Assembly (NCBI GenBank): GCA_965263355.1 | Contig: CBDHHL010000045.1 | Span: forward strand, 38,077-102,076 | Origin: Leptolyngbyaceae cyanobacterium | GTDB taxonomy: Bacteria; Cyanobacteriota; Cyanobacteriia; Phormidesmidales; Phormidesmidaceae | Direction of reading: 5' to 3' | Length of the DNA: 64,000 nt | Shown here: positions 1 to 64,000 of the stretch, in pieces | Layout: each line of letters begins with the position of its first letter | Numbering within the stretch: position 1 is the stretch's first letter | Notes under the pieces: generated by a model | Told to the model about the DNA's origin: nothing | The model's input: only the letters and a program-made list of their open reading frames with translations | Database searches by the model: none | Position numbers and translations under genes: made by a program

Positions 1-1132
1 AGTACGTCCGCTGGTTGCCGTCATTGCGACGACGGGACAAAGCAATGCTGTTGCCATAGCCCGACAGTGAATCTTCAGGATGGGGAGCACCTGACAGTAG
101 GTCAGTTGTGATGTCTGCGATATTCGAATACGAATTTGTATTTAAATCATATTCGAACATTTCAAATCTGTACTTAGAGTTGCCGCTAGTGGCAATTCTG
201 GACACAGATGCAAAATCGTTCGCTTGACCGTCAGAATCAAAATCACCTTGAATGATGGCCATGAACGTGCCAGGGCCATTAAAATACTTGCCTGGAATCG
301 TCGAAATGCGCTCAACATTGTAGTTGTCGTCAACTACAACCAAGTACTTATCAGATTCAGAAAAAAGGTAAAAGTCGTTGCCGACAAACCCGATCGCATC
401 AAGGTCAATCGAATTCACTTCCCTGCCGTTCTTTCGAAGGACAGTTCCTAGTGATTGCGTAGTGTCTGAATTTGCAATCCACTTATTACTGGCGACTCCT
501 AATTCGTGATACGTCAAACTACCAGAACTAGGGGTCCAGGTCGCGATCAGGTCATTAAACTCACCTCCAAAACCCTTAATCTGGGTATCCGAGGATAGCG
601 CACCATTAAAGAAAGCCGCGATACTACCATGGCCGATATCATTGACAACGTAAACGCCGTCAGTAAGACCCCCAGTGGGCTGTGGCAGAACTACATCTTC
701 AAGGATTTGAGCGAAAAGAATATTGTCTTTTCTAAAAAAGATGGTTTCGCCAAACGCTGATTCGTTAAGATCCCCATGGCCAATAATCTGATCATGAGTC
801 GGCGTTCCAAACGAAAGTTCAGACACTAACGGGGGTGGAAAGTTTGCAAGCTCTTCCCAATGCCTTGGCAGGCTGGGCGTTGCATCATGAGTTGATGTGC
901 TAGCCACTCCACCAGGGCCGGTGTAAGTAATGGTCTCACCAGCTGCCATGTTAGAGCCGTCTGGCTTCAATACTTGACCATTTTGGATAGTTCCGTCAGG
1001 GCATAAGTCACCCAACACTTGAACCCCTGAGTTTGGCCCAGTCAGTGTAAATGAATCACAAACCTGACTCACTGCAACCGGAGCACCTAGGCTTAATAAA
1101 GCGATCGCGCTTAAAAAATATCTCTTTTTCAT
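1..1132 (-). CDS. secreted/exported hypothetical protein, partial (runs off window start)
   Basis: ATG at 1132 opens MKKRYFLSAIALLSLGAPVAVSQ (signal-peptide-like). The frame appears open to the window edge and is absent from the ORF track. Confidence 0.7.
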   Translation of the reverse strand, partial: MKKRYFLSAIALLSLGAPVAVSQVCDSFTLTGPNSGVQVLGDLCPDGTIQNGQVLKPDGSNMAAGETITYTGPGGVASTSTHDATPSLPRHWEELANFPPPLVSELSFGTPTHDQIIGHGDLNESAFGETIFFRKDNILFAQILEDVVLPQPTGGLTDGVYVVNDIGHGSIAAFFNGALSSDTQIKGFGGEFNDLIATWTPSSGSLTYHELGVASNKWIANSDTTQSLGTVLRKNGREVNSIDLDAIGFVGNDFYLFSESDKYLVVVDDNYNVERISTIPGKYFNGPGTFMAIIQGDFDSDGQANDFASVSRIATSGNSKYRFEMFEYDLNTNSYSNIADITTDLLSGAPHPEDSLSGYGNSIALSRRRNDGNQRTY

Positions 1133-1140
1133 GGTTCCAC

Positions 1141-1635
1141 CTACGAACACTTATTTTTTGCTTTGGGCAATTGGCCTAACTCATGGCATTTTTCGACAAC
1201 ACCACCGACATAGCCAAATGGAGTTAGGGGGATATCTTGATAAGTCGTTGGGAATCCAAGATCATCGCGGCCAATGCCAGATATACGAGAATAAACAAGC
1301 TCTGCTTCCTGTGCTCTATCTAGCGGTTCGTCACCTTCGAGGGGAATATCTAAGCTGACATAGTTACGACGGAAAAATACAGTTGAACTTTCGTCCCCAA
1401 TTGAAATATTTACAGGGGGGTCATCAAAGAATTTGAAATTTACAATTGCTTCTGCACGGGCAATGTGGCCCAGTGGATAGTCGGTTCTGATCTCCAAAGA
1501 CCCAACGGTATCAAACCCGACATAGTAACAATCGAAGGTAGCCGTAGCTTGTGTTATTACTGCAGCTCTGGCGTTTGATGCGGCATACGCAATGCCTAAG
1601 CAGGCTAACGGAATAAGTGAAAGAAATTTCTTCAT
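1141..1635 (-). CDS. secreted hypothetical protein
   Basis: N-terminal MKKFLSLIPLACLGIAYAASNARA signal peptide; operonic with neighbours. Confidence 0.7.
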   Translation of the reverse strand: MKKFLSLIPLACLGIAYAASNARAAVITQATATFDCYYVGFDTVGSLEIRTDYPLGHIARAEAIVNFKFFDDPPVNISIGDESSTVFFRRNYVSLDIPLEGDEPLDRAQEAELVYSRISGIGRDDLGFPTTYQDIPLTPFGYVGGVVEKCHELGQLPKAKNKCS

Positions 1636-1746
1636 GCTCTTAAAAGAGAGACAACATTCAGGAGTAGCGAACCATTCTAATTATGGCAAAAAAAAGCTTG
1701 CTACTCATAAGAGTAGCAAGCCATGATCTAGACTCCCTGGCAAATC

Positions 1747-3006
1747 TTATGAAATATCTTCTTTTAGTCCTGAGATTTCGACATTACGCGGTTCCTCAGC
1801 CATTCCTGAGTCTGCGTTTTCATCGTTCCCAGCTGTTCGACTACGATCGCTGTTACTGCCATAAACACCAAGCCCAGTAGTCCATTCAACAACAGCAGCA
1901 GTCGCATCTCCTGCGGTTTCGGCTGCATAGTTTGGTGGGTCTGGTTGGTCTGAGTCTGCATGGTTAATAATCCCTAAACGACCTAAGCCATATTGAAAGT
2001 ACTTGCTTCCTGTGATTAGAACGAACAATCCAGCTAATAAAAAAACCGTAAAACCTAAAATGCTGGCAACTGTTCTGCCTAGTTCAAGTGCTGCAACGGC
2101 GATAGACTGGATAATTTTAATCGTTGCACCGAAAGCAGCTTGAACATATAGCCAAGCTAACAATGGCAGTTCTTTCCAATCAAATCCTGGTTCACTCTTT
2201 TGTTCACTTGGTTTTTGCTTAAAGTCTTCAAGAATATCTCGAAGCTCACCGAACATATTTTCAAGGTTGCCAATACGCTGGTTGGTGGAGTAACCCCCAC
2301 CGTAATTTTTCGTTTTGCCCATGTTCTTACCTTCTAGTTTGAACTCGATCCATCGATGATCCGATGGATTCTCGGCCTTGTTACACGGGATATCGCTGGT
2401 TTGTGCAGTCCCCTGCAACCCACGCACAAAAACTAGATCCAATAACGATCTATGCCGGGAACAATGCGTGGGTTGCTCTCTATTTTGGGGACGGATCCAA
2501 TCAATATCCCCTCCAACAAGCTTGTAAAAAGCAGGATCACGACTGCCGCCTTCCCTGCTCTCAATATCTAAATTAAAATCACCAATTGCAACCACTCGCG
2601 GCTTAGTCAGCATCCAATTTCTAAGCCTGACCGCTTCACAAGCCCTTGCCATTCGATTGCGACGACGCAAATGAACAACAACTATCCAGAAGTCGTCTCC
2701 AGCTTCAGGCTTTAAGTGCAGTGCAATACTGGCCCTGCCTTTACCGTCGCAGTTAACGTTATTGAGTTCTTGATGCTCTAAAACTTTAATTGTGTCGGCA
2801 ACATATATCGCCAGTGTTTGGCCACCACACGGCTGGGTAAATGCTTCATAGTGCCTGCCGGAAAGCTTATAGAGTTCTTCGAGCCAACTTATATCTTCGC
2901 CTGCTTGGACTTCGGCAAAAGCGTATATATCTTTGCCGGGTGGGAGATGGGGCACGATCTCACTCGCGCTTTTCATAAACCCATTCCAGAAAACTACTGA
3001 TTGCAT
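1747..3006 (-). CDS. endonuclease/exonuclease/phosphatase (EEP) domain protein with C-terminal membrane region
   Basis: EEP motifs FWN, AEVQ, VVHL, GDFN, LDLVF, SDH. Possible internal start MGKTKNY at 2322 precedes the hydrophobic part. Confidence 0.75.
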   Translation of the reverse strand: MQSVVFWNGFMKSASEIVPHLPPGKDIYAFAEVQAGEDISWLEELYKLSGRHYEAFTQPCGGQTLAIYVADTIKVLEHQELNNVNCDGKGRASIALHLKPEAGDDFWIVVVHLRRRNRMARACEAVRLRNWMLTKPRVVAIGDFNLDIESREGGSRDPAFYKLVGGDIDWIRPQNREQPTHCSRHRSLLDLVFVRGLQGTAQTSDIPCNKAENPSDHRWIEFKLEGKNMGKTKNYGGGYSTNQRIGNLENMFGELRDILEDFKQKPSEQKSEPGFDWKELPLLAWLYVQAAFGATIKIIQSIAVAALELGRTVASILGFTVFLLAGLFVLITGSKYFQYGLGRLGIINHADSDQPDPPNYAAETAGDATAAVVEWTTGLGVYGSNSDRSRTAGNDENADSGMAEEPRNVEISGLKEDIS

Positions 3007-3302
3007 CCAAATAGTAATTGACGGCGTTGCTTGGATATTAGCCTAGTTTTTTGATTTTGGCACGGGTAATGATTGTCAAGCAAAATACAAATCCGGATGT
3101 TGCTGCCAAAATTGTGAATAGTTTTTCAGAATAGTTACTGAATTTCCTAATGCCACAGGCAACCGTAAAAAGTAGCCTGCATCGCCATCGGATAATCAGG
3201 CAATGCAGGCTATTCAGAAAAGACTTATTTTGGTTTGTCGGCAGTGGTGGCGACTGGCTTTGTATACGGTCGGACGGCGCGATCGTGGGCGGTTGCTGTG
3301 AA

Positions 3303-3545
3303 TTATTTGTTTTTGTTGATTTGCGCATTGAATAAAGCAAGCATCACTTCATGAACCTGTTGATCTTTTTCTGTGGTGCGTTCTGCAAAGTCGCGATTGT
3401 CCATTCTGTAGACGATTCTTTCAGCAGCATCACGGCATTCAGCCATGAGCTTAATTGAATTCGAATTCAAGAAAATAGGTGTCATTATCTCATCTCCCGA
3501 ATAAAATTTCTTGAGGCCAGTATCCATCTTTAAGCATATGCACAC
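3303..3545 (-). CDS. small hypothetical protein (true start probably MTPIFL)
   Basis: ORF in a co-oriented run. Confidence 0.45.
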   Translation of the reverse strand: MCICLKMDTGLKKFYSGDEIMTPIFLNSNSIKLMAECRDAAERIVYRMDNRDFAERTTEKDQQVHEVMLALFNAQINKNK

Positions 3546-3930
3546 AATCCGCTATCACACATCCAGCCAAGACAGGCAATGCAATTAACAGGCCAGGTTT
3601 GCAAATTAGAAAGAAAACCCAGCCACTAACAATCAATCTGATAATTGTTCCAGGAATAATTGAATGGCTAAACCTTGAACGATGTGCAACGGCTAGCGCG
3701 TAACTCTTCCACCACCACACCCAAAAACGACGATACCAACGGCCTTTTTTAAGACTTCTAGAGTTTACATCATTGTCGCATGTTCCCCATAGTTCCCACA
3801 GTGGGATAGTTGCGGCAGTCACAAAGAATTGCCAAGGCAAGTTTAGAACGATTGCTCCTCCAGTCAATCCGCAACCGACAGAGATCGCGGCTGTAACATG
3901 GCCAGTGCGGTTAGAGTTAAATATTTTCAT
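3490..3930 (-). CDS. DUF2227-like membrane metal-binding protein
   Basis: GH near N-terminus, D-x-D, HRSRFSH, GTIIRL, DCVH motifs with hydrophobic segments. Confidence 0.7.
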   Translation of the reverse strand: MKIFNSNRTGHVTAAISVGCGLTGGAIVLNLPWQFFVTAATIPLWELWGTCDNDVNSRSLKKGRWYRRFWVWWWKSYALAVAHRSRFSHSIIPGTIIRLIVSGWVFFLICKPGLLIALPVLAGCVIADCVHMLKDGYWPQEILFGR

Positions 3931-4319
3931 AGCGAAGGTTCTACCGTTGGTAAGTGTGAAATGTCTTCATCTTTAATGGCATCAATGGGATCAGAAATAG
4001 CCTGAATGATTTCCCAGTAAAGCTTTCTTCGTGCTTGCTCTGGGCTGATAGCCTCCCCTGTTTCGTCGGCCATTAACTGTTGCATTGCTTTGATTTCATT
4101 GACAAAGATTTGTTTATCAATGAAAGTTTTTTGACTGCTAGAGCTAATAAACAGAGTTAGCCAGAGATCGCTCTGTTGGCTAGTTAATTCATTTTTGATG
4201 CTCGTCACCCAGGATATGTCATCTGTTTTTAATGGCGCGTTAGCAATGACATCTACCACGTGGCGATTGTTATCTGAGTCGTAACCTTGAACCTTAAAGT
4301 GCTTCATGATCAACAACAA
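3927..4319 (-). CDS. hypothetical protein
   Basis: 130-aa ORF, 4-nt overlap with the downstream gene. Confidence 0.6.
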   Translation of the reverse strand: MLLIMKHFKVQGYDSDNNRHVVDVIANAPLKTDDISWVTSIKNELTSQQSDLWLTLFISSSSQKTFIDKQIFVNEIKAMQQLMADETGEAISPEQARRKLYWEIIQAISDPIDAIKDEDISHLPTVEPSL

Positions 4320-4512
4320 TCTCCTCTAAAGTTTCCAATCGTTTGGTGTGATTTTTAAGGATGTTCACTTGTTTATTTAGTTCATCTACTTGTTCTTGCA
4401 AGAAAGCAATTTTTTTATTTTGCCTTCTACTAGCGCCAGAAGTAAAGATATTTTCTATCGCCATGATAGCTATGGCTATCAAAACAAATAACAAAAAGTC
4501 CATTTTAATCAT
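4294..4512 (-). CDS. small single-TM coiled-coil protein
   Basis: N-terminal hydrophobic helix, then heptad pattern LQEQVDELNKQV..RLETLEEIV. Confidence 0.6.
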   Translation of the reverse strand: MIKMDFLLFVLIAIAIMAIENIFTSGASRRQNKKIAFLQEQVDELNKQVNILKNHTKRLETLEEIVVDHEAL

Positions 4513-4672
4513 CGCCTCGCATACGTCGCATTAACTCAATCTGATCTCGCTTATCCATCCCCATGGGCTTATTGCCTTGACCGCCATTATTGCGACCGCC
4601 TGGGCCATCAGGGAAAAATGTCCACAAAAGCCCTCCAATCACAACGCCAATAACAAAATTTTCAGGAGTCAT
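4505..4672 (-). CDS. small single-TM protein (55 aa, below ORF-track cutoff)
   Basis: MTPENFVIGVVIGGLLWTFF...RMRGDD*; overlaps the next start. Confidence 0.55.
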   Translation of the reverse strand: MTPENFVIGVVIGGLLWTFFPDGPGGRNNGGQGNKPMGMDKRDQIELMRRMRGDD

Positions 4673-4779
4673 CTTATTTCACCAAAAAAATAATAACAGC
4701 AATTACAAAAGCGCCAACAAAAGCTATCAAACAAAACGCCAAAAAATAGACGTATGACAGTAATAAGAATATCTGTGGT

Positions 4780-6420
4780 TCATCTGGCGACTCCAAATAG
4801 CGGTTCATCTGGTGGCCAGATATTAATGCTTTGGCCACGTTCTTCAATCTTTAATAGATTAAGTTTGCCAGCTTTTTTGGTTAGGATCTTCGCAGTCTCA
4901 CGACCTTTAGCCCTGATATCTTCATCATGGCTATTTAGCTTTAGATACTTTTTCAGCTCATAACAGTTAGCTAGCAGCTGGGCCAACGTTGTTTTATTAA
5001 GCTGCTTGTCGCTTAAATACTTTACTACTACATAGGCGAATCGTTCAGTATTCTCACAAATCTCTTTTTCTTCTAAGTCAATCTCGTCTTTGCTGGGATG
5101 CGCAATGGTTGTGGCCCCTTCCCAAAGGGCGGTTAACTGTTGTCTAGCTGAGTCAATGGAGTTATCAGCGACGGGAACCGCTGCAACTGTTTGATAAGAC
5201 CGTGGTTCGACTTGCCCCTGTAATTCAGGAAAGTATGTAAGCACCGAGCGCACATAGCACGGCAAGCCTTCATCATTAAGCTCAAATTGCAACCAATCGG
5301 GCAAGGTTAAAGTGTCTTTTGAATCGGCAAGCTTGTCTGAGTCCATTTCTAAGTATGTATATTGCCCGCTGGGGTAACGACCTCCATGGGCTAATTTACG
5401 CCGTTCGCTGACGGTTACAGTTTCAGACATACGTTTAGCTCTTAAAATAGTTGCCTCCTGCTTGGCTTGCTCATTGAAGCCGTTAGGAACGCCCATGGCT
5501 GACAGAGTTTTTCCGTGGATAACTAACCGGGCATGTGCTCTGGTCTTAACGAACCCAGTTAATAATTGATTCCATAATGGTTGAGTAACTGTTTCGCGGT
5601 CTTGCTTAGTTAGCTCATCAAACAGCCAGGACTGATCAGATGCCTTGCCTTTTGTTAGCTGTGAAACCGCCTTCACTTCATCCTGATAGCCTTCAACCGA
5701 ATCTACAACAGATGCAAATTTAAACGGATAAACATCGCTGTCCGTAGTCGCATAGTGAACTTTTTTGTCCAGCAACGCAGTCTCAAAAATCGACAAGATA
5801 ACTAACAGTGTCGACTTTCCAGACTGCTGTTCGCCAGTGACCGCCACAATTGGATCATGCAATAAGCCTCTCAGGTCGCATCCAGACAATGCTAGTGATT
5901 CTAATAAGCTTTCAGCCCTTTCAGTCATGGGAAGTTGCAATAACTCACTAACATTAGGGGCTCTAAACTTAGCCTGAGCTGCCTGGTCGTTTGCTTTATC
6001 CTCAGGAGATGCGTATACATCCCCTTCATACTTCCCTAAGTTTTTTTTAACCCATGGGTTAGCAACGAATTGTGGCTCTGTTTCTACTGCGGATTGCGGT
6101 TCTGTCTTCAGTTTCTCAAATTTACTTATCAGAGTTTCCTCTTCTTGCTCAATGATCTCCTGAGCTAACTCATGCTTTTCTTTCTTGGCATCATTATCGG
6201 CTTGCTTTTTAGATGTTGCTTTAACATCTCGATAGCCTAAATAGGCCAACGCAATCAACGATATAAACCCGAAAGGTTGCAGATATAGGAATGAGCCAAT
6301 AGCCAAAGACGCCCATGTGCCCATCAATACCGTGTCGTCTTTGATTACATTCCCCAAGGTTGGGGAGTTTAAGTCATCTTCAAACTGAATAGAGTCCTTG
6401 AACTTGACGATCTCGCTCAT
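4780..6420 (-). CDS. membrane-anchored P-loop ATPase (FtsK/HerA/VirD4-like)
   Basis: N-terminal TM pair, Walker A GEQQSGKS, Walker B WLFDE. Confidence 0.65.
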   Translation of the reverse strand: MSEIVKFKDSIQFEDDLNSPTLGNVIKDDTVLMGTWASLAIGSFLYLQPFGFISLIALAYLGYRDVKATSKKQADNDAKKEKHELAQEIIEQEEETLISKFEKLKTEPQSAVETEPQFVANPWVKKNLGKYEGDVYASPEDKANDQAAQAKFRAPNVSELLQLPMTERAESLLESLALSGCDLRGLLHDPIVAVTGEQQSGKSTLLVILSIFETALLDKKVHYATTDSDVYPFKFASVVDSVEGYQDEVKAVSQLTKGKASDQSWLFDELTKQDRETVTQPLWNQLLTGFVKTRAHARLVIHGKTLSAMGVPNGFNEQAKQEATILRAKRMSETVTVSERRKLAHGGRYPSGQYTYLEMDSDKLADSKDTLTLPDWLQFELNDEGLPCYVRSVLTYFPELQGQVEPRSYQTVAAVPVADNSIDSARQQLTALWEGATTIAHPSKDEIDLEEKEICENTERFAYVVVKYLSDKQLNKTTLAQLLANCYELKKYLKLNSHDEDIRAKGRETAKILTKKAGKLNLLKIEERGQSINIWPPDEPLFGVAR

Positions 6421-7106
6421 GATGCTGCTGCCCCCGTAACCCGTGTAACCCGTACAGCTACAGCAGCCTTAAGTAAGAAGTGAATAGTTAGTTCGACAGC
6501 GGCCATTGTTGCGATCGCCCAAAAGAAATTCGGCCAACTCCAAAGGCCAGGGTCTAGGAAAAACCCATTCGTTAAATCACTTAATAGCCGACTAAAATCA
6601 CCACCAGCGTATGGAGGATACTTAATGAAACACGCGATCGCTTCGATCAAGTAAGCTGCAATCCGATAATTCCTAAGTTCTTTCAGCCACTCACGGTTTG
6701 TCCCTGCAATGCTGTGCTTGCAAATTAATGGGGCAGCTTGAACAACTTGAATCCAGCTCCAAAAAATGAATCCAACCAGTTCGGCAATTGCAGAAATTAA
6801 AGTGTTTGGGTTTAGCAAAAGAACTAAACCACACATTGCAGCCCAGACCGCCAACCAAGGCTTTTTCTTGCATTGTTGAAAGGTAATAAAGAAAAAGACG
6901 AACGCGAGCACCTTGCCAGCCTTCCCGCCAACCAGCCAATCAGCAAGCCTAATTAGAAGATTTTTATTAATCATTGCTGTAAAGTCAGCCCCTAGCGCAA
7001 ACCATGGCTCTAGGTTCATCCATATAACGACCAGTAGTACAGCTGAAGCTAATGACCAAAAAACAATAGTTACGATGTCACTTGCTTGTCGTGAATTTTT
7101 TTTCAT
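6417..7106 (-). CDS. multi-pass membrane protein
   Basis: Several hydrophobic segments; 4-nt overlap with the ATPase gene. Confidence 0.7.
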   Translation of the reverse strand: MKKNSRQASDIVTIVFWSLASAVLLVVIWMNLEPWFALGADFTAMINKNLLIRLADWLVGGKAGKVLAFVFFFITFQQCKKKPWLAVWAAMCGLVLLLNPNTLISAIAELVGFIFWSWIQVVQAAPLICKHSIAGTNREWLKELRNYRIAAYLIEAIACFIKYPPYAGGDFSRLLSDLTNGFFLDPGLWSWPNFFWAIATMAAVELTIHFLLKAAVAVRVTRVTGAAAS

Positions 7107-7108
7107 CT

Positions 7109-7564
7109 TTAATGCGCTCCAGGTTGTTTAGAAAAATAATCGTTATACAAATCAACGTCATCTGGCGCAATTCGTTTTACTTGCGATACGCGACCGCCCC
7201 AGATTTCTGCTGTATCCCCTAGTTTTGTGCAAATCAGCGAACCGTCCCCTAAAGGGATGGTGCTATCTCGTGAGGCAATTACCTCAACCCCTTCAGCTAG
7301 ATGAGTTTGCTTAAAAGTTGACTTGGCCACCACTGGCACACAACCAGCTTTCACCCTAGTTAATGCAATTTTTGAGTCTTGCCTAGCTTGAGTAGCGTGC
7401 ATTGCGGCTTGTCTGTCTTGCCTAGCCTGAATTTTTCGCTGCTCTCTAATTTCAGACGCATTATTCCAGTTCTCTGAAATTTCTTGAGAACTTAACGCAG
7501 CAGGTAGGCCCACTCCGAGCAGTAATAATATCCAAGATGTTTTTACCACCATTTTTTTCACCAA
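7109..7564 (-). CDS. membrane-anchored/exported hypothetical protein
   Basis: N-terminal hydrophobic segment, coiled coil, two Cys. Confidence 0.65.
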   Translation of the reverse strand: MVKKMVVKTSWILLLLGVGLPAALSSQEISENWNNASEIREQRKIQARQDRQAAMHATQARQDSKIALTRVKAGCVPVVAKSTFKQTHLAEGVEVIASRDSTIPLGDGSLICTKLGDTAEIWGGRVSQVKRIAPDDVDLYNDYFSKQPGAH

Positions 7565-7667
7565 AAATAAGCTGTCTTAGATATCTTGGATTTCTCTTAG
7601 ACAGCCAGACATACTGGAAATAAAGGTGTCTAGCTGTCTAAGGCATCTTGGATATCTTGGATATTGT

Positions 7668-8111
7668 CTAAGCTCCTGGCAACGATTTTTGAACCATTTG
7701 AGCAGGACTTAAAAACAGATTTTTGCTGCGTGCTAGTTGATCAGGGCTGGACTTGCGCCAACGGCTTTGCTCAGTCAGCGCCATAAATGCTTGACCAACT
7801 TGCTGTGCATACTGATCAGGCTCATCAATCCGGTCTGTAGCGCCCATCTCAACGACTTCAGCACATACCTTATCCAAAATGCGAGCACCCATCTGAGCCC
7901 TGTTGTGGACAATCGCGCTAGCTGCTGCATCTTCAACCTGCTCCTGGGCTGTAATCACTTGCTGGACAAGGGATAGAGCTTCATTGCCCATGGAACCCTG
8001 AATAGCCAAGGCCATATCAGAAGCGTTGACTGTTTCGGTAGACGACGGTGCAGATTTGGGGGCAAAACCCTTGCCTTGACTGTCTTCTGTGGTTTTATCT
8101 TTGATAGCCAT
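7668..8111 (-). CDS. hypothetical helical protein
   Basis: AAGGAG Shine-Dalgarno upstream; Ala/Gln-rich helical sequence. Confidence 0.65.
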   Translation of the reverse strand: MAIKDKTTEDSQGKGFAPKSAPSSTETVNASDMALAIQGSMGNEALSLVQQVITAQEQVEDAAASAIVHNRAQMGARILDKVCAEVVEMGATDRIDEPDQYAQQVGQAFMALTEQSRWRKSSPDQLARSKNLFLSPAQMVQKSLPGA

Positions 8112-8134
8112 CTGTAGAGTCTCCTTTTAGGAAA

Positions 8135-8467
8135 TTAACTAACCATTGCGGGCGTAAATTCGCCCTTTTTCCAAAGTAAATATTGCTTCAGAGTGCATCC
8201 CGTCTTGGCCCTGAAATCCAGGTATCCCAACAGGTGCAGCACTTCCTCTCGTCCATAACATCCATCGTCATCAACCTCAATGCCGAGGCGATAACGCCAA
8301 GAGTTGAACGTGTCACGGCATACACGGCGGCCAACCACTTCAGACACAGTTACTCTGAATTGCCTAGGCGTATAGCGTTCTTCGCTAAACAACCCTGGCT
8401 CCTCCAAAACCTCTGCGTCACATGCTTGAACCGACATAACCACAAACCTTGCACAACCCCTGCACAA
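8135..8467 (-). CDS. putative MerR/excisionase-like HTH DNA-binding protein
   Basis: VCRDTFNSWRYRLGI...YGREEV pattern; first gene of the operon. Confidence 0.5.
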   Translation of the reverse strand: MCRGCARFVVMSVQACDAEVLEEPGLFSEERYTPRQFRVTVSEVVGRRVCRDTFNSWRYRLGIEVDDDGCYGREEVLHLLGYLDFRAKTGCTLKQYLLWKKGEFTPAMVS

Positions 8468-8608
8468 GTTCTGAACAAGTGCAACTAAAGTATAATCATT
8501 GTACGCCCCTATGACAACCCCATGGGGATACGTTGGCCCCCCTTCATCAACCCTGTGGTATCCTTTGAATAATTTGCTACTCTAAAGCTGTAACTTATTG
8601 GTTTAGCG

Positions 8609-8920
8609 ATGGCAGATACAGCAAAGCGTTCCGTCACTCTTATGGCATCTACCTGGAAAGAAATAGATGACTTGGCTGACGCTAACGACGAAATATCGCC
8701 AGCTGAATTAATTAGACAAATAATTCTTAGGGGGTTAAGAATCTATAAATCTGAAATTGCGAAGGGATTAGAGCTAAAAAACAAACAATTAGTTCAGCAA
8801 AAGCTTATTCAACGTCAAGGGGCGATGGCTGAAGCACTAGAAGTGATAAAGGAAAAGGTTGGTGATAATGCTGAAATCTCTCAAGCGATCGCCGCAATAG
8901 AAAAAGGGTTGCGTGATTAA
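8609..8920 (+). CDS. ribbon-helix-helix (CopG-like) regulator
   Basis: KRSVTL beta strand, then WKEIDDLA and SPAELIRQII helices; divergent from the ATPase operon. Confidence 0.65.
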   Translation: MADTAKRSVTLMASTWKEIDDLADANDEISPAELIRQIILRGLRIYKSEIAKGLELKNKQLVQQKLIQRQGAMAEALEVIKEKVGDNAEISQAIAAIEKGLRD

Positions 8921-8955
8921 TTTTTTAGGATGGAGAGTATAGCCATAACAATGCC

Positions 8956-10311
8956 ATGAAGATGAAAAAACCCACAAAAATCATCCGTACCGACAAATGG
9001 ACGCTTAATCCAACCACTGAACAGCGCCTGCTGTTTGGTGAAACGATTAAGATCTATCGTCGTGTGTGTCGGTATTTAGTGGGTATTGTCTTTACGCACT
9101 GGCCAGAGCTAGCACCGCTCACGGCAGATGAGAGAACATCAGCGGTTGAGCGTCTAATGCACGCAACCAGCAACCGCCCAGACGTGAAATACCCGCAAAT
9201 CAACCGGGTGTTTCATAAGTTCCCCAGCTACTACCGTAGAGCCGCTATCACTTTCGCGATTGGCCAGGTTAGTAGCTACATGACCCGGTATCGTGACTGG
9301 CAGTGCGGGCAATCTCGCAAACGTCGAGATGCTAAACCCCCATTGCTAAACCCTGATGCTGGGTGCTATCCAGCGCTGTACAAAGGGCAGTGCTACAAGC
9401 TGCATGGCTTAGACAAGGTTGAGATCAAGGTGTTCACCGGGTCTGATTGGGTTTGGACGATGGTTCAAATCACAGGGCTTAGGGATCGCCATGAGATAGC
9501 AGGTAACAAAATGCTGTCACCGTCACTCATTCTCAATGCTAAGTCATGTCATTTATCGGTTCCGTTTCATTGCAAGCCAGTAAAGCGGAACCCTGACAAA
9601 AATGTGGTTGCTGTAGACCTTGGAATAAATACTACAGCTACAGTTTCAGTCGTAACCCATTGCGGTACTGTAATCTATCGTGAATTTATTCACCCTGGAA
9701 GAGACATAGACCGTCGTGACAAACGCCTAAAGTCTGTATCAATGAGAGCCAACAAGACGATGGGGAAAGGCGGCAAACTCCATAAAGGATTTTGCTCTAA
9801 CACCTATCGTAAATGTCGGAACATCAACACCCAGATTGGCCACATCGTTTCTAGGCGAATAGTTAACATAGCCAAAGACCACAACTCTGAAGCTATTGTC
9901 TTTGAGAACTTAAAAGGATGGAAACCTAAGGGCGGCAAAAAGCGCTCTAACCTCCGTCAGCGGTTCCACGGATGGCTCAAAAGCAAGATTCGCGATTATA
10001 CCGAAATGAAGTGGAAGGAACTTGGTGGCAAAGTCATAGATATCGTTGCCGCCTACACTTCGAAGCTTGCTTATGATGGCTCTGGAGTCGTGAAGCGTGA
10101 CTCTAAAAACTACGCTTTAGCAAAATTTTCTTCTGGCAAGCGGTATAACTGCGACCTCAATGGGAGTCAAAACATCGCAGCTAGAGGAATTCTTAAGCTC
10201 ACTGACCGAAAGGATCGTGAGTTCCGCTCTAGCAAAAGTTCTAGACGGAAGCCCGGAAGCTGGGCTTGCTTATGTGACCTGTGGGTTAGGGATAACCTCA
10301 AGTTAGCATAA
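8956..10311 (+). CDS. tnpB: IS200/IS605-family RNA-guided endonuclease TnpB
   Basis: RuvC-I VAVDLGIN, RuvC-II IVFENL, RuvC-III NCDLNGSQNI. Catalytic D/E/D intact; no Cys4 zinc finger. Confidence 0.9.
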   Translation: MKMKKPTKIIRTDKWTLNPTTEQRLLFGETIKIYRRVCRYLVGIVFTHWPELAPLTADERTSAVERLMHATSNRPDVKYPQINRVFHKFPSYYRRAAITFAIGQVSSYMTRYRDWQCGQSRKRRDAKPPLLNPDAGCYPALYKGQCYKLHGLDKVEIKVFTGSDWVWTMVQITGLRDRHEIAGNKMLSPSLILNAKSCHLSVPFHCKPVKRNPDKNVVAVDLGINTTATVSVVTHCGTVIYREFIHPGRDIDRRDKRLKSVSMRANKTMGKGGKLHKGFCSNTYRKCRNINTQIGHIVSRRIVNIAKDHNSEAIVFENLKGWKPKGGKKRSNLRQRFHGWLKSKIRDYTEMKWKELGGKVIDIVAAYTSKLAYDGSGVVKRDSKNYALAKFSSGKRYNCDLNGSQNIAARGILKLTDRKDREFRSSKSSRRKPGSWACLCDLWVRDNLKLA

Positions 10312-10346
10312 GACACCCCCATCCTCTTTAAGGTGGGGGAGCTTCA
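8958..10346 (+). mobile_element. non-autonomous IS200/IS605 (tnpB-only) element
   Basis: Right-end hairpin CCCCCATCCT..AGGTGGGGG followed by AGCTTCA (ends 10346). No tnpA. Left boundary inferred after CCAT 8954-8957. Confidence 0.6.
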
Positions 10347-10567
10347 TTTGTCAAAGGGTTAGCAATGAACCTGACAAGACACTTCGCATCCAGGGCATAA
10401 TCGATCCAGGGATGGCAGCCGCTATTCGTTCCTATATGACGTTGGCTGGGGTCGACTCGCCAACATCAGCAGCGATCACGTTGCTCAGGAATTATTTATA
10501 TAGTTCCGAGTATCAAAAGTATTTAGATAATGTAGCGTCACATCCACGAGATGACATTAGATCATGA
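10347..10567 (+). pseudogene. 3' part of an RHH-like gene interrupted by the tnpB element
   Basis: Open frame CQRVSNEPDKTLRIQGIIDPGMAAAIRSY..SPTSAAITLLRNYL ends in an ATGA overlap with 10564. Joins in frame to ATG 8930/8951 if 8958-10346 is removed. Confidence 0.5.
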
Positions 10568-11283
10568 AAAATGATAGTTTAACACTACAGCTAGTGCGTA
10601 TCCCTGGGGGCGTCTTTCTCATGGGATCGCCAGAGGATGAACCGGAGCGTTATGAGGACGAAGGCCCACAGCATGGGGTAACGGTGGAATCGTTTCTAAT
10701 GGGCAAGTATCCAGTAACTCAAGCCGAATGGCGGGCGGTTGCAGCACTACCCCAAGTAGAACGCAATCTAGATGCTGATCCATCGTATTTTAAGGGCGAT
10801 GACTGTCCTGTAGAGCAAGTATCTTGGTATGAGGCGATGGAATTTTGTGCTCGATTATCGGCCCACACAGGTCGTGAGTATCGCTTGCCTACTGAAGCCG
10901 AGTGGGAATATGCCTGTCGTGCTGGTACAACCACTCGCTATCACTTTGGCGATACCTTAACGTCAGAGCTAGCTAATTACGATGCTAATCAGACAACGGA
11001 GGTAGGTAGCTGTCCTCCCAATGCCTTTGGCTTGTACGACATGCATGGCAATGTCTGGGAGTGGTGTCAGGATCATTGGCATAAGAATTACAAGGGGGCA
11101 CCAACGGATGGAAGCCCTTGGCTGACAAAGGATTCAGATGCATATCGGGTACTGCGCGGCGGCTCGTGGTACTTCATTCCTAGGATTTGTCGCTCCGCCT
11201 CGCGCAACGACGATCGACCCGGCAACCGCAACTTCTATATCGGTTTTCGAGTTGTTGCCAACGTTGCCGACAGAGAGATGTGA
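10564..11283 (+). CDS. formylglycine-generating enzyme (FGE/SUMF1, C-type lectin fold) family protein
   Basis: IPGGVFLMGS, RLPTEAEWEYACRAG, PNAFGLYDMHGNVWEW, RVLRGGSW, IGFRVV. Confidence 0.92.
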   Translation: MKNDSLTLQLVRIPGGVFLMGSPEDEPERYEDEGPQHGVTVESFLMGKYPVTQAEWRAVAALPQVERNLDADPSYFKGDDCPVEQVSWYEAMEFCARLSAHTGREYRLPTEAEWEYACRAGTTTRYHFGDTLTSELANYDANQTTEVGSCPPNAFGLYDMHGNVWEWCQDHWHKNYKGAPTDGSPWLTKDSDAYRVLRGGSWYFIPRICRSASRNDDRPGNRNFYIGFRVVANVADREM

Positions 11284-11349
11284 TCGCTCTACTGGCATAA
11301 AACGGCCTAGGGGAAGGCCAAGATGTAAATCATAATGAGGGAATAACCA

Positions 11350-11613
11350 ATGAACGCTTACGACTATTACTTAAAACACTTCAGAGACGAGCTAGGTTTC
11401 ACTCAAAGCCAGTCGGTGAAGGCTATCGGCATCTGTGAAAAAGCTTCAGAACAAACAAGCAGGACCTGCGGAAGCTTTGTATTCGCAAGCTCTGAATTAG
11501 CTAGATTGTTCAGAGTATTCCCATCGCAAAAGATGCTTCTAGAGCTTAGTCAGTTTGCAATGGCAGCGAATATATCTATGTCGTCTTTTATCCGTTTATC
11601 GACAGAAATATAA
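11350..11613 (+). CDS. hypothetical protein
   Basis: GAGG Shine-Dalgarno; operonic. Confidence 0.6.
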   Translation: MNAYDYYLKHFRDELGFTQSQSVKAIGICEKASEQTSRTCGSFVFASSELARLFRVFPSQKMLLELSQFAMAANISMSSFIRLSTEI

Positions 11614-11616
11614 TCC

Positions 11617-11964
11617 ATGATCCACACACTGAACGAGTTAAGAATTGAATCGACTGAGAACTCAACTGAGTTAGAGATCGTGTTGCGTCAAAGCAACAGC
11701 TGCCTAACAATCAGCGCCAGCTCAACTCAGAGGGGACTTGCCTGGGCGTTTGCGTCTTGTTTAAGCGAACTGATTGGGACTGACGTAGAGGTCCAGGTCA
11801 CTGAAACCAATGTCTTGATTGGCGAATGTCTGCTGCCTGGGGATGCGCTTAGTTGGTTGACGACACTGGAGGAAACCATGAGCACGGGATTCTTGACTAG
11901 GAGAGAGAACAGAATTATCCCAGAGGCATGGAAAGATAGTTTTGCTGTATATGAGGACAGTTGA
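11617..11964 (+). CDS. hypothetical protein
   Basis: Operonic spacing. Confidence 0.6.
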   Translation: MIHTLNELRIESTENSTELEIVLRQSNSCLTISASSTQRGLAWAFASCLSELIGTDVEVQVTETNVLIGECLLPGDALSWLTTLEETMSTGFLTRRENRIIPEAWKDSFAVYEDS

Positions 11965-11967
11965 ATA

Positions 11968-12279
11968 ATGAAAAAATTACCTGATGATCAATCATTTCCT
12001 TGCATTTTCATTGTCAGACAAAATGGCCCTAAGGGCTCTTGGTACGAAAAAGGATGCGTAGGTCAGTCTTTTAGAGGGCTTTACGCCAGCCACCACAAAG
12101 AAGACACAAATATTTTGCTAACCAGTGAACGGCTCCTGGATGATGAACAGGGGATCGACTGTCCGCACGCTGGCTGGGTTTATTCAAAGGATGCCGACGT
12201 TGTTATGTGGACATCGCGACCCATTCCTAACGCAGAGTATCGAGAGGGGCTGTCAGGACTTCAGTTAGAGGTGAAATGA
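11968..12279 (+). CDS. hypothetical protein
   Basis: Operonic spacing. Confidence 0.6.
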   Translation: MKKLPDDQSFPCIFIVRQNGPKGSWYEKGCVGQSFRGLYASHHKEDTNILLTSERLLDDEQGIDCPHAGWVYSKDADVVMWTSRPIPNAEYREGLSGLQLEVK

Positions 12280-12470
12280 ATAATGAATGAAGACGAGTTG
12301 ATCGCTTTAACTGAGAGTGCTATTTTTTCATTAAAGCTTTGTGCTGAAGCATAGCCAAAATCTTTATATAAAGCAGTCCAGCCTCCCCGCATTAGAACCC
12401 ACTTACTTAGTAATTTATATGGATTCTCGACTGCATCTAACAGTTGCTGAGGTGTGATCTCTTGGCTCAT
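12261..12470 (-). pseudogene. internally deleted paralog of 38858..39142 (small HTH-like protein)
   Basis: MSQEITPQQLLDAVENPYKLLSKW nearly identical to the other copy but lacks about 100 nt after QSFNE. Confidence 0.6.
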
Positions 12471-12568
12471 GTGCCTCAATAAAATTATTGATTACTATCA
12501 AAAGATAAGCGACTAAAGATAATTTGTCAAATCCTCAATAAAAGTGTTGACACTCAAAAATGTAGCGT
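12312..12568 (-). repeat. dispersed inverted repeat, copy A (divergent promoters + small HTH gene)
   Basis: Reverse complement aligns with 38760-39122. Confidence 0.9.
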
Positions 12569-12575
12569 ATACAAT
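12547..12575 (+). promoter_or_regulatory. sigma70-type promoter
   Basis: TTGACA-N17-TACAAT just upstream of 12589. Confidence 0.8.
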
Positions 12576-12588
12576 CAGGGCAAGTTAA

Positions 12589-13017
12589 GTGAGTAATGAG
12601 GTTTTTAAGATGGCAATCCAAGCGATAATTAGAGACGAGTCAGAGCATCAATGGTATTTGATGAATGAAAAGATTCCCGATTATCGGGACGAAAATCCCC
12701 AACATATAAATAACTGGCATAAGTTCAGGCATTATCACTGTGAAGGTGACGGCAGGTTAGTTGGGTCAAGGCGAAAAAATATTTTTAAGTGGTTTACGAT
12801 TCACGAACAACTGACTGATAGTGCGCTGAGAGCGCATAAAGAAGACGATGAATGGGGCGATCAATGCTATGTAGTCTGTCTATTTGACAGCTTGCAAGAT
12901 ATAAGTAATCGTGTGATGGATTCAAAAAATCCTCTTTTTCAGGAAGAGTTTTCAGATCTTTGTGCGGCTAACGCTTATATAAATTCACTGTTTTCAGAGG
13001 AAAACAGAATTGGCTAA
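12589..13017 (+). CDS. hypothetical early protein
   Basis: ORF behind a near-consensus promoter. Confidence 0.65.
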   Translation: MSNEVFKMAIQAIIRDESEHQWYLMNEKIPDYRDENPQHINNWHKFRHYHCEGDGRLVGSRRKNIFKWFTIHEQLTDSALRAHKEDDEWGDQCYVVCLFDSLQDISNRVMDSKNPLFQEEFSDLCAANAYINSLFSEENRIG

Positions 13018-13122
13018 GGCCCCGCTTTCTGCGGTGGGAGCATGTCAATCATTGAGCCTTAATAAACCCGCTGCCAACCTAGACATCTTATATCGCGAAA
13101 GCAGCGGGCATACACACATTAT

Positions 13123-13156
13123 AAAGGCTCAGGATTTTATAAAATCCTGAGCCTTT
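13123..13156. terminator. perfect 34-bp palindrome, likely bidirectional terminator
   Basis: AAAGGCTCAGGATTTTA|TAAAATCCTGAGCCTTT between convergent genes. Confidence 0.75.
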
Positions 13157-13161
13157 TAGCA

Positions 13162-13296
13162 TTAAACCTTAGTAATTGTCGCCCCTGGATTATCGGCTTT
13201 TGCCTCTCTCAATGCTTGATCATAATCTTGGTAAACGTATTCAACCGTTGGACCATTATTTATCTTGAACTTGAACGTCTGTAGCTTCTGCTTCAT
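13162..13296 (-). CDS. small hypothetical protein (44 aa)
   Basis: MKQKLQTFKFKINNGPTVEY...; ends at the palindrome. Confidence 0.4.
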   Translation of the reverse strand: MKQKLQTFKFKINNGPTVEYVYQDYDQALREAKADNPGATITKV

Positions 13297-13432
13297 AATC
13301 TTGACTCTTGCCGAACATTTCTAATAACAATTTTTCTCGTGATACCCCTGATTGTTTTTGAGCTTTTTTAGCCGCTTCCGCAAGCGCTAAATCTATGCTT
13401 CTATCTGCAATTAGACTGCTTAATATTTCCAT
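13256..13432 (-). CDS. small hypothetical protein (58 aa)
   Basis: AAGGA Shine-Dalgarno; MEILSSLIADRSIDLALAEAAKK. Confidence 0.45.
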   Translation of the reverse strand: MEILSSLIADRSIDLALAEAAKKAQKQSGVSREKLLLEMFGKSQDYEAEATDVQVQDK

Positions 13433-13444
13433 GAATTCCTTCGT

Positions 13445-13636
13445 TTACAGCGTTCCAAGATATTCTCCCGTCGCTATAGCGACAACAATCTCACGTTGTT
13501 CTTGAGTCTCGACCGGCATTTTTGTTATGGCTGCATACTGACGGATTGCCAGGTTTAGCGCCGTTGGCTCTGTGGCTGTAGCGATCGTTTTAGCTACAAA
13601 TTCTCGCCATTCTTTAGAACTAAGGACTTTAGCCAT
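13445..13636 (-). CDS. hypothetical protein
   Basis: Overlapping operon arrangement. Confidence 0.55.
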   Translation of the reverse strand: MAKVLSSKEWREFVAKTIATATEPTALNLAIRQYAAITKMPVETQEQREIVVAIATGEYLGTL

Positions 13637-13841
13637 GATTAGTTAATGCTTGCAAAATTTTCATTTTTGTCTCATCATCAACACCTTGAAGTTGATCAAC
13701 TAAATCAGGCATCAACAAATCAATTTTTTCTTGCTTGCTTAACCCTGTCGGCAGGGTCGGCCTAGTAGCTGTCAAAAGCTTTTTATTAATTGGCCTTCTT
13801 TCTTTTGGTTGCCATGCTTCAATCGTCATGATCAACCCCAA
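13629..13841 (-). CDS. hypothetical protein
   Basis: Overlapping operon arrangement. Confidence 0.55.
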   Translation of the reverse strand: MGLIMTIEAWQPKERRPINKKLLTATRPTLPTGLSKQEKIDLLMPDLVDQLQGVDDETKMKILQALTNHG

Positions 13842-14005
13842 TTACTAGAAACGCGTTGCATTAACCCAGACATAACCACTTTTGCGTACCAATCTGGGGG
13901 ATATTCTTGCCCCCTGGCCTTTTTGATGTCGTCACAGACTTTATTCCAATCATCCTCAGTCGCAGCTTCACGCAAAGACTGAATCTCTTTTTCGGTGATA
14001 TTCAT
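13832..14005 (-). CDS. hypothetical phage protein (start re-called at MNITEKE)
   Basis: GGAG Shine-Dalgarno before ATG 14005; the longer track ORF overlaps the tRNA-like gene. Confidence 0.6.
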   Translation of the reverse strand: MNITEKEIQSLREAATEDDWNKVCDDIKKARGQEYPPDWYAKVVMSGLMQRVSSNWG

Positions 14006-14044
14006 ATTATTTTCTCCGTTGTCAACTTCCTTTTTTTCAGGGAA

Positions 14045-14140
14045 AGCGCTCTGCAGGATTTGAACCCACAACTTTCCGTGTTGATGCCTTAATCTAGAAT
14101 CAGGCGATCGCGGGTGTTCTACCAATTGAACTAAGAGCGC
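14045..14140 (-). tRNA. tRNA-like RNA with canonical acceptor/D/T arms and an elongated anticodon arm (apical CTA)
   Basis: Acceptor GCGCTCT/AGAGCGC; D arm GTTC-AATTGGTA-GAAC; T arm GTGGG-TTCAAAT-CCTGC; 40-nt anticodon arm; no encoded CCA. Confidence 0.75.
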
Positions 14141-14193
14141 AAGGCTGGACATTGAGTCCAGCGACTAAGGTTATTCTGTTACTTCTTGAATAA

Positions 14194-14424
14194 TTAGTTC
14201 CATCCTCCAATATCTAAAACTGGTCCATTATAATTTGAATTTTTCAACTCTTTATAAGCTGGTTGGCAAGTGTCAAACCAGTGGGAATAAGAAACAACAC
14301 TAAAACAGTTTTTCGTAGCTTGCTGCATCTCCCCCACACCTTGCACTCCATTGACGAAGCCTGGTAGGTTCCCGTGCTTTGCCCTTATTTCTTGAAGATG
14401 CTTAATCATGTCGTCTAAATTCAT
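14194..14424 (-). CDS. hypothetical phage protein
   Basis: MNLDDMIKHLQEIRAKHGNLP, a common phage small-protein pattern; GAGGA Shine-Dalgarno. Confidence 0.65.
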   Translation of the reverse strand: MNLDDMIKHLQEIRAKHGNLPGFVNGVQGVGEMQQATKNCFSVVSYSHWFDTCQPAYKELKNSNYNGPVLDIGGWN

Positions 14425-14645
14425 TGGTCATCCTCCTCGCAATAAACGTCTATCCTTGGCCAAAGAACAACATACAAAGCAGTTAATACAAGGGATGCCG
14501 CCAAGATTACGATCCCTATCCGCAGAAGTTGTTTATAATCTTCGATCGCTTCCTCGTGAGTCGCGAAACATCGGTCAGATACTAAAAACTTTGTCTTCTA
14601 GGTCCAAAAACCGTCTGAAGACTGGAAATATGTAACTTGATCCAC
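14421..14645 (-). pseudogene. small membrane protein gene with in-frame TAG at 14598-14600
   Basis: GTG start with AGGA Shine-Dalgarno; VDQVTYFQSSDGFWT*KTKF..TM..EEDDQ; TGA overlaps the next ATG. Confidence 0.5.
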
Positions 14646-14665
14646 TGCTACAATTCCTATTCGTT

Positions 14666-14992
14666 TTACTGATCAGAAAAAGCTAAATGTATTTTCAGTA
14701 AATCTGAAAGATGTTGTTTTTCAATTTCTAGAAGAGCTTTTTCGTTATTTTTTTGACACAATTCAGCGTCGAGATTGATATATTCTTCGTTTGTGCTTGT
14801 TAGATGGCTTAATGCAGCTTTGCGAGCGTCTGCATTTTTTAACGTTTTATCACTATTAACTTCCTGGCTTAATTCAGCAAGCTTTAGTGACATCGCTTTA
14901 TTGATGCCAGTAATTAGAATAGATGCCGCTAATATATCTAACCTAATCTGACGCAAGTTATCAGCTAGATCAATGCATTCGTTTTTCATCAC
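14666..14992 (-). CDS. coiled-coil hypothetical protein
   Basis: LKNADARKAA motif, heptad repeats. Confidence 0.65.
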   Translation of the reverse strand: MMKNECIDLADNLRQIRLDILAASILITGINKAMSLKLAELSQEVNSDKTLKNADARKAALSHLTSTNEEYINLDAELCQKNNEKALLEIEKQHLSDLLKIHLAFSDQ

Positions 14993-15249
14993 AATTCCTC
15001 TCTTAGTTGTTCAATAAACTCTCTAATGCCTTGTTCATTCCTGGTGTAATCGACGAAACTCGACCGTCTTACACCAGTCACAAGACCCGCAGCTTCTAAC
15101 TGCCTCAAATGCCTAGAAGCCGTAGGATGATGCACCCCTAACGCGATCGCAACCTGACCGCTAGTGAGCACGCCTTGTCTTTTCAGCACTTGCATCACTT
15201 CTAGTCGGCCAGGGTTAGCAAGCGCTGAAAGACAATCATGTACGCTCAC
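14989..15249 (-). CDS. ArsR/SmtB-family winged HTH regulator
   Basis: ALANPGRLEVM..ASRHLRQLEAAGLV; start re-called at GTG 15249. Confidence 0.85.
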   Translation of the reverse strand: MSVHDCLSALANPGRLEVMQVLKRQGVLTSGQVAIALGVHHPTASRHLRQLEAAGLVTGVRRSSFVDYTRNEQGIREFIEQLREEL

Positions 15250-15472
15250 AAAGAATCTCAGCTGCCTTTTTAGACAACTGTTCGAAACTGCCGTAATACA
15301 ACGTCTGATGGTTTGAATACCCCAAGTCAAGGCAATACTTACTTGTGATAACAGGGTTCCAATTAAGTTCTATGTGCCCCTGGTAGCCTTTCTCTGGCAG
15401 ATAAATAGACCAGGAATCGTCCCCCATCTTTTTTAACGTCATTTTCCTTTTTTGGAAAGTGTTCAATTCCAA
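15236..15472 (-). CDS. hypothetical protein
   Basis: Operonic ORF. Confidence 0.5.
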   Translation of the reverse strand: MELNTFQKRKMTLKKMGDDSWSIYLPEKGYQGHIELNWNPVITSKYCLDLGYSNHQTLYYGSFEQLSKKAAEILCERT

Positions 15473-15502
15473 TTATGGATGTTACTTCCAAATCTGTCAA
15501 CA

Positions 15503-15856
15503 CTAAATTGCCGCAAATTGTTTAATTGATTGATTAATCTGCTCTCGCTTCTGCCAAAGGCTGCCTAGCCTTTTGGACTGTTTTTTCTCTAGCCAAACAC
15601 CATGCTCAAGATAGTAGCTAATTTCATGAGCCTTTAGCCCTCTATGGGCCAAAATCTTTTCTAATGCCTGAAAAGAAAAGTCGTCTAGTTGCTTAACATA
15701 ATTGCCAGAACGCCAAGCCGCAATTGTTTGATGACTTGCTAGTCCATCGCAGCGATCGCTTAGGTCTCGAACCGTTGCATCAATTCCAGCTGCTTTAAGT
15801 ATCTTTTTCGATAGCAGCTCTGATAATCTTTGTTTATATTGCGTTGATGCTCTCAT
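15503..15856 (-). CDS. putative XRE-like HTH protein
   Basis: TVRDLSDRC..SHQTIAAWRSG. Confidence 0.55.
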   Translation of the reverse strand: MRASTQYKQRLSELLSKKILKAAGIDATVRDLSDRCDGLASHQTIAAWRSGNYVKQLDDFSFQALEKILAHRGLKAHEISYYLEHGVWLEKKQSKRLGSLWQKREQINQSIKQFAAI

Positions 15857-15866
15857 GGCCGTTAAA

Positions 15867-16718
15867 CTATGAAACTAAAACTTTCAGGCTAATTATTTCG
15901 ATGGGGGGAAGTGCCCCTAGTGACAACATACCCTGCTTACATTCATAAGCAAGGCTCAAATCAGGCTTACTTGCTAAATTTACTCCTCTGTAAATAGTAT
16001 TTACAGATTCCTTTGATTCTAGGATATCAAATTGTTTGGGAGGTCGCAGTAAATCAATTAAGTATTTTGCTGAACCATCGCTTAAGTTATCGGCTTTATC
16101 GCCGACTGCTATTTTCCATCGCCAAACATCATCACATCTAAATGATTGATAGCTAGGCAATGCCCACCATTTCTGACGTTTCTTAGATTGCTGGTTCCAT
16201 TTGCTACACAACCAATTAAATATCTCTTCTCGGCTTCGAACCCGTGGAGGATGGTTGCGAGTATTTAGCCAAAAAATATCAGGCTCTTGAACTAAGCCAT
16301 GCCAGTCACTATCAACGGTGGCCAAATAAATCTGATCGATCAATCCTGAGCTGCTATTTAGCCATAGCCGAACAATAGCAGCGGCTACGTCGTCGGCTTC
16401 TTGTGATTTTATATCAATCAAAGAAGCACTGCTGCTTAATATGCCCTCCATCGCAGTATGGAATGATGCGGGTTTAGGTTTGCGGCCTGCTTTGTAATCG
16501 GGGAATAGCTGATTACGCCAGTAGGGCTTAGAGTCAATTGCCCAAACGCATTTACCAGTTGATTGCAACGCGGGAATCCAGCCTAGTGAATTAACCCATT
16601 CTGCCGCCATGTAGGCGTAGGCTTTAGCATTAGCTTCGGTTAGACTCGCCTTGTCAATCTGTGCCGACATTTGGAAGGCGATCACAGACGTATCAACAAC
16701 AATTAGGTTATTCATCAT
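15867..16718 (-). CDS. 5'-3' exonuclease / T4 RNase H-like flap nuclease
   Basis: VVD, DSKPYWR..YKAGRK, EADD, TVDSD, GDKADN motifs. Confidence 0.85.
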   Translation of the reverse strand: MMNNLIVVDTSVIAFQMSAQIDKASLTEANAKAYAYMAAEWVNSLGWIPALQSTGKCVWAIDSKPYWRNQLFPDYKAGRKPKPASFHTAMEGILSSSASLIDIKSQEADDVAAAIVRLWLNSSSGLIDQIYLATVDSDWHGLVQEPDIFWLNTRNHPPRVRSREEIFNWLCSKWNQQSKKRQKWWALPSYQSFRCDDVWRWKIAVGDKADNLSDGSAKYLIDLLRPPKQFDILESKESVNTIYRGVNLASKPDLSLAYECKQGMLSLGALPPIEIISLKVLVS

Positions 16719-16993
16719 TAAAAAAATATTTTTGGACTATTTTGATCCAGCTTCCAAGTACTTGGGATTAATGCAGGGCCGCCATCGCTCCAACCGACAG
16801 GGATGACAGGAAAGGAGCACTCAGAAGCTTTGCAACTATTACTTAACGGGTTCCCCTGCATCAAAGCTGACGGTCTATAACCAGGAAAAACGGCCCAGAT
16901 AAACCCATCAGCACGAGAAAATACAAGGTAGTAGTGACCGAGAATATTGACATAATCACCAATATTGCCGCGTAGATTGAATTTCACGATCAA
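16718..16993 (-). CDS. hypothetical protein
   Basis: Overlaps both neighbours. Confidence 0.5.
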   Translation of the reverse strand: MIVKFNLRGNIGDYVNILGHYYLVFSRADGFIWAVFPGYRPSALMQGNPLSNSCKASECSFPVIPVGWSDGGPALIPSTWKLDQNSPKIFF

Positions 16994-18528
16994 TCCCTCA
17001 TTAATTTGTAAATTAAACTTTGAGCTTTAACGATGCATTCTTGAAACTCTTTTTCCTGAGCAGAGTCGACGGCATACCATAATGTTTCTAGCCCTGGGAT
17101 TGCAAGAAACCCGTCAATTTCATACTCTTCACAAAAGCAGTCAACCAAACAGATCATGACGTGCATAGCATCGGTTAATGGTCTTAATTGCAACCAATCA
17201 GCCTTAGCTTTTTTGTTGGCTTTCACTGGCTCAGGGGGCTTAGCAAAATGCGTTTTAATGTTCGGCTGGCTGGCTAATGTCTTAGCTAATGCATTACCTG
17301 GGATAATCGGCATTGGTACCCTAGCTTCAAACAGCATGTAACTAGTGGTCGGCTGATCACTAACTCCAGTAATTAAAAATTGCCGAATCATCCAGTGATG
17401 ACTCCAAATAGTGCTTTTGGGCATCCCTGATACATCGTGAGCAGGGTTAAAGCCCATATTGATGATGCCGTTAACGCTATATCCATCGCGAAATGTACGC
17501 AAATGTGATTTGCCCCAATTAACTAGAGCAATATCATTAGAATCTCGTTTGCTAGGCTTGATTTTTTTGGCTTTTTCATATTCAGTTTCTATATACGAAA
17601 CAAGTTCTTGCCAATCACCAACCGGATATCTAAGCCCAGTCGTTGCCGCCATGCCATAAAGAATCACTGGGCTTGGGCAATAGATGTTAGCAACCAGCGG
17701 CCAGAGTTCTTGAAACAATCGAAGGGTTACCCAAACATCTTGAGCGCAATATTCGAACAATGTCTGTGGCCCTTCTCCACCAACTGTTTTCAGGATCTCA
17801 ATTCCCAGCACATCACTAGCTAAACTGGCCAAGTCCATATCGGATGCCTGGGTTGCCCAATCAGGAGCAGGCTTACCATTAGAGATCGCAACCTTGTACT
17901 TCTCATACTGCGATCGTTGTTCTTTATGCACGCCTCTGACAAGCATTGCCAGGGCCATCACATCTATAAATAGACAACGCTCTGGTCCATACTCTGCATA
18001 AGAACTACTAAGAAATTGCGAATCATGGGCAGCGCCATTTTGAGTGATCACGATGCAACCAGTTGGGAACGGAATAGTACGCTGCTTAGTTTCCGTCCAG
18101 CGATACATTGGGTTTTGCTCTTGCCATGCATACCAGTAACCATCGGCCCCATAGCAAATGCATAGGCAAGGCAACCATGCGTCTATATCAGCGTTGGCCG
18201 TGAATGCTTGCAATTCAATGGATTCAACATCGAGAACCATGGTTGCAGGCAGGTCATCAGGGGAAATGCATTGCCAGCTGCCCTCATCAAGACGAGACCA
18301 ACCACTGCCGCCCACATCGGCAAATGTTGGGATAAATTCAACTGGGAATCGTTCAACTTGCACATTGTTTAATAGGGGGGTTAATTCAACTGCAATGTCA
18401 TACCATAAATCCCCCACCATTCCTTCTAGCCAAGCTCGCCACTCGGCACCTGTGGCCCCCTCCTTAGGATATGGATAAGAGCTGAACTTTGGTTCTGTTA
18501 CTGGTCTAGTAATTGTTGTTGCTGACAT
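16990..18528 (-). CDS. DNA polymerase gamma-like protein: intact 3'-5' exonuclease, collapsed polymerase domain
   Basis: LDVES (ExoI), HD (ExoII), YCAQDVWVT..CPSPVILYGM (ExoIII, POLG-like). No recognisable motif A Asp or motif C HDE. Confidence 0.7.
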   Translation of the reverse strand: MSATTITRPVTEPKFSSYPYPKEGATGAEWRAWLEGMVGDLWYDIAVELTPLLNNVQVERFPVEFIPTFADVGGSGWSRLDEGSWQCISPDDLPATMVLDVESIELQAFTANADIDAWLPCLCICYGADGYWYAWQEQNPMYRWTETKQRTIPFPTGCIVITQNGAAHDSQFLSSSYAEYGPERCLFIDVMALAMLVRGVHKEQRSQYEKYKVAISNGKPAPDWATQASDMDLASLASDVLGIEILKTVGGEGPQTLFEYCAQDVWVTLRLFQELWPLVANIYCPSPVILYGMAATTGLRYPVGDWQELVSYIETEYEKAKKIKPSKRDSNDIALVNWGKSHLRTFRDGYSVNGIINMGFNPAHDVSGMPKSTIWSHHWMIRQFLITGVSDQPTTSYMLFEARVPMPIIPGNALAKTLASQPNIKTHFAKPPEPVKANKKAKADWLQLRPLTDAMHVMICLVDCFCEEYEIDGFLAIPGLETLWYAVDSAQEKEFQECIVKAQSLIYKLMRD

Positions 18529-18860
18529 GGTTTATTAGTTTGTTGTTTGAACTTTTGACCGGCCCATTGTGCGTGCTTACGTTTTGCATTTTGAGCCTTT
18601 GTTTCTTTCGTCTCGTCGTCATGGGCCACACCAACGGTTTGACGACGGTATACCTCAATTAAGTAAGGGATTTTATGCTTTTTCTTATTAAGGCAGTCAA
18701 GCCGTTGGTTAACATCTACCCACCAAATGCCACCAGAACGGGCTAGGCAATAATTACAGCGGCATAAGCTAGCGTCTAAGCCTGGAATGATGGCATCCGA
18801 TGGGGCAGTGCATTTGATTTTAGAGCGACGGGTTAATGGTAGTTCTAATTGATGAGGCAT
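18498..18860 (-). CDS. hypothetical protein (possible CxxC zinc site)
   Basis: CRCNYC; operonic. Confidence 0.55.
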   Translation of the reverse strand: MPHQLELPLTRRSKIKCTAPSDAIIPGLDASLCRCNYCLARSGGIWWVDVNQRLDCLNKKKHKIPYLIEVYRRQTVGVAHDDETKETKAQNAKRKHAQWAGQKFKQQTNKPCQQQQLLDQ

Positions 18861-19246
18861 GGCTTTTGATAGTCTGGGAAGATAATCTCATCTATGGGCA
18901 AACACACTTCATAACCAGCTTGTTCAGCAAGGTTCAAAATATCTTCAGGTTCTAATCCACCACAAAAAAGACAAGCGGCTGCATAATTCATCATTGATTC
19001 TTGAGTATGCGGTGAATCATCTTTCTTGTATAAATGCTGGTAACAGAAGATCTCTCCCGTTGCTAGCTTTAATCTGACCTTGACAGGGCTTCCCGAATAG
19101 CCGTTTATTCCACAATAAATCCATATCGCAATTGGTGGAGCGCCACCGACCCCAGCCTCAATGCCAACGGTCACATTCACCCCCCGCAAGTTAGGGATTT
19201 TAAGTATTGAAGACTGAAGTATTTTTTTTGAGATTTTCATTACCAA
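18845..19246 (-). CDS. hypothetical protein
   Basis: Operonic. Confidence 0.6.
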   Translation of the reverse strand: MVMKISKKILQSSILKIPNLRGVNVTVGIEAGVGGAPPIAIWIYCGINGYSGSPVKVRLKLATGEIFCYQHLYKKDDSPHTQESMMNYAAACLFCGGLEPEDILNLAEQAGYEVCLPIDEIIFPDYQKPCLIN

Positions 19247-19644
19247 GTCACCCCCATTTCTTCTAAAAGTTCTGCACTACCTTGATGACAAACGCCACAC
19301 ATCCCACTGCCGTAATATCCGCCATATCTAAACAGCCGAGTCCCGCAACATTCGCAATTGCCAAACTTTTGAGTCTTATTTCCTGCTATGTCTGCAATAG
19401 CTTCAGCTACACAGAAATAGGAATCACCTTTAGAATCGGGCGGGCAATGCTCACTAAAGCTTTCAATCAAGTAAGAAATATCTTTGCTTTTGACTGGCAA
19501 AGTAAAACTAGCCTTAATCTCATCATGGACACTTAGTAGCAAAACTCTATTATCGGGATGGAATAAAATGCAATAGCCCTCATGCTCGTAATCTTTTTGT
19601 TCATGAAGATCGTAAACATCGTAAAGACCTTTTCTTAGTGACAT
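19240..19644 (-). CDS. hypothetical protein with C-terminal zinc ribbon
   Basis: CECCG..CGVC. Confidence 0.6.
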   Translation of the reverse strand: MSLRKGLYDVYDLHEQKDYEHEGYCILFHPDNRVLLLSVHDEIKASFTLPVKSKDISYLIESFSEHCPPDSKGDSYFCVAEAIADIAGNKTQKFGNCECCGTRLFRYGGYYGSGMCGVCHQGSAELLEEMGVTW

Positions 19645-19668
19645 AGCTTTAGCTCCTAACTGTACTTT

Positions 19669-20331
19669 TTACACAGGAAAAATTTCTAATTGGTCTATTC
19701 CACCTTGAATCCTTCTAGCGGAACGTCTTGGCTTAGTGGCTTTAGGGTAAGGATCGCATCGCTGATGTTGCGGGCTTGAATGGGAATAATGAAACTCGTC
19801 TAAAATCTCTCTAGATAGATGAAACCATTCGCCTCTAACTAAAAGGTCTTTATATTTAAGATGTAATAGTTTTTCTTCTTTTTCTTCGCCTTTGATAGTG
19901 CTTAAAAGCTTTAGTGTTATAGGGTTGCCAGTCTGCAAGGTAGAAAGTCGTTTAAGCAACATAGATTCAGCTGTTAATCCTATTTTTAGAAAATTTTCTG
20001 ATTGCACTAAATAAACAATATTGCTTTTTGTTTGGCTCCTTGTGTTATTGCACCAATCCCAGAATCTTTTTGCAATTTCAGGATGTGCCCAGGTGCCACC
20101 CTTGCCTCTTCCTCGAATTGCTACTAATGAAACGCCAGCATCTTTGGAAAATCTTTTTAAGAAAGTATTAGTTGATTTATTTTCTAGCCAATGATCAATT
20201 CGCTTGCCGGTAGCATTAGCCATCTGATTGAGATTGATATAGCCATCTTCTCGCTTTTGCCAGATATCAACTTGATTAAAGCTGCGAACGATATTGGAAT
20301 CGTTATTGTCGTTGGAAGTGTTCATGGTCAT
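19669..20331 (-). CDS. KilA-N + T5orf172/GIY-YIG-like domain protein
   Basis: DGYINLNQMA..GTWAHPEIA; VYLVQ..LKIGLT..RLSTLQTGNP..GEWF. Confidence 0.85.
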   Translation of the reverse strand: MTMNTSNDNNDSNIVRSFNQVDIWQKREDGYINLNQMANATGKRIDHWLENKSTNTFLKRFSKDAGVSLVAIRGRGKGGTWAHPEIAKRFWDWCNNTRSQTKSNIVYLVQSENFLKIGLTAESMLLKRLSTLQTGNPITLKLLSTIKGEEKEEKLLHLKYKDLLVRGEWFHLSREILDEFHYSHSSPQHQRCDPYPKATKPRRSARRIQGGIDQLEIFPV

Positions 20332-20402
20332 AGCTTTTAGCCTTTTCTTGTTTAGTTTGAATTACTTAAATTGATGCACCGTGAATTGACGAACTTGACT
20401 AG

Positions 20403-22121
20403 TTAGCACATAAAAATCAACTGTTTACGTGCCCTAGTAGCTGCGGTGTACAGCAGCTTTCGAGGATCCCAAGTTTCGTCAAATTTTGCTTGTGCGTTCG
20501 ACATAAGAGTCTTCATGTCAAGCACGACAATATCTACTGTTACGCCTTGCAGCCGATGGCAAGTGCTCACATAGCTGTAACTGGCCTTATCAGCAAAGTT
20601 GGCCAAGTCAAAGTAGTCTATCCACAATCTCGTTTTAAGCTTTTGATATTCATACTGCTGTAAATCTTCGCCGTTCTTCTTTTTCCACCAATTTTTTAAA
20701 CCAAACTCTTCCCAAACAGCCTTAGCCTGCTCCCCTTCCTGTCCTCTAATACCTGTAGATTTACGACTGCGGGTCTGAGTAACTTTTGCTCGGCTAGCTA
20801 GCTGCTTACATTCAAGCTGCCATTGGTCGTACTGAGCTGGGTTGAGTAAGCATATTGCTTTTCGTTCCGAGAACGGTAGCCCTGACTCATAACGCCGATA
20901 CCGAAAAATCATCCGGCTAAATTTAGTACCAAGCTTTGATGTCATCTCAAATGACTGATCTGTAAGAATTGTTCCAGAAGTGCCAAGACTTACATATGCA
21001 CCCGGTCCGCATAGGTCGCCAAGTTCTAAAAGTGTGCTGGTGTGCTCTTCCAGCTTCGATTTTTTCCCACCGCAAGCAACGTCATAAGCATATGAACTGC
21101 TACGGCTAACGGCATTCAACGTCAATACAACATCCCCTGGATCGTAAAATAGTCCAGACAAATCCCCATCTTTGAGAATGCCGCGAATCTGATAATTAAG
21201 GGCCATTACCCTAGCGTTAGTCGCTGCAGCAAATCGGATAGATTCCCCAGCTGCGTACAGTTCTTTAAGTTGAGGCATGACTTCCCACTCTTGCAGAACC
21301 ATTAAAGTGTCATCTTCCTCCACTCGCTGATGCAGCCAGTTGTAATCTCGTTCAGTACGGACCTTATTGCAGTATTCAAGAATTGCGCCTTTATAGCGAA
21401 CAACCTCTGTTAACTCTTGGAATGACGGCAAAGACTCAACCTTGCTAATTGTTTCGCCAATAGGTGGCAGCTGAGCAGGATCCCCCAAGAAAATAATTTG
21501 AAAGTCAGGGTGCATCACTGGGTCATTCGCTAGTTCGCAAAAAAGCCCATATAGAAGCTTGTCGATCATTGACCATTCATCAACTAACAAAAACCTGACT
21601 TTTTCTATTCCTTCCTTGAGCTTTCCGCTAGGCACAAACGATTGAACTTCAGCGTCTGAAGCGTTGCGACGTATCAACAAAGCATCAATTAACGCCGATT
21701 CATCCGTACTTCTAAGCTCTTCTTTAATGCCTAAAAGGACATCTAATTTATCTTGGTCCTTTCGTTTGAACTCAACTGTCTTAGGCCGCAAACCAAGCAA
21801 TGAATGAGCGGTGGTCACCTCAGTGACAGCACTTCCCCTCAACGAGTTCTCAATCACCCCTTTAGCTTGATGAGTAGGAGCGCAAGCCCAGACCGGGCCA
21901 TTAATAAGCCCCTCTTCAATAGCAGCTTGCACAACATATTTAATCACGGTGGTCTTTCCCGTGCCAGCAAAGCCAGTCACGCGAGCAAGCTTAGAAGGTT
22001 TAAGCCTTAGCCATTCCAGTACCTCAGCCTTAAGAACCTCTTGCTGGCCTGTCAACGTTATTTTTGGCGATTCGTCATCGCCAGTAGCCATCAATAATGA
22101 CGACTGAATCGCCTCAACCAT
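20403..22121 (-). CDS. SF1B (Dda/RecD-like) DNA helicase
   Basis: GFAGTGKT, APTHQA, VDEWSM, GDPAQLPP, TCHRLQG, LYTAATRA. Confidence 0.9.
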   Translation of the reverse strand: MVEAIQSSLLMATGDDESPKITLTGQQEVLKAEVLEWLRLKPSKLARVTGFAGTGKTTVIKYVVQAAIEEGLINGPVWACAPTHQAKGVIENSLRGSAVTEVTTAHSLLGLRPKTVEFKRKDQDKLDVLLGIKEELRSTDESALIDALLIRRNASDAEVQSFVPSGKLKEGIEKVRFLLVDEWSMIDKLLYGLFCELANDPVMHPDFQIIFLGDPAQLPPIGETISKVESLPSFQELTEVVRYKGAILEYCNKVRTERDYNWLHQRVEEDDTLMVLQEWEVMPQLKELYAAGESIRFAAATNARVMALNYQIRGILKDGDLSGLFYDPGDVVLTLNAVSRSSSYAYDVACGGKKSKLEEHTSTLLELGDLCGPGAYVSLGTSGTILTDQSFEMTSKLGTKFSRMIFRYRRYESGLPFSERKAICLLNPAQYDQWQLECKQLASRAKVTQTRSRKSTGIRGQEGEQAKAVWEEFGLKNWWKKKNGEDLQQYEYQKLKTRLWIDYFDLANFADKASYSYVSTCHRLQGVTVDIVVLDMKTLMSNAQAKFDETWDPRKLLYTAATRARKQLIFMC

Positions 22122-22950
22122 ACAAATTACCCAAAATCTCTACAACCACAATAATACCAATCACAATCACACCTGTAAAGACACTTGACAAAAAATAAAC
22201 GCCACTGACAGACCAGCAAGCAAGTCCTTCAAAAGCAAAAAAATAGAGCAACTGGCACACTAAAAAGCAAATTTAACGACAGAATGCGGGTTTCAGCGCT
22301 TTTTAGCTTTAGTGCATCAGTACTATAGTCTTTGGGCAAAACTTAGATTCTATTTAACAGACGTTAACCCCCTGGATTCTGCAAAAAAGCATTCAAAAAA
22401 TCACTGGGTTTCACCTATTAATCCACTGCTTTTCAATAGTTATTTCATAGTTATTTCAAGCGCTTTTTGTCGGCTGTATTCCTTGCTATATATACGTTTC
22501 AGCTATTTCTATGCTCTAATATTTTATATATTTCAATTTCAAACTTTCTGTTTTAGAAATAGATAGAGGCTAATAGGGCATAGATAGGGAGCACTCCTAT
22601 AGAAAACAGAAAGTTTGAGCCAAAAAATGGCCATTTCGATAAAAAAATCGCTGGAACCATTGATATAAAAGGATTTCAAAATTCAAGTTTTAGTGAAATT
22701 CCTAGGAATTTACTAATGATTTTTGTGAAAAAACTGATCACTTTTTGGGCTTAACTACCACTAGTCCTACAAATCACTATCAACTGGCACACTCAACCAG
22801 AGTTTTATGAAGACAGCTTATTTAGTGCTATTTGATACATCGCTAAGCTTTTCTTAGGTCCCCTCGTTCTAGGAAAGGGGAGGGGGGATGCGGCGGCAGT
22901 TTTGTTTTGCTGGCTCTAGAACTGGTTGCAGCGGTCGATATTGGCCAAAG
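22122..22950. other. candidate replication origin (AT-rich non-coding region with repeats)
   Basis: Lies between primase and helicase. 16-bp inverted repeat 22539-22554/22603-22618; direct repeat CAACTGGCACACT at 22249 and 22781. Confidence 0.5.
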
Positions 22951-22953
22951 TAA

Positions 22954-22985
22954 AAGCGCTTCAGGTTTGGTGGCCTGAAGCGCTT
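22954..22985 (-). terminator. intrinsic terminator after primase
   Basis: 12-bp stem AAGCGCTTCAGG/CCTGAAGCGCTT. Confidence 0.7.
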
Positions 22986-23014
22986 GTGTAGTTGTCTGTT
23001 TCGATGTTTGTAGT

Positions 23015-25264
23015 TTAGTTGAATAGTCCTAGCATTTTTCTAATGTCAACGTCTTTTAGTGGCGGTAGTGTTAGCGGAATGCCTTCTCCTGTTTTCCTCT
23101 GAGTTTCGGCCCCGGCGGCAAGGATGTATTTTTTCCAGTTGCGCATTTTTAATGGCTTGCAGCCCGTGTCAATCACCCATTCTTTATAACGATTGTACCA
23201 GACACTAATTATCTGAGTTTGAGCAACGGATAGTTCTAGATGTTCCATCCATTCATAGACAGTATTTGACTCTGCCAAGTGACGTTGCTGTAATGCTATG
23301 TTCTCCTCAGACTTGAGGTGGGTTTTTAGTGTTTCCACTGCTTCATCTAGGGAGATAGCCCAAGCCCAATTAAATATTCCTGGCAGCTCAGCTTTTAATT
23401 TGTTGGCCAGCTCAGTATCGATCTCGGCGGGTTTGCGGCTGAATGGAATATACAATACTCGCCTACTAAGTCCTTCTTGGTCAGCTGCCCTGGACTTGAT
23501 CGGCTGGTTCATAGCTGCCCACAAGACAGTTCTAAACTCTTCGGTTCGTTTATCTTTATATTTAGCTTCTACGTCTAGAGGTTCGTTGACACAGATTGAG
23601 TTAATATTTCCAACTGCCTGACTGCCCAATTCGCCTTTAAGGTCCATTGCAAAACAAGCCCGTTTGCCGGACATACTGTTCATGCCACGGGCATCATTCA
23701 CGTTGTGATAATTCCAGGCGGCATAACTGCCCTCGCCTACCAGCTGTGTCAACACGCTCAAGAATGTTCCCTTACCGATGCCAGCTGGGCCAATTAGAAC
23801 AGGCCATATATGGATAGGGTAGGGGCCTTGTTTTTTAGGCGTGATCGTCCAACGAATAAGGGCTTGAATAATCTCTGGCCACTTTTCATCATCTTCGAAT
23901 ATCCAATTTAGCCAGGTTAACCATTGGATACATTGGGCCTCAGGGTCATACGAAAACCCTAATGTCTGAGTAATATAATTTTGAGGAGAGTGTGGAATAA
24001 GCTCTTTTTTATTAAGCTCCAGCACTCCATTAATAAATCCTAGTAGATGCGGCTGGTCAAATTGGTCTTTACTTAATCGGGTTTTGTTCTCTACAAACCT
24101 CAGTTCTTGCGCCGCGATCGCACGCTTCCTATTTAGCCAACACTGAGTGTCAGCTATTTGTTCGGAAAGTAATTTCCAGGCTTCCTCGCCTACGTCTTTC
24201 CAGATACCCTCTGGGTAATATTGACGTTTTGAATAATCAGGGATATTCGCATAGATGCCATGTAAGGATAACCAACTGATTAACCCCCTAACATGATGCT
24301 GTTTATTAATAGGAGTATCTTTGTGGGCATCGTCTCCCAGTGGTTCAGACGCAAATAGGCACTCAGTATCTAATGACTTATCTTCCCACTTGCATTTTAC
24401 TAATGGCAATGCATGTCTTAACAATTCCTTTACTGGCGATTCGCCCAATAGCATAATTGCGTCATCTAAGCCTAGTTTTTTGGTCTTTTTTTCATTACCA
24501 AGCTTCAATCGTGTTGGAAGCAGCGCATATTTTAATTTTTTAGCTAATACTAGTGTTCGGGTAGGCACTCGTTCGCCAGAGCCTGTCTCGTCTATTTCGA
24601 GCTGATGATAAGCCTCTATTAAATTTCCAGCTAATGCTTTGATGGCACTAGCAACTTGATATTTGTGAGTGATATCGCTATCAAAAACTATGGTTAAGTT
24701 TTGCGCGGCTCTAATATCAATCTCATCAACCAGGCATCCTAAAGCACGGTTGCCCCATTCGTCCTTATCGCCAGTCTTGTAACTGTTAACTCCTCCAATC
24801 CCTATACATGGGATATTGCAGAGTGTTGCTAATAGGCTTTTTTTCTCGCCCTCTGCTAAGGCTAGGTTGAGTCCTGAAAGCTTAGTAAAATCTACTTTGT
24901 TAGCCACTCTCGGAAAATAAATCCGTGGGGGCGCTCCTTTTGGGGATAGATATTTACATTTTGGGGTTGGCGGGTTGTCTGGCCTGAGTCTAAAAAATGG
25001 CCTGCTATCATCCCCCCATCGATATACGTCCTTGCCGTCAATTGTGAAATAAGTGAATATCAGACCGGCTCTACCGTGGCCTGTGAGCGCTCTAGCTAAG
25101 GCAGCATCAGCGCTAAATATGCCAGCTACTAGGGCAGCACTGGGACTTATACCGCTTTCCGCTAAATGATTGGCGTGATGGGCTTCTAGATAGTGCTGCT
25201 CGGGCAGCTCGGGAATAAACTTGCGTATTGATTTCCATCCAAAATCAGCTCCTAATCCACTCAT
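23015..25264 (-). CDS. primase-helicase (DUF3854/Toprim + D5_N + SF3 helicase, P4 family)
   Basis: KYLSPKG, EGEKK, VFDSD, FINGVLEL..PHSP, GPAGIGKGT. Confidence 0.9.
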   Translation of the reverse strand: MSGLGADFGWKSIRKFIPELPEQHYLEAHHANHLAESGISPSAALVAGIFSADAALARALTGHGRAGLIFTYFTIDGKDVYRWGDDSRPFFRLRPDNPPTPKCKYLSPKGAPPRIYFPRVANKVDFTKLSGLNLALAEGEKKSLLATLCNIPCIGIGGVNSYKTGDKDEWGNRALGCLVDEIDIRAAQNLTIVFDSDITHKYQVASAIKALAGNLIEAYHQLEIDETGSGERVPTRTLVLAKKLKYALLPTRLKLGNEKKTKKLGLDDAIMLLGESPVKELLRHALPLVKCKWEDKSLDTECLFASEPLGDDAHKDTPINKQHHVRGLISWLSLHGIYANIPDYSKRQYYPEGIWKDVGEEAWKLLSEQIADTQCWLNRKRAIAAQELRFVENKTRLSKDQFDQPHLLGFINGVLELNKKELIPHSPQNYITQTLGFSYDPEAQCIQWLTWLNWIFEDDEKWPEIIQALIRWTITPKKQGPYPIHIWPVLIGPAGIGKGTFLSVLTQLVGEGSYAAWNYHNVNDARGMNSMSGKRACFAMDLKGELGSQAVGNINSICVNEPLDVEAKYKDKRTEEFRTVLWAAMNQPIKSRAADQEGLSRRVLYIPFSRKPAEIDTELANKLKAELPGIFNWAWAISLDEAVETLKTHLKSEENIALQQRHLAESNTVYEWMEHLELSVAQTQIISVWYNRYKEWVIDTGCKPLKMRNWKKYILAAGAETQRKTGEGIPLTLPPLKDVDIRKMLGLFN

Positions 25265-25348
25265 ATTTATTAAATTCCAGGAAGCCCATTATATTTGCTG
25301 CGTTTTATATAATGGCATTGCTTTACAAGCATGGCTGCATTTTTTCTT

Positions 25349-25391
25349 TTTTGTCAAGCCCCTTGACAAACTTGATTGTATTTTTTAGGGT
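25349..25391. promoter_or_regulatory. back-to-back divergent -35 elements
   Basis: TTTGTCAAG-CCC-CTTGACAAA palindrome; + strand TTGACA-N17-TAGGGT. Confidence 0.6.
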
Positions 25392-25452
25392 TGTACTTAT
25401 AAGCGTTTAGAGCGGTTCGATGCCACGTTTGCTCTAACTCGATGTTCAAAAA

Positions 25453-26646
25453 TTGGAATTTATTATTATGGCCCGATTTCAAAAGAAAGGCTCTAGCACT
25501 CAAGCTCAAACTACTGCAACTGCTGCTGTTCCAAGCATTAACCTTACTCAAAAGTTAATGGACCTTGAGACAGAATTATTGAGTGCTGGGATTAGCGAAG
25601 ACAAGATTGACATTCCGGATCAGAGTTTGCCGGAAGATATTCGTGAGGCGTTTAACCAGCTTGCTGTGAAACTTGGTTTTACCGAGTACAATCCGGACGG
25701 TTGTACTTGCGTTTTTGTAAACAATGATAATGGCGGTTATTTAGCTACACCTGCTATTTATGCCTATGAAGACGGGATTTGCGTCAGGTGGGGACAGCAG
25801 CGATTTGTCATCCCTAATGAAACTGCGTTTCCTAGCGATTTGTACGCGCTTAATTTAGGCGATGATACGCTGATTTTAGATCCATCTGGATATGCGTTGG
25901 TTTGCCCTGTTCGCTTACAGTATGAGCATCGCTCTGAAGATGGGCGCAAACTTGTGAGCGCCCGTTTATCTATGGCGAATACGCCTGAAAAACTTACTGA
26001 GTTTTTGTTGCGAGGAGAGGAAAGAATCAAGTGGGGGGATGTAGAAGACGGTTCAGATATTGAGTTTGCCCATATTAAATGGGTTCCCAAGAGAGACAAA
26101 GAAGGTGAATTTTACGGATCTATCTTAGGTGCTATCGGTGAAAAACCAGTGCTTTTTTACGCACCAGGCAATAAAGAAGATTGGGCAAAGTTTTCTATTG
26201 ATGAAAATGGTTGGTTCGCTGAAGAATTAACCGTTTCCAAGGAAGGCAAAAAACTTAGTGTCAATGGGCATGAGTTTGAGCTGACGGGAGGCAATTACAT
26301 GAAGCTTTCCGAGCTTAGCCCTGAGGTTGAATATAAGATAGTTGGTTACAAAAAGACTCAGGGCAAGTTTGGTGATGGGGTTGAAATTTATGCCATTGTT
26401 GATGGCTCTGAGAAGACGATCAATGGCAATACTTATATTAAACGGGTGCTTTTGGGCTCTACTACTCAATTAAGCATTGATGCCCCTGCGATCCTTTCTA
26501 TTGATAGGATTGAAGAGATGAAGAACAAAAACAAGCGAGTTATTTGTCGTTTACGTTTGCCTGAATCTTCTCAAAGTTCTTTTGTTGCGGGCATCAAGGC
26601 TCGTCTTGCTGAGAATTCTAAGGCTCCTCAGCCAGCCGCTATTTAA
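25453..26646 (+). CDS. hypothetical protein, possibly ssDNA-binding/recombination
   Basis: Long ORF divergent from the primase; beta-rich C-terminus. Function inferred from context only. Confidence 0.6.
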   Translation: MEFIIMARFQKKGSSTQAQTTATAAVPSINLTQKLMDLETELLSAGISEDKIDIPDQSLPEDIREAFNQLAVKLGFTEYNPDGCTCVFVNNDNGGYLATPAIYAYEDGICVRWGQQRFVIPNETAFPSDLYALNLGDDTLILDPSGYALVCPVRLQYEHRSEDGRKLVSARLSMANTPEKLTEFLLRGEERIKWGDVEDGSDIEFAHIKWVPKRDKEGEFYGSILGAIGEKPVLFYAPGNKEDWAKFSIDENGWFAEELTVSKEGKKLSVNGHEFELTGGNYMKLSELSPEVEYKIVGYKKTQGKFGDGVEIYAIVDGSEKTINGNTYIKRVLLGSTTQLSIDAPAILSIDRIEEMKNKNKRVICRLRLPESSQSSFVAGIKARLAENSKAPQPAAI

Positions 26647-26654
26647 TAGTTAGT

Positions 26655-27740
26655 TTGATGCAGGGGTTGTCATGGCCTCTGCTGTCTTGTTTTTTTGAAA
26701 TGGTCATGAAAACAGGTTTATTCCCCACCCCTGGCAGCAAAAAAGATCGCGTTAAGTATCCTATATGGGACAGACGCTATGTTTATGATGCCAGCATTGA
26801 ACCTTTTGCCTGTGCTGGCCACTTCAGTCATTGGATGCTCGGTAACGGAATTGTTAAGCGGGCTTTCTTGGCTGATATAGATCCTGTTGTCCAGATAGTT
26901 TATCGATGCTGGCAAGATGACAGTTTAAGGCAGCAAGTAGAGAAGACTATTAATAATTGGTCTAAAGAAGTGCTCTCGAAGGGGCCAAAAGTTGTTTATG
27001 AAAATCTTAAAGTCATTGTTGATACTAAAGATGTAAGCGACTGTGTAACACTTGCTGCTGCATCTCTGTTAATTCGCGAGTTCACGTTTATGAGCTGCCT
27101 CAGGGCGAATACTAAGGGGCGATTAAACGTAAAAGAGAGTCGCGATAAGGTAGCCAGTCTCAAAAAAAAGTCTGGGCTTGTGAAAAATGAGCCTCAACTG
27201 TCGCCAGAGTTACTTGAATCCTTGAATGATGGCTGGGGTTATAAGATGCCTTGGTTTGGCCCTGATTGGAGGCTTCACTTTTCTAATGACGCTCATACTT
27301 GCATTGATAGTTTTGAACTGTCTTTTACTGGCAAGGCGATCGCTTTGCATGATGCGCCTTATTGGGTGCCGAAAGGCTCTAGACCGGGACGACGGGGGAC
27401 AGGTGCATTAACACCGTCGTATATCTGCCATGGTGATCCGCAAGGGAGCGATTTGTTTGACTTGATTGTTAGCACGTTAGAAAGGCTGTTGGCTAACCCT
27501 CGAATTGAACGGGTTGTGATGACTAATTATATTTCAGACCCATTATGTGACGCGATTGAACGGATGGATAAGCTTGGCCGTGATTGGCGGCTAACATCTC
27601 TTAGCGTTTTGACTGGGGGCAACAACGGGATTAACGGCAATAGTCGAGACGATCAGTTTGTCGAGGGGTTTTGGGAATTTGGGGGGAATTTTACGTTGGG
27701 CAAATATGAGCAAAAAAGTTTACTGGAGCTGGTGGTTTGA
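26655..27740 (+). CDS. Dam-like (D12 class) DNA adenine methyltransferase
   Basis: FPTPGSK, IEPFACAG, LADID; catalytic motif variant DAPY. Confidence 0.7.
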   Translation: MMQGLSWPLLSCFFEMVMKTGLFPTPGSKKDRVKYPIWDRRYVYDASIEPFACAGHFSHWMLGNGIVKRAFLADIDPVVQIVYRCWQDDSLRQQVEKTINNWSKEVLSKGPKVVYENLKVIVDTKDVSDCVTLAAASLLIREFTFMSCLRANTKGRLNVKESRDKVASLKKKSGLVKNEPQLSPELLESLNDGWGYKMPWFGPDWRLHFSNDAHTCIDSFELSFTGKAIALHDAPYWVPKGSRPGRRGTGALTPSYICHGDPQGSDLFDLIVSTLERLLANPRIERVVMTNYISDPLCDAIERMDKLGRDWRLTSLSVLTGGNNGINGNSRDDQFVEGFWEFGGNFTLGKYEQKSLLELVV

Positions 27741-28153
27741 TGAATATTTGCAAAAAAGTTTTTATCTCTAGCCCATATACATTAGGGGATACAGCTGCAA
27801 ACGTGAGGCTGCAGCATGACGCGTTCAATGCGTTGTTGCAGCTGGGTCATGCTCCACTTGCGCCATTGTTTTCTCACTATCATGAGTTGATTTATCCTCA
27901 ACCTTATGAAATGTGGTTGCGGTGGTGCATGCCCTGGGTAGCTGCATCTGATTGTGTTCTAAGACTTCCAGGGATCAGCTCAGGTGCCGACAGGGAATGC
28001 GAGTTCGCGAGGGAAAACGGTGTCATTGTTTTTGATAGCTGGATGACCGCAAAATCTGGGTTGATTTTGCCTAAATTTGAAGGAACTAAAGCAGCTGGAA
28101 TTTTAGAGAAATTATTTTCAAATGACAATTGGAGGTTGGAGAATGAAGCTTAA
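27737..28153 (+). CDS. DUF4406/nucleoside 2-deoxyribosyltransferase-like protein
   Basis: VFISSPYT, SDCVLRLPG.SSGADRE. Confidence 0.75.
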   Translation: MMNICKKVFISSPYTLGDTAANVRLQHDAFNALLQLGHAPLAPLFSHYHELIYPQPYEMWLRWCMPWVAASDCVLRLPGISSGADRECEFARENGVIVFDSWMTAKSGLILPKFEGTKAAGILEKLFSNDNWRLENEA

Positions 28154-29157
28154 AGCGCCTTTCCCTTGGTTTGGTGGGAAAAGCCGAGCCGCCCATTTGA
28201 TCTGGCAAGCGTTTGGGGATACACCAAACTATGTGGAGCCGTTCGCTGGCAGTCTGGCCACTGTGTTGTTACGGGAAGGATATAATCCGTTGCGACATAT
28301 TGAAACGGTCAACGACTTAGACTGTTATGTAGCCAACTTTTGGCGCGCATTGCAGCATGATCCTGATGGTGTTTGCCATTGGTGCGATCAGCCAGTCAAT
28401 GAAGCTGACCTACATGCTAGACATAAGTGGCTGATCTCTCGTACTGATTTCAGGGAAAAGATGCTAAGAGATCCTGACTTTTATGATGTCAAGGTTGCTG
28501 GCTGGTGGGTGTGGGGGCTGTGCTGTTGGATTGGCTCAGGGTGGTGTCGTCTAGATGAGGCAGCTTCAACACAGCTACCTCATCTAGACGACACTGGGCG
28601 GGGAGTTCATCGCAAAAGGCCCGATTTACGTTTCGGTCGGGGAGTTCATCGCAAAAGGCCTCATTTAGGTGACACTGGGCAGGGAGACTTGCTTGAGTAT
28701 CTTCATGCACTGGCTGACAGGCTGCGGCGTGTTCGTGTTTGTTGTGGGGACTGGCAACGGGTTTTAGGCCCATCTCCTACCCATAAAATAGGGCTTACAG
28801 CGATTTTGTTGGACCCACCCTATCGTCAGGATTTAAGAGCGGATCTTTACTCAGTAGAAACTGAAGTGAGCGAAAAAGTTGGAGAATGGGCGACGGAGAA
28901 CGGGAAAAACCCTAGCCTAAGGATCGTGTTGTGTGGCTATGAGTGAACATAAGATGCCTGGAGACTGGCGTAAAGTGCGCTGGAAATGTGGCAAAGGATA
29001 TGCAGGACAGAACACTAAAGCGGAGAACAACAATCGAGACCTAGAAACACTCTGGTTGTCTCCAGCTTGCTTGCCTGTGGAAGGTGAGTTCTATATAGAC
29101 GGTCGAAAAACTACAAGCAAAAAACAGCTGGATATTTGGGAGGTATTGCCAGCGTAA
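28143..29157 (+). pseudogene. DNA adenine methyltransferase, frameshifted near 28944
   Basis: PFPWFGGKS, YVEPFAGS, LDPPY; LCGYE* continues as EHKMPGDW in another frame. Confidence 0.75.
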
Positions 29158-29208
29158 ATAACCCACGACTTAGCGGCCCTAAGCAGTTAAAATTTTACAG
29201 GAATTATT

Positions 29209-29874
29209 ATGTGGACATTAGAACAAATTAAGAACGAAGTTGAAAAATACGAACAGTCCAGAAAGATTAGAACCAAAATCTTAAATATGATTTGCCAGGG
29301 TGGGGGCCATGTTCTGCCGCCGTCTCGATCAGGTGCTGTTTTAAGTGCATTTCGTCGGGCTGGATTGCTCATAGAAGACAATGAGCTTGCCCCTGGAGTC
29401 CGTGAAATATGGATGAAGTATAAAAAACTTGAACCATTTACTGAGGTTGAATTAATCGAAACAGCGTTTGAGTTATTAACTGATATTCAGGCTAGAGAAT
29501 TCGAGAGTTTCTTGACTATGCACACTCCTATGAATCAGCGGGTCCGTGATGCACTTCTAAGGTTAAAGTTAATAGAGTCTGGCCCAGGTCGTTATGATTT
29601 TCATGCGACTGAGCTGGTCAGAAAGCTATGGTTCAAAAGCAATAGGCAACGGACAATTCAAACAGAGATATATTCTAGACCAAGAATTTTTAGACAAGAC
29701 CCAATCCGTGAAGTTTCCCCGTTTGCTGGCTTGGAATATACAGATATGTTGGAATATCAAGTTTTAAGGGAAAGCCAAAAAGATCATGTTTTTGCGCTGC
29801 TGCGTGACGGGGAAATTGCTAAAGCGAAATTATATTTGAGGCGAACTAAGCGTGAATTGTCCAGAAGAAATTAA
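29209..29874 (+). CDS. hypothetical protein
   Basis: AGGA Shine-Dalgarno; 221 aa. Confidence 0.65.
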   Translation: MWTLEQIKNEVEKYEQSRKIRTKILNMICQGGGHVLPPSRSGAVLSAFRRAGLLIEDNELAPGVREIWMKYKKLEPFTEVELIETAFELLTDIQAREFESFLTMHTPMNQRVRDALLRLKLIESGPGRYDFHATELVRKLWFKSNRQRTIQTEIYSRPRIFRQDPIREVSPFAGLEYTDMLEYQVLRESQKDHVFALLRDGEIAKAKLYLRRTKRELSRRN

Positions 29875-30115
29875 AATAATTGCTCGTCAAAATAAAATCA
29901 ATGAGGAAAAAAAGATGATGACAATGATTAGACTTTTTGTTTCTTTCAGTTGGTATAAGGACGGAGTAGAGGTAGGGAATGGCAGACTTATTTTGCTATT
30001 GTCCGAAGCTAATTATGGGCGTGAAGACTTATTGGATTACATTGAGGAATTCATAAAGAATAGATTCAATGAATCTCGTATGTGCCGTATTGTTTGTTTG
30101 AATGTTTTGCCTTAG
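29852..30115 (+). CDS. hypothetical protein
   Basis: Operonic. Confidence 0.5.
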   Translation: MNCPEEIKIIARQNKINEEKKMMTMIRLFVSFSWYKDGVEVGNGRLILLLSEANYGREDLLDYIEEFIKNRFNESRMCRIVCLNVLP

Positions 30116-30124
30116 GGGAAATTT

Positions 30125-30370
30125 GTGGAACCAGTAGTATTAACGCCTAGGCAGCATGAGATCATTATGCTCATTAGCAAAGGCTGGCATAATAAAAAAA
30201 TTGCCAGAGAGCTTGAAATCACCGTTCGTGTTGTCCGTAGTCATCTTAAGTTTGCCCGTGATAAGAATGGAGCTGTGACGACTGGACAACTAATGTACTG
30301 GATAGGGCAAAGAGGGGTCGTTTCAAGTGATGACCGTGGAAAACATATGAAGCAACTTAGCGCCGCTTAA
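30125..30370 (+). CDS. LuxR/GerE-type HTH protein
   Basis: LTPRQHEIIMLISKGWHNKKIARELEITVRVVRSH. Confidence 0.85.
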   Translation: MEPVVLTPRQHEIIMLISKGWHNKKIARELEITVRVVRSHLKFARDKNGAVTTGQLMYWIGQRGVVSSDDRGKHMKQLSAA

Positions 30371-30584
30371 TCCAGCTCGGAACATAATCAGTACGATCAC
30401 AATTAGCCGCATATTCTCCAATTAACGGCAGTAGAACTTTATCGGCTGCCGCTAATATTTCGTCTCTTAGTAAATCTTGCACTGGGATGCCCAGCTGTCT
30501 AGCCTTTTCAAGTACAGCTGAGTCGATTGGTATCGTAATATTCGCCTTCAAAATCAACCTCCTAAGCCTTTGATATAGTTCCAA
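30357..30584 (-). CDS. hypothetical protein (possible RHH)
   Basis: NITIPIDSAVLEKARQLGIPVQDLLRD. Confidence 0.5.
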   Translation of the reverse strand: MELYQRLRRLILKANITIPIDSAVLEKARQLGIPVQDLLRDEILAAADKVLLPLIGEYAANCDRTDYVPSWIKRR

Positions 30585-31360
30585 ATCATATGATCATCAA
30601 CTATGAAAGCCTCAGCAATCTGCCCCTTGATTGCTGAGGCAAACTTTTCGATGCGGCTAATGGTATCGGGTTCTTTGGCCCTGACATTCTGCCATTCGTC
30701 AGGGCTTTCTATGATTTTCCCCGTCTGATGGTTCGTAATTATTTCGTGGCACCATGGATGTGACGCACCGACTCTGACATCTAAGCCGATTAGGTCTAGT
30801 ACTTTTTTAGTTGTATCGAAACTCAGCATTATTCGACACACAGGGTCTGACCCATTACGCACCTGCCAAGTTTTATCTTCTAAGCCTAGCGCCTGGTGTT
30901 TATCGGCCCCGGCTTCATCCATACCCCTGGGTGCGCCAAACGTGCTGATACTTTCAATAGGAAAACCATTGTCGGCTGCAATCATGCCGAACATCAAAGC
31001 GATCGCACCTCCAAGGCTATGACCAATCAGTTCTAACGGGCTATCTAATAAATTTTCTTTCTGGCAATGCTGCATAAATTTCAAAGCACCATCATAGAAC
31101 CCAGTATGAGCCTTGAAATCTTTGCATTCTTTATGAGGCCAAAAAATTAGATTAGACCGCTTCCAGTCAGACCATAGGGTATCGGTGCCCCTGAAAATAA
31201 TGGTTGTTTTGTTTTCACCCTTGAAATACCAAGCAACATTATTTTCTATCGTTATTTTTTTATAGTGCTCAAGAAAGCCAGCTGGGTTTTGCAGATAAGA
31301 AGCGCGGGCCAGTTGGGCTTGGTAGATGAGTTTAGTTTGCTTCATCTTCGCGGAAAACAA
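30554..31360 (-). CDS. class 3 lipase
   Basis: IFRGT, HTGF, GHSLGG, TFGAPR, DPV, C-terminal DH. Confidence 0.9.
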   Translation of the reverse strand: MFSAKMKQTKLIYQAQLARASYLQNPAGFLEHYKKITIENNVAWYFKGENKTTIIFRGTDTLWSDWKRSNLIFWPHKECKDFKAHTGFYDGALKFMQHCQKENLLDSPLELIGHSLGGAIALMFGMIAADNGFPIESISTFGAPRGMDEAGADKHQALGLEDKTWQVRNGSDPVCRIMLSFDTTKKVLDLIGLDVRVGASHPWCHEIITNHQTGKIIESPDEWQNVRAKEPDTISRIEKFASAIKGQIAEAFIVDDHMIWNYIKGLGG

Positions 31361-31593
31361 TTAGCAATTTCAATGTTTAATACGCCTGCAAAAAATAGCA
31401 GAACGGCTAAGGTGAACGCGAGGGCCACTAATAGACCAAATGCTTGCAAAAAAGACAGTGGGATAATTTTTAGGATCTGCATTAGCAAAAAACCTATCAG
31501 GATAGGTTGCCAGAACCCATTAAATATCTTGTTAATTTTCTTTTTTTTCTTCTTTGAAGTCGCCTTCCCATTTTTTGAATATGCTTTCTTCAT
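31342..31593 (-). CDS. small 2-TM protein, holin candidate (start re-called at MKKAYS)
   Basis: Basic N-terminus plus two TM helices, within the lysis cluster. Confidence 0.5.
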   Translation of the reverse strand: MKKAYSKNGKATSKKKKKKINKIFNGFWQPILIGFLLMQILKIIPLSFLQAFGLLVALAFTLAVLLFFAGVLNIEIANCFPRR

Positions 31594-31750
31594 GTAAGTC
31601 GAACCCCGCGTTAATAATGGCAATTGAGATAGTCGCAAACATCCAGATAATGGCGATCGCTTGCAACACTGAGAATTTAACGAACCACAAAGCGATCGCG
31701 CCAATCAGAGCCATGCTAGAAGTGAATAGCTCTTTCTGCTTTTGAGACAT
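31532..31750 (-). CDS. small 2-TM protein, holin candidate
   Basis: Two TM helices, charged C-terminus. Confidence 0.55.
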   Translation of the reverse strand: MSQKQKELFTSSMALIGAIALWFVKFSVLQAIAIIWMFATISIAIINAGFDLHEESIFKKWEGDFKEEKKEN

Positions 31751-31847
31751 CAGATTTCCCTATAATTGCGGTTTTATTGATGGGGATCAGCTAAGGTGTT
31801 TCCGTCGTTAATGGCAAACAGAAAATGGATTTTGTATTTTACGTTGC

Positions 31848-31886
31848 ATTGCCACTGGCGTTGTTACTGTTAATGCCAGTGGCAAT
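31848..31886. terminator. hairpin after endolysin
   Basis: ATTGCCACTGGC/GCCAGTGGCAAT 12-bp inverted repeat. Confidence 0.45.
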
Positions 31887-31898
31887 TTTCACTGAATA

Positions 31899-32636
31899 TT
31901 ATTCGAACGATTTATAGACTCCTTCATTAAATAGATGGGCTTCAGACTTGCGACGACGTACTAAGCCTTGCAATACTTTGTTGCCGCCTTTAACCCACAT
32001 ATTGAAGGCATCGGCTACGCCTTCGAATTCTTCGTTGTTAACTCGTTTTAATAGCGTGGAATCCTCCAATGCGCCAAGCCCGCAGTTAAACGCAAAGCTG
32101 ACTAACGCCGAAAACTGATCATGGGTCAAGGGTACTGTCACCAGTTCTTGGACCCCATTCATAAAGCGTTTCAAATCCTTGTGCAGCAGATCGTCGGCTT
32201 CATCCTGAGTGATCGTCATGCCTTCTTGAATATGCTTGCCAGTGCTGCCGTAACCGATTGTTAGGACATTTGCAGCGCAATAGTAAGCAGTAAGCTTGCA
32301 GCCCTCAAAAGCTTTGAGTAATTCTAGGCCTTGATCACTAATTCGATTGTATGTCGCTGCTGCAGCACGCACATTAGGATCTGTAGTATCTGCAACTTCG
32401 TAGTCTGTGTGGCTGGGTACGAGATAGACACTATTCCGCCCGTCAACAGTCTTAAATTTTTCACCAGGGTCTTGAGATAGCGTGATATATAAATTGTCAC
32501 GTTCTAATTCGGGTCTTGCTGCAATTATATTGATCCATTCGCCCGCTCTGACGGGTTCTTTCTCGTAGTCCCCCAGCTGATCAGGGGGGACCGGCCTGTG
32601 TTTCAGGAATGAATCCTGTAAAAATGTTACTTTCAT
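31899..32636 (-). CDS. GH24 phage lysozyme (endolysin) with N-terminal accessory domain
   Basis: GLELLKAFEG, LTIGYGST, ALVSFAFNCG, GLVRRR..E; start re-called at MKVTFLQD. Confidence 0.9.
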   Translation of the reverse strand: MKVTFLQDSFLKHRPVPPDQLGDYEKEPVRAGEWINIIAARPELERDNLYITLSQDPGEKFKTVDGRNSVYLVPSHTDYEVADTTDPNVRAAAATYNRISDQGLELLKAFEGCKLTAYYCAANVLTIGYGSTGKHIQEGMTITQDEADDLLHKDLKRFMNGVQELVTVPLTHDQFSALVSFAFNCGLGALEDSTLLKRVNNEEFEGVADAFNMWVKGGNKVLQGLVRRRKSEAHLFNEGVYKSFE

Positions 32637-32640
32637 TTTC

Positions 32641-33504
32641 TTAAAATCCGTAGTTCCATTCTGCGAAATAGCCCCTACTGTCCCCATGCGTGAATACACT
32701 AGCAGACGCTAGGGCCACGCCGTTTCTGATGCACCATGGCCGCAAAATCGCGTTGATCTTGTGGCATGGAATTTGTTTTTTGTTAATAAACACAAGAAAA
32801 TCCGTCCCGTCACCATAGCAATGGCGAGAACGACTCGCGCCGCCTACACGACGGTTGGTTTCAGGGTCGCGATACCAGCTGTTAAATGAAATACTGACTT
32901 TCTCAGGCGTCGTTTGATACGCATCTGCAATAACAGCTCTGAACTTTTCAATAGTTACATCGTGGGCAACAATTCGACTTACAACGCCAGCATCAGCGGG
33001 CTTGCGCCATGATTTTGTTTTCGGGTCGAAATGTAGCGCCTCATACCACTTGTTTCGTCCCTTCCCATAACGAATAGGGGCGCTCATGTTAAAAGTACCA
33101 GAGCTACCAGGCAATGAAAATTTGAAGTCGTAGGCGTTTACAATTGGTTTGGGCTGGTTTTCTATCCCGCCATTAAGTGTTGTGATTGTATTCCCGACTG
33201 CCTTTTGCTTCTTCTGCGCATCAGTGCCGCCGATGACGACGTGTTTTAGGAAACAAAACCAGTTGTGAAATTTTTGCTTTTTTCTTTTTAGTGAAACTTG
33301 AGCATAGTTGCCCTCATCAATTGGTGTGCCTGCATCGTCTTGTTGAGCTTCGGCCCAATTCAGTTCAAGCACGTCGCCTTCATGCAGCTTGAACTTTTGG
33401 TCTTCAGGCAGCTTGCTAGATTGGGTGATTATTCTCAGTAGCCAAGTGTCCTGTTTAGCGGTCAAGGTTTTAGGCATGGCCCTCTCCTGTTCTACAATTT
33501 CCAA
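32641..33504 (-). CDS. peptidase M15A-family cell-wall hydrolase
   Basis: SWYR..NRRVGGASRSRH..G.D and FTHGD zinc ligands. Confidence 0.85.
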   Translation of the reverse strand: MEIVEQERAMPKTLTAKQDTWLLRIITQSSKLPEDQKFKLHEGDVLELNWAEAQQDDAGTPIDEGNYAQVSLKRKKQKFHNWFCFLKHVVIGGTDAQKKQKAVGNTITTLNGGIENQPKPIVNAYDFKFSLPGSSGTFNMSAPIRYGKGRNKWYEALHFDPKTKSWRKPADAGVVSRIVAHDVTIEKFRAVIADAYQTTPEKVSISFNSWYRDPETNRRVGGASRSRHCYGDGTDFLVFINKKQIPCHKINAILRPWCIRNGVALASASVFTHGDSRGYFAEWNYGF

Positions 33505-33946
33505 ATTTGGCCCCTGATGCTACTATTGTATCGAAAGCGGGGTTTTTATTAGCTTGTTTTCTCCTTTTCTCCTTAATCGGCTACTGCCTCGCAATTCATG
33601 GACTGCGGGGTATTTTTTTTCTGGATTTTTAGAATTAAAACTGTAGATATATTTAGATGAAGTCGAATTCAATACGGGAACATTATGGGGCCATGAACGG
33701 CCCCATTTTTTTGTCCACAAGAAGGCAACCAAATGAGGATGGTGCACAAGTGCCATTATCTTTGGCTTTCAAGAATCTGAAACCCTTTATAGAAAGGCAT
33801 TTAGGGGATATGCACAATATCGCTCTAAATTACAGAACTGAAAGCGGAAGTCTGACCCACGGCATCAAAGTTGATGAAGCAACTGGCTATCAGAGAGTTC
33901 GTGCCTCGGATGCCTTAGCTCAAAAATAGACGTTTACCTTATGAAA

Positions 33947-34414
33947 TTAGTCTTTCAAGATAGATATAAATAAAGAAATAGCTCTGTAATAAGAAAATAT
34001 TGAAAGGCTAAATATAAAAATCCAAACAATTGAAGCCCAGTAATACCAGGATTGAGGTGTGTCAAAGTTAATTAAAAAACCCATCATACTTAGAAGAACT
34101 AAACACAAGAAATTACGCGCTGAATCATATATATAGTTTATTAAATTTTCGTATGAGCCGTTTTTTTTCAAAGCTTTAATGACTTGCTTTTCTTCAAGGG
34201 ATGGCAATATTGATAATGCTGTGACTAAAAAGCCGATAGTGATTGCACTAAAGTCAACAGTTGCAAAAAGTATATTAGATATAGTCACTTGAGAGAATGG
34301 GTAGAATTTCACCCAATGTATAACAAGGGCCAATATAAAAGAAAAAAGGGCGCTCAATAGCAATGGATAGCTTTTTTCTATTTGTGCTTCGGGTGAAAGT
34401 TTTCGGGATGTCAT
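33947..34414 (-). CDS. AT-rich 4-TM membrane protein (moron-like)
   Basis: Four hydrophobic helices, low GC. Confidence 0.65.
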   Translation of the reverse strand: MTSRKLSPEAQIEKSYPLLLSALFSFILALVIHWVKFYPFSQVTISNILFATVDFSAITIGFLVTALSILPSLEEKQVIKALKKNGSYENLINYIYDSARNFLCLVLLSMMGFLINFDTPQSWYYWASIVWIFIFSLSIFSYYRAISLFISILKD

Positions 34415-34666
34415 TGGTAATCCTTTGCTCTACGCCCGGTATCGCGCCTAAAACTCTAAGTCCATGATAGTCATGTGTGTTCAGTATGATGGCAAATCAG
34501 GACGCACTATAATCACACATCGGAAGCATATCGCAAACGGCAAATTTTAGGTAAAATTATCCGGCCCTGATGAAAAAATTAAAAAAATAATGGGGGCCAT
34601 CCAGCACCCCCATTGGCAGTTGTATTTTGGTCGTCGTGGGTGCGTGCCTATAAGCCCGATGTTCGT

Positions 34667-35098
34667 TTATTGACCAGGCGCGTCAACAGAAACGAACTCA
34701 GATGTTTGCACAGGGCCATTCTTGTTCAGTTTATTGAACTCGGTGGCCTTGAATTCTTCATCGATCTCATCTAGAAGAATTTTCAGCTCTCGTGGGTTTT
34801 CACCGATTTTCCCGGCGACTTGACGCATCCGGGATGTCATGCCGAGAACAGTGACTTCACCAGCGGCTACTTTGCGCAGCACATCAGCAGTACCATCAAC
34901 CAGATCAATATGTTGAGCCAGCTTTGCATCAATCATGGGGAGAATCGTTTTAGCGATCTCAGTGTATTTATTAATCCCTGGGATAAATCCTTTTAGTGTC
35001 CGTGCTAATCGTGGGTTGATGATTAATAAAACACTACTTAGCGCAGGTGCAATCGCGCCTGCAAGAATCGGGTTTAACGTGTCAAAATTGATGTTCAT
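34667..35098 (-). CDS. hypothetical protein with N-terminal hydrophobic segment (start re-called at MNINFD)
   Basis: ATG at 35098; the upstream extension overlaps another ORF. Confidence 0.55.
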   Translation of the reverse strand: MNINFDTLNPILAGAIAPALSSVLLIINPRLARTLKGFIPGINKYTEIAKTILPMIDAKLAQHIDLVDGTADVLRKVAAGEVTVLGMTSRMRQVAGKIGENPRELKILLDEIDEEFKATEFNKLNKNGPVQTSEFVSVDAPGQ

Positions 35099-35222
35099 AG
35101 TTTCTCGCAGTAGCTTCACGCTAATTTTAACTGTAGCTATCAAAATTGGATATAATGTCCAATGATGAAGTGGTTCAATAGTTACAATTAAGATCCCCTG
35201 TGTCTGCTTGAGCACGGGGTTT

Positions 35223-35450
35223 TTATCTTTTGGGATACCCGCGCAATTTCTCCCAGACATAATCAATTCCCATGACATCCTGCAAATAGCGTACGGCTGC
35301 TGTTCTGACAAAATCGGCTTTCGTTATCCCTGTTGCATTACAATATTCAGCTATCAACGATTCGATTGCTTGAGTAAAAATCACAGTCGTTTTAGAGTCG
35401 CCTTGGTGGTCAGTTGGGGGCATGGTGATATCAATTTGCCGTATCAACAC
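35223..35450 (-). CDS. ribbon-helix-helix protein
   Basis: KTTVIF..IAEYCNATGITKADFVRTAAVRYL. Confidence 0.65.
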   Translation of the reverse strand: MLIRQIDITMPPTDHQGDSKTTVIFTQAIESLIAEYCNATGITKADFVRTAAVRYLQDVMGIDYVWEKLRGYPKR

Positions 35451-35547
35451 AAATCAAATCGTGCTAACGTAGGCTGTATAACGGTTCATAGCCTATTCTA
35501 CGGCTACCTAGGGTCATCTACCGACCGGCCCATTATTTTCACCTCCA

Positions 35548-36312
35548 ATGGATACATGGTTAAGCCCACGCGTAATTGAGCGATGCGGAGACAGAGAACT
35601 AACGCATGAAATCAACCTGGCTCAGGTGCCGGTTAGAATCGGTCGATCTCCTGGGGTATATGAAGCTGATTCGTATATTCGGATTGGTGCTATTGCTCCT
35701 GCCTTAATTCAGAAACGCATTAGTCGATGTCAGGCCACTATTACTTACAGTTCAGACGGAGAATACTATATTAAAGATGGCAACGGGACTGAAAGCGGGC
35801 TAGGCGTTTATTATGATGGGAAGCGAATTGAAACGCCTCTAAAATTACACCCTGGCATCCGTGAATTATTGATTGTTCCTCAGCTTCAAGGGGCTAAATA
35901 TGAATGCCGGTTTCAATGGCTGCAAAGTAAACAGTTAGAGGGGGAGAACGAGGTTGATCCCCTTAAAACGATGGGCGCTCGCAACGTATATCTGGAGTCG
36001 CAGTTAGAGTCTAAAAATGCTGAAAACTCGCAGCTAGTGGGCGATGTGATCGCGTTGCAGGAACAAGTAGAATATTTAACTGCTCAGCATCAAAAAGAGA
36101 AATTAGCAGAAGTTGAGCAAAATCATAAGATTGCTCAACTTTACGCGTCATGGCAGAAATTGAAAAAGCTTTGGACGGTGCTGGGCGTTTTAATCGCGTT
36201 GATTGCAGTCGTTCTACTGGGGATTGACCCTGAGTTGATTAATAAATTGATTAGCGGTGTTATTGTGTCGTTGACTGCTTTTGGCGTGATAAAGACTCAA
36301 TCTGGTGAATAA
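35548..36312 (+). CDS. FHA domain + coiled coil + two C-terminal TM helices
   Basis: VRIGRS, ISRCQA, YYIKD..S..G.Y.DG; coiled coil; TM pair. Confidence 0.75.
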   Translation: MDTWLSPRVIERCGDRELTHEINLAQVPVRIGRSPGVYEADSYIRIGAIAPALIQKRISRCQATITYSSDGEYYIKDGNGTESGLGVYYDGKRIETPLKLHPGIRELLIVPQLQGAKYECRFQWLQSKQLEGENEVDPLKTMGARNVYLESQLESKNAENSQLVGDVIALQEQVEYLTAQHQKEKLAEVEQNHKIAQLYASWQKLKKLWTVLGVLIALIAVVLLGIDPELINKLISGVIVSLTAFGVIKTQSGE

Positions 36313-36320
36313 AAATGTGA

Positions 36321-36357
36321 AATAGACCTAAGCTGTCAACTTTGGATATGCTGTGAG
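36321..36357 (+). repeat. 37-bp direct repeat, left of methyltransferase
   Basis: 35/37 identical to 37250-37286. Confidence 0.85.
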
Positions 36358-36364
36358 ACTCCGT

Positions 36365-37176
36365 TCAGCTTACCAATGCATCCCAGATATCTAGCTGATC
36401 TTTTTCTGCAATAGGTTTCTTGTTGCTAGGCTCTGTTTGCCCCGGTGCCCATACTTCATTAATACGGTTTTTAGCGATCTCAAAATAATCAGTATCTAGT
36501 TCAATCCCAATAAACTTACGACCTAGTTTTTTGGCCGCGACTCCGGTACTACCACTGCCCATAGTAAAGTCTAGGACGGTTTCCCCTGGTAGCGTGTAGG
36601 TTTTGATTAGGTACTCCATGAGAGCAACGGGCTTTTGGGTAGGGTGGAGTCGGTCAATCCTATTCGCATTGCTAACTTGAATAAGATTAGTGGGGTAATA
36701 CTCATCATTGCGAGTGCCATCATTGCGAGTGCCGTTATTGAACACTCCCACCCACTGATTGCCGCTCCCTTTTGTTTTTAATTTCCCTTTCTTTTTTAGA
36801 GGGAAATAACAATGCTTCCCAAACACCAATATATTTTCAGTAACTTTTAGAGGTTGGTATGGGGCATTTGCAAAATTGGCAGCTAGTTTTTTATCCCACA
36901 CCCAATCATATTTATAGTCTTTAATATTACTCATCCTAAGAGCACTACTAAAAGGCTCACTTCCAAATAAAGCTATTGCCCCATTAGGCTTAACTAGTTT
37001 CTTTAATCTCATCCACATTTCATCAAACGGGATTACGCTATCCCATTTGCAAGCGGTCGTGCTCAACCGTAAGGTGGATCTGTAATAATAGCGTCTACAG
37101 TTACTTTGTCAGCTATTAGTTGGCCCATTACATCAAGGCATTCGCCTTGAAATAGTTGAACTAGATCTTCCTTCAC
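36365..37176 (-). pseudogene. N6/N4 (beta class) DNA methyltransferase interrupted by a 5-nt insertion after DPPYG
   Basis: GTG 37176 with GGAGGT Shine-Dalgarno; ITDPPYG-TGA-GC-TTACKWD; HPTQKP, VLDFTMGSGST. Confidence 0.8.
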
Positions 37177-37249
37177 TAATGATCACCTCCTTATTCCATG
37201 ATAAAACTCAACACGATCGCACTAGTACATTATCCCCTGAAAATGCCAG

Positions 37250-37286
37250 AATAGAGCTAAGCTGTCAACTTTGGATATACTGTGAG
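37250..37286 (+). repeat. 37-bp direct repeat, right of methyltransferase
   Basis: Matches 36321-36357. Confidence 0.85.
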
Positions 37287-37288
37287 CG

Positions 37289-37699
37289 GTGATGAACGTA
37301 ACTGATAGCGATGATTATGTAGCTTTGATGATTGCTGCGGGCTCTCTAGCCTTAGGCGCGATCACAATTGTTGCATCGGCTGTATCTGACAAAATGGGCG
37401 CTGCTGAGACGACTGGGGGCTATGCCGTAGCTACAACCGGGTTAAGTGGCGCTGCGGGCTTAGCGCAAGGTGGTGGAAAAAAGAAAGAGGAAAAAGACAT
37501 CCCTGATCCTGAGCCTACAGTCCCCACGCCTGAACCTACGCCACCGACATTCAGCAGCCCAGTAGAACCCGTGAGTATCGATCCCCCTGGTGGTGACACT
37601 GGCTATGCCCACATGGGCTTTCAATTGCCGTCAGTTGCTGGGGATACAGGCTGCCTGAAAGCAACACTTTACGGAATGGAAGTTAACTTTATTCCTTAA
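37289..37699 (+). CDS. small membrane protein with Pro-rich linker
   Basis: Two Gly/Ala-rich hydrophobic segments; PEPT repeats. Confidence 0.65.
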   Translation: MMNVTDSDDYVALMIAAGSLALGAITIVASAVSDKMGAAETTGGYAVATTGLSGAAGLAQGGGKKKEEKDIPDPEPTVPTPEPTPPTFSSPVEPVSIDPPGGDTGYAHMGFQLPSVAGDTGCLKATLYGMEVNFIP

Positions 37700-37705
37700 A
37701 CATCA

Positions 37706-37741
37706 AAAAACGCTCAAGCTTCTCAGTCTCAGAGCGTTTTT
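37706..37741. terminator. bidirectional terminator
   Basis: AAAAACGCTC..GAGCGTTTTT between convergent genes. Confidence 0.6.
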
Positions 37742-37811
37742 GACGGTGGTGACCATGCCAAACGGCTAGGGGGTTTAATGTGTTCTAGCCTAGCACATCT
37801 AATTTTGTTTG

Positions 37812-38366
37812 TCATACAAAAGATGGCAGTAGTCCTTTAGCACCGTTCAAGATTTGCATGGATTCAACCAAAGTTTTGAATGTTTTAAGATAAATATCTG
37901 GATTCTTTTCCGAAAGTCGATTGCCAGCAATATTTACCCTTTCAACATCATTACGACAAATATAATCGGCTAATTCTTCGGCGCTAGGATTTATTAGCAA
38001 TAATTTTTCTAGATTTTTTGCAGTTCTTATTGTGAGCCTTCCACCTGGACTATTTTGACGACCGAACCATACAGTTAAGTCCGTGTCAAAAACATTTGCT
38101 TTTGTCCTAGGTGAATATCCAGCCTCAGGGTATTCTTTGAGGTCGAACATTTTCAGTGAGCAATCCGATATATTCTCTCCCGACCAAGTTTGAATCATGT
38201 AACCTTTGGCGGCCCATCCACCCGTTTTGAATCCGCAAAATCTAGCAGCATCTAAGCCCGCTCTATCTGCTCCGGTCTGGCCACCAGAATGAAACTCTAA
38301 TTTCTTAAACATTTTTTCTCCAAGGGCATTATTAAAGACTCGTTTTTGGTAGGTAGCAGTGGTCAT
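37812..38366 (-). CDS. SLOG-superfamily 'molybdenum carrier'-like protein
   Basis: SGGQTGADRAGLD, Y.PRT.ANV..TD, NIAGNR. Confidence 0.85.
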   Translation of the reverse strand: MTTATYQKRVFNNALGEKMFKKLEFHSGGQTGADRAGLDAARFCGFKTGGWAAKGYMIQTWSGENISDCSLKMFDLKEYPEAGYSPRTKANVFDTDLTVWFGRQNSPGGRLTIRTAKNLEKLLLINPSAEELADYICRNDVERVNIAGNRLSEKNPDIYLKTFKTLVESMQILNGAKGLLPSFV

Positions 38367-38368
38367 AA

Positions 38369-38719
38369 CTAAACTGATACAACCTCGGTAGTTGTTTCAT
38401 GTGGGAAAGCGTCTAAACCCAGTCTCTTTATGGTCGATTGCGCCGCAGCTTTACTTGTAAAAACTGTTGCGTTTTGTATGGCCCACATAAAAGTTTGTGG
38501 AAATTCGTATCCGGCTACACGCTCACGCTTTTTGAAGTAACCATGGCGTGATTCGATAACCCATACCGGTTTAGGAGAGGTTAGGTAAGCAAAGAGTTTT
38601 TCTCTAAGAGTCTTAACAGTGTCTGACTTTGAGGTAGTTAAATTATGCCAACGGCAGGCTCTTAAAAGATCCGCTTTCTTTGACTTATCTAATTGGCTCT
38701 TAATAGCTTCTGGTGACAT
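38369..38719 (-). CDS. hypothetical protein with SAP/HeH-like N-terminus (start re-called at MSPEAI)
   Basis: GGAG Shine-Dalgarno; behind TTGACA-N17-TATATT (38781-38753). Confidence 0.55.
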   Translation of the reverse strand: MSPEAIKSQLDKSKKADLLRACRWHNLTTSKSDTVKTLREKLFAYLTSPKPVWVIESRHGYFKKRERVAGYEFPQTFMWAIQNATVFTSKAAAQSTIKRLGLDAFPHETTTEVVSV

Positions 38720-38759
38720 TTCAAATAACTCCGCTGGGTGTTGATGCCTCTCAATATAC

Positions 38760-39122
38760 ACGCTACATTTTTGAGTGTCAACACTTTTATTGAGGACTTG
38801 ACAAGTCATCTTTAAGCGCTTATCTTTTGATAGTAATCAATGATTTTATTGAGGCGCATGAGCGAAGAAATTACACCTCAGCAGCTACTAGATGCAGTTG
38901 AGAACCCATACAAATTACTAAGCAAATGGGTTTTAATGCGTGGGGGCTGGACTGCTTTATATAAGGTTTTTGGTTATGTTTCGGCGCAAAGCTTTAATGA
39001 GGCTTTTAGTCGTAGGGCCACTAAAAACCGCTGGACTGGGAAGGGACTGAGAACTCATTTGTCCATACTGGTTCATCTAGACAATAATAGTCCAGAATTA
39101 GTCCAAAAAAATAGCACTCTCA
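38760..39122 (+). repeat. dispersed inverted repeat, copy B
   Basis: Matches the reverse complement of 12312-12568. Contains TTGACA-N17-TATCTT (38798-38826) and TTTTATTGAGG twice. Confidence 0.9.
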
Positions 39123-39142
39123 ATGAAAGTGTTGAGGGATAA
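38858..39142 (+). CDS. small putative HTH (Cro-like) protein
   Basis: GGWTALYKVFGYVSAQSFNEAFSRR; GAGG Shine-Dalgarno. Confidence 0.55.
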   Translation: MSEEITPQQLLDAVENPYKLLSKWVLMRGGWTALYKVFGYVSAQSFNEAFSRRATKNRWTGKGLRTHLSILVHLDNNSPELVQKNSTLNESVEG

Positions 39143-39210
39143 GGGGTTTATTGGACTGATTAGTTGCGGATGCAGCAGCAGCAAGTCAAAGTGATTTAGG
39201 AATAAAAACT

Positions 39211-39471
39211 ATGAGTTTAGGTTTCGGCCTCGATCCAGACATTTGGACAGACGATCTCGATAAGCTAACGGCAAGCGACAGTAAAGGCGTTTTGTATGCT
39301 GGCTTCTCCAAAAGCAATACGCTTTTCTTTTTCATTTTTATGGACCGGTTTGGAGAATTTAATTTGTGCAAGGTGACTCTTGGTAAAGGAAAGTCTGGGA
39401 GTTTAACTGCGCTTAAAACGCTGCCTAAATATTGGACAGAAGCGAAGAATTTAGGCGTTAATTGGAGATAA
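39211..39471 (+). CDS. hypothetical protein
   Basis: AGGA Shine-Dalgarno. Confidence 0.55.
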   Translation: MSLGFGLDPDIWTDDLDKLTASDSKGVLYAGFSKSNTLFFFIFMDRFGEFNLCKVTLGKGKSGSLTALKTLPKYWTEAKNLGVNWR

Positions 39472-39477
39472 GGTAGG

Positions 39478-39921
39478 TTAAACCGCTTGCTGCAACGTCG
39501 TACTCATTCCGGGTGCAATAAACGGGGTTATTGTATCAGTCTTCATCGTCTCGCCTTGGTCTGTTCCCGGCACTGGTGAAGTTGTCCCCTGATAAACGAT
39601 CGCTATCATTTCAACTTCAGTTTCTTTTAGCCCAGACAATGGCTCATTAGCAACGGCCAACAGCTTAGACGTTTCTGCCTGTGATAATGTCGCAGTCCCA
39701 GTAAACTCTCTAGCGTTGGCCGTTGCTGTTAATAGCATTGTGACATAGCCAGTCAGGGGGACCATCGTGGCCCCCGCAACCGAGCTGGTTGAATATGGGC
39801 TAATCAAAAACACGATCGCGCTTTGATAAATGGTTACATCGTCAGGTGCTGTGATTAATACCGTGAACGTCCAGCTGTTTCCGGCTTGGAGGGGACTAGG
39901 ATAGTTTAAGGTAATTGTCAT
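39478..39921 (-). CDS. putative virion structural protein
   Basis: Thr-rich beta protein at the end of a tightly overlapped operon. Confidence 0.55.
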   Translation of the reverse strand: MTITLNYPSPLQAGNSWTFTVLITAPDDVTIYQSAIVFLISPYSTSSVAGATMVPLTGYVTMLLTATANAREFTGTATLSQAETSKLLAVANEPLSGLKETEVEMIAIVYQGTTSPVPGTDQGETMKTDTITPFIAPGMSTTLQQAV

Positions 39922-40163
39922 CAGCAGCCCACCTCACCAGTGATTGTGTTTTCATCAGGAACCGTCCCCACAGCTGGTTCTAAATTAATTAGTCCAGTGA
40001 ATGGGACGGGTGATAATTCCATTCTGATTATATTCTGTGAGATCGTGCCCGTCACAGTGCTAGGGGTTTCTATGGTGCCTGTGATGTCGTAGCATGGGCC
40101 ACCCGTGCCCGTACCAGGGGTTGTTGTCTCGACGCCACGTCGCCAGTAGAAAGAATTGTGCAT
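39921..40163 (-). CDS. hypothetical protein (structural operon)
   Basis: 1-nt stop/start overlaps. Confidence 0.55.
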   Translation of the reverse strand: MHNSFYWRRGVETTTPGTGTGGPCYDITGTIETPSTVTGTISQNIIRMELSPVPFTGLINLEPAVGTVPDENTITGEVGC

Positions 40164-40828
40164 CAGTCTGTCAGCCCCAATTGATCACCGTCAATATCGC
40201 CTGTAACGATTTTACTTAGAACAACGGTGCCCGATGCTTCAGGGTATGGCCCGCCCGTGGCTGGAACTGTTTTTTGAAATGTGTTTAGGACTAGGTTTCG
40301 GGCTTCGTTAGCGATCATTTGCCTGATAACCTGCCATAAAGCAACCTCTGATAGTTGATAATCAGTGCCATTGGGGCCTAGCTCTATTAGGCTGGCAAGG
40401 TTAGCTAGTTGTTCTCTCTCGGTATCATCAAGGCCCGATCCGGCTTGTATTACTTCAACCTGTGGCGGTTGATAGTCAATATCGACGCTAGATAAAATAG
40501 GAGCTTTATTAAACAGTTCTGGTCCCTCAATGCCTTCAGATGTGCTAACCAGTGACCCGCGTATTACTAAGGTGTGAGTTGTATCAAACGGTACTATTCT
40601 TGCGCCATTGGCTAAATTGACGAACCGAGGGGTGAATTTTGTTGGCCCAATCTGGTCATTGCCGAACGCATCAACCATAGGAAAGAAATTGCGTTCCCCG
40701 TTTGTATTTAATCGTCTACGCTCACGATGTTCTTTATAAATATCAATCGGCAACACTTCCACTCCTACGGAATCAGCCCCCAGGTAAATGAGTTTATTAG
40801 GATAATCTTCTGACGCGATTAACGGCAT
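40163..40828 (-). CDS. putative virion/tail-associated protein
   Basis: 1-nt overlaps; structural operon. Confidence 0.6.
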   Translation of the reverse strand: MPLIASEDYPNKLIYLGADSVGVEVLPIDIYKEHRERRRLNTNGERNFFPMVDAFGNDQIGPTKFTPRFVNLANGARIVPFDTTHTLVIRGSLVSTSEGIEGPELFNKAPILSSVDIDYQPPQVEVIQAGSGLDDTEREQLANLASLIELGPNGTDYQLSEVALWQVIRQMIANEARNLVLNTFQKTVPATGGPYPEASGTVVLSKIVTGDIDGDQLGLTD

Positions 40829-41148
40829 TAATCAAGCAACCAGCCTGTTTCTGGGTCTATTTGAGAGTTTAACTTTTCTTGCGACCATTGAACGGCAAGC
40901 TTAGTCACGACTTGAGCGACACCTGCTACACTGATTTGCCCTTCAATTCCAGTCACAGGGTCTTTGAACTCTAGAGTTTGAGCCAAGCAATCTTCGGCAT
41001 TCTTATAAATAGCGTTCTCACTCCCTGAAATGCTTGTTACTTCATCTCCTGCTATCGTGAGTCGCTGTAACTTGATAGAAACCAGTGGGGGTTTACCGGG
41101 CTTTACTGAGTCAATAGTGATCGAATAGGGCCTAAGTACAGTTTTCAT
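40828..41148 (-). CDS. hypothetical phage protein
   Basis: DPVTG motif; overlaps neighbours. Confidence 0.6.
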   Translation of the reverse strand: MKTVLRPYSITIDSVKPGKPPLVSIKLQRLTIAGDEVTSISGSENAIYKNAEDCLAQTLEFKDPVTGIEGQISVAGVAQVVTKLAVQWSQEKLNSQIDPETGWLLD

Positions 41149-42668
41149 TACAAGTTAGTTTCCACTTCAGATAGTGCCTGTGCCGTAACAACAGCCTGCC
41201 TCACAATTGTAAATTGTGCATTAGCAGCTTGCGCCCCTCCGTCCCCTTCAGCCAGGAATACAACCGCTTTATCAATCCCAGCGGCTAGACCGGCTTGAGT
41301 GTTGCCGTCATAGTCAAATGTGAAACGGATTAAGTAAGAACCAGCTACGCCGATCGCATCAGCTGACGTTCCCTCTACTGGATTGTTGGCTGAATCATTG
41401 ACAATGACAGCATTAGAAGTATCAAAGTCGTTTGCCCCCGCACCATCAGCAAACATGCACCGATACCAAGCATTTGGATCTGCCTGCCATGCATCCGAGA
41501 CAGAGACATCGACCTGCACTGTAAATGGATAGGTTCGAGTGCTGCCGTCATCGGCTGTAAAAACAACTGACTGTTGATCAGATGCAGGGACGTTTTCAAT
41601 AAATAATCCTTGCTTGGTTACCAATCGACCTTGATCGTCGACCGTGTATAACGGGTCAATTCGTTTTGCTAGAATCCCGTTTCCATTCTGATCAATATCC
41701 GTATCTTGCCGCATCAAAGCATCAAGGCGTGCTCTGATTTGTAACAACGAACCTCCACCAGAGTTACTAAGAACATCGGTAAAGTCGCCATTACCCTCGT
41801 TAAATCCAGTCTGAGTTGTTGGAGCTGCATTACGGCTGAACAGCATCCCAGTAAATGGAGCAATAGCAGCGCCACCAAATACATCAGCTTCAGTAAAGGC
41901 GTTAACCGGACTTGTACTTTCGCCAACACCAAATCCAGCTGAGAAACTTTGCAGTCGAGAAACACCTGAACTAGTACTGGTTGAGCCACCCTGAGTAAAG
42001 CCAAATGTCCTCACCCTGGCTACAAAGATCCGACTGGTCGTGAAGTCAAAATCACCCGCTGCTGCATCACCGTTTGCAGTAGAGCCAAACGTTTGGAAAG
42101 CTTGGTCTAGTGGCCCAGTCCTTGCCGCGTCAACAGGGGCAGCCGCTAGCAAATCGGCTTCTGAAGTACTTGCTGCAATCTGGATGTATGGTTGTGATGT
42201 CGGCTGGATATCGTTTAGTGAACGTGCGCCAAAGTAAATGCGGTCGATACTGTCGTTGGCTGCCAATTCCCTCCAACCAGAACTTCTAATCTTCGTCCTG
42301 TCATCTCCAGTTGAACTATTGCCATCGGCTGCTAATTTTATTCCTGCTTCAAATGTCCAAGCACCCGCATCTTGGAATACGCCGTCAATACCGGGCAAGA
42401 AATTTCTTAGCGCTAAATTTGTTCGTCGGCTGCGCCTCTCAAACGCATAAAGTGCCTGCAATGTAATTCCAAGGTCATTGGTTAATGGGTTAGCCTCAGC
42501 ACCGGAACCCAAATCAACATTAGCTAGTTCCTCTAAAGTGATAATTTCAATTCTGTCGTTTGCTGTATCAAAAAAAATATTCCCGTCTGGAGTGCCCGCC
42601 CGTCCCTGGCTAGACTCAACTAATAAAGTGGCTTGATTTGCTAAAGTAATCAGCTGAGGAGTTGCCAT
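41148..42668 (-). CDS. putative virion structural protein
   Basis: 506 aa, Gly/Ala/Thr/Asp-rich. Confidence 0.65.
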   Translation of the reverse strand: MATPQLITLANQATLLVESSQGRAGTPDGNIFFDTANDRIEIITLEELANVDLGSGAEANPLTNDLGITLQALYAFERRSRRTNLALRNFLPGIDGVFQDAGAWTFEAGIKLAADGNSSTGDDRTKIRSSGWRELAANDSIDRIYFGARSLNDIQPTSQPYIQIAASTSEADLLAAAPVDAARTGPLDQAFQTFGSTANGDAAAGDFDFTTSRIFVARVRTFGFTQGGSTSTSSGVSRLQSFSAGFGVGESTSPVNAFTEADVFGGAAIAPFTGMLFSRNAAPTTQTGFNEGNGDFTDVLSNSGGGSLLQIRARLDALMRQDTDIDQNGNGILAKRIDPLYTVDDQGRLVTKQGLFIENVPASDQQSVVFTADDGSTRTYPFTVQVDVSVSDAWQADPNAWYRCMFADGAGANDFDTSNAVIVNDSANNPVEGTSADAIGVAGSYLIRFTFDYDGNTQAGLAAGIDKAVVFLAEGDGGAQAANAQFTIVRQAVVTAQALSEVETNL

Positions 42669-44242
42669 TACAAACTATTCTCCAGTTCTAATTGTGTTGA
42701 CAGGTCTAAATTTTGTGATGCAGATGGGAACGTAAACGGGAAATTAAATTCTTCGTACTGGGCGCTATCCCCTGTATTAGGGACAAACTGCAAAATCAAA
42801 GCGTTACCACTGCTGCCGACATAAGTAATATCGGCCCCTGTAGTAGGGTTGGTCTCTTGCAACAATGTCCCCAGATCTTGCGGGTCGGGATCTTCGTCAT
42901 CCCAGATTGTAAAAATTCCCCCTGCAGGAATACCCTGAATAGTTAAAGTAACTTGTGGCGCAAGAATTTCAACAGTGCCCGCCCCATCATTCTGCACATT
43001 CGCAGCCACAGTAAATGCAGCACTAGCCGCAGCTCTGATCGTTACCGTCTCCCCAATTCCCGGCGCTGCTCTAAAAACACGATCACCCGTGGGTCTTGTC
43101 GTAAAATTAACATCGCTTACATCCAGGGTCACTGTCCCTAAACTAGCCGGGATATCTATGTAATAAGTGCTGGCTGGACTATTGAACGTCGAGCCAGCTA
43201 GGTTGGCAGTGCCGTTCCACTCGTAAACGGTTGGTGCTGTTGAGTCCAACCATTCAATCACAATATTATTTCCTCCACTGGTCAACCCGCTTCCCGCCTG
43301 GATTCGAGCGCCTTGATAATCACTAGTCCCCAGATTGACAGCAGATGGGCCAATCAAAACCAATCTGGGCCATGTATTCCCGCCCCCCTCATCTGCCCAT
43401 AAAAACGGCATATTCAGGTTTTGAAATGTCCTATCAGGTGCCGTTAGCCCTGAAAACCTAGCCCTAAATGCCGATTCAATCAGGTTCGTACTGTTGTCTA
43501 TATTGTTGTTGTTTGCGTTATTCGGAGTGCTTGAAAATATAAGCGTAGACGGGTCTTGACTTACTGCAGTTGTCCCGGCGCTGCCCATCGTCACAGGGGC
43601 GACAAACTGCATGCTATTAGTGCCTAGAAACGTGTTAAGCGGGGTGATTCGTGACGCGATCGCAAACACGTTATATGCCTCTAACGCCGCATATAACGCA
43701 GCAAAACTAAGCGGGTTTCCAATGTCGCCATCAATCAACTGGACCCCTTCCGTATCTCCGTCAAAGTAATAAGGGATGCCTTCAAAACGGATCAAGTTGG
43801 CGTTAGTCGCAGATGAGATCGCGTCAAAATTCAACCGGATTCTATCAACGGCTGTAATATTAAACGCCCCTACAGATGGATACACAGGGGGCTGTCTTGT
43901 GTCAATTAATAGGTCATGCAAACGGAAAAAGATCCTAGGGTCCGTTGGCGTTTGCCATAACTGATAGATATCTGGCCCAGACCCTAGCCCTACCTGAATA
44001 TTTTGGGTCCGATAAGCCGTCTGCATAAAGACTTTGAAAATTATGCCCGTCGCATTAATGGGATTATCTAATAAAAGTTCAATATAATTGCTATTCCCAT
44101 TGGTCGCAGTGCCCGCGATGCGAGCCCCATCATTCGAAACATCAAAACCCGTCGTCACTAAATCAGTCCTGATCGTATTAGCCAGGGTGCGACCTGTAAA
44201 TGTGGGATAGAACTGGGTTAGGCTTAGGCTTGGTGCGACCAT
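42668..44242 (-). CDS. putative tail/structural protein
   Basis: 524 aa, beta-rich; first gene of the operon. Confidence 0.65.
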   Translation of the reverse strand: MVAPSLSLTQFYPTFTGRTLANTIRTDLVTTGFDVSNDGARIAGTATNGNSNYIELLLDNPINATGIIFKVFMQTAYRTQNIQVGLGSGPDIYQLWQTPTDPRIFFRLHDLLIDTRQPPVYPSVGAFNITAVDRIRLNFDAISSATNANLIRFEGIPYYFDGDTEGVQLIDGDIGNPLSFAALYAALEAYNVFAIASRITPLNTFLGTNSMQFVAPVTMGSAGTTAVSQDPSTLIFSSTPNNANNNNIDNSTNLIESAFRARFSGLTAPDRTFQNLNMPFLWADEGGGNTWPRLVLIGPSAVNLGTSDYQGARIQAGSGLTSGGNNIVIEWLDSTAPTVYEWNGTANLAGSTFNSPASTYYIDIPASLGTVTLDVSDVNFTTRPTGDRVFRAAPGIGETVTIRAAASAAFTVAANVQNDGAGTVEILAPQVTLTIQGIPAGGIFTIWDDEDPDPQDLGTLLQETNPTTGADITYVGSSGNALILQFVPNTGDSAQYEEFNFPFTFPSASQNLDLSTQLELENSL

Positions 44243-44307
44243 GGACTGTTAGGGTGCTGCCCGTATTGTATCAATTAGTCAATACTGTCAGCAAACGACC
44301 AAGGATT

Positions 44308-44631
44308 TCAGCTGCGGTCATTTTTGGCAAAAGAAATTACTGACTCACGAATGACGCGTGATTTATTCAAAAAAGCTTTTCCTGCATCAGTCAGAGAGTA
44401 ATATTTACGTCGTGCCCCTTCCCTGCTTTCTGTAGCATCGCCCCATTCAGACGAGACAAAACCTCTATTTTCTAAGCGTTTTAATATCGGATATAAAGAC
44501 CCAACAGGGATTTTGCGTTGGCCTTGCGTTGCTTTGTCGATTGATTCAGATATCTCTAACCCATACAAACGCTGATGCTCAATAACAGTCATTAATAATT
44601 CTTGCGTGTTCGTCAGGTCTAGCTCTGCCAT
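44308..44631 (-). CDS. PadR-family transcriptional regulator
   Basis: YGLEI..GSLYPILKRLENRGFV..RRKYYSLTDAG. Confidence 0.92.
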   Translation of the reverse strand: MAELDLTNTQELLMTVIEHQRLYGLEISESIDKATQGQRKIPVGSLYPILKRLENRGFVSSEWGDATESREGARRKYYSLTDAGKAFLNKSRVIRESVISFAKNDRS

Positions 44632-44697
44632 GGAATAGCCCCATAATTACTACCTTACGATTGTAAGGTATTTTGTGGGCAGTCATGCCCAATGTAT

Positions 44698-44780
44698 GGA
44701 TAAATGACAGGGGATTGTATTGTGACAAAGGGTGAGGGTACACTAGAAAAGTAGCAAGCGAGAGAGAAAAATAAATGACT
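44698..44780 (+). repeat. about 80-bp promoter/RBS cassette, copy 1
   Basis: Highly similar to 45400-45481; TTGTAT-N18-TACACT; ends in ATGACT. Confidence 0.85.
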
Positions 44781-45134
44781 AAACTTACAGCAGCACGCAA
44801 AAATGAAATCAAAACAGCGCTTGCTAATGCGCTTCAATCTGAAAAGATGCATTCTTGCTATGGCGGTTGTGCTCGAATTTACCTAAAAGCTGGCATGGCT
44901 TGTACAGTTGACGAACTTTTTCAGCTAACAAAAAGGCAACAAACCTCTAAAGAAAAAGCACACAAAAAAGAAGTTGATTACGTATTTACTGAGCTTGGGG
45001 GAAGAGTCGTTGGTAAAAGATTTTACATTGGCTACGATAACAACACAAAAATCGAATACTCAAAAGCAGTAAATATCTGTAATAACCTAAAAGCCATTGG
45101 CATTTCCGTAAATGTAGAAGGCGACGAAGATTAA
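44775..45134 (+). CDS. hypothetical early protein
   Basis: Has its own promoter cassette and terminator. Confidence 0.7.
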   Translation: MTKLTAARKNEIKTALANALQSEKMHSCYGGCARIYLKAGMACTVDELFQLTKRQQTSKEKAHKKEVDYVFTELGGRVVGKRFYIGYDNNTKIEYSKAVNICNNLKAIGISVNVEGDED

Positions 45135-45143
45135 GTCAACACC

Positions 45144-45165
45144 GACCCCGCTATGGGGTCTTTTT
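45144..45165 (+). terminator. intrinsic terminator
   Basis: GACCCC-GCTAT-GGGGTC-TTTTT. Confidence 0.75.
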
Positions 45166-45184
45166 GCTTCTATTCATTATATTC

Positions 45185-45409
45185 ATGTCACCAACACCAA
45201 AAACGCCTAACCCACAGTGCCCACATTGTAAGGGAAAGACCCAAAAAAACAAACTTCTGAAATCAGGCAGACAGCAGTATAAATGCACCGTCTGCAAGCG
45301 CTGCCATACCCCAGGAAAAACCGTAGGTGGCAGGCCCCCAGTCGATAACCCGTCAGCAGCAACGCTTAGACAGCGGAAAAGTAGGGCAGCAAAACGTACG
45401 GATGAATGA
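45185..45409 (+). CDS. InsA-like zinc-ribbon protein
   Basis: CPHC..SGRQQYKCTVC, then GRPP and a basic tail. Confidence 0.7.
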   Translation: MSPTPKTPNPQCPHCKGKTQKNKLLKSGRQQYKCTVCKRCHTPGKTVGGRPPVDNPSAATLRQRKSRAAKRTDE

Positions 45410-45481
45410 CAGGGGGTTGTATTGTGACAAAGAGTGAGGGTATCTTAGAAGAGTAGCAAGCGAGAGAGAAAGATTATGACT
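45400..45481 (+). repeat. about 80-bp promoter/RBS cassette, copy 2
   Basis: Direct repeat of 44698-44780. Confidence 0.85.
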
Positions 45482-45856
45482 TACCCTATTAACTTCGAAA
45501 CCCCTCGTCCCCCAAGATTCCGCTCCGAAGGCATGACCGAAAAAGAGTTTCTAAACTGGCTGGCAATGTATCATTTCAATACTTACGATTCCGTCAATGC
45601 TCAAATTCTTGACGAAGCGCAAGTTGCCATTAAAATCATGCTTAAGCATTGTTCTTATAGCCTTTTGGCTGAAAGCCTTGATCTCGATGTTCGTTATCTT
45701 GTTCGTATACTTCGGTGGAATCCAACCAAGCCTTACCGTCGCCCGATGATGAAGTTGGTTGATGAAGTCAGAATGGAATTAGGGACAGAGCTAGGCTGGG
45801 ATATCGAACCATTGTATGTTGAGACTAAGCCTCTTTACTCTAACGTTGCGGCTTAA
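45476..45856 (+). CDS. hypothetical protein with possible HTH
   Basis: SYSLLAESLDLDVRYLVRIL. Confidence 0.65.
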   Translation: MTYPINFETPRPPRFRSEGMTEKEFLNWLAMYHFNTYDSVNAQILDEAQVAIKIMLKHCSYSLLAESLDLDVRYLVRILRWNPTKPYRRPMMKLVDEVRMELGTELGWDIEPLYVETKPLYSNVAA

Positions 45857-45862
45857 TTATCA

Positions 45863-45903
45863 AAACCCCCCTGTTAACCAAGCAAATGTTAACAGGGGGG
45901 TTT
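45863..45903. terminator. bidirectional terminator
   Basis: 16-bp stem AAACCCCCCTGTTAAC/GTTAACAGGGGGGTTT. Confidence 0.8.
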
Positions 45904-45921
45904 GTTTTATGGCGCTAAGCT

Positions 45922-46410
45922 CTAAAGCTTAAACTGCTCTAACACGCCCGAATCAATTTGTTCTTCCGTCAGACCCATATCAAGCAAAACTTGCCTTGGA
46001 AGATTGCTCAAGTCTTGCGTCCGCTCGATTTTTACCCATGGGTTTTTTTCATCTGGCAATGGGGCATAGCTAAACTTGAACGTATAAACCGCTTCATAGG
46101 CATGAGTAGGGATAGCAGGAATATATTCTTCATAGTCATCATTGACCATAGGAATATCAGGAATGTATTCTTCATACTCATCATCAATTAGCCATGGTCC
46201 CAAACGTTGATGAGTAGCCGCGCCGGGGAACCTAGGATCTACGCTGTCAGGGTCTATTTTCTTTTCAGTCCCCATGCGTCGTCCGTTTTTAATTTTTGAA
46301 TTGCCGCTGTAGTCTACTAAAACACAAGTCATGTCCTGAGCTTCGTTGTAAAGCTCGTCAGGAACGCGATCCATGTCAGGGATGCAAACAATTAAATCTG
46401 GCTTGTTCAT
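45922..46410 (-). CDS. hypothetical protein (start re-called at MNKPDL)
   Basis: GGAGGAG Shine-Dalgarno; internal repeat YEEYIP twice. Confidence 0.65.
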   Translation of the reverse strand: MNKPDLIVCIPDMDRVPDELYNEAQDMTCVLVDYSGNSKIKNGRRMGTEKKIDPDSVDPRFPGAATHQRLGPWLIDDEYEEYIPDIPMVNDDYEEYIPAIPTHAYEAVYTFKFSYAPLPDEKNPWVKIERTQDLSNLPRQVLLDMGLTEEQIDSGVLEQFKL

Positions 46411-46415
46411 GATAA

Positions 46416-46650
46416 TTACTCCTCCTCTTCGTTGTATATATCGCCTTGACTTTGATCCATTGAACTGACTGGGAACTGGCAATCGCCTATGAAAATACAG
46501 TCTATCGGCAAGATAGAACAATTTCTTTGTTCGTAGCGATCTTTGTCTTCTTCAGGTTGCTCCCAGCCGTATCTTTTTGCCATGTCGTCGCAATGTTGTT
46601 TTGACGCGGCAGAGTATCGAGTCTCTTTTTTGTTGTTGAAAAAAATTCAT
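46416..46650 (-). pseudogene. small protein with a +1 frameshift at a homopolymer run near the start
   Basis: Removing one T gives MNFFNNKKETRYSAASKQHCDDMAKRYGW..IDCIFIG, open to 46416. Confidence 0.5.
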
Positions 46651-46677
46651 TTTCCTTGTTGTTGGGGTTTGTTTCCT

Positions 46678-47370
46678 TTACAATGGCTGATTGTCACTAA
46701 CGACAAACGTAACTAAAGAGTCACGATCAACTGGGTTTAAGTCTCTGCCTAGATTTATCCACAGGGAATCATCAAAAACATATAAATCGGCCCATTGCGC
46801 CATTGTTGCGATTATTCCCATCGCACCTTCGTCTCGCTGAAGCTTCCAACCGTCGCCATTGTCGTCGCTCTGGTGGTCATACCAAAGATTTTTGTTTGAT
46901 GCTCGCCAGTAGTTAATGGCAAACTGTATAACCCGTGGCTTTTCCCTGTTTAAGATCTCTAAATCAGATTCAATCCATGGGAGATATTCTTCTGAATAGC
47001 TAGGGAAATTAATAGTTAAACCGCCAATTGTGCATGTGCGATTAACAATGCCGCTGATACCAGCTATTTCTTGAATAGCAAAAACACTACGCTCTTTGGC
47101 CCACTTTCGATCAAGGTTTCGCTTCCATTCATCCTGCAATCGATGCAGCATTTCGGGAGTTTTTTCGATTTCAAGCAAAGTCAACTCTAGGTCTGTCTTT
47201 TGATGCAGCAATGGGTCAATGTTGCCGGTCGCTTCGCCAAATGCTGCATACAGCCCAGCAGTTGCCAAGGCGTGTATTACGTCGCAATTATGACCGTTGA
47301 TTCGTTGGTGCCATTGAGAGATTCTATCTAGAGTGGCCAATAGTCGAGTGGGTGTGATTTGCTTAGTCAT
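46678..47370 (-). CDS. hypothetical phage protein
   Basis: 230 aa, operonic. Confidence 0.65.
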   Translation of the reverse strand: MTKQITPTRLLATLDRISQWHQRINGHNCDVIHALATAGLYAAFGEATGNIDPLLHQKTDLELTLLEIEKTPEMLHRLQDEWKRNLDRKWAKERSVFAIQEIAGISGIVNRTCTIGGLTINFPSYSEEYLPWIESDLEILNREKPRVIQFAINYWRASNKNLWYDHQSDDNGDGWKLQRDEGAMGIIATMAQWADLYVFDDSLWINLGRDLNPVDRDSLVTFVVSDNQPL

Positions 47371-47372
47371 AA

Positions 47373-48173
47373 CTATGCGACCTCCAATGTTTCAGAATCG
47401 CTCTTTAGCACATCCAGAATTGAGCGATACCAAAAGAGTTGGTCTTTATCTGACCTGCTATTGGTTGAGACTGGCTTGCGATCGCTATAGGGCTTACCTT
47501 TCTCAGTGGCAGACCATTTGTTGTCAATCTTTTCTTGATAGCCCAACGTTGCCAGCATGGTATTAACCGCCTGAGGATTGGGATTGCCTGTTTTGTATTT
47601 GAAACCTAGCTCTTTAGCGATTTGAGTAGGCGTGAGAAGTGCTTCGGCAGACTTGAGAGATGACCGTTCTTTGGCTGGGATCTCTGGAAGCGTAAGTTGT
47701 GGATAGTGCTTTTTTATATTTTGAGCCAAAAGTGACTCTTCGTAAGCTGCCCCATGACGTTTCCCAAGGATAAAAGCAACCTTGTCAATCTCTTCAAGTG
47801 ATGCAGCTGGCAAAGCTGTTTCTATGGTTTGTAGCTCTTTCTCGATAAGCAGTGTTTTAGCTTTTTCAAATGCTTCAACTAAATTAAACTTGCATTCTAC
47901 AACTTGCTCCGTATTTCTACTGAGCGTCATTATCACTGTAGCTTGAGGTTCATTTAGCAAGGCATAAACTGTTTCATTCTTTGCCCCGACAGTGTTTGTT
48001 ACAGTCCCGATTTCAAATCGGAGGTGTCCAAAACGGGACTCAATCAACTCTCTATACTTTCTGACTGTTCGTATAAAACTTTCATGTTTTATGCCTAGCT
48101 GCACTGCTATCAGCCTAGAGTCAACTACTATTTCACCGTCACGATTAAATGCTGTAATATTTGTATCAGCCAT
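47373..48173 (-). CDS. Rha-family phage regulatory/antirepressor protein
   Basis: VVDSRLIA..GIKH, LNEPQAT..SRNTEQVVECKFNLVEAF; C-terminal LTPTQIAKELG..VN.ML...GYQ. Confidence 0.85.
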   Translation of the reverse strand: MADTNITAFNRDGEIVVDSRLIAVQLGIKHESFIRTVRKYRELIESRFGHLRFEIGTVTNTVGAKNETVYALLNEPQATVIMTLSRNTEQVVECKFNLVEAFEKAKTLLIEKELQTIETALPAASLEEIDKVAFILGKRHGAAYEESLLAQNIKKHYPQLTLPEIPAKERSSLKSAEALLTPTQIAKELGFKYKTGNPNPQAVNTMLATLGYQEKIDNKWSATEKGKPYSDRKPVSTNSRSDKDQLFWYRSILDVLKSDSETLEVA

Positions 48174-48262
48174 AGTTTAGCCCTTTTCTAAATTGTGGTT
48201 AAGCAGCTGTCAGCACTTCCAATACTGTCAGCTGCTGCCAATCATAGCATTTCTACTGATGC

Positions 48263-49996
48263 TCAACTAGCTTTAAGCATCTTCAAGCCATTGTTCTTGT
48301 GGTTCTTAGCAGCGTTAGTGTCTGCGTTTTGTTTTTCATTGAATAAATCACATTGTTTATTCAAACAAATAAACGTATCTTGAATAGGTCTAATGCCTTT
48401 CTCCCCACAACAATGACAGCGTTGGGAGGAGTATCTAGCTTCGGCTTCTGTATATGTTTTTCCGGCTTCTTTTAATTTAGATTTTGTCTTAGCTCTAAGA
48501 TCTCCCATGCAAGCTGTTTTCAAAGATCTGTTCAATCCTGCCTTAGCTGCTCTGCCGTTTTGCTCGTAATAACTTCCATCTTCAGCTAATTTAGGCGTTG
48601 TCTGTCTTGCCATGTTAGTTAACGCTGTGGCCTCCCAGGCGATGACATCATAAGTTCTTGCTAACCTGGTTGATAACTTATGATTAAACGCGTTTGAACT
48701 ATTAGCAGCTCGTTCATGCAGCCTGGATATTTTATCTCTAAGTTTTTGCTCGTTATTAGTGGCTTCACGCTGCCCACGCTTCCATATTTGGTCTAGCCGC
48801 TTATCATTTTTTTCAGTCATAATGTCAAGCTTTGATTGCAGCTTTTCAATATGATTTTGTATGCGTTCTCGGCTTTCGTTAGGATTAAATAAATGACCTT
48901 CGTCAGTCGCTACAATTGCCTTAATCCCAGGGTCAATGCCCGCCATATGCCCGGTTCGTTTAGCGCATTTTGAGTCTTCTATTAGCAAGTATGGCAACTC
49001 ATTCTCTATTGACTTTTTCTTGGCTAATGCCGCTTGATATTCTTCACTGTTAGCTAATGCCTTAGTTTGTTCTTTCTTCCCTTTAATGCTATCAAGAACT
49101 TTTTTCTTGATGGCGCTTAAAACTTTCCCTTGATTATTAAGTTTTGCTCTATGTTCTACTTCTGCTTCACTTTGAGCAATTAAGCATAAATAGAAGCCGC
49201 TCGGCTTTAATGTCAACTTATAAGTCTTTGTTACGTAGCCTTCAAGCCTTTTTTTATAGCTGCGATCGCACGGCTCTAAAACTAAGCCTTGACCGTTGAA
49301 TTGTCCTTTTTTGAACGGGATAGTTTTTTGATTATTGTTCAACGTGCTAATTTTACGTTGCTTGCCGTCCTTATGCTTTGGCTGCTTTCTGGCGAGCAGT
49401 TTCCCGTCTAAATAAGCCTTCCAAGCAACTTCAAAGTCAGCTAGTAGCCCTCCAACAAAATCGCTATGGCAAGTTAATTCATCAAGACCCTGAGAACTTC
49501 GTGACGCATTTAGTAACGCCATATTGTCTAGGCCCCAACCTTTTCCTTTTAGCTCGCGGGTTATTGAGGTGCTTTTACTGGAACGGGTTATTGAGGTGCT
49601 TTTACTGGAATAAGAGACTTCGCGATATCTATGACGCTCTGGCTTTATTGGCTCATATGGCTTATCCCCAGCCACTAATTCATAGCCTTGTTTCGTTTTG
49701 CCATCGCCATAGTGAATTAAAGGAGCTTTATCTGATTTCTTAAAATATGGCCCTCCTTTAGCAATCTGACAAGCTGCTCCAATCCATCCGCCATTCTTTG
49801 AAAAGCGTAGCGGCGTTTTAATGCAGCCTGACAAGTCAACGCCTTTTTTTTCGGCCCATTCATACCATTCAAGGCAATGATTATGTAAGGCTACGGCCCT
49901 CACATAGTTCCATAGCCATTCAAGTTCTTTGCAAATTTTCTCGTATTTAATTAGCGTCTCTGGAGTTGGCTGAACTTTTACTTTAATTGTCTTCAT
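48263..49996 (-). CDS. TnpB-derived type V (Cas12f/C2c8-like) RNA-guided nuclease
   Basis: RuvC-I GIDPG, RuvC-II IAWEA, zinc finger CHCC..C..C, RuvC-III NADTNAAKN. 577 aa, next to a CRISPR array, no IS right end seen. Confidence 0.8.
   Translation of the reverse strand: MKTIKVKVQPTPETLIKYEKICKELEWLWNYVRAVALHNHCLEWYEWAEKKGVDLSGCIKTPLRFSKNGGWIGAACQIAKGGPYFKKSDKAPLIHYGDGKTKQGYELVAGDKPYEPIKPERHRYREVSYSSKSTSITRSSKSTSITRELKGKGWGLDNMALLNASRSSQGLDELTCHSDFVGGLLADFEVAWKAYLDGKLLARKQPKHKDGKQRKISTLNNNQKTIPFKKGQFNGQGLVLEPCDRSYKKRLEGYVTKTYKLTLKPSGFYLCLIAQSEAEVEHRAKLNNQGKVLSAIKKKVLDSIKGKKEQTKALANSEEYQAALAKKKSIENELPYLLIEDSKCAKRTGHMAGIDPGIKAIVATDEGHLFNPNESRERIQNHIEKLQSKLDIMTEKNDKRLDQIWKRGQREATNNEQKLRDKISRLHERAANSSNAFNHKLSTRLARTYDVIAWEATALTNMARQTTPKLAEDGSYYEQNGRAAKAGLNRSLKTACMGDLRAKTKSKLKEAGKTYTEAEARYSSQRCHCCGEKGIRPIQDTFICLNKQCDLFNEKQNADTNAAKNHKNNGLKMLKAS
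49557..49610. repeat. perfect 27-bp tandem duplication inside the nuclease gene
   Basis: CGGGTTATTGAGGTGCTTTTACTGGAA twice (SSKSTSITR twice). Confidence 0.95.
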
Positions 49997-50159
49997 TGTT
50001 TTGTGCGTCTATTTTCGGGAGTTCTGGCAGCATATCAATAAAGCGTTCCAATAGGTCAGCGATCGATATATTCCAAAGCTTACAATATTGCTCTAGCTTT
50101 TGTTTGCGACTTTGCTTGATGCGGGCGTAAATCCTGCCTTCTCTATTCTCTTTCCCCAT
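49983..50159 (-). CDS. 58-aa ribbon-helix-helix protein upstream of the nuclease (not in ORF track)
   Basis: MGKENREGRIYARIKQSRKQKLEQYCKLWNISIADLLERFIDMLP; overlaps the nuclease start by 14 nt. Confidence 0.7.
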   Translation of the reverse strand: MGKENREGRIYARIKQSRKQKLEQYCKLWNISIADLLERFIDMLPELPKIDAQNNEDN

Positions 50160-50175
50160 TTATATTAAAAAATGC

Positions 50176-50205
50176 TTGACGTACAAAATCATAGCACGCT
50201 AATAT
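50176..50205 (+). promoter_or_regulatory. promoter for the ncRNA/CRISPR transcript
   Basis: TTGACG-N18-TAATAT. Confidence 0.7.
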
Positions 50206-50211
50206 AAGGAC

Positions 50212-50464
50212 ATCGCAGTTTGGGCGACAAGGCAGCGAAAACGTTGTTGGATGGCTTCAGCGCTAAGGCTCTTTAGGGGGCTATGGGCATCTTTTGTTGG
50301 GAAATCAACAAACACCAGCCGAAAGGCAAGATAGGAGCAAAAGGAGTCCGTAAGGCCCTTATAGATTCGCCGGATCTATGGCGAACAGTCTCATCTTTTT
50401 TTTGGCATCGCTTAGCTTTGCCAAAAAAAACAACCTTGAAAAACAGGGATTAAAGCTTTGGCAG
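50212..50464 (+). ncRNA. putative tracrRNA-like structured RNA
   Basis: Non-coding with several hairpins; ends in anti-repeat AACAGGGATTAAAGCTTTGGCAG (50442-50464), complementary to repeat nt 2-24. Confidence 0.65.
50431..50444 (+). promoter_or_regulatory. boxA-like antitermination motif
   Basis: CAACCTTGAAAAAC resembles cyanobacterial rrn boxA (GAACCTTGAAAA). Confidence 0.55.
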
Positions 50465-50534
50465 GATTGCCATTTTCTGAGCTTTGCCAGAATCGCTCAT
50501 AAAGCCTTGCTGCTAAAGGGATGCAGCTCATGCA

Positions 50535-51020
50535 GCTGCTAAAGCTTTAATCCCTGCTAAGGGACTGAAACTTAGCCCTGATGAGGTTGAGGTTATCCAG
50601 CGAAAACGGCTGCTAAAGCTTTAATCCCTGTTAAGGGACTGAAACTGCTTACTGGTTGGGTTACGACGGTCTGAGGTGTCGCTGCTAAAGCTTTAATCCC
50701 TATTAAGGGGCTGAAACGTAGGGAACTTTAAGCGGGCTGTACTCAGGCTCTGCTGCTAAAGCTTTAATCCCTGCTAAGGGGCTGAAACAAGAGACTGAAA
50801 CTCGTATGCCCTACCAATTTTAACGCGGGCGTGTAAAACTGCTAAAGCTTTAATCCCTGCTAAGAGACTGAAACTTTTCCAAGGGTTATGTCACCCTAGC
50901 ATTAGACGAGGGCTGCTAAAGCTTTAATCCCTGTTAAGGGACTGAAACCGTTGCATAATGTCGGGCTCGCTGAACTCTTCCAGGCTGCTAAAGCTTTAAT
51001 CCCTTAACAGGGACTGAAAC
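50535..51020 (+). CRISPR. CRISPR array, 7 repeats (37 bp) and 6 spacers (34-37 bp)
   Basis: GCTGCTAAAGCTTTAATCCCTGYTAAGGGACTGAAAC at 50535, 50609, 50681, 50752, 50838, 50912, 50984. Confidence 0.97.
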
Positions 51021-52173
51021 TAAGCTCAATATGAGCCATATGATCAGGCTGGCTGTCCGCTATCGATTTCGCTTGTTGCTCAATAAATTCAGCATCAACA
51101 GATATGGGGCACGGCTCAATCTTGACATCAAAGTTATTTATCAACGCTTCATAAACCATCGGATTTATGCCCGTCTCAACATTAATTAGTTCATCCAGCG
51201 AAGCGAAGCTATCAAGACATTGATTGCCTTGATAGTGGCTTCCACAGTCGCCCATAGTCTTTATATGGCGTCCCCCAGCGATGACATTACGGACTACTTG
51301 AGCGGTCGTATCTTTTTCTGTAAATTCGCCCGCGTCACAGGTGCGCGCATTGCCAGCAAGCGTGTTGTTTTTTACGGCATTAATTCGGCTGTCATTCCCC
51401 TTAACAGTATTCAGGCCAATTCCAGACTTGCCATTAAACACGCTGAGATTGTCTTTAATTAGTAGATTGCCCCGGTAGATGCCCGTATCATTTTGGAAAT
51501 GAATGCCGTTCCCTTCATCTAAGGCCATGGTTGCGAAACCCTTAGAGAACACTCGTGAGATTACATTGCATTGGTTTCCAAATACCAGATTCTCAGAGAT
51601 TTCATACAACGTTTCCGGCGGTCCTTTTGGCTGACTATTGGCAATGCCATGGCTGCCGCTAATCGAATACCAGCAATTATGGTAAATGACATTACCTTTA
51701 ATCAGATGAGAGTGCCCATCTTTGTTGGATATTCCCGCCCCTGGAAAATGATGGATCTTACATCCCTGAATTTTGATGTTTGAGCAATTGTTTAATGCGA
51801 TGCCCCGTCCTGTTATTTGAAGCGGCGCATTATGCCACCATAAAGACAATGCATAGTCTAGGTCTAAATCCTGGCTGTGGCCTACAAACTCTATATCACT
51901 GATATAAACGTGATTGGAGTTTTTTATCGCTAAACCATTCACGTCGGATATGACCTTCACAGGGCCATCACCAAACGGCATTATCTTAATTGGAGTTTCG
52001 GCTGTTCCTTTTAGCCCACTAGCAAAAAAAGCATTTCCACGGGTCCGTGTTTCCCATGAAGTGTTGTATTCTTCATGCTGATAAACGCCAGACTTTAGCA
52101 GGATACGATCGCTTGCCTCAACAACTTTAAGCGCACTTTGAAATTGATCTGATGTCTCGATGATGTATCTCAT
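51004..52173 (-). CDS. right-handed parallel beta-helix (pectin lyase-like) protein
   Basis: Repeated I.GN..Y.N / G.GI turns; last codons lie inside CRISPR repeat 7. Confidence 0.85.
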   Translation of the reverse strand: MRYIIETSDQFQSALKVVEASDRILLKSGVYQHEEYNTSWETRTRGNAFFASGLKGTAETPIKIMPFGDGPVKVISDVNGLAIKNSNHVYISDIEFVGHSQDLDLDYALSLWWHNAPLQITGRGIALNNCSNIKIQGCKIHHFPGAGISNKDGHSHLIKGNVIYHNCWYSISGSHGIANSQPKGPPETLYEISENLVFGNQCNVISRVFSKGFATMALDEGNGIHFQNDTGIYRGNLLIKDNLSVFNGKSGIGLNTVKGNDSRINAVKNNTLAGNARTCDAGEFTEKDTTAQVVRNVIAGGRHIKTMGDCGSHYQGNQCLDSFASLDELINVETGINPMVYEALINNFDVKIEPCPISVDAEFIEQQAKSIADSQPDHMAHIELSFSPC

Positions 52174-52176
52174 TGA

Positions 52177-52812
52177 TTAGCTCCCGAAAAAACCTGCATT
52201 ACTTGCATCAAACGCAAAGATAGGACTTGCCCTAATAGACTCCGCAACAGTTTCTTTGTTTGCCATGACTCTATCAAAGCCAAAGGCTACATATCCAAAT
52301 ATATCCCCATTCTGAGCCAATATAGGACAGGAGATAGTTAGCTGAATATTATTTGGTTCTAGCTGCTGTCTCAATAGACCCTCTGGGAGATCCTGAGTAG
52401 GCTTAACCCAGCATTGACCTAACTTATGATAATCAAGTTGCTCTAGATATATGTCCTCTTGCTGGATGTCCAGCCATCCATATGTTGCGGACACAGGCAC
52501 TCCGATCCGTGCGATCGCAAAACTAAAACGTCGACGTTGGTCCTCGTCGTACAAAAATGACCCTACCCATTGAGCGTTCAGCCTATCGCCCATGGAGGTT
52601 ATTACGTCCTCGATGCTTTGTTGATATATAAGGCCTCTAGCAATGCCCTGTGCTATAGAACCAGGCGTTTTGATTTGCAAGCAAGCCTCGCTAAACTGAG
52701 TATGACTCGTCCAGAAAAGAACTAGGCCAAAAAATAACCCAATCGATGCGATTATGCACGCCCGACCCAATTGTGTTCTAAGGAATGGAAACAATGCTCT
52801 ATCGTTTCGCAT
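52177..52812 (-). CDS. membrane protein with GAF/Cache-like sensor domain
   Basis: N-terminal TM; ISCPILAQNGDIFGYVAFGF. Confidence 0.6.
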   Translation of the reverse strand: MRNDRALFPFLRTQLGRACIIASIGLFFGLVLFWTSHTQFSEACLQIKTPGSIAQGIARGLIYQQSIEDVITSMGDRLNAQWVGSFLYDEDQRRRFSFAIARIGVPVSATYGWLDIQQEDIYLEQLDYHKLGQCWVKPTQDLPEGLLRQQLEPNNIQLTISCPILAQNGDIFGYVAFGFDRVMANKETVAESIRASPIFAFDASNAGFFGS

Positions 52813-53545
52813 TAGGAGTTTTGCTATCTATTGACTTTTCATTAGCCATGTCCTTAGCCTTTGATACAATCCCAACAGCTGCACCGGTTGCATTAACGAG
52901 CGCCCCGATCACTAGGATCGTAGCGTCTCTGCCAAAAGACATCAGTTCCGTTGGCACTCGCCTAAAAATACTTAATAAAAATGGGGTCAGATAGAAAAAA
53001 ACACCCGCATAGATCAGCCACTTAACGACAAGTTCTTGTAGCTCAGACTGGCGCAATTGAACTTGCATATCCTTGTTGGACGCTTTTAGTTCTTTATTGG
53101 ATTTCTCCAATTGCAAGATCAAATCTCGTTCCTGTTGCTCTTGCTCCTTTATTTGTTCTTCTTGGCGTAAATATTCTGTGCGGTCTCGAACGACTTCGCC
53201 TACATAGGTTTCTCCTTCGTGATTGACAATAAATAGTCGTAGCCAGATAGGGATCTGTCGTCCCATTCGTGTTTTGCCAAATAGCGGAGCTTCAGAACCC
53301 ATATCACGGGTCCTCTGCCCACGTAGAAACGCGTCATACATTCTGTCATGAGCGCTTTCTGATATAAGAGATTCAGGAACCAAACTGTAGACTTTCAAGC
53401 CAACCATTGCCGTTGGATTTTCGTACTCAAAAAGTCTAGCCGCTGCTGGGTTAGCAAGGACTATTTTGCGTTGTGAATTCCCAAAGATGACGGGATCAGG
53501 ATTGAATTCAAATCCAGCTCTTGCTAATGCTGCGTCAGGCATCAA
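52799..53545 (-). CDS. PAS domain + coiled coil + two C-terminal TM helices
   Basis: IVLANPAAARLFEY..VG..V..LVP..VVRDRTE. Confidence 0.75.
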   Translation of the reverse strand: MMPDAALARAGFEFNPDPVIFGNSQRKIVLANPAAARLFEYENPTAMVGLKVYSLVPESLISESAHDRMYDAFLRGQRTRDMGSEAPLFGKTRMGRQIPIWLRLFIVNHEGETYVGEVVRDRTEYLRQEEQIKEQEQQERDLILQLEKSNKELKASNKDMQVQLRQSELQELVVKWLIYAGVFFYLTPFLLSIFRRVPTELMSFGRDATILVIGALVNATGAAVGIVSKAKDMANEKSIDSKTPNAKR

Positions 53546-53609
53546 ATTAAACCATTTTTAGTTCAATAATCCATAGTCTCTCTATTATCACACCCTGGTT
53601 TTCAGAAGA

Positions 53610-55604
53610 TTAAGCCACTAGGACAATGAGCACATAGCCCTGGCCGCCGTTACCTCCTGACGCATCTACAGTACCATCTGAACCGGTACCACCGCCGCCA
53701 CCGGCACCTGGTCCCGAACCATCACTAGCCGGATTCGTAGTGCCTCCAAAGTTGCCCCCCTTACCTCCGGCTCCAAAGGCGTTAGGGTTATCTTTATCAG
53801 GGATCACGACGCCATTGCCAGCGCCACCACCAGGGATACCAAACGCCGTTGGACCGGACCCCCCGCTGGCTGATCCTCCCCCACTGCCGGAACCCGGACC
53901 CCCGTTACTTGTGCCCCCTTGAGACTGGGTAGCCCCCAGCTGTCCATTAGGTAACGCGCTGGCTCCGTTGCCCCCTTGGGAACCATTACGATAGACGATG
54001 CCAGGAATACTAGAGCTGCCGTTCCCCCCTGGACCACCTAACCCTCCGGCTATGTCTACAGTATCAACGGTGGATGTCTGGCCAGCAGCACCCCCAACAC
54101 CGCCCCTAAGCGTTATGGCATCAAACGGCCCTACAGCATCTATGGTTACTTGGCCTCCAGATGAACCGTTAGAGTTTGCAGATCCACCAAGGCCAGGATT
54201 GCCGATAGTCCCGGTTATCGTTTGCCCTTGCAGTGATAGCGGAAATGCCTGCACCAGTTCTAAAGAATCTCCTGAGCCACCGCCGCCGCCGCCAGACTTA
54301 CCGTTACTATAGTCACTTTGAGCGCCACCGCCACCGCCACCACCGGGAGCTGAGGCATATAATCTAAACTCGCTATAAGTGTTGACCGGCACTGTGAAAC
54401 TAAATGGCCCTGGAGTATTAAATAACATAATCTCATCAGATGTCGCTGGGGCACTAAGGCTCAAGTCTTCAAAAACAAAAAAGACATATCCCCTGGCTCC
54501 CGATCCTCCCCTGGGAGAGATACCCGTATTGCCGGGTGCTCCTGGGCCACCTCCTCCTCCGGCTCCTCTTAGTTCTCCTGATTGAGCCCTCAAGAACAAC
54601 CGAGCATTGCCCCCGTCACCACCATCACCATAGACTCTCGGGTTATCTTGCGTTATCTCCTGAGCACTATTAGAACCGGATGCCCCGGTTGCAACGTTAG
54701 CCGGAAATAAGTTTCCCGATGAATGAGCGCCGCCGCCGCCGCCCGCAGTGCCTCCGGAAGACGCCCCATTGCCAGGAGTGTTATTAGTGTTGGCTATCCC
54801 CCGAGCGCCATTGCCTCCCCTACCACCGGGAATAGTGACTAGTGATGCGAAGCCCTCGGTAACTTGGCCCCCTGCTCCCCCTTGAGGGTTTGTCAGGCTA
54901 GCATGTTGCCCCCCAGAGCCACCGCGAGCAAGGATCCTCGGAAAGTTACCCCAGGCATTAATAATAGTGCTTCTCCCGCTGCCCCCTGGTGTCGGGCCAC
55001 CATCACCTCCGGACCCTGCGCTCCCCCCAGACCCTACAGAACCGGTAACACTTTGGCCCCTTAAATCAGTCCCATAGGGCCAACGTACAAGCTCAAAAGC
55101 AGCGCCACCCCCGCCACCTCCGCCCCCTGAAAGAATAGAAAAAGAGAACGTGTTAAACTGGCCACCCCCGCCACCTCCGCCTCCGGCTACCCCGTATATC
55201 GACATATGAGTGTGGGGATAGGTAGGCGTAGTGAAGGAAAAGCTTCCGGCTGTCTCGAATAAGAAAAGCTCAGTCCGAGCCTCGATCTCTAACACCGGTA
55301 ACGGCTGAGTGAAGCTAGATCCATCGGATAACGTAATCACATAAGACGGATAATAGGTTCCTGGAGAATAAATATGCGATATCGCATAGGGAGAGATAAC
55401 CGGTTTAAGTCCGCTAGAATCTCCTGGATTAAATTGTATAGCGGTTACCGAGACACTAACCCCTATGTTAAATAATTGTAGATTGTACTCTCTAGCGGAA
55501 TCTGTAGACTGGTCAAATGCATGATAGACATGGGTTTGAGCAACATCAGACTCATTGAGGCTAGGATACTCCGCGAGTCCTTGAAGATAGCGAATAACGC
55601 CCAT
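53610..55604 (-). CDS. glycine-rich tail fibre-like protein with PKD-like domain
   Basis: Two F.T.G.FSFT.P + GGGGGG modules; SHIYSPGTY. Confidence 0.75.
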   Translation of the reverse strand: MGVIRYLQGLAEYPSLNESDVAQTHVYHAFDQSTDSAREYNLQLFNIGVSVSVTAIQFNPGDSSGLKPVISPYAISHIYSPGTYYPSYVITLSDGSSFTQPLPVLEIEARTELFLFETAGSFSFTTPTYPHTHMSIYGVAGGGGGGGGQFNTFSFSILSGGGGGGGGAAFELVRWPYGTDLRGQSVTGSVGSGGSAGSGGDGGPTPGGSGRSTIINAWGNFPRILARGGSGGQHASLTNPQGGAGGQVTEGFASLVTIPGGRGGNGARGIANTNNTPGNGASSGGTAGGGGGAHSSGNLFPANVATGASGSNSAQEITQDNPRVYGDGGDGGNARLFLRAQSGELRGAGGGGGPGAPGNTGISPRGGSGARGYVFFVFEDLSLSAPATSDEIMLFNTPGPFSFTVPVNTYSEFRLYASAPGGGGGGGAQSDYSNGKSGGGGGGSGDSLELVQAFPLSLQGQTITGTIGNPGLGGSANSNGSSGGQVTIDAVGPFDAITLRGGVGGAAGQTSTVDTVDIAGGLGGPGGNGSSSIPGIVYRNGSQGGNGASALPNGQLGATQSQGGTSNGGPGSGSGGGSASGGSGPTAFGIPGGGAGNGVVIPDKDNPNAFGAGGKGGNFGGTTNPASDGSGPGAGGGGGTGSDGTVDASGGNGGQGYVLIVLVA

Positions 55605-57043
55605 TAAATAGACTCCTGCTCTAGCCTAATGGTTTTATCTGAGGCGGTGACTATGCTGATTATCCCTAAGTCATAGTCTCGTATAGTCACTCCCGGAGCC
55701 GGATTAGGGTTCGCTAACGCTAATCTAAAACCAGGGTCCAGGGTCACCGCTACTTCGGCAAATTTCATATCCATGAGATTAACAAAGGTCTGACCGTTTA
55801 GAAACGTTTTAACGCTTCCCGCCTGGTCCAAAGAGACTACATGGGTAGTAGGGGCTGTTAATCCGGTCTCAACCAGTGTAAAAAACTCGGCCTTTACTAA
55901 AACTACCTGATAAGATCCCCCTCGCCTGAAAATGATATCTCCCACCGAGAGATCGGTTTGTGCCCGGTCGTACTCCACGTCTATATGACCGTTGTTATAG
56001 ACCAACGATAGATATGGGGTACTGGGGTCTGCAGTAAGATCCTGCAAGTCACTAAAGAGATAGGGATTGTTAGCCGATAGAAACGCCTTATAGATAAAAA
56101 GGGCATGGGTAGCTAGAGACAGGTCAACCGCTGTCCCATTGCCCATGCTGATGGGAGATTCAGTCCCCGATGTACCCAAAGTCACATTCCCAGTCCACTG
56201 GAAAAACGATGTCAGTCCTTGGAAGCTGAGGCTGCTTGATGGGACTTCAGCGCCTGCTGATTCCCTAACCCAGCCTGTCCCATCGTTATAAAGCTTAAGC
56301 CCTTGAGATTCAGTTAAGCTTGCGTTTGTGTAAAGTGTTCCGTCGACGGTAACAGCGCTGTTTGGAGGGATAATCGCGTCAACTTTTTTGGCTGTATTTA
56401 TATTTGTCGTCAGTGGGTAAGTTCCCCCGTTCTGCAGATAACCAATGGACGCATAGCCCAGCGTTGCACCGTCCAGCTGTTGAGTGATTTCTTTTCCATC
56501 GTCCTCCGTAACAAACGTGTCCCAATCTGCCGCTGCGAAAGGCCCCGGTGGGTCAAGGCTCGCCTTATTTGCCGTGTAAAGCGTGCCTCCATGAAAGACC
56601 TGAGCACCCGTGAGATAACCCCCCACTAGCGCTGGATCGTATCCGTCAGGAATCTCCGGTAAAAGTGCCGCCAGTTTATCCTCTTGGGAGTCAGGAACCT
56701 CGTTTGCAGTAAACGCGTCAGAATGCCATCTGTTATCCTCTGTACTCCAGCTCGCAAATGTCCGGGTAGTGACGCTTTCATTATTTACAACATAACGCCT
56801 CTGTCCGTCTGTAATTGGGTCTGTTTCAATTGTCCAGATCGTTCCATTACTGCTGACTACATAATCTCGATCTGTTGCTGCAATTATGAGCGTATTGCCG
56901 TTATTGGCTGTCGCTGGATAGGTAGCAGATATCGCAGCGATCGCGGCAGCGCTACCCGTGGCTGCAACCACCGTGCGATCTTGTACGGTTGTTGCGAGTG
57001 TATCCGTGGATGAGGTTGGGGTTTGTCGTCTGATGATAGGCAT
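55604..57043 (-). CDS. putative tail fibre protein with carbohydrate-binding-like module
   Basis: YLTGAQVFHGGTLYTA..W; overlapped operon. Confidence 0.6.
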   Translation of the reverse strand: MPIIRRQTPTSSTDTLATTVQDRTVVAATGSAAAIAAISATYPATANNGNTLIIAATDRDYVVSSNGTIWTIETDPITDGQRRYVVNNESVTTRTFASWSTEDNRWHSDAFTANEVPDSQEDKLAALLPEIPDGYDPALVGGYLTGAQVFHGGTLYTANKASLDPPGPFAAADWDTFVTEDDGKEITQQLDGATLGYASIGYLQNGGTYPLTTNINTAKKVDAIIPPNSAVTVDGTLYTNASLTESQGLKLYNDGTGWVRESAGAEVPSSSLSFQGLTSFFQWTGNVTLGTSGTESPISMGNGTAVDLSLATHALFIYKAFLSANNPYLFSDLQDLTADPSTPYLSLVYNNGHIDVEYDRAQTDLSVGDIIFRRGGSYQVVLVKAEFFTLVETGLTAPTTHVVSLDQAGSVKTFLNGQTFVNLMDMKFAEVAVTLDPGFRLALANPNPAPGVTIRDYDLGIISIVTASDKTIRLEQESI

Positions 57044-57046
57044 AAT

Positions 57047-60000
57047 TTAACTAATGTCTTGGGCAAATACATAATCAATCTTAGTTTCAGCCCCTCTTAT
57101 ATATGGACCAAAAGGCAATGGAGTTGAATAATCCCCTGCTTGCGTATGTAACAAGACTCCGCCCGCATAAATCCTCAATTCAGTTGGCGTAGTTTCTGCG
57201 TACAGAATAATTTCAGCATTAGTGATTGGCTGTATGGTCGTAGTGAATACTAAATTGTTTGACCCACTTACATACTCGTTATAGCTAACAGTCCCGTTTC
57301 CAAAAGCCCGCAACATACTGAAATTGTTGTTATCTACAAACCGGAAGATCATTCCAGAACCCACAGTAGGGGCTTCTAAAGAGAGATCGTAAACAGCTAC
57401 CCCTAGTCGAACACTACTAAAGGAGCCGTAATCAATAACAGCCAAAGCATTAACGTTACCCCCAGGGACTCTCCTAGTAATTGTGTTATTGAAGATATCT
57501 ATACTAGATGTGAATGAAAAACTACCCCCGCTAACAGCTTGGTATGTACTGCCGTTATCAACGGTATCCGGAGACCTTCCTGTAATATCCGTATCATTCG
57601 CACCAGTGCCGTGGTCAAACAATATATAACTTGGTGCTGGGCTTGGGGTTACAGGATTTAAGTCGTTTAACGAAACTTCAAGCACGCCTAATTGGTGAGA
57701 TGACGTTGCAGTTATGACTCTTTGCCCTTGGTAGTACACGTAAAGGGTACTACCTTCAATGAATATTCCCACACAAACTGGGTTTGTCTCCCACGGAAGG
57801 TCTAGCGCAAAGGCATCTTTTCTTCGTGAGTACTGAGTTATGTCGGTGGTACACTTTCGGACAACCATAAAACTCTGTCTGAGGTTCGCTGTCCAACTAG
57901 TGTCAGTGTACAGACGCTCAGTCGTAATAGCGTACAATTCACTGTTATACGTAAAGTATCGCACCCCCGCAGACGAAATTATTCGTCTAGCTGTTGGGTC
58001 GAATAGTTGTGGATAGCCTTCAATAGTGGTATCTCTTAAGTCTCCAGGGAGGGTTCTAGTAAGCAATGGGCCAAAGTATCCGTCTGGTTGCGTCCCAGGT
58101 TCCCCATTAGGCCCCAACGAGATAAATCTTAGTTGGCCCGATCCATCATCATAGTAATTTGCGTATCCTGTGTGTGTAATTTGCCGATCAGTGGTTACTA
58201 CATCGGCAGATATGAGGATCTGAAGATCGCTAAATGTTTTACCATCTGTCGAAACATAGCTAATCGTAGACTGTCTAGCGTTGATAGGTCGGTTGTTAGA
58301 GTGTGCGATTAAGAGTAATCGGCTATTTGCCGCATCCCAGTAAGGAAGTGGTGTCTCAATCTGGAAAGCAGTATCTGTAATGACGGCAGTGAAATCAGAC
58401 AGATCGCTTAAAGTAGGACTACTTGCTCTTGCTAAAAAGATGTCAGCGTCTACATTAGACGCATGGTCTTGCGATGCGTAGACATAGTATCTGCCTAAGC
58501 CATCATCCGGCAAGAAACCTTGGCTATCAAAAACTGAGATGTAGAAAAATCTAGGGGGCAACCCTTTAAGCCCACCTCCAAACAATGGCCAGTCATATAA
58601 ACGTCTGAATGGTAGAATCTCGCTTTGCCAAGCCAAATCAGTAGGCGGCTGTATCCGTTGAATACTATAATTAGTGACACTAGCAGGTGGGGCTTGGTCA
58701 AATCCTCCACAAGACGTTCTACAAAGTCTACTGTCTCGTGAGGATGCAGCTAAAAATGGCGATCCACCGTTTTCTGTAAACCAGACTTCTGTTACAGAGC
58801 CCTGGAATCGGATATCAACATTATAAGTAGAGCCAGCATTTATGGCCTGAGATATAGACGCAAGTGTTGGGGCCATGTGTGTGTAGCTGAAACTGTCAGA
58901 CTGCCTGCATTCAATAGAAATTTGATTGTTGTCAACATCCATCAAAATACGTTGCGTGATGTCTGTCGTCCCAGACACGGTTGTATGTGCTGTTCTGTAA
59001 ACCCGTACTATTTCTGATGCTGCAGCAGCCCAATCAAAAGTAATAGAAAAATAACAGCTTCCGGTATCTTCTGAATTCGGTCTTATAGCGGGAACCGTTG
59101 ACACTACTTGTGGATATACTTGTTGAACCTCTTGAACGCCCAAATAAGTCTCCTGAACGTCGCCAACTCCATTGACTGGGACTGTTGCAAAATAATAATC
59201 ATCTATTCCTGGCGTAGGAGTGACTGTAAACACAGCATCTACCCCGCTACCATTAGGTGTAGTGCTAGTTAGTGACACACTTTGCGCTGTCCCTGATCCA
59301 TTCACGACACTAAGAGAGCTGGTGTTTACATCGCCAATGGTCGAATTGCTAAAATTGACATTTACGTCAAAAGATGGAAGCTGCTGCACTGTAGTCAAAC
59401 TGTTAGTCAGAGTTGCGACAACGCCTGCACTCCCAGAAATATTATTAGTTACTGCAAAATTGCTAAACGCTCCAACCGTTGCCGTATTAGTGCCCGTAAT
59501 CGGGTTACCCCCCGGCGTGTGAGAAACTGTGATCGTATCAGAGTTTATATAAGCAGAATCTACGGTTAGGGTGATTGCTGAGCCTGCAATGGCAACATTA
59601 TTTACAGTCTTTCCGCCTGATGCTGTAAAGTCAGTTGTTGCGGGGACGCTAGCGCCATCTAATGCGCTGCTAAACGTCAGCAAAATCTGGTCGGGGTTAG
59701 CATCTTCTACACTGGCTGATGCTAGCGATAAAGTTGGCCCGCCCGTTACAGGTGACATATCTCTAGCGTAATATGTCACATCTACTGTAATAATTGACCC
59801 TGCCGAAGCAACTAACGATGGATTCGTTACTAATCCTGATATCAAGTCTTCTAGCGCTGTTGCGTTGCCAGGAGCATACCCAAATCCGATAGAGCTACCA
59901 AGCGGTAAGGGAATAGAATCATTAATTGATATCGTCGCATTGCTAGGGACAGCAGACGACACATAAAAAGTGACCCCAGTTATATCATTTGGGACATTGC

Positions 60001-60115
60001 CAACCGTTCTAAGAAAAACTTGCGTATCCGTAATATTTGGGATTTGTTCGGTAGCACCTACTTCAGGTTGAGCAGATAGTTTAAGTTGTGCAATAAAACT
60101 GTTAATTACGCTCAT
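57047..60115 (-). CDS. large adhesin/tail protein (SwmB-like Ig repeat + glycosidase-like beta-propeller)
   Basis: ILLTFSSALDGASVPATTDFT; YYVYAS.DH, ETP, S.DG..F Asp-box. Confidence 0.65.
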   Translation of the reverse strand: MSVINSFIAQLKLSAQPEVGATEQIPNITDTQVFLRTVGNVPNDITGVTFYVSSAVPSNATISINDSIPLPLGSSIGFGYAPGNATALEDLISGLVTNPSLVASAGSIITVDVTYYARDMSPVTGGPTLSLASASVEDANPDQILLTFSSALDGASVPATTDFTASGGKTVNNVAIAGSAITLTVDSAYINSDTITVSHTPGGNPITGTNTATVGAFSNFAVTNNISGSAGVVATLTNSLTTVQQLPSFDVNVNFSNSTIGDVNTSSLSVVNGSGTAQSVSLTSTTPNGSGVDAVFTVTPTPGIDDYYFATVPVNGVGDVQETYLGVQEVQQVYPQVVSTVPAIRPNSEDTGSCYFSITFDWAAAASEIVRVYRTAHTTVSGTTDITQRILMDVDNNQISIECRQSDSFSYTHMAPTLASISQAINAGSTYNVDIRFQGSVTEVWFTENGGSPFLAASSRDSRLCRTSCGGFDQAPPASVTNYSIQRIQPPTDLAWQSEILPFRRLYDWPLFGGGLKGLPPRFFYISVFDSQGFLPDDGLGRYYVYASQDHASNVDADIFLARASSPTLSDLSDFTAVITDTAFQIETPLPYWDAANSRLLLIAHSNNRPINARQSTISYVSTDGKTFSDLQILISADVVTTDRQITHTGYANYYDDGSGQLRFISLGPNGEPGTQPDGYFGPLLTRTLPGDLRDTTIEGYPQLFDPTARRIISSAGVRYFTYNSELYAITTERLYTDTSWTANLRQSFMVVRKCTTDITQYSRRKDAFALDLPWETNPVCVGIFIEGSTLYVYYQGQRVITATSSHQLGVLEVSLNDLNPVTPSPAPSYILFDHGTGANDTDITGRSPDTVDNGSTYQAVSGGSFSFTSSIDIFNNTITRRVPGGNVNALAVIDYGSFSSVRLGVAVYDLSLEAPTVGSGMIFRFVDNNNFSMLRAFGNGTVSYNEYVSGSNNLVFTTTIQPITNAEIILYAETTPTELRIYAGGVLLHTQAGDYSTPLPFGPYIRGAETKIDYVFAQDIS

Positions 60116-60117
60116 GA

Positions 60118-60732
60118 CTATCTCAGAGTAAGGATCAATCTACAATCAACTGTCGCTGTGATATCTGCTGTGCTATCTTCTCGACGCAACCTGACGGCAT
60201 ATGCGCCCTCCAATGCTCCTGAATCTGAACCCGTATGCCCGACCGTATCCCCCTGGGCTGGTGCCGCTGAATCTGCCTCAATCAAATCAAATTCATCAGC
60301 TGCTGCTGTCTCAAAAAAAGAAATTTCTGGATAGAAAACAAGTGGCCCATTAAGAGCAGAACTATAATTAGTAACTTTGATCGCTGCTAGGACAGAAACA
60401 AGCTTTCTGCCCGTTGGAACGGTTACCGGTGTTGATATTTCGTCTTGAGTGCTCAGATTAAAGGTTGTTCGGTTAAATTCTGTTGCCCTTTCTCCTGATA
60501 TTCCCTCGATACTATTTAGTATGGCTTCGGTTGGCCCTGCCCCAATCGTAACTGAGTTAGTGCCATTAACATCTAAAAATAAAGCTTGAGTGCCTTGGTT
60601 AAACCAGCCACGGTCAAGCGTCCCATCATTCAGTTGATACTGGACAGGAGTTAACTGATTCGTTGCATTGGCAGAGCTAGCCGTTAAAGTACTAGCTGGT
60701 TTTGATACTTGTCCACTAGTCAGTAAGGTCAT
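60118..60732 (-). CDS. putative structural protein
   Basis: Operonic, Thr-rich. Confidence 0.6.
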   Translation of the reverse strand: MTLLTSGQVSKPASTLTASSANATNQLTPVQYQLNDGTLDRGWFNQGTQALFLDVNGTNSVTIGAGPTEAILNSIEGISGERATEFNRTTFNLSTQDEISTPVTVPTGRKLVSVLAAIKVTNYSSALNGPLVFYPEISFFETAAADEFDLIEADSAAPAQGDTVGHTGSDSGALEGAYAVRLRREDSTADITATVDCRLILTLR

Positions 60733-62528
60733 GCACCAGCCTCCTTAAGAGCTTCTTTGAACAACAAAAATCTAAAGTCGGTCCCTGCTCCATGGGCGTC
60801 TAAAAACGGGATTGGATTGGTTAGTGTCAATGCCCCATTAATCCAGGTGTAAGTTGCCAATGGTGTTAACGGGTTCCTGAAATATCTTGCAAACGATTGA
60901 AAGACCTCAGTTGTCCCGATCGAAAGACTAAATATTTCAACTCTAATATCATCGCTTATCCGTTGGAATTGTAGTTGGATAAACTGATTAATCGATATCG
61001 CCCCAGCGAGTGCATCAACGACTGTGTTGTCAATAAGCAGCTCTCCGGTATCATTTTTCCAAACAATTGTTGTGTTGTCCGTGCGAGTATCCCAGGCTGC
61101 TGGGTCCTGGCTGATGCCCGCCACATTCTGATCGGCGGCATTGGTTCCTACACGCATACTGATTACGATCGCATTATCCCAACTCATTGGGCTAGTAGCT
61201 CTGAGATAATGAGTCCCGTAAACGCCCGGTGAAGCATTTCGCCTGATTCGCATCCCTACTAGGTTCTGTGGAGCTAACAAAACGCTGCTGTCAGGGGAGA
61301 CTAATGTTATTTCTGCAGGCAGATTATTAACGTCTGTGATGTCTCGACCGTCAATATGGATGCCTTGATTCGGGTCAATCAAAGTTGGTGCCGGTAACGA
61401 GTTCAAGGCCGCCAAGGCCCGTGCTGCATTTTTCTGGTTTCCGGTCTGATTGTAGTGGACGTTATCAGTGCCCATCCCCTGAGCAACGTTTGTGATGTCG
61501 TCCAGGTTCGTCCAGGCATCACTCAAAGCTTCGTGGTCGTCTCGGATTTCCTGAACGTTTGGAGTTTGCGGCGTCGTCGGATTTTCGTAGTTTACTGACC
61601 AAAAGCGAGCGACAACCTTAGGAATATGAAATCCGAACAATGCATCAATATCATCAAAAAATATGGGCAGCTGCGTTCCATGAGCCTGTGCTTCGGCTAG
61701 GTTATTGGCGTCGGCATTGCCTTGAATCCAGAACATTCCCCACACAACAAAGGGAACATTCCCCAGCCTCAAACGTTGCCACGCGTTTTCAATAAAGTTG
61801 AAAAGAGTATTCCTAGCAGCTCCCCCAACCGCAAAAGTTCCAGTGCCAGACTCAAACCCGTTACCTCCGTCGCCATGCTCAACGACTAATAGTCTCAGGT
61901 TGGGATATTGAACCTCAAAATCTCTTGCGATGTAATCCTGTGGCCTAGAAAAACCAGGGTTATGCTCAAACGGAATAAAAGAACCAGCGCTGTTTTGGAT
62001 TACTGCATTCGCGATCGGTGTGTCTGCATACGCTGGTGCAGACTGAGCGGTACTAACCCAATTCGATTGACCGGAACCGATAAATAAAATCGGGGTTCCG
62101 GCTGGCATTGAAGCAAGTGCTAGTGGTGGGGGATTAATCGTGATAGATGCCGTTTCATTGACAGATTCGACACCGTCATTAGCGGTCACAGTAACAGAGG
62201 CAGTGAGCGGGGTCGACTGGTCAACGGAAGTTTGAGTTCCCTGGATTAATCCGGTTGCCGTGTCTCCCGTCCAATCCGTTGGCAATCCCGAAAATGACCA
62301 CGTTGGCGTTGCAGCTGCATTAATTACTGTTGGCTGAATGGTCAGCTCTTGTCCGTTGCCGGTCACAGATATTGGTGAGATTGCATTTATAGCGAAATTA
62401 CCGGTTGGTGGAGTCAATGCGTCAGGAGCTGTGGCGGCTTGTTGCCGTTGGATGGCGCGAGCATTCCTAAGCCTGTAGGCCGTGTCACGTCTACCGTAGG
62501 AGCCCTTACCCTTTCCTGTGTAGGGCAT
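60729..62528 (-). CDS. Ig-like domain + SGNH sialate O-acetylesterase (SASA) tail protein
   Basis: SGLP..W..D..TG.I.GT; GQSN, WIQGNAD, DNVHY. Confidence 0.8.
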   Translation of the reverse strand: MPYTGKGKGSYGRRDTAYRLRNARAIQRQQAATAPDALTPPTGNFAINAISPISVTGNGQELTIQPTVINAAATPTWSFSGLPTDWTGDTATGLIQGTQTSVDQSTPLTASVTVTANDGVESVNETASITINPPPLALASMPAGTPILFIGSGQSNWVSTAQSAPAYADTPIANAVIQNSAGSFIPFEHNPGFSRPQDYIARDFEVQYPNLRLLVVEHGDGGNGFESGTGTFAVGGAARNTLFNFIENAWQRLRLGNVPFVVWGMFWIQGNADANNLAEAQAHGTQLPIFFDDIDALFGFHIPKVVARFWSVNYENPTTPQTPNVQEIRDDHEALSDAWTNLDDITNVAQGMGTDNVHYNQTGNQKNAARALAALNSLPAPTLIDPNQGIHIDGRDITDVNNLPAEITLVSPDSSVLLAPQNLVGMRIRRNASPGVYGTHYLRATSPMSWDNAIVISMRVGTNAADQNVAGISQDPAAWDTRTDNTTIVWKNDTGELLIDNTVVDALAGAISINQFIQLQFQRISDDIRVEIFSLSIGTTEVFQSFARYFRNPLTPLATYTWINGALTLTNPIPFLDAHGAGTDFRFLLFKEALKEAGA

Positions 62529-63166
62529 TAGAACGTCCTCCTGAGCTGGATTTCAACCGCGCAGTGCTGAACGGTGAATGTTGTGACCACGACTCCGTTT
62601 GAGCGAACCTCTATCAGTGATGCTGTTGGGTCATCGACTTGTGGTGCATTGGGATAGAAAAACCAATTGCCGTCAGTATCAACAGTCACGCTGTTGTTTC
62701 CATCTATATGGGTCAAGGCAGCCGCGTTCAGAGTAACTGTGATCGCTTCGGCTGCGGTGCCTGTGCCGGTTAGCCCGAATCCAGCTTGCCAAGTTATATC
62801 CTGGGTGAACGTGTCCCCATCGAGAGATCCAAGCTGCGGCGTCGGCCCTTCAACGCCAAATTCATTAACCCCAGTTGTGTAATTCAATCCCTGATACCAA
62901 AGCTGTGAACCGTTACTGTTGCCAATTGACGGAACAACATATATTGCTTGAATGCTTGCAAAGTCAGCAGAGGATATTGTGAATTGACTGCCGTCTGTTC
63001 CTGTTGCAGCCCCAGGGCCACCATTGGTAGCAATACGATTCACTGTTGCAGTGGTCGCAGCAGCAAATTGAGAATTCAATCGTATCGTTTCTTCGTAAGT
63101 ATTCTGAGGCGTTGTTGTAGAGCTAGATGATTGAACCGCTGGGAGAAAAGCACCGATAGCTGGCAT
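62528..63166 (-). CDS. putative structural protein
   Basis: 1-nt overlaps. Confidence 0.6.
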   Translation of the reverse strand: MPAIGAFLPAVQSSSSTTTPQNTYEETIRLNSQFAAATTATVNRIATNGGPGAATGTDGSQFTISSADFASIQAIYVVPSIGNSNGSQLWYQGLNYTTGVNEFGVEGPTPQLGSLDGDTFTQDITWQAGFGLTGTGTAAEAITVTLNAAALTHIDGNNSVTVDTDGNWFFYPNAPQVDDPTASLIEVRSNGVVVTTFTVQHCAVEIQLRRTF

Positions 63167-63363
63167 TATTCTTCTTCCTCCTCTACTGACTCAAGATAGG
63201 CCCCGGCATAGTACAAATCGTCATCGCCTTTATTGAAAACAACAAGCTGATTAGCTGCATTAAAAAATAGTTCAACCATGCTTTTATCAGCTAGTTCAAT
63301 AGTCACTGATTGACCAGCAATTAACTTTCCGATAGGGATAGTCTTCAATACTTCAATACTCAT
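63166..63363 (-). CDS. small hypothetical protein
   Basis: Overlaps both neighbours. Confidence 0.55.
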   Translation of the reverse strand: MSIEVLKTIPIGKLIAGQSVTIELADKSMVELFFNAANQLVVFNKGDDDLYYAGAYLESVEEEEE

Positions 63364-63965
63364 ACCATCACCTCATAAATGAATAGAGACATATGCCACC
63401 AAGCTATACCCTTGGTGGTGTTACTGCCACCATCAGCGTTATAAGCCCCCAGGCACAACTTTTTAGGGCTTGTTTCTCCTGATAGGTCCAAATAAAACTC
63501 ACCAGCCAATAGCCGCAACGTGCCTGTATTGTCGTTCTCCCCAGTGCCGTCCGCTTGATAATTCAATAGACCCGCTGCATGTGGCCCCGGATCTGAGGCA
63601 ATGACTTGAGCCTCAAATAGATCAGCGTCCATTAGCCCGATATCGATATACTCGCCATTGCTCCAATTTTGGAATCCAAAATTGTAGTGGCCCCTATAGA
63701 AAAACCCGTTTTGAAATTCGAAGTCCTTGCCGACAGTATTAGAACCTTCAGGGATTTCAACCCCGCTAGCGTCCAGCAACTTAATTTTTGGTCCTTTAAT
63801 CCTGGCCTGTGAAACTCTCGCGGCTCCGCCCGTGCCAAACGTGAAGGTTGTTCTAATTAGTGGAACTTTTGCATCCTCAGGATCGTTACTGTTTGGCCTA
63901 AACGTGATATTCGTTGGCTGAGCTGAACCTGGCGCGCCATTGGCAGGCATCGCAAGCCAAGCCAT
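63360..63965 (-). CDS. putative structural protein
   Basis: 201 aa, operonic. Confidence 0.6.
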   Translation of the reverse strand: MAWLAMPANGAPGSAQPTNITFRPNSNDPEDAKVPLIRTTFTFGTGGAARVSQARIKGPKIKLLDASGVEIPEGSNTVGKDFEFQNGFFYRGHYNFGFQNWSNGEYIDIGLMDADLFEAQVIASDPGPHAAGLLNYQADGTGENDNTGTLRLLAGEFYLDLSGETSPKKLCLGAYNADGGSNTTKGIAWWHMSLFIYEVMV

Positions 63966-64000
63966 ACTATCAGGGAACCTGGACGAAATGAATTTCCCAC

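Follow-up and report, generated by a model that had tools for sequence, protein, structure and literature searches.

A short-form CRISPR–Cas12p cassette inserted in a phage beta-helix gene has a candidate target in sibling phages

The structure and properties of Cas12p, the type V-P effector also called 'Cas12 hacker', are described by Wang et al. (bioRxiv 10.1101/2025.01.20.633832; PDB 9JFS and 9JG3) and, according to PMC13728456, also in Nature Microbiology (2026, doi 10.1038/s41564-025-02224-z). In Cas12p-1, thioredoxin docks on the TB domain and activates the nuclease; the same preprint does not settle the natural target of Cas12p ('possibly targeting rival nucleic acids') or its host. Here we describe a related locus in a 64,000-nucleotide stretch of DNA (hereafter the window, part of a 102-kb contig) that an initial annotation had read as a phage-borne compact type V system. 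That reading is borne out, in that a Cas12p nuclease lies amid genes assigned by Pfam to phage lysozyme, D5 primase, Rha and KilA-N; the host of the phage is probably a cyanobacterium.

The cas12p gene (48263..49996, minus strand) encodes a 577-aa protein of a short subclade, with RuvC residues D355, E455 and D559, a zinc finger, and C76 in the TB domain. As first annotated, the triad and zinc finger are intact and the open reading frame (ORF) is 126 aa longer than that of the 451-aa TnpB at 8956–10311, the comparison being one of ORFs within the window. By alignment, the triad corresponds to D378/E478/D582 of Cas12p-1; the catalytic residues are kept in 14/14 close variants, and the zinc-finger cysteines C527, C530, C544 and C549 are invariant in all 32 aligned homologs. 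PDB 9JFS matches the protein over its full length (E 1.5e-111; next match E 1.8e-9), with 44% identity to Cas12p-1 (235 of 538 aligned residues). For the predicted model, 9JFS is likewise the best fold match (Z 24.3, rmsd 3.1, 464 residues aligned), followed by 9JG3 (Z 24.0), with TnpB behind (Z 19.5). In particular, W44, Y45, W47, L55, I59, L63, C76, I78, D157, N222, Q223 and the RuvC triad correspond to functional residues of Cas12p-1, and the PAM-related D197, N261 and Q262 of Cas12p-1 have kept equivalents here, K332 being replaced by N. Of 401 cyanobacterial genomes, a profile of the short clade matched 1, at E 1e-40, and a search of IMG/VR with the 577-aa protein as single query returned none. 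By its sequence, then, the nuclease belongs to a solved and characterised family and constitutes no new nuclease family.

Phylogenetic and profile placement, which the initial annotation had proposed, overturned its suggestion of a possibly undescribed TnpB-to-Cas12 lineage: the protein and Cas12p-1 share one clade with 100/100 support, and the V-U2/C2c8 (Cas12u2) effector of cyanophage vB_AphaS-CL131 (PMC6293099) lies outside it. The CL131 system also couples a TnpB-like effector to an array with no cas1 or cas2, and the best profiles of the library are PADLOC Cas12u2 (185 bits) and the NCBIfam model NF038192 (171 bits), but the likeness is confined to the RuvC half and NF038192 has a cut-off of 350 bits, so that V-U2/C2c8 membership was rejected. 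Cas12k (V-K CAST) resembles the present system in being cyanobacterial, in its GTN PAM (putative here) and 37-bp repeats, and in the Arc-like regulators of some loci, and type I-D has been proposed as the supply of its spacers (bioRxiv 10.1101/2021.02.06.429022). Cas12k, however, is nuclease-dead, is tied to TnsBC/TniQ and is a weak fold match (Z about 11); with an intact RuvC triad here and no tnsB, tnsC, tniQ or other Tn7 genes among 51 scanned ORFs, this assignment was also rejected. Cas12r of the Thermus Lalka phages (bioRxiv 10.64898/2026.04.20.719267) is another phage type V system placed among structural genes and engaged in conflict between mobile elements. Compared by description, it differs in family and host, and its spacers mostly hit integrative elements, the single target identified here being an allele of a sibling phage.

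The likeness to Cas12p extends to phage origin, a size of 500–700 aa, the WED-REC-TB-PI-RuvC-ZF layout with an active triad, a 37-nt repeat ending AAAC, a 5' GUUUG pseudoknot in the tracrRNA, a GTN PAM (putative here) and a lack of adaptation genes. In contrast to described Cas12p, the protein is without the ~45-aa REC insert, the C-terminal tail, W102 and L51; its tracrRNA is ~60 nt longer in the middle stem and has a split anti-repeat; and the locus has an RHH-like gene, a candidate natural target and an empty site. The tracrRNA and array lie upstream of cas12p and face away from it, whereas in 14 of 15 relatives they lie downstream. New here are this upstream divergent arrangement and the short subclade form of the nuclease.

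Pfam OrfB_IS605 and NCBIfam guided_TnpB both match the nuclease, Arc-like genes are typical of IS605, and the layout is unlike that of other Cas12p loci, as might be seen had an ordinary IS605 TnpB landed beside an unrelated array. We regard this explanation as largely refuted. A hairpin with TTCA, which we take to be the IS605 right end, follows the TnpB at 8956 and, as annotated, is absent after the cas12p stop, the cassette end in this region having no end hairpin; the RNA partner lies upstream, and its anti-repeats are complementary to the locus's own array. Moreover, arrays adjoin 14/15 homolog loci, with one joint spanning gene and array, and close homologs, examined for residence in IS elements that lack arrays, have arrays and no IS ends.

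The predicted tracrRNA (50212..50475, plus strand, 3' end approximate) is preceded by a σ70-type promoter, TTGACG-N18-TAATAT (50176..50205, plus strand), and its predicted start lies 323 nt of non-coding sequence from the array, in agreement with the ~320 nt first estimated. This exact promoter occurs once in the window and in 0 of 100 shuffles; as a generic σ70 match it scores 9/12, and such matches occur in the region at chance (6 found, 6.0 expected). Counted from the predicted start, the pseudoknot GUUU (50218–50221) occupies positions 7–10, as in Cas12p-1, and the 5' motif is common to the full-length homolog loci compared except for three: in L083 and L089 the sequence stops at the gene or within it, and L028 is a 25% outlier. 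Two anti-repeats, at 50386–50392 (7/7 match to the repeat) and 50442–50464 (23 nt), accompany two conserved 3' stems that are 96.7% paired, both bases having changed in 8 of the 11 pairs, as counted on the sequences from which the stems were drawn; the region has a z score of −4.55. The UUUG:AAAC pseudoknot and repeat duplex of Cas12p tracrRNA are thus present together with covarying stems, in keeping with the tracr-like RNA of the initial annotation. No Rfam family reached its gathering score, and the tracrRNA start was not found in IMG/VR.

Whether the short form would share the cofactor of Cas12p-1 turns on its TB domain; neither a thioredoxin cofactor nor the insertion boundaries and spacer target described below figured in the initial annotation. 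The thioredoxin-reactive C127 of Cas12p-1 corresponds to C76, an equivalent invariant in 32/32 homologs, and 8 of 14 pocket residues, this cysteine included, are identical. Equivalents of W44, Y45, W47, L107, I111, L115 and I129 are kept, and residues 51–155 have little secondary structure in the predicted model, which fits a partner-dependent domain. We read the nuclease as tracrRNA-dependent and probably activated by thioredoxin. Alternatively, the short-clade protein might work with no thioredoxin, or with another host partner: W102 and L51, which TrxA requires to bind Cas12p-1, are lost with the REC insert and replaced by K, respectively; further pocket changes are I172→P, F105→V, I110→C and V113→T; the TB.b loop is shorter and less basic (2 of 7 basic residues align); and an extra cysteine, C58, occurs in 10 of 14 short-clade proteins. 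Set against the invariant cysteine, the retained pocket residues and the sparse secondary structure of the model, we consider this alternative unlikely. The divergent 'hacker-2' of the Cas12p preprint may be the short-clade protein of locus L004, given the 11 long loci and 1 short locus in IMG/VR.

As annotated, a small gene (49983..50159, minus strand; 58 aa) overlaps the cas12p start by 14 nt. Its product is RHH-like (Arc-type) to judge from its neighbours in a language model, where one family or clan accounts for 9 of the 10 best named matches; Pfam and NCBIfam searches with it gave no match, and its monomer model gave no fold match to solved structures. Another homolog locus (L087) has, in the equivalent position, a small gene of weak likeness (26%, E 1e-4). 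A candidate extended −10, TGCTATGAT (50188..50196, minus strand), may serve the RHH–cas12p transcript; this 9-mer, present in two copies in the window, also precedes, at 48241–48249, the Rha gene. Arc-TnpB IS605 elements (bioRxiv 10.64898/2026.09.24.754181) likewise pair a TnpB-family nuclease with an adjoining small RHH gene whose promoters diverge and overlap, and by analogy with them the RHH-like protein is probably a repressor. Unlike those elements, the locus has no tnpA and no IS ends, and its divergent promoter would drive tracrRNA and array.

The CRISPR array (50535..51020, plus strand) comprises, as first described, seven 37-bp repeats ending GAAAC, with six spacers of 34–49 nt, spacer 4 containing a 13-nt repeat remnant. 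The annotated lack of adaptation genes holds across the window, where neither tblastn with a cyanobacterial I-D set (which gave only a cas6 match, E 0.28) nor Pfam on 51 ORFs found cas1, cas2 or cas4. The leader (50475..50534, plus strand) resembles those of cyanobacterial host arrays, with a TGCCA-AAT motif near −50, a likeness that reached significance against 2 of the 6 leaders. The last 24 nt (3') of the repeat agree at 20/24 positions with 4 of the 6 host repeats, one of which adjoins an I-D cas4-1-2 operon; the window's repeat was not found in IMG/VR. Type I-D Cas4 selects GTN, and I-D uses a GTN PAM (PMC5896167). We infer from these similarities that spacers would be supplied in trans by host type I-D adaptation. 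The shared GTN and the host-like stem-loop and 3' end of the repeat could also mean that the array mainly feeds host I-D Cascade, with Cas6 processing the repeat hairpin and the nuclease a bystander or decaying. This appears improbable, because a tracrRNA with repeat-matched anti-repeats is retained, gain or loss affects gene and array jointly, and the close variants are catalytically intact.

The whole cassette (48271..51025; 2,755 bp) interrupts the gene for a 389-aa right-handed beta-helix protein (51004..52173, minus strand) six codons ahead of the stop. The orphaned original 3' end of that gene, encoding LVEHQ*, lies on the far side (48253..48270, minus strand) and gives the C-terminus of 4/4 other members of the protein cluster; an inverted loop in the terminal repeat now supplies the stop codon. 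Some sibling phages are without the insert: the joint 48270→51026 of the empty site is present in three of three public runs, and cas12p, the RHH-like gene, tracrRNA and array are there present or absent as a single unit. This single insert in the last codons of the beta-helix gene, its empty site in public runs and the spacer match described below are likewise new here.

The beta-helix gene, a putative depolymerase or host-range gene, is also the source of the one target identified among the six spacers. In translation, spacer 5 (50875..50911, plus strand) agrees with a sibling allele at 12/12 residues, a match complete at the protein level, and the peptide is identical in 7/7 full-length members of the P0230 cluster (a count that leaves aside five short Logan members of 49–55 aa, which are unrelated sequences). 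In each it directly follows an in-frame Val codon, which would give the GTN PAM known for Cas12p, as read from the protein of a single target. In two public runs, contigs lie on spacer 5 and extend beyond it into sequence for NGIHFQ, the residues that come next in the targeted gene, with a loose end at 50912, the position after spacer 5. The phage's own counterpart (51513..51549, minus strand) is preceded by GTG and matches at 26/37 nt, with 6 of the 11 mismatches in the first 20. Spacer 5 thus points to a candidate natural target for the Cas12p family, the sibling phages' allele of the neighbouring gene, and lends direct support to the annotated use against competing elements. The other five spacers were at chance in a peptide-level comparison with the window (p 0.29–0.83). 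No credible target was found in 72,556 plasmids (3 records, E 0.5–2), 50,697 phages (repeat matches only), 401 cyanobacterial genomes (mostly repeat matches) or 28 phage records (repeat matches in two, one weak match), nor for part of spacer 1 in IMG/VR; the same public runs contain spacers other than those of the window.

The conflict is not simply one of carrier versus non-carrier, since the targeted allele is mostly on contigs that, by their equal sizes, seem to carry the cassette too. Indeed, spacer 5 might be a self-spacer from the lineage's former beta-helix allele, self-cleavage having selected an allele-swap recombinant; the system would be active and the spacer an accident, not a weapon. 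On this account one would note that, of the 7 full-length carriers of the targeted allele, 6 occur on contigs equal in size to Cas12p-variant contigs, that no cassette carrier except the window was seen to have the other allele, that the alleles form a mosaic (agreeing at 48/50 positions at the N-terminus and at 11/50 close to the end), and that spacer 5 sits towards the older end of the array. Yet the linkage of allele and cassette is judged from contig sizes, not DNA; the sequence on either side of the window's cassette agrees with the empty-site allele, as if the cassette had entered that background; and spacer 5, once present, targets siblings whatever its origin. We hold the self-spacer origin to be possible but doubtful. 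(Note that the beta-helix alleles were sought in IMG/VR and not found.)

We favour, with a probability of roughly 0.78, the explanation that the locus is a phage-borne, short-subclade CRISPR–Cas12p accessory insert with host-fed spacers, aimed at co-infecting siblings. Divergent overlapping promoters would yield an RHH–cas12p mRNA and a tracrRNA/pre-crRNA, both probably damped by the RHH protein. The tracrRNA, by the pairings predicted, would bind the repeat at three places and, by homology, load Cas12p, and host thioredoxin, as shown for Cas12p-1, may dock on the TB domain via C76 to render the nuclease active. The complex would cut double-stranded DNA beside a 5'-GTN PAM, as suggested by spacer 5 and the family; targets would include co-infecting siblings with the other beta-helix allele, the phage's own allele escaping, and new spacers would come from host type I-D Cas4–Cas1–Cas2 in trans. 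More speculatively, the cassette might act inside a single phage population as an RNA-guided allele drive, cutting the rival allele of the adjacent gene ~490 bp from its own edge, with repair from the uncut genome copying the resident allele plus the cassette or its array. If so, spacer content would steer which host-range allele spreads, and the drive may use a trimmed Cas12p whose thioredoxin requirement is unlike that of Cas12p-1.

The locus offers a candidate for a natural protospacer, which lies in a sibling phage from these samples and would have the expected PAM, together with an empty-site allele, which makes CRISPR conflict between a phage and its siblings testable in one population. 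Its nuclease, 45 aa shorter than Cas12p-1 and lacking two thioredoxin-docking residues, provides a test of how far the thioredoxin requirement extends in the family.

All features listed in the initial annotation were found in place. ORF translation puts cas12p, which encodes a 577-aa nuclease, at 48263–49996 on the minus strand; its first 14 nt are shared with a 58-aa ORF; and beyond these lie a divergent promoter-like element (TTGACG-N18-TAATAT, 50176–50205, plus strand), a 23-nt anti-repeat that is 96% complementary to the repeat (50442–50464), and an array of seven 37-bp repeats and six spacers (50535–51020). As the annotation had also held, adaptation genes are lacking: a profile scan of 51 ORFs and a homology search found no cas1, cas2 or cas4 in the window. 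Phage-like content among these ORFs comprises lysozyme, D5 primase, helicase, Rha, KilA-N and glycine-rich proteins, and the window, from a 102,076-bp contig, looks like phage. The host is probably a cyanobacterium, because homologs occur in cyanophages and cyanobacterial assemblies and because the repeat resembles cyanobacterial ones. The window also holds an ordinary 451-aa TnpB with a 103-aa ORF upstream and an end hairpin (8609–10350), near-identical copies of which occur on three other contigs of the same phage group.

The annotation had suggested a possibly undescribed TnpB-to-Cas12 lineage, to be checked by HMM and phylogenetic placement. That placement instead assigns the protein to the known Cas12p family. 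In particular, a PDB search matched Cas12p (9JFS/9JG3) over its full length (E 1.5e-111; second-best match 1.8e-9), and 9JFS ranked first in a fold search with the predicted model (pLDDT 84.7; Z 24.3, rmsd 3.1, 464 aligned), ahead of ISDra2 TnpB (Z 19.5). The locus encoding Cas12p-1 itself could be recognized, since 28/28 residue numbers from the preprint fit. In a 28-row IQ-TREE phylogeny, with which a 65-row FastTree agrees (both midpoint-rooted), the window protein and Cas12p-1 share one 20-row clade (100/100) that leaves the V-U2 effector of cyanophage CL131 outside; the window protein falls within an 8-row short subclade (100/99) and Cas12p-1 within a 10-row clade (96/99). Library HMMs matched C2c8/Cas12u2 (V-U2), an identity we rejected because the match covers the RuvC half only, is below the cut-off (171 of 350 bits), and the clade is separate from that of CL131. 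The preprint describes Cas12p as twelve phage proteins of 500–700 aa with a GTN PAM and a tracrRNA, activated by TrxA via the TB domain and C127; eleven are >70% alike and one, 'hacker-2', is divergent (10.1101/2025.01.20.633832). Our IMG/VR scan placed 11 loci in the long clade and a single one, L004, in the short clade; hacker-2 may thus be L004.

Compared with Cas12p-1 (235/538 identical), the window protein retains the catalytic triad, the zinc finger and the PAM residues D197, N261 and Q262, whereas K332 is replaced by N. Eight of 14 TrxA-pocket residues are identical, among them C76, the reactive Cys, conserved without exception in 32/32 homologs; yet W102 has been lost along with a REC insert of ~45 aa, Lys takes the place of L51, only 2/7 TB.b basic residues align, and the C-terminal tail is missing. 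Thioredoxin dependence thus seems likely. Catalytic residues are intact in 14/14 close variants (85–99%). Two indels are polymorphic in the TB/REC region: at 49851–49858 the public runs carry a 42-nt insert (a 14-aa duplication with WPLW, as in the 591-aa variant P0004) that the window lacks, and an exact 27-nt tandem duplication at 49557–49610 is missing from some variants. A Cuspidothrix assembly (L104:4001–5880) has a Cas12p-clade gene broken into several frames, with the tracrRNA and a 20-repeat array still present.

The motif CGCAGTTTGGRCG marks the beginning of the tracrRNA in the window (50214) and in homolog loci. A start at 50212 would put GUUU at positions 7–10, the pseudoknot partner of the repeat AAAC in the Cas12p structure (10.1101/2025.01.20.633832). 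The region folds strongly (z −4.55; 0 of 200 shuffles as good). Two 3′ stems could be aligned readily among 11 RNAs, and 96.7% of their cells are paired, with both-side changes at 8/11 pairs, against 31–51% in slid controls, for a structure that we drew from the same sequences. The seven bases 3′ of the last stem pair 7/7 with repeat positions −11 to −5 in the window, and 6 or 7 of 7 pair in 10/11 loci. Together, the anti-repeat pairing and the conserved 3′ stems argue that tracrRNA, array and nuclease form one set. Cyanophages CrV-01T and Cr-LKS4 (L001:2800–2930, 3373–3510; L002:3011–3140, 3373–3510) have two promoter-driven tracrRNA-like RNAs upstream of a 668-aa Cas12p-clade gene, annotated 'transposase' and without an array; their GUUC (not GUUU) pseudoknot, and GAAC after the last stem in one copy per phage, suggest natural single-guide RNAs.

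For Cas12, a downstream position is stated to be near-universal (PMC10691335). The tracrRNA and array are downstream on the same strand in 11/12 IMG/VR loci with a full-length homolog (the remaining locus stops just 3′ of the tracrRNA), and the array is downstream in 3/3 genome loci. In the window, by contrast, both lie upstream of cas12p and point in the opposite direction. At one other locus, L087, the Cas12p-clade gene is likewise preceded by a divergent tracrRNA and a small RHH-like gene, and among 21 loci L087 alone has such a small gene. This tracrRNA (L087:565–718, minus strand) is fused directly to one repeat-like end, as a natural single guide, and a second lies downstream of the gene (2697–2815, plus strand). 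Second tracrRNA–array units with another repeat occur on the opposite strand, kilobases from cas12p, at L011:1–996 and L015:1–527 (minus strand). Given these placements, tracrRNA–array units evidently become duplicated and change place. A second array is also present at the Cas12p-1 locus (L009/L010:6930–8928); its repeat is almost the reverse complement of those next to V-U2-like genes in L017, L019, L022 and L025. The 58-aa protein is RHH-like, judging by its Atlas (language-model) neighbours, and may repress the divergent promoters, because Arc-type RHH proteins do so in IS605 elements (10.64898/2026.09.24.754181).

The cassette is a single insert at 48270/51026. The locus is present in three public runs, which come from two samples of a single study and one of which may be the window's own source. 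In each run, position 48270 is joined directly to 51026, leaving out 2,755 bp; the contig depth of this joint, which does not measure cell shares, is 78, 45 and 35 versus roughly 80–390 over the gene. The window supports the site independently, because 48253–48270 (minus strand) encodes LVEHQ*, the C-terminus of 4/4 other members of the beta-helix protein cluster, while the present copy ends ELSFSPC within the last repeat. An inverted loop in that repeat supplies the stop codon; two other repeat variants tested there would read through. The array is polymorphic, since the runs show other spacers beside repeats. A 13-nt repeat remnant that opens spacer 4 (50789–50801) and matches the end of variant repeat 5 exactly is a trace of array deletion. 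The stretch between the cas12p stop and the Rha gene, outside the cassette, contains a TGCTATGAT element as well as a strong GC hairpin (48166–48238), with a weak, below-threshold Rfam antisense-RNA match; the runs cover the Rha region at much lower depth, which makes it a further variable segment. Two membrane proteins, one with a PAS domain and the other of 211 aa, are encoded next to the beta-helix gene (52177–53545) and may form a phage sensor module.

Spacer 5 translates as FSKGYVTLALDE and, compared with the window's beta-helix gene, gives a score well beyond those of 500 shuffles. The counterpart there is FSKGFATMALDE, which matches at 26/37 nt, with 8/11 differences at third codon positions and 6 of the mismatches falling in the first 20 nt. 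The spacer-5 peptide occurs unchanged in 7/7 full-length proteins in the cluster of P0230, a second allele 59% identical to the window's, each time preceded by Val; because the spacer begins at a codon boundary, the target would be preceded by GTN with any Val codon. In two of the runs, X1 and X2, contigs that cover spacer 5 extend beyond 50912 into sequence encoding NGIHFQ, the residues that follow in a P0230-type gene, so these samples also contain the target DNA. The main rival, a self-acquisition of spacer 5 that forced a swap of the beta-helix allele, is compatible with an active system and seems to us possible, though less likely; the boldest reading, that the cassette drives the resident allele, is possible but unlikely. 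For targeting of the sibling allele, the siblings under attack seem to carry the cassette themselves, judging solely by matching contig sizes: 6/7 targeted-allele contigs equal in size those encoding Cas12p variants, one shared size (165,173) being listed for the other allele too. The other five spacers yielded no target.

The 3′ 24 nt of the repeat match cyanobacterial host repeats at 20/24 positions in 4/6 cases, and 17–27 of 60 leader nt are alike in hosts chosen by repeat likeness (p 0.0007 and 0.002 for two, 0.05–0.30 for four). One matching host array adjoins a type I-D cas4-cas1-cas2 operon; type I-D Cas4 selects GTN PAMs (PMC5896167), and borrowing of type I-D spacer supply has been proposed for Cas12k (10.1101/2021.02.06.429022). 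Host type I-D adaptation may therefore supply spacers in trans.

Cas12p is an already known family. In the preprint's main text (10.1101/2025.01.20.633832) 'ribbon', 'Arc' and 'cyanobact' are absent and 'spacer' occurs in the methods only; our literature searches returned no paper that describes targets of Cas12p, an insertion polymorphism or the upstream-divergent layout, some of which the journal version and supplements may contain. Phage CRISPR systems acting against other mobile elements are an established theme (PMC6293099; 10.64898/2026.04.20.719267; PMC13728456). Here the sequence supports the family, an intact active site, a cognate tracrRNA, the cassette boundaries and one target allele with a predicted GTN; the cassette would be expressed, thioredoxin would activate the nuclease, the nuclease would cleave its target, and the RHH protein would act as a repressor.

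Follow-up and report, generated by a model that had tools for sequence, protein, structure and literature searches.

Results

Phage and locus

The window, i.e. the whole stretch of DNA analysed (64 kb), carries genes for a DNA polymerase fragment, a primase, a Dda-like helicase, an endolysin and a minor tail protein, which are phage functions of replication, lysis and tail. Records place the locus proteins on a single contig of 102,076 bp and those of its relatives on contigs of about 90-102 kb, so that the window corresponds to about two thirds of a tailed phage genome of roughly 100 kb. No tRNA genes were found in the 64-kb window, and neither cas1 nor cas2 was seen in it. Searches of the GenBank phages with the 5-kb locus, the array and the beta-helix protein returned no near relative. 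The primase gave only distant actinophage matches in tblastn (28% identity), from which the host cannot be named. As hints to the host only, homologues of the effector described below bear Nostocales names, and the phage records nearest to that effector (32-33% identity) infect Cylindrospermopsis and Aphanizomenon.

The features of the locus are listed here by position in the window and strand, with the evidence for each in brackets.

48253..48270, minus strand: stranded native 3' end of the beta-helix gene, LVEHQ* (translation; far side of the cassette)
48263..49996, minus strand: cas12p, type V-P effector of 577 aa (match to PDB 9jfs 'Cas12p', E 1.5e-111)
48271..51025, no strand: cassette of 2,755 nt, present or absent among relatives (joint 48270 to 51026)
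49983..50159, minus strand: 58-aa ORF, upstream of and overlapping the cas12p start (ORF list, translation)
50176..50230, both strands: putative divergent overlapping sigma-70-like promoters (consensus matches only)
50212..50478, plus strand: predicted tracrRNA, both ends inferred (5' motif, anti-repeat, hairpin and T run)
50536..51020, plus strand: CRISPR array of 7 repeats of 36 nt ending in GAAAC, with 6 spacers (repeat search)
50875..50912, plus strand: spacer 5, predicted guide against the P0007-type allele (array and allele match)
51004..52173, minus strand: tail-module right-handed beta-helix gene, 389 aa (Pfam Beta_helix and NosD just below cut-offs)
51512..51552, minus strand: resident diverged counterpart of the protospacer (51549-51512) with GTG in the PAM position (51552-51550) (27/38 identity)

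Components of the Cas12p cassette

The effector aligns with chain A of 9jfs through its residues 1-57 and 51-570, which indicates homology over the whole length, and its ORF also matches Pfam Cas12f1-like_TNB and OrfB_IS605. The RuvC triad is intact. Residues D355, E455 and D559 align with chain residues 506, 606 and 710, which are the published catalytic residues D378, E478 and D582 (bioRxiv 10.1101/2025.01.20.633832) plus an offset of 128 that we read from the alignment. The CHCC and C..C motifs of the zinc finger are conserved in the alignment to 9jfs as well. The final 8 nt of the ORF, including the stop codon, lie outside the cassette in the flank, in the stranded remnant. The 58-aa ORF had no match in Pfam, PHROG or NCBIfam, and the exact protein occurs on only 2 contigs of the protein collection.

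We infer that the system is expressed. The putative plus-strand promoter, TTGACG-18-TAATAT (50176-50205), would drive the tracrRNA, and its minus-strand counterpart, TTGTCG-18-TATATT (50230-50201), would drive the 58-aa ORF and cas12p. At its 5' end the predicted tracrRNA carries the motif CGCAGTTTGGGCG (GTTTG at 50218-50222), which recurs upstream of the arrays of L004 and L005, two Cas12p loci from IMG/VR. The available text of the Cas12p preprint describes a tracrRNA in which UUUG pairs with the terminal AAAC of the repeat, with a conserved pseudoknot (10.1101/2025.01.20.633832). The anti-repeat (50444-50464) is complementary to the start of the repeat at 20 of 21 positions, with a duplex energy of -43.2 kcal/mol compared to -20.9 +/- 3.4 kcal/mol for shuffled repeats. 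After the anti-repeat there is a hairpin and then a T run (50459-50472). An Rfam scan gave no match above gathering scores.

In the array, the last repeat has an altered loop, and the interval of 50 nt after repeat 4 opens with a 13-nt partial copy of the repeat end. The orientation of cas12p is inverted relative to the tracrRNA and array, so that the gene points away from them, unlike in the Cas12p loci L004-L006. Judged by its components, the locus appears to be a complete phage-borne type V-P system with every part for interference present and intact, since it has an effector with an intact triad, a tracrRNA with an anti-repeat, and repeats ending in AAAC.

Insertion site and polymorphism

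The cassette is inserted five codons before the stop codon of the beta-helix gene, and the last five codons and stop of the resident gene now lie in the terminal CRISPR repeat. The resident protein ends in SFSPC*, whereas all four other members of its 90% cluster end in LVEHQ*; the window has the sole repeat-encoded C-terminus. The stranded LVEHQ* matches exactly the C-terminal residues of the related proteins P0004, P0028, P0029 and P0030. Imperfect direct repeats flank the cassette: AACTAGC (48265-48271) and AACTAAGC (51018-51025).

We used three public sequencing runs of one study, possibly including the sample from which the window was assembled. The runs contain 51-63% of the sampled words of 47300-56000, and their contigs were aligned to 48200-53600 at a likeness of at least 80%. 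Each of the three runs has one contig that skips the 2,755 nt of the cassette, passing from 48270 to 51026 with one intervening letter (depths 34.8, 78.4 and 45.5). Read on the minus strand this junction gives ...MAHIELVEHQ*, i.e. the native C-terminus is restored in the form that has no cassette. Arrays in the runs differ in the spacers that follow repeats 1 and 2, as indicated by loose ends behind 50576 and 50646, and one array has an additional unit at the far end.

Spacer 5 and the resident allele

We count spacer 5 as 38 nt, including a last G that is shared with the target; the borders of an earlier note on this DNA give 37 nt. Its best match outside the array is at 51549-51512 on the minus strand, with 27 of 38 identical positions (equal to 26 of 37). 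This reproduces what the earlier note had reported, namely a match of 26/37 to the neighbouring beta-helix gene with 8 of 11 mismatches at third codon positions. The mismatches are at positions 3, 6, 14, 15, 17, 18, 22, 24, 27, 33 and 36, the match is in the frame of the beta-helix gene, and the remaining three mismatches fall on second (2) and first (1) codon positions. Spacer 5 translates to FSKGYVTLALDE and the resident site to FSKGFATMALDE.

Could the match be a chance resemblance, or could a partially matching guide regulate the phage's own gene? The number of identical bases, taken by itself, exceeds chance only moderately. Spacer 5 was shuffled 300 times by mononucleotide; the best matches of the shuffled versions to the window had 21-26 identical positions, and none of the 300 reached the observed 27. 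The other five spacers, for which no target was found in the window, had 20-22 matches of 35-38 there at most, and the 50-nt interval had 29 of 50. Chance is nevertheless implausible because the match is in frame and in the adjacent gene, GTG stands directly before it, and the spacer peptide is identical to that of a database allele (see below). As for regulation, 6 of the 11 mismatches lie within the first 20 nt of the guide, and binding would not be expected. The seed requirements of Cas12 guides disfavour binding with multiple early mismatches. For the same site, with 11 of 38 positions mismatched including positions 3 and 6 on the PAM side, we infer that the resident allele should escape cutting, in agreement with the earlier note, which had considered it too diverged to be cut.

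The GTG fits the GTN PAM published for Cas12p (10.1101/2025.01.20.633832), and it stands directly before the match both in the resident allele and in the target contigs described below; this is a fit at one protospacer. GTN is a valine codon that is conserved across all alleles. If the array is read from the opposite strand, the target is flanked by TTT instead, so the PAM fit alone does not fix the orientation of the array.

The targeted allele in sibling phages

Homologues of the beta-helix protein carry PF13229, PF22842 and PF05048, and the genes upstream of the resident gene are tail-like. The structure model of the protein is poor (mean pLDDT 48.6), and its profile had weak matches only among PDB sequences (tailspikes, E 0.01; alginate lyase, E 0.018). 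In a collection of 5.8 billion proteins, its relatives, which come from ENA and NCBI assemblies and were compared as proteins, form four close groups with 94, 89, 80 and 59% identity. The P0007 group, which is 59% identical to the resident protein, is the only one with FSKGYVTLALDEG, the exact translation of spacer 5, and this peptide is present in all seven full-length proteins of the P0007 cluster. When P0007 was compared to the window with tblastn, its residues 209-221 matched the spacer at 50875-50913 in 13 of 13 positions. As a control we compared the 21 open frames of the six spacers to 129 proteins. Spacer 5 had 12 of 12 identical residues, and the others had 7 of 12 at most.

The P0007 group is an allele of the resident gene and not a paralogue, for three reasons. 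First, contigs of either allele type encode neighbouring tail proteins of 211 aa and 664 aa that are at least 90% identical. Second, the similarity of the two alleles falls along the protein: they have 82-88 of the first 99 residues in common, about 59-61 per 100 in the middle and only 24-27 of the last 81. Third, the sole contig with both allele types (165,173 bp) has two copies of both neighbours, as if two genomes had been joined. A conserved N-terminus with a variable body resembles a receptor-binding, tail-fibre or tailspike protein whose distal part may have been swapped. Separately, we considered whether the spacer might target a paralogue on the same contig, in the 38 kb outside the window, and rejected this, as no P0007-cluster protein is recorded on the 102,076-bp contig.

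The public runs contain the target itself. Contigs of two of the runs, X2 and X3, cover 50875-50912 alone, and their loose ends fall precisely on the two borders of the spacer. In a manual translation in the spacer frame, the 30 letters before the match in these target contigs read GNQCCVISRV and the 19 letters after it (G)NGIHFQ, identical to P0007. A perfect protospacer in the sibling contigs is likely, though an alignment threshold of 80% and a list of 40 of the 528 differences leave room for mismatches within the 38 bases. The claim of the earlier note that the spacer came from a related phage's allele of the flanking gene is thus borne out by the peptide (12/12 in P0007) and by the flanks of the contigs of runs X2 and X3, which encode that allele. 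The peptide identity to an independent allele, compared to a background of 7/12 at most, and the target contigs with matching flanks also argue against chance resemblance and own-gene regulation, and we consider both very improbable.

On six of the seven contigs with the targeted allele there is also a Cas12p of the 95% or the 84% cluster (84-95% identical), where contigs were equated by the same length in bp; the seventh is a 39.6-kb fragment. This departs from the earlier note, which had expected the targets in phages that have no cassette. No Cas12p of the 84% and 95% clusters was found on the P0004-type contigs of 96,382, 55,364 and 90,077 bp or on the P0005- and P0006-type contigs, all of which have untargeted alleles.

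Further database searches

The exact sequence of spacer 5 was not found in IMG/VR. A degenerate pattern of a GTN codon followed by the spacer peptide was not found in IMG/VR or the JGI metagenomes, and neither was the alignment of the beta-helix proteins. The latter gave one 35%-identical fragment only in the GTDB genomes, in an actinomycete MAG. The repeat was not found in IMG/VR, the whole array had no match in the GenBank phages, and spacers 1, 2 and 6 (first 28 nt of each) had no match in IMG/VR. The IMG/VR, JGI, GTDB and GenBank phage collections seem to lack this phage group. All spacers were also compared to all loci using blastn, which gave background and shared-array matches only. In the more distant Cas12p loci L004 and L005 (about 21 kb each), none of the 17 spacers shows a diverged match to the surrounding locus.

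Discussion

Exclusion, homing or relic

The reading that we favour, and consider probable, is that spacer 5 serves the exclusion of sibling phages, in that the carrier cuts the P0007-type allele in a shared cell. The spacer would have been acquired from a P0007-type allele of siblings such as those found in the same samples. In a shared cell, Cas12p with its tracrRNA and crRNA 5 would recognise GTG and the protospacer in the sibling gene and cut it, and the cut would exclude the sibling phage or at least penalise it. The carrier's own allele would escape owing to its differences at 11 of 38 positions, the PAM-adjacent positions 3 and 6 among them. How the spacer was acquired can be suggested only indirectly because the window has no cas1 or cas2. 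It counts against exclusion that a target was identified for only one of the six spacers, and that none of the 17 spacers of L004 and L005 shows a comparable match. It is also not obvious how an encounter would end, because the targeted siblings mostly carry a near-identical Cas12p.

The earlier note had proposed either homing, in the manner of free-standing homing endonucleases, or a simple exclusion of relatives. Simple exclusion fits best; forms that have no cassette do exist, so that homing retains a low probability. In homing, the rival allele would be cut roughly 0.5 kb away from where the cassette is inserted, and recombinational repair on the carrier genome would copy the cassette and the linked allele into the rival. 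Several observations are consistent with this. The cassette sits within the very gene that is targeted in rivals, 487 nt from the site. Its presence or absence is a clean polymorphism in all three runs, in which the form that has no cassette restores LVEHQ*. The resident site would be immune, and the tail-side flanks are at least 90% identical between allele types and could provide homology for repair. The proximity of target and array has also been noted, and left unexplained in the available text, for SPV1 and SPV2 (PMC6858448). However, six of the seven contigs with the targeted allele already carry Cas12p (as equated by the same length in bp) and the seventh is only a 39.6-kb fragment, whereas the contigs that have no Cas12p of those clusters carry untargeted allele types. 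One of the six spacers only is directed at the neighbourhood. To the left of the cassette lies a Rha-like gene for which no other contig has a relative at the 90% level, and the homology for repair on that side is therefore doubtful. No recombinant with a conversion tract was seen. We favour exclusion over homing because of the Cas12p in six of the seven targets, the untargeted alleles in phages that have no cassette, the single local spacer of six, and the 0 of 17 spacers in L004 and L005, and we regard homing as unlikely. A related idea, that the array was inserted by recombination between spacer and protospacer, was rejected since the junction is 487 nt from the site.

It is also conceivable that the array, or spacer 5 alone, is a relic, captured by recombination from another element or a host array and tolerated with no present role. 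The window has no adaptation genes cas1 or cas2, and the place of spacer 5, last but one and close to the degenerate terminal repeat, makes it old. The arrays in the runs differ at their leader-side spacers, and phage mini-arrays have been proposed in the literature to gain spacers by recombination. Against such a relic, all parts for interference appear intact, the samples themselves contain the target allele with a PAM that fits, and the repeats around spacer 5 are well kept. We find this reading improbable and retain the exclusion of siblings as the probable role of spacer 5.

Significance

The locus is a new case of a virus-borne CRISPR system in interviral conflict, a kind already described. 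For the recently described Cas12p, the available text names no natural target, and the locus supplies a natural protospacer with a PAM that matches the laboratory PAM. The evidence points to a tail gene of variable sequence, carried by siblings in the same samples, as the target, and the exact insertion site of the cassette is known with siblings that have no cassette alongside, so the proposed phage-versus-phage role becomes directly testable at this locus. It also provides a concrete case for an older unexplained pattern, in which virus-borne spacers tend to target genes adjacent to the array. Should the cassette be a portable RNA-guided homing element in the 3' end of a receptor-binding-type tail gene, which we doubt, it would amount to a natural, reprogrammable gene drive of viruses, guided by RNA and fixing a host-range allele as well.

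Comparison with known systems

The free-standing homing endonucleases of T-even phages (Seg and Mob types) are nucleases whose gene lies beside or within a conserved gene and which cut the rival allele nearby. Sequence differences shield the resident allele from the nuclease, and the element is present in some relatives and absent in others. The cassette is similar in lying in or near the gene that would be cut, in the presumed immunity of the resident allele and in the empty sites of the population. It differs in that its recognition is RNA-guided and reprogrammable and in that the carriers of the target mostly have a cassette already.

Cyanophage vB_AphaS-CL131, a phage of about 100 kb, has a type V-U2 locus with a TnpB-like effector and 36-nt repeats and no adaptation genes (PMC6293099). 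The available text of that report gives as the sole spacer match a cyanobacterial primase pseudogene with 4 mismatches, and no tracrRNA was found (PMC6293099). The phage of the window resembles CL131 in genome size, in a TnpB-like effector beside an array of 36-nt repeats, and in the lack of adaptation genes. The Cas12p of the window has 32% identity to the CL131 'transposase' over 39% of the query and scores 171 bits against NCBIfam C2c8, below the cut-off of 350, and the CL131 effector is shorter.

In the archaeal viruses SPV1 and SPV2 and in phage mini-arrays, spacers hit close relatives in the same population (PMC6858448, PMC11656645). For SPV1 and SPV2, the available text states that the orthologous site of the carrier is mutated and that targets lie near the array, a proximity for which it gives no explanation (PMC6858448). 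The same three features are seen here: a spacer that matches a sibling of the same population, a mutated site in the carrier, and a target near the array. Unlike SPV1, SPV2 and the phage mini-arrays, which as far as described have 1-2 spacers, no cas genes and a host effector, the phage of the window brings its own effector and tracrRNA. A further difference from SPV1 and SPV2 is that the targeted gene itself is interrupted at its 3' end by the cassette.

The closest comparison is to the Cas12p systems themselves ('Cas12 hacker', type V-P), which are phage-borne, with effectors of 500-700 aa encoded near tail genes (bioRxiv 10.1101/2025.01.20.633832), and for which a journal version (Nat Microbiol 2026) is cited in PMC13728456. 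The preprint describes activation by host thioredoxin. In its available text the hosts are given as undetermined and the natural target is unnamed, with the systems 'possibly targeting rival nucleic acids' (10.1101/2025.01.20.633832). The locus of the window agrees with these systems in its homologous 577-aa effector, phage-borne beside tail genes, in its tracrRNA and in the AAAC end of its repeats, and the published GTN PAM agrees with the GTG at the natural target. Unlike in the available text of the preprint, a natural protospacer, its target gene, the insertion site of the cassette and its polymorphism are identified here.

Cassette borders

The cassette, which carries cas12p and the CRISPR array within a tailed phage, has the following genes in its surroundings.

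47373-48173, minus strand: Rha/antirepressor-like gene, left of the cassette
52799-53545, minus strand: PAS-domain protein of 248 aa, encoded in the tail module; relative to the beta-helix gene it lies two genes upstream

Relatives of the Rha/antirepressor-like gene at 90% were found on no other contig of the protein collection, and the tail genes to the right of the cassette are common to many contigs. This places the cassette where a conserved module meets a variable one. Within the tail module, no sequence identical to the PAS-domain protein was present in the protein collection. Directly downstream of the LVEHQ* remnant, the native 3' end of the beta-helix gene stranded beyond the cassette, there is an inverted repeat around CAGCTG (48190-48240). 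It looks like the original terminator of the tail operon, which would now lie behind cas12p.

Length variation in cas12p and the array

The members of the Cas12p cluster are 577, 583 or 591 aa long. The gene contains a perfect 27-nt tandem duplication (49557-49610), by which SKSTSITR is encoded twice, and contigs from three public runs of one study have a 34-letter insertion in the cas12p region (49851-49858). Sibling phages thus differ in the length of the effector's N-terminal half. In the array, the 'spacer' behind repeat 4 measures 50 nt because the first 13 nt of the interval partially duplicate the end of the repeat (AAGAGACTGAAAC, 50789-50801), which suggests a slipped or recombined array unit.

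Other loci

8956-10311, plus strand: second TnpB-like ORF in the window, 451 aa (PHROG 'transposase', E 1.2e-21), distant from the CRISPR array
L005 12155-14949 and L006 12155-13843 (IMG/VR phage contigs): two adjacent arrays with differing repeats, directly after the Cas12p gene

The Cas12p preceding these double arrays is 37%-related. Their repeats end in TTGAAAC in one array and GGTTTCACC in the other, the second array having up to 28 repeats.
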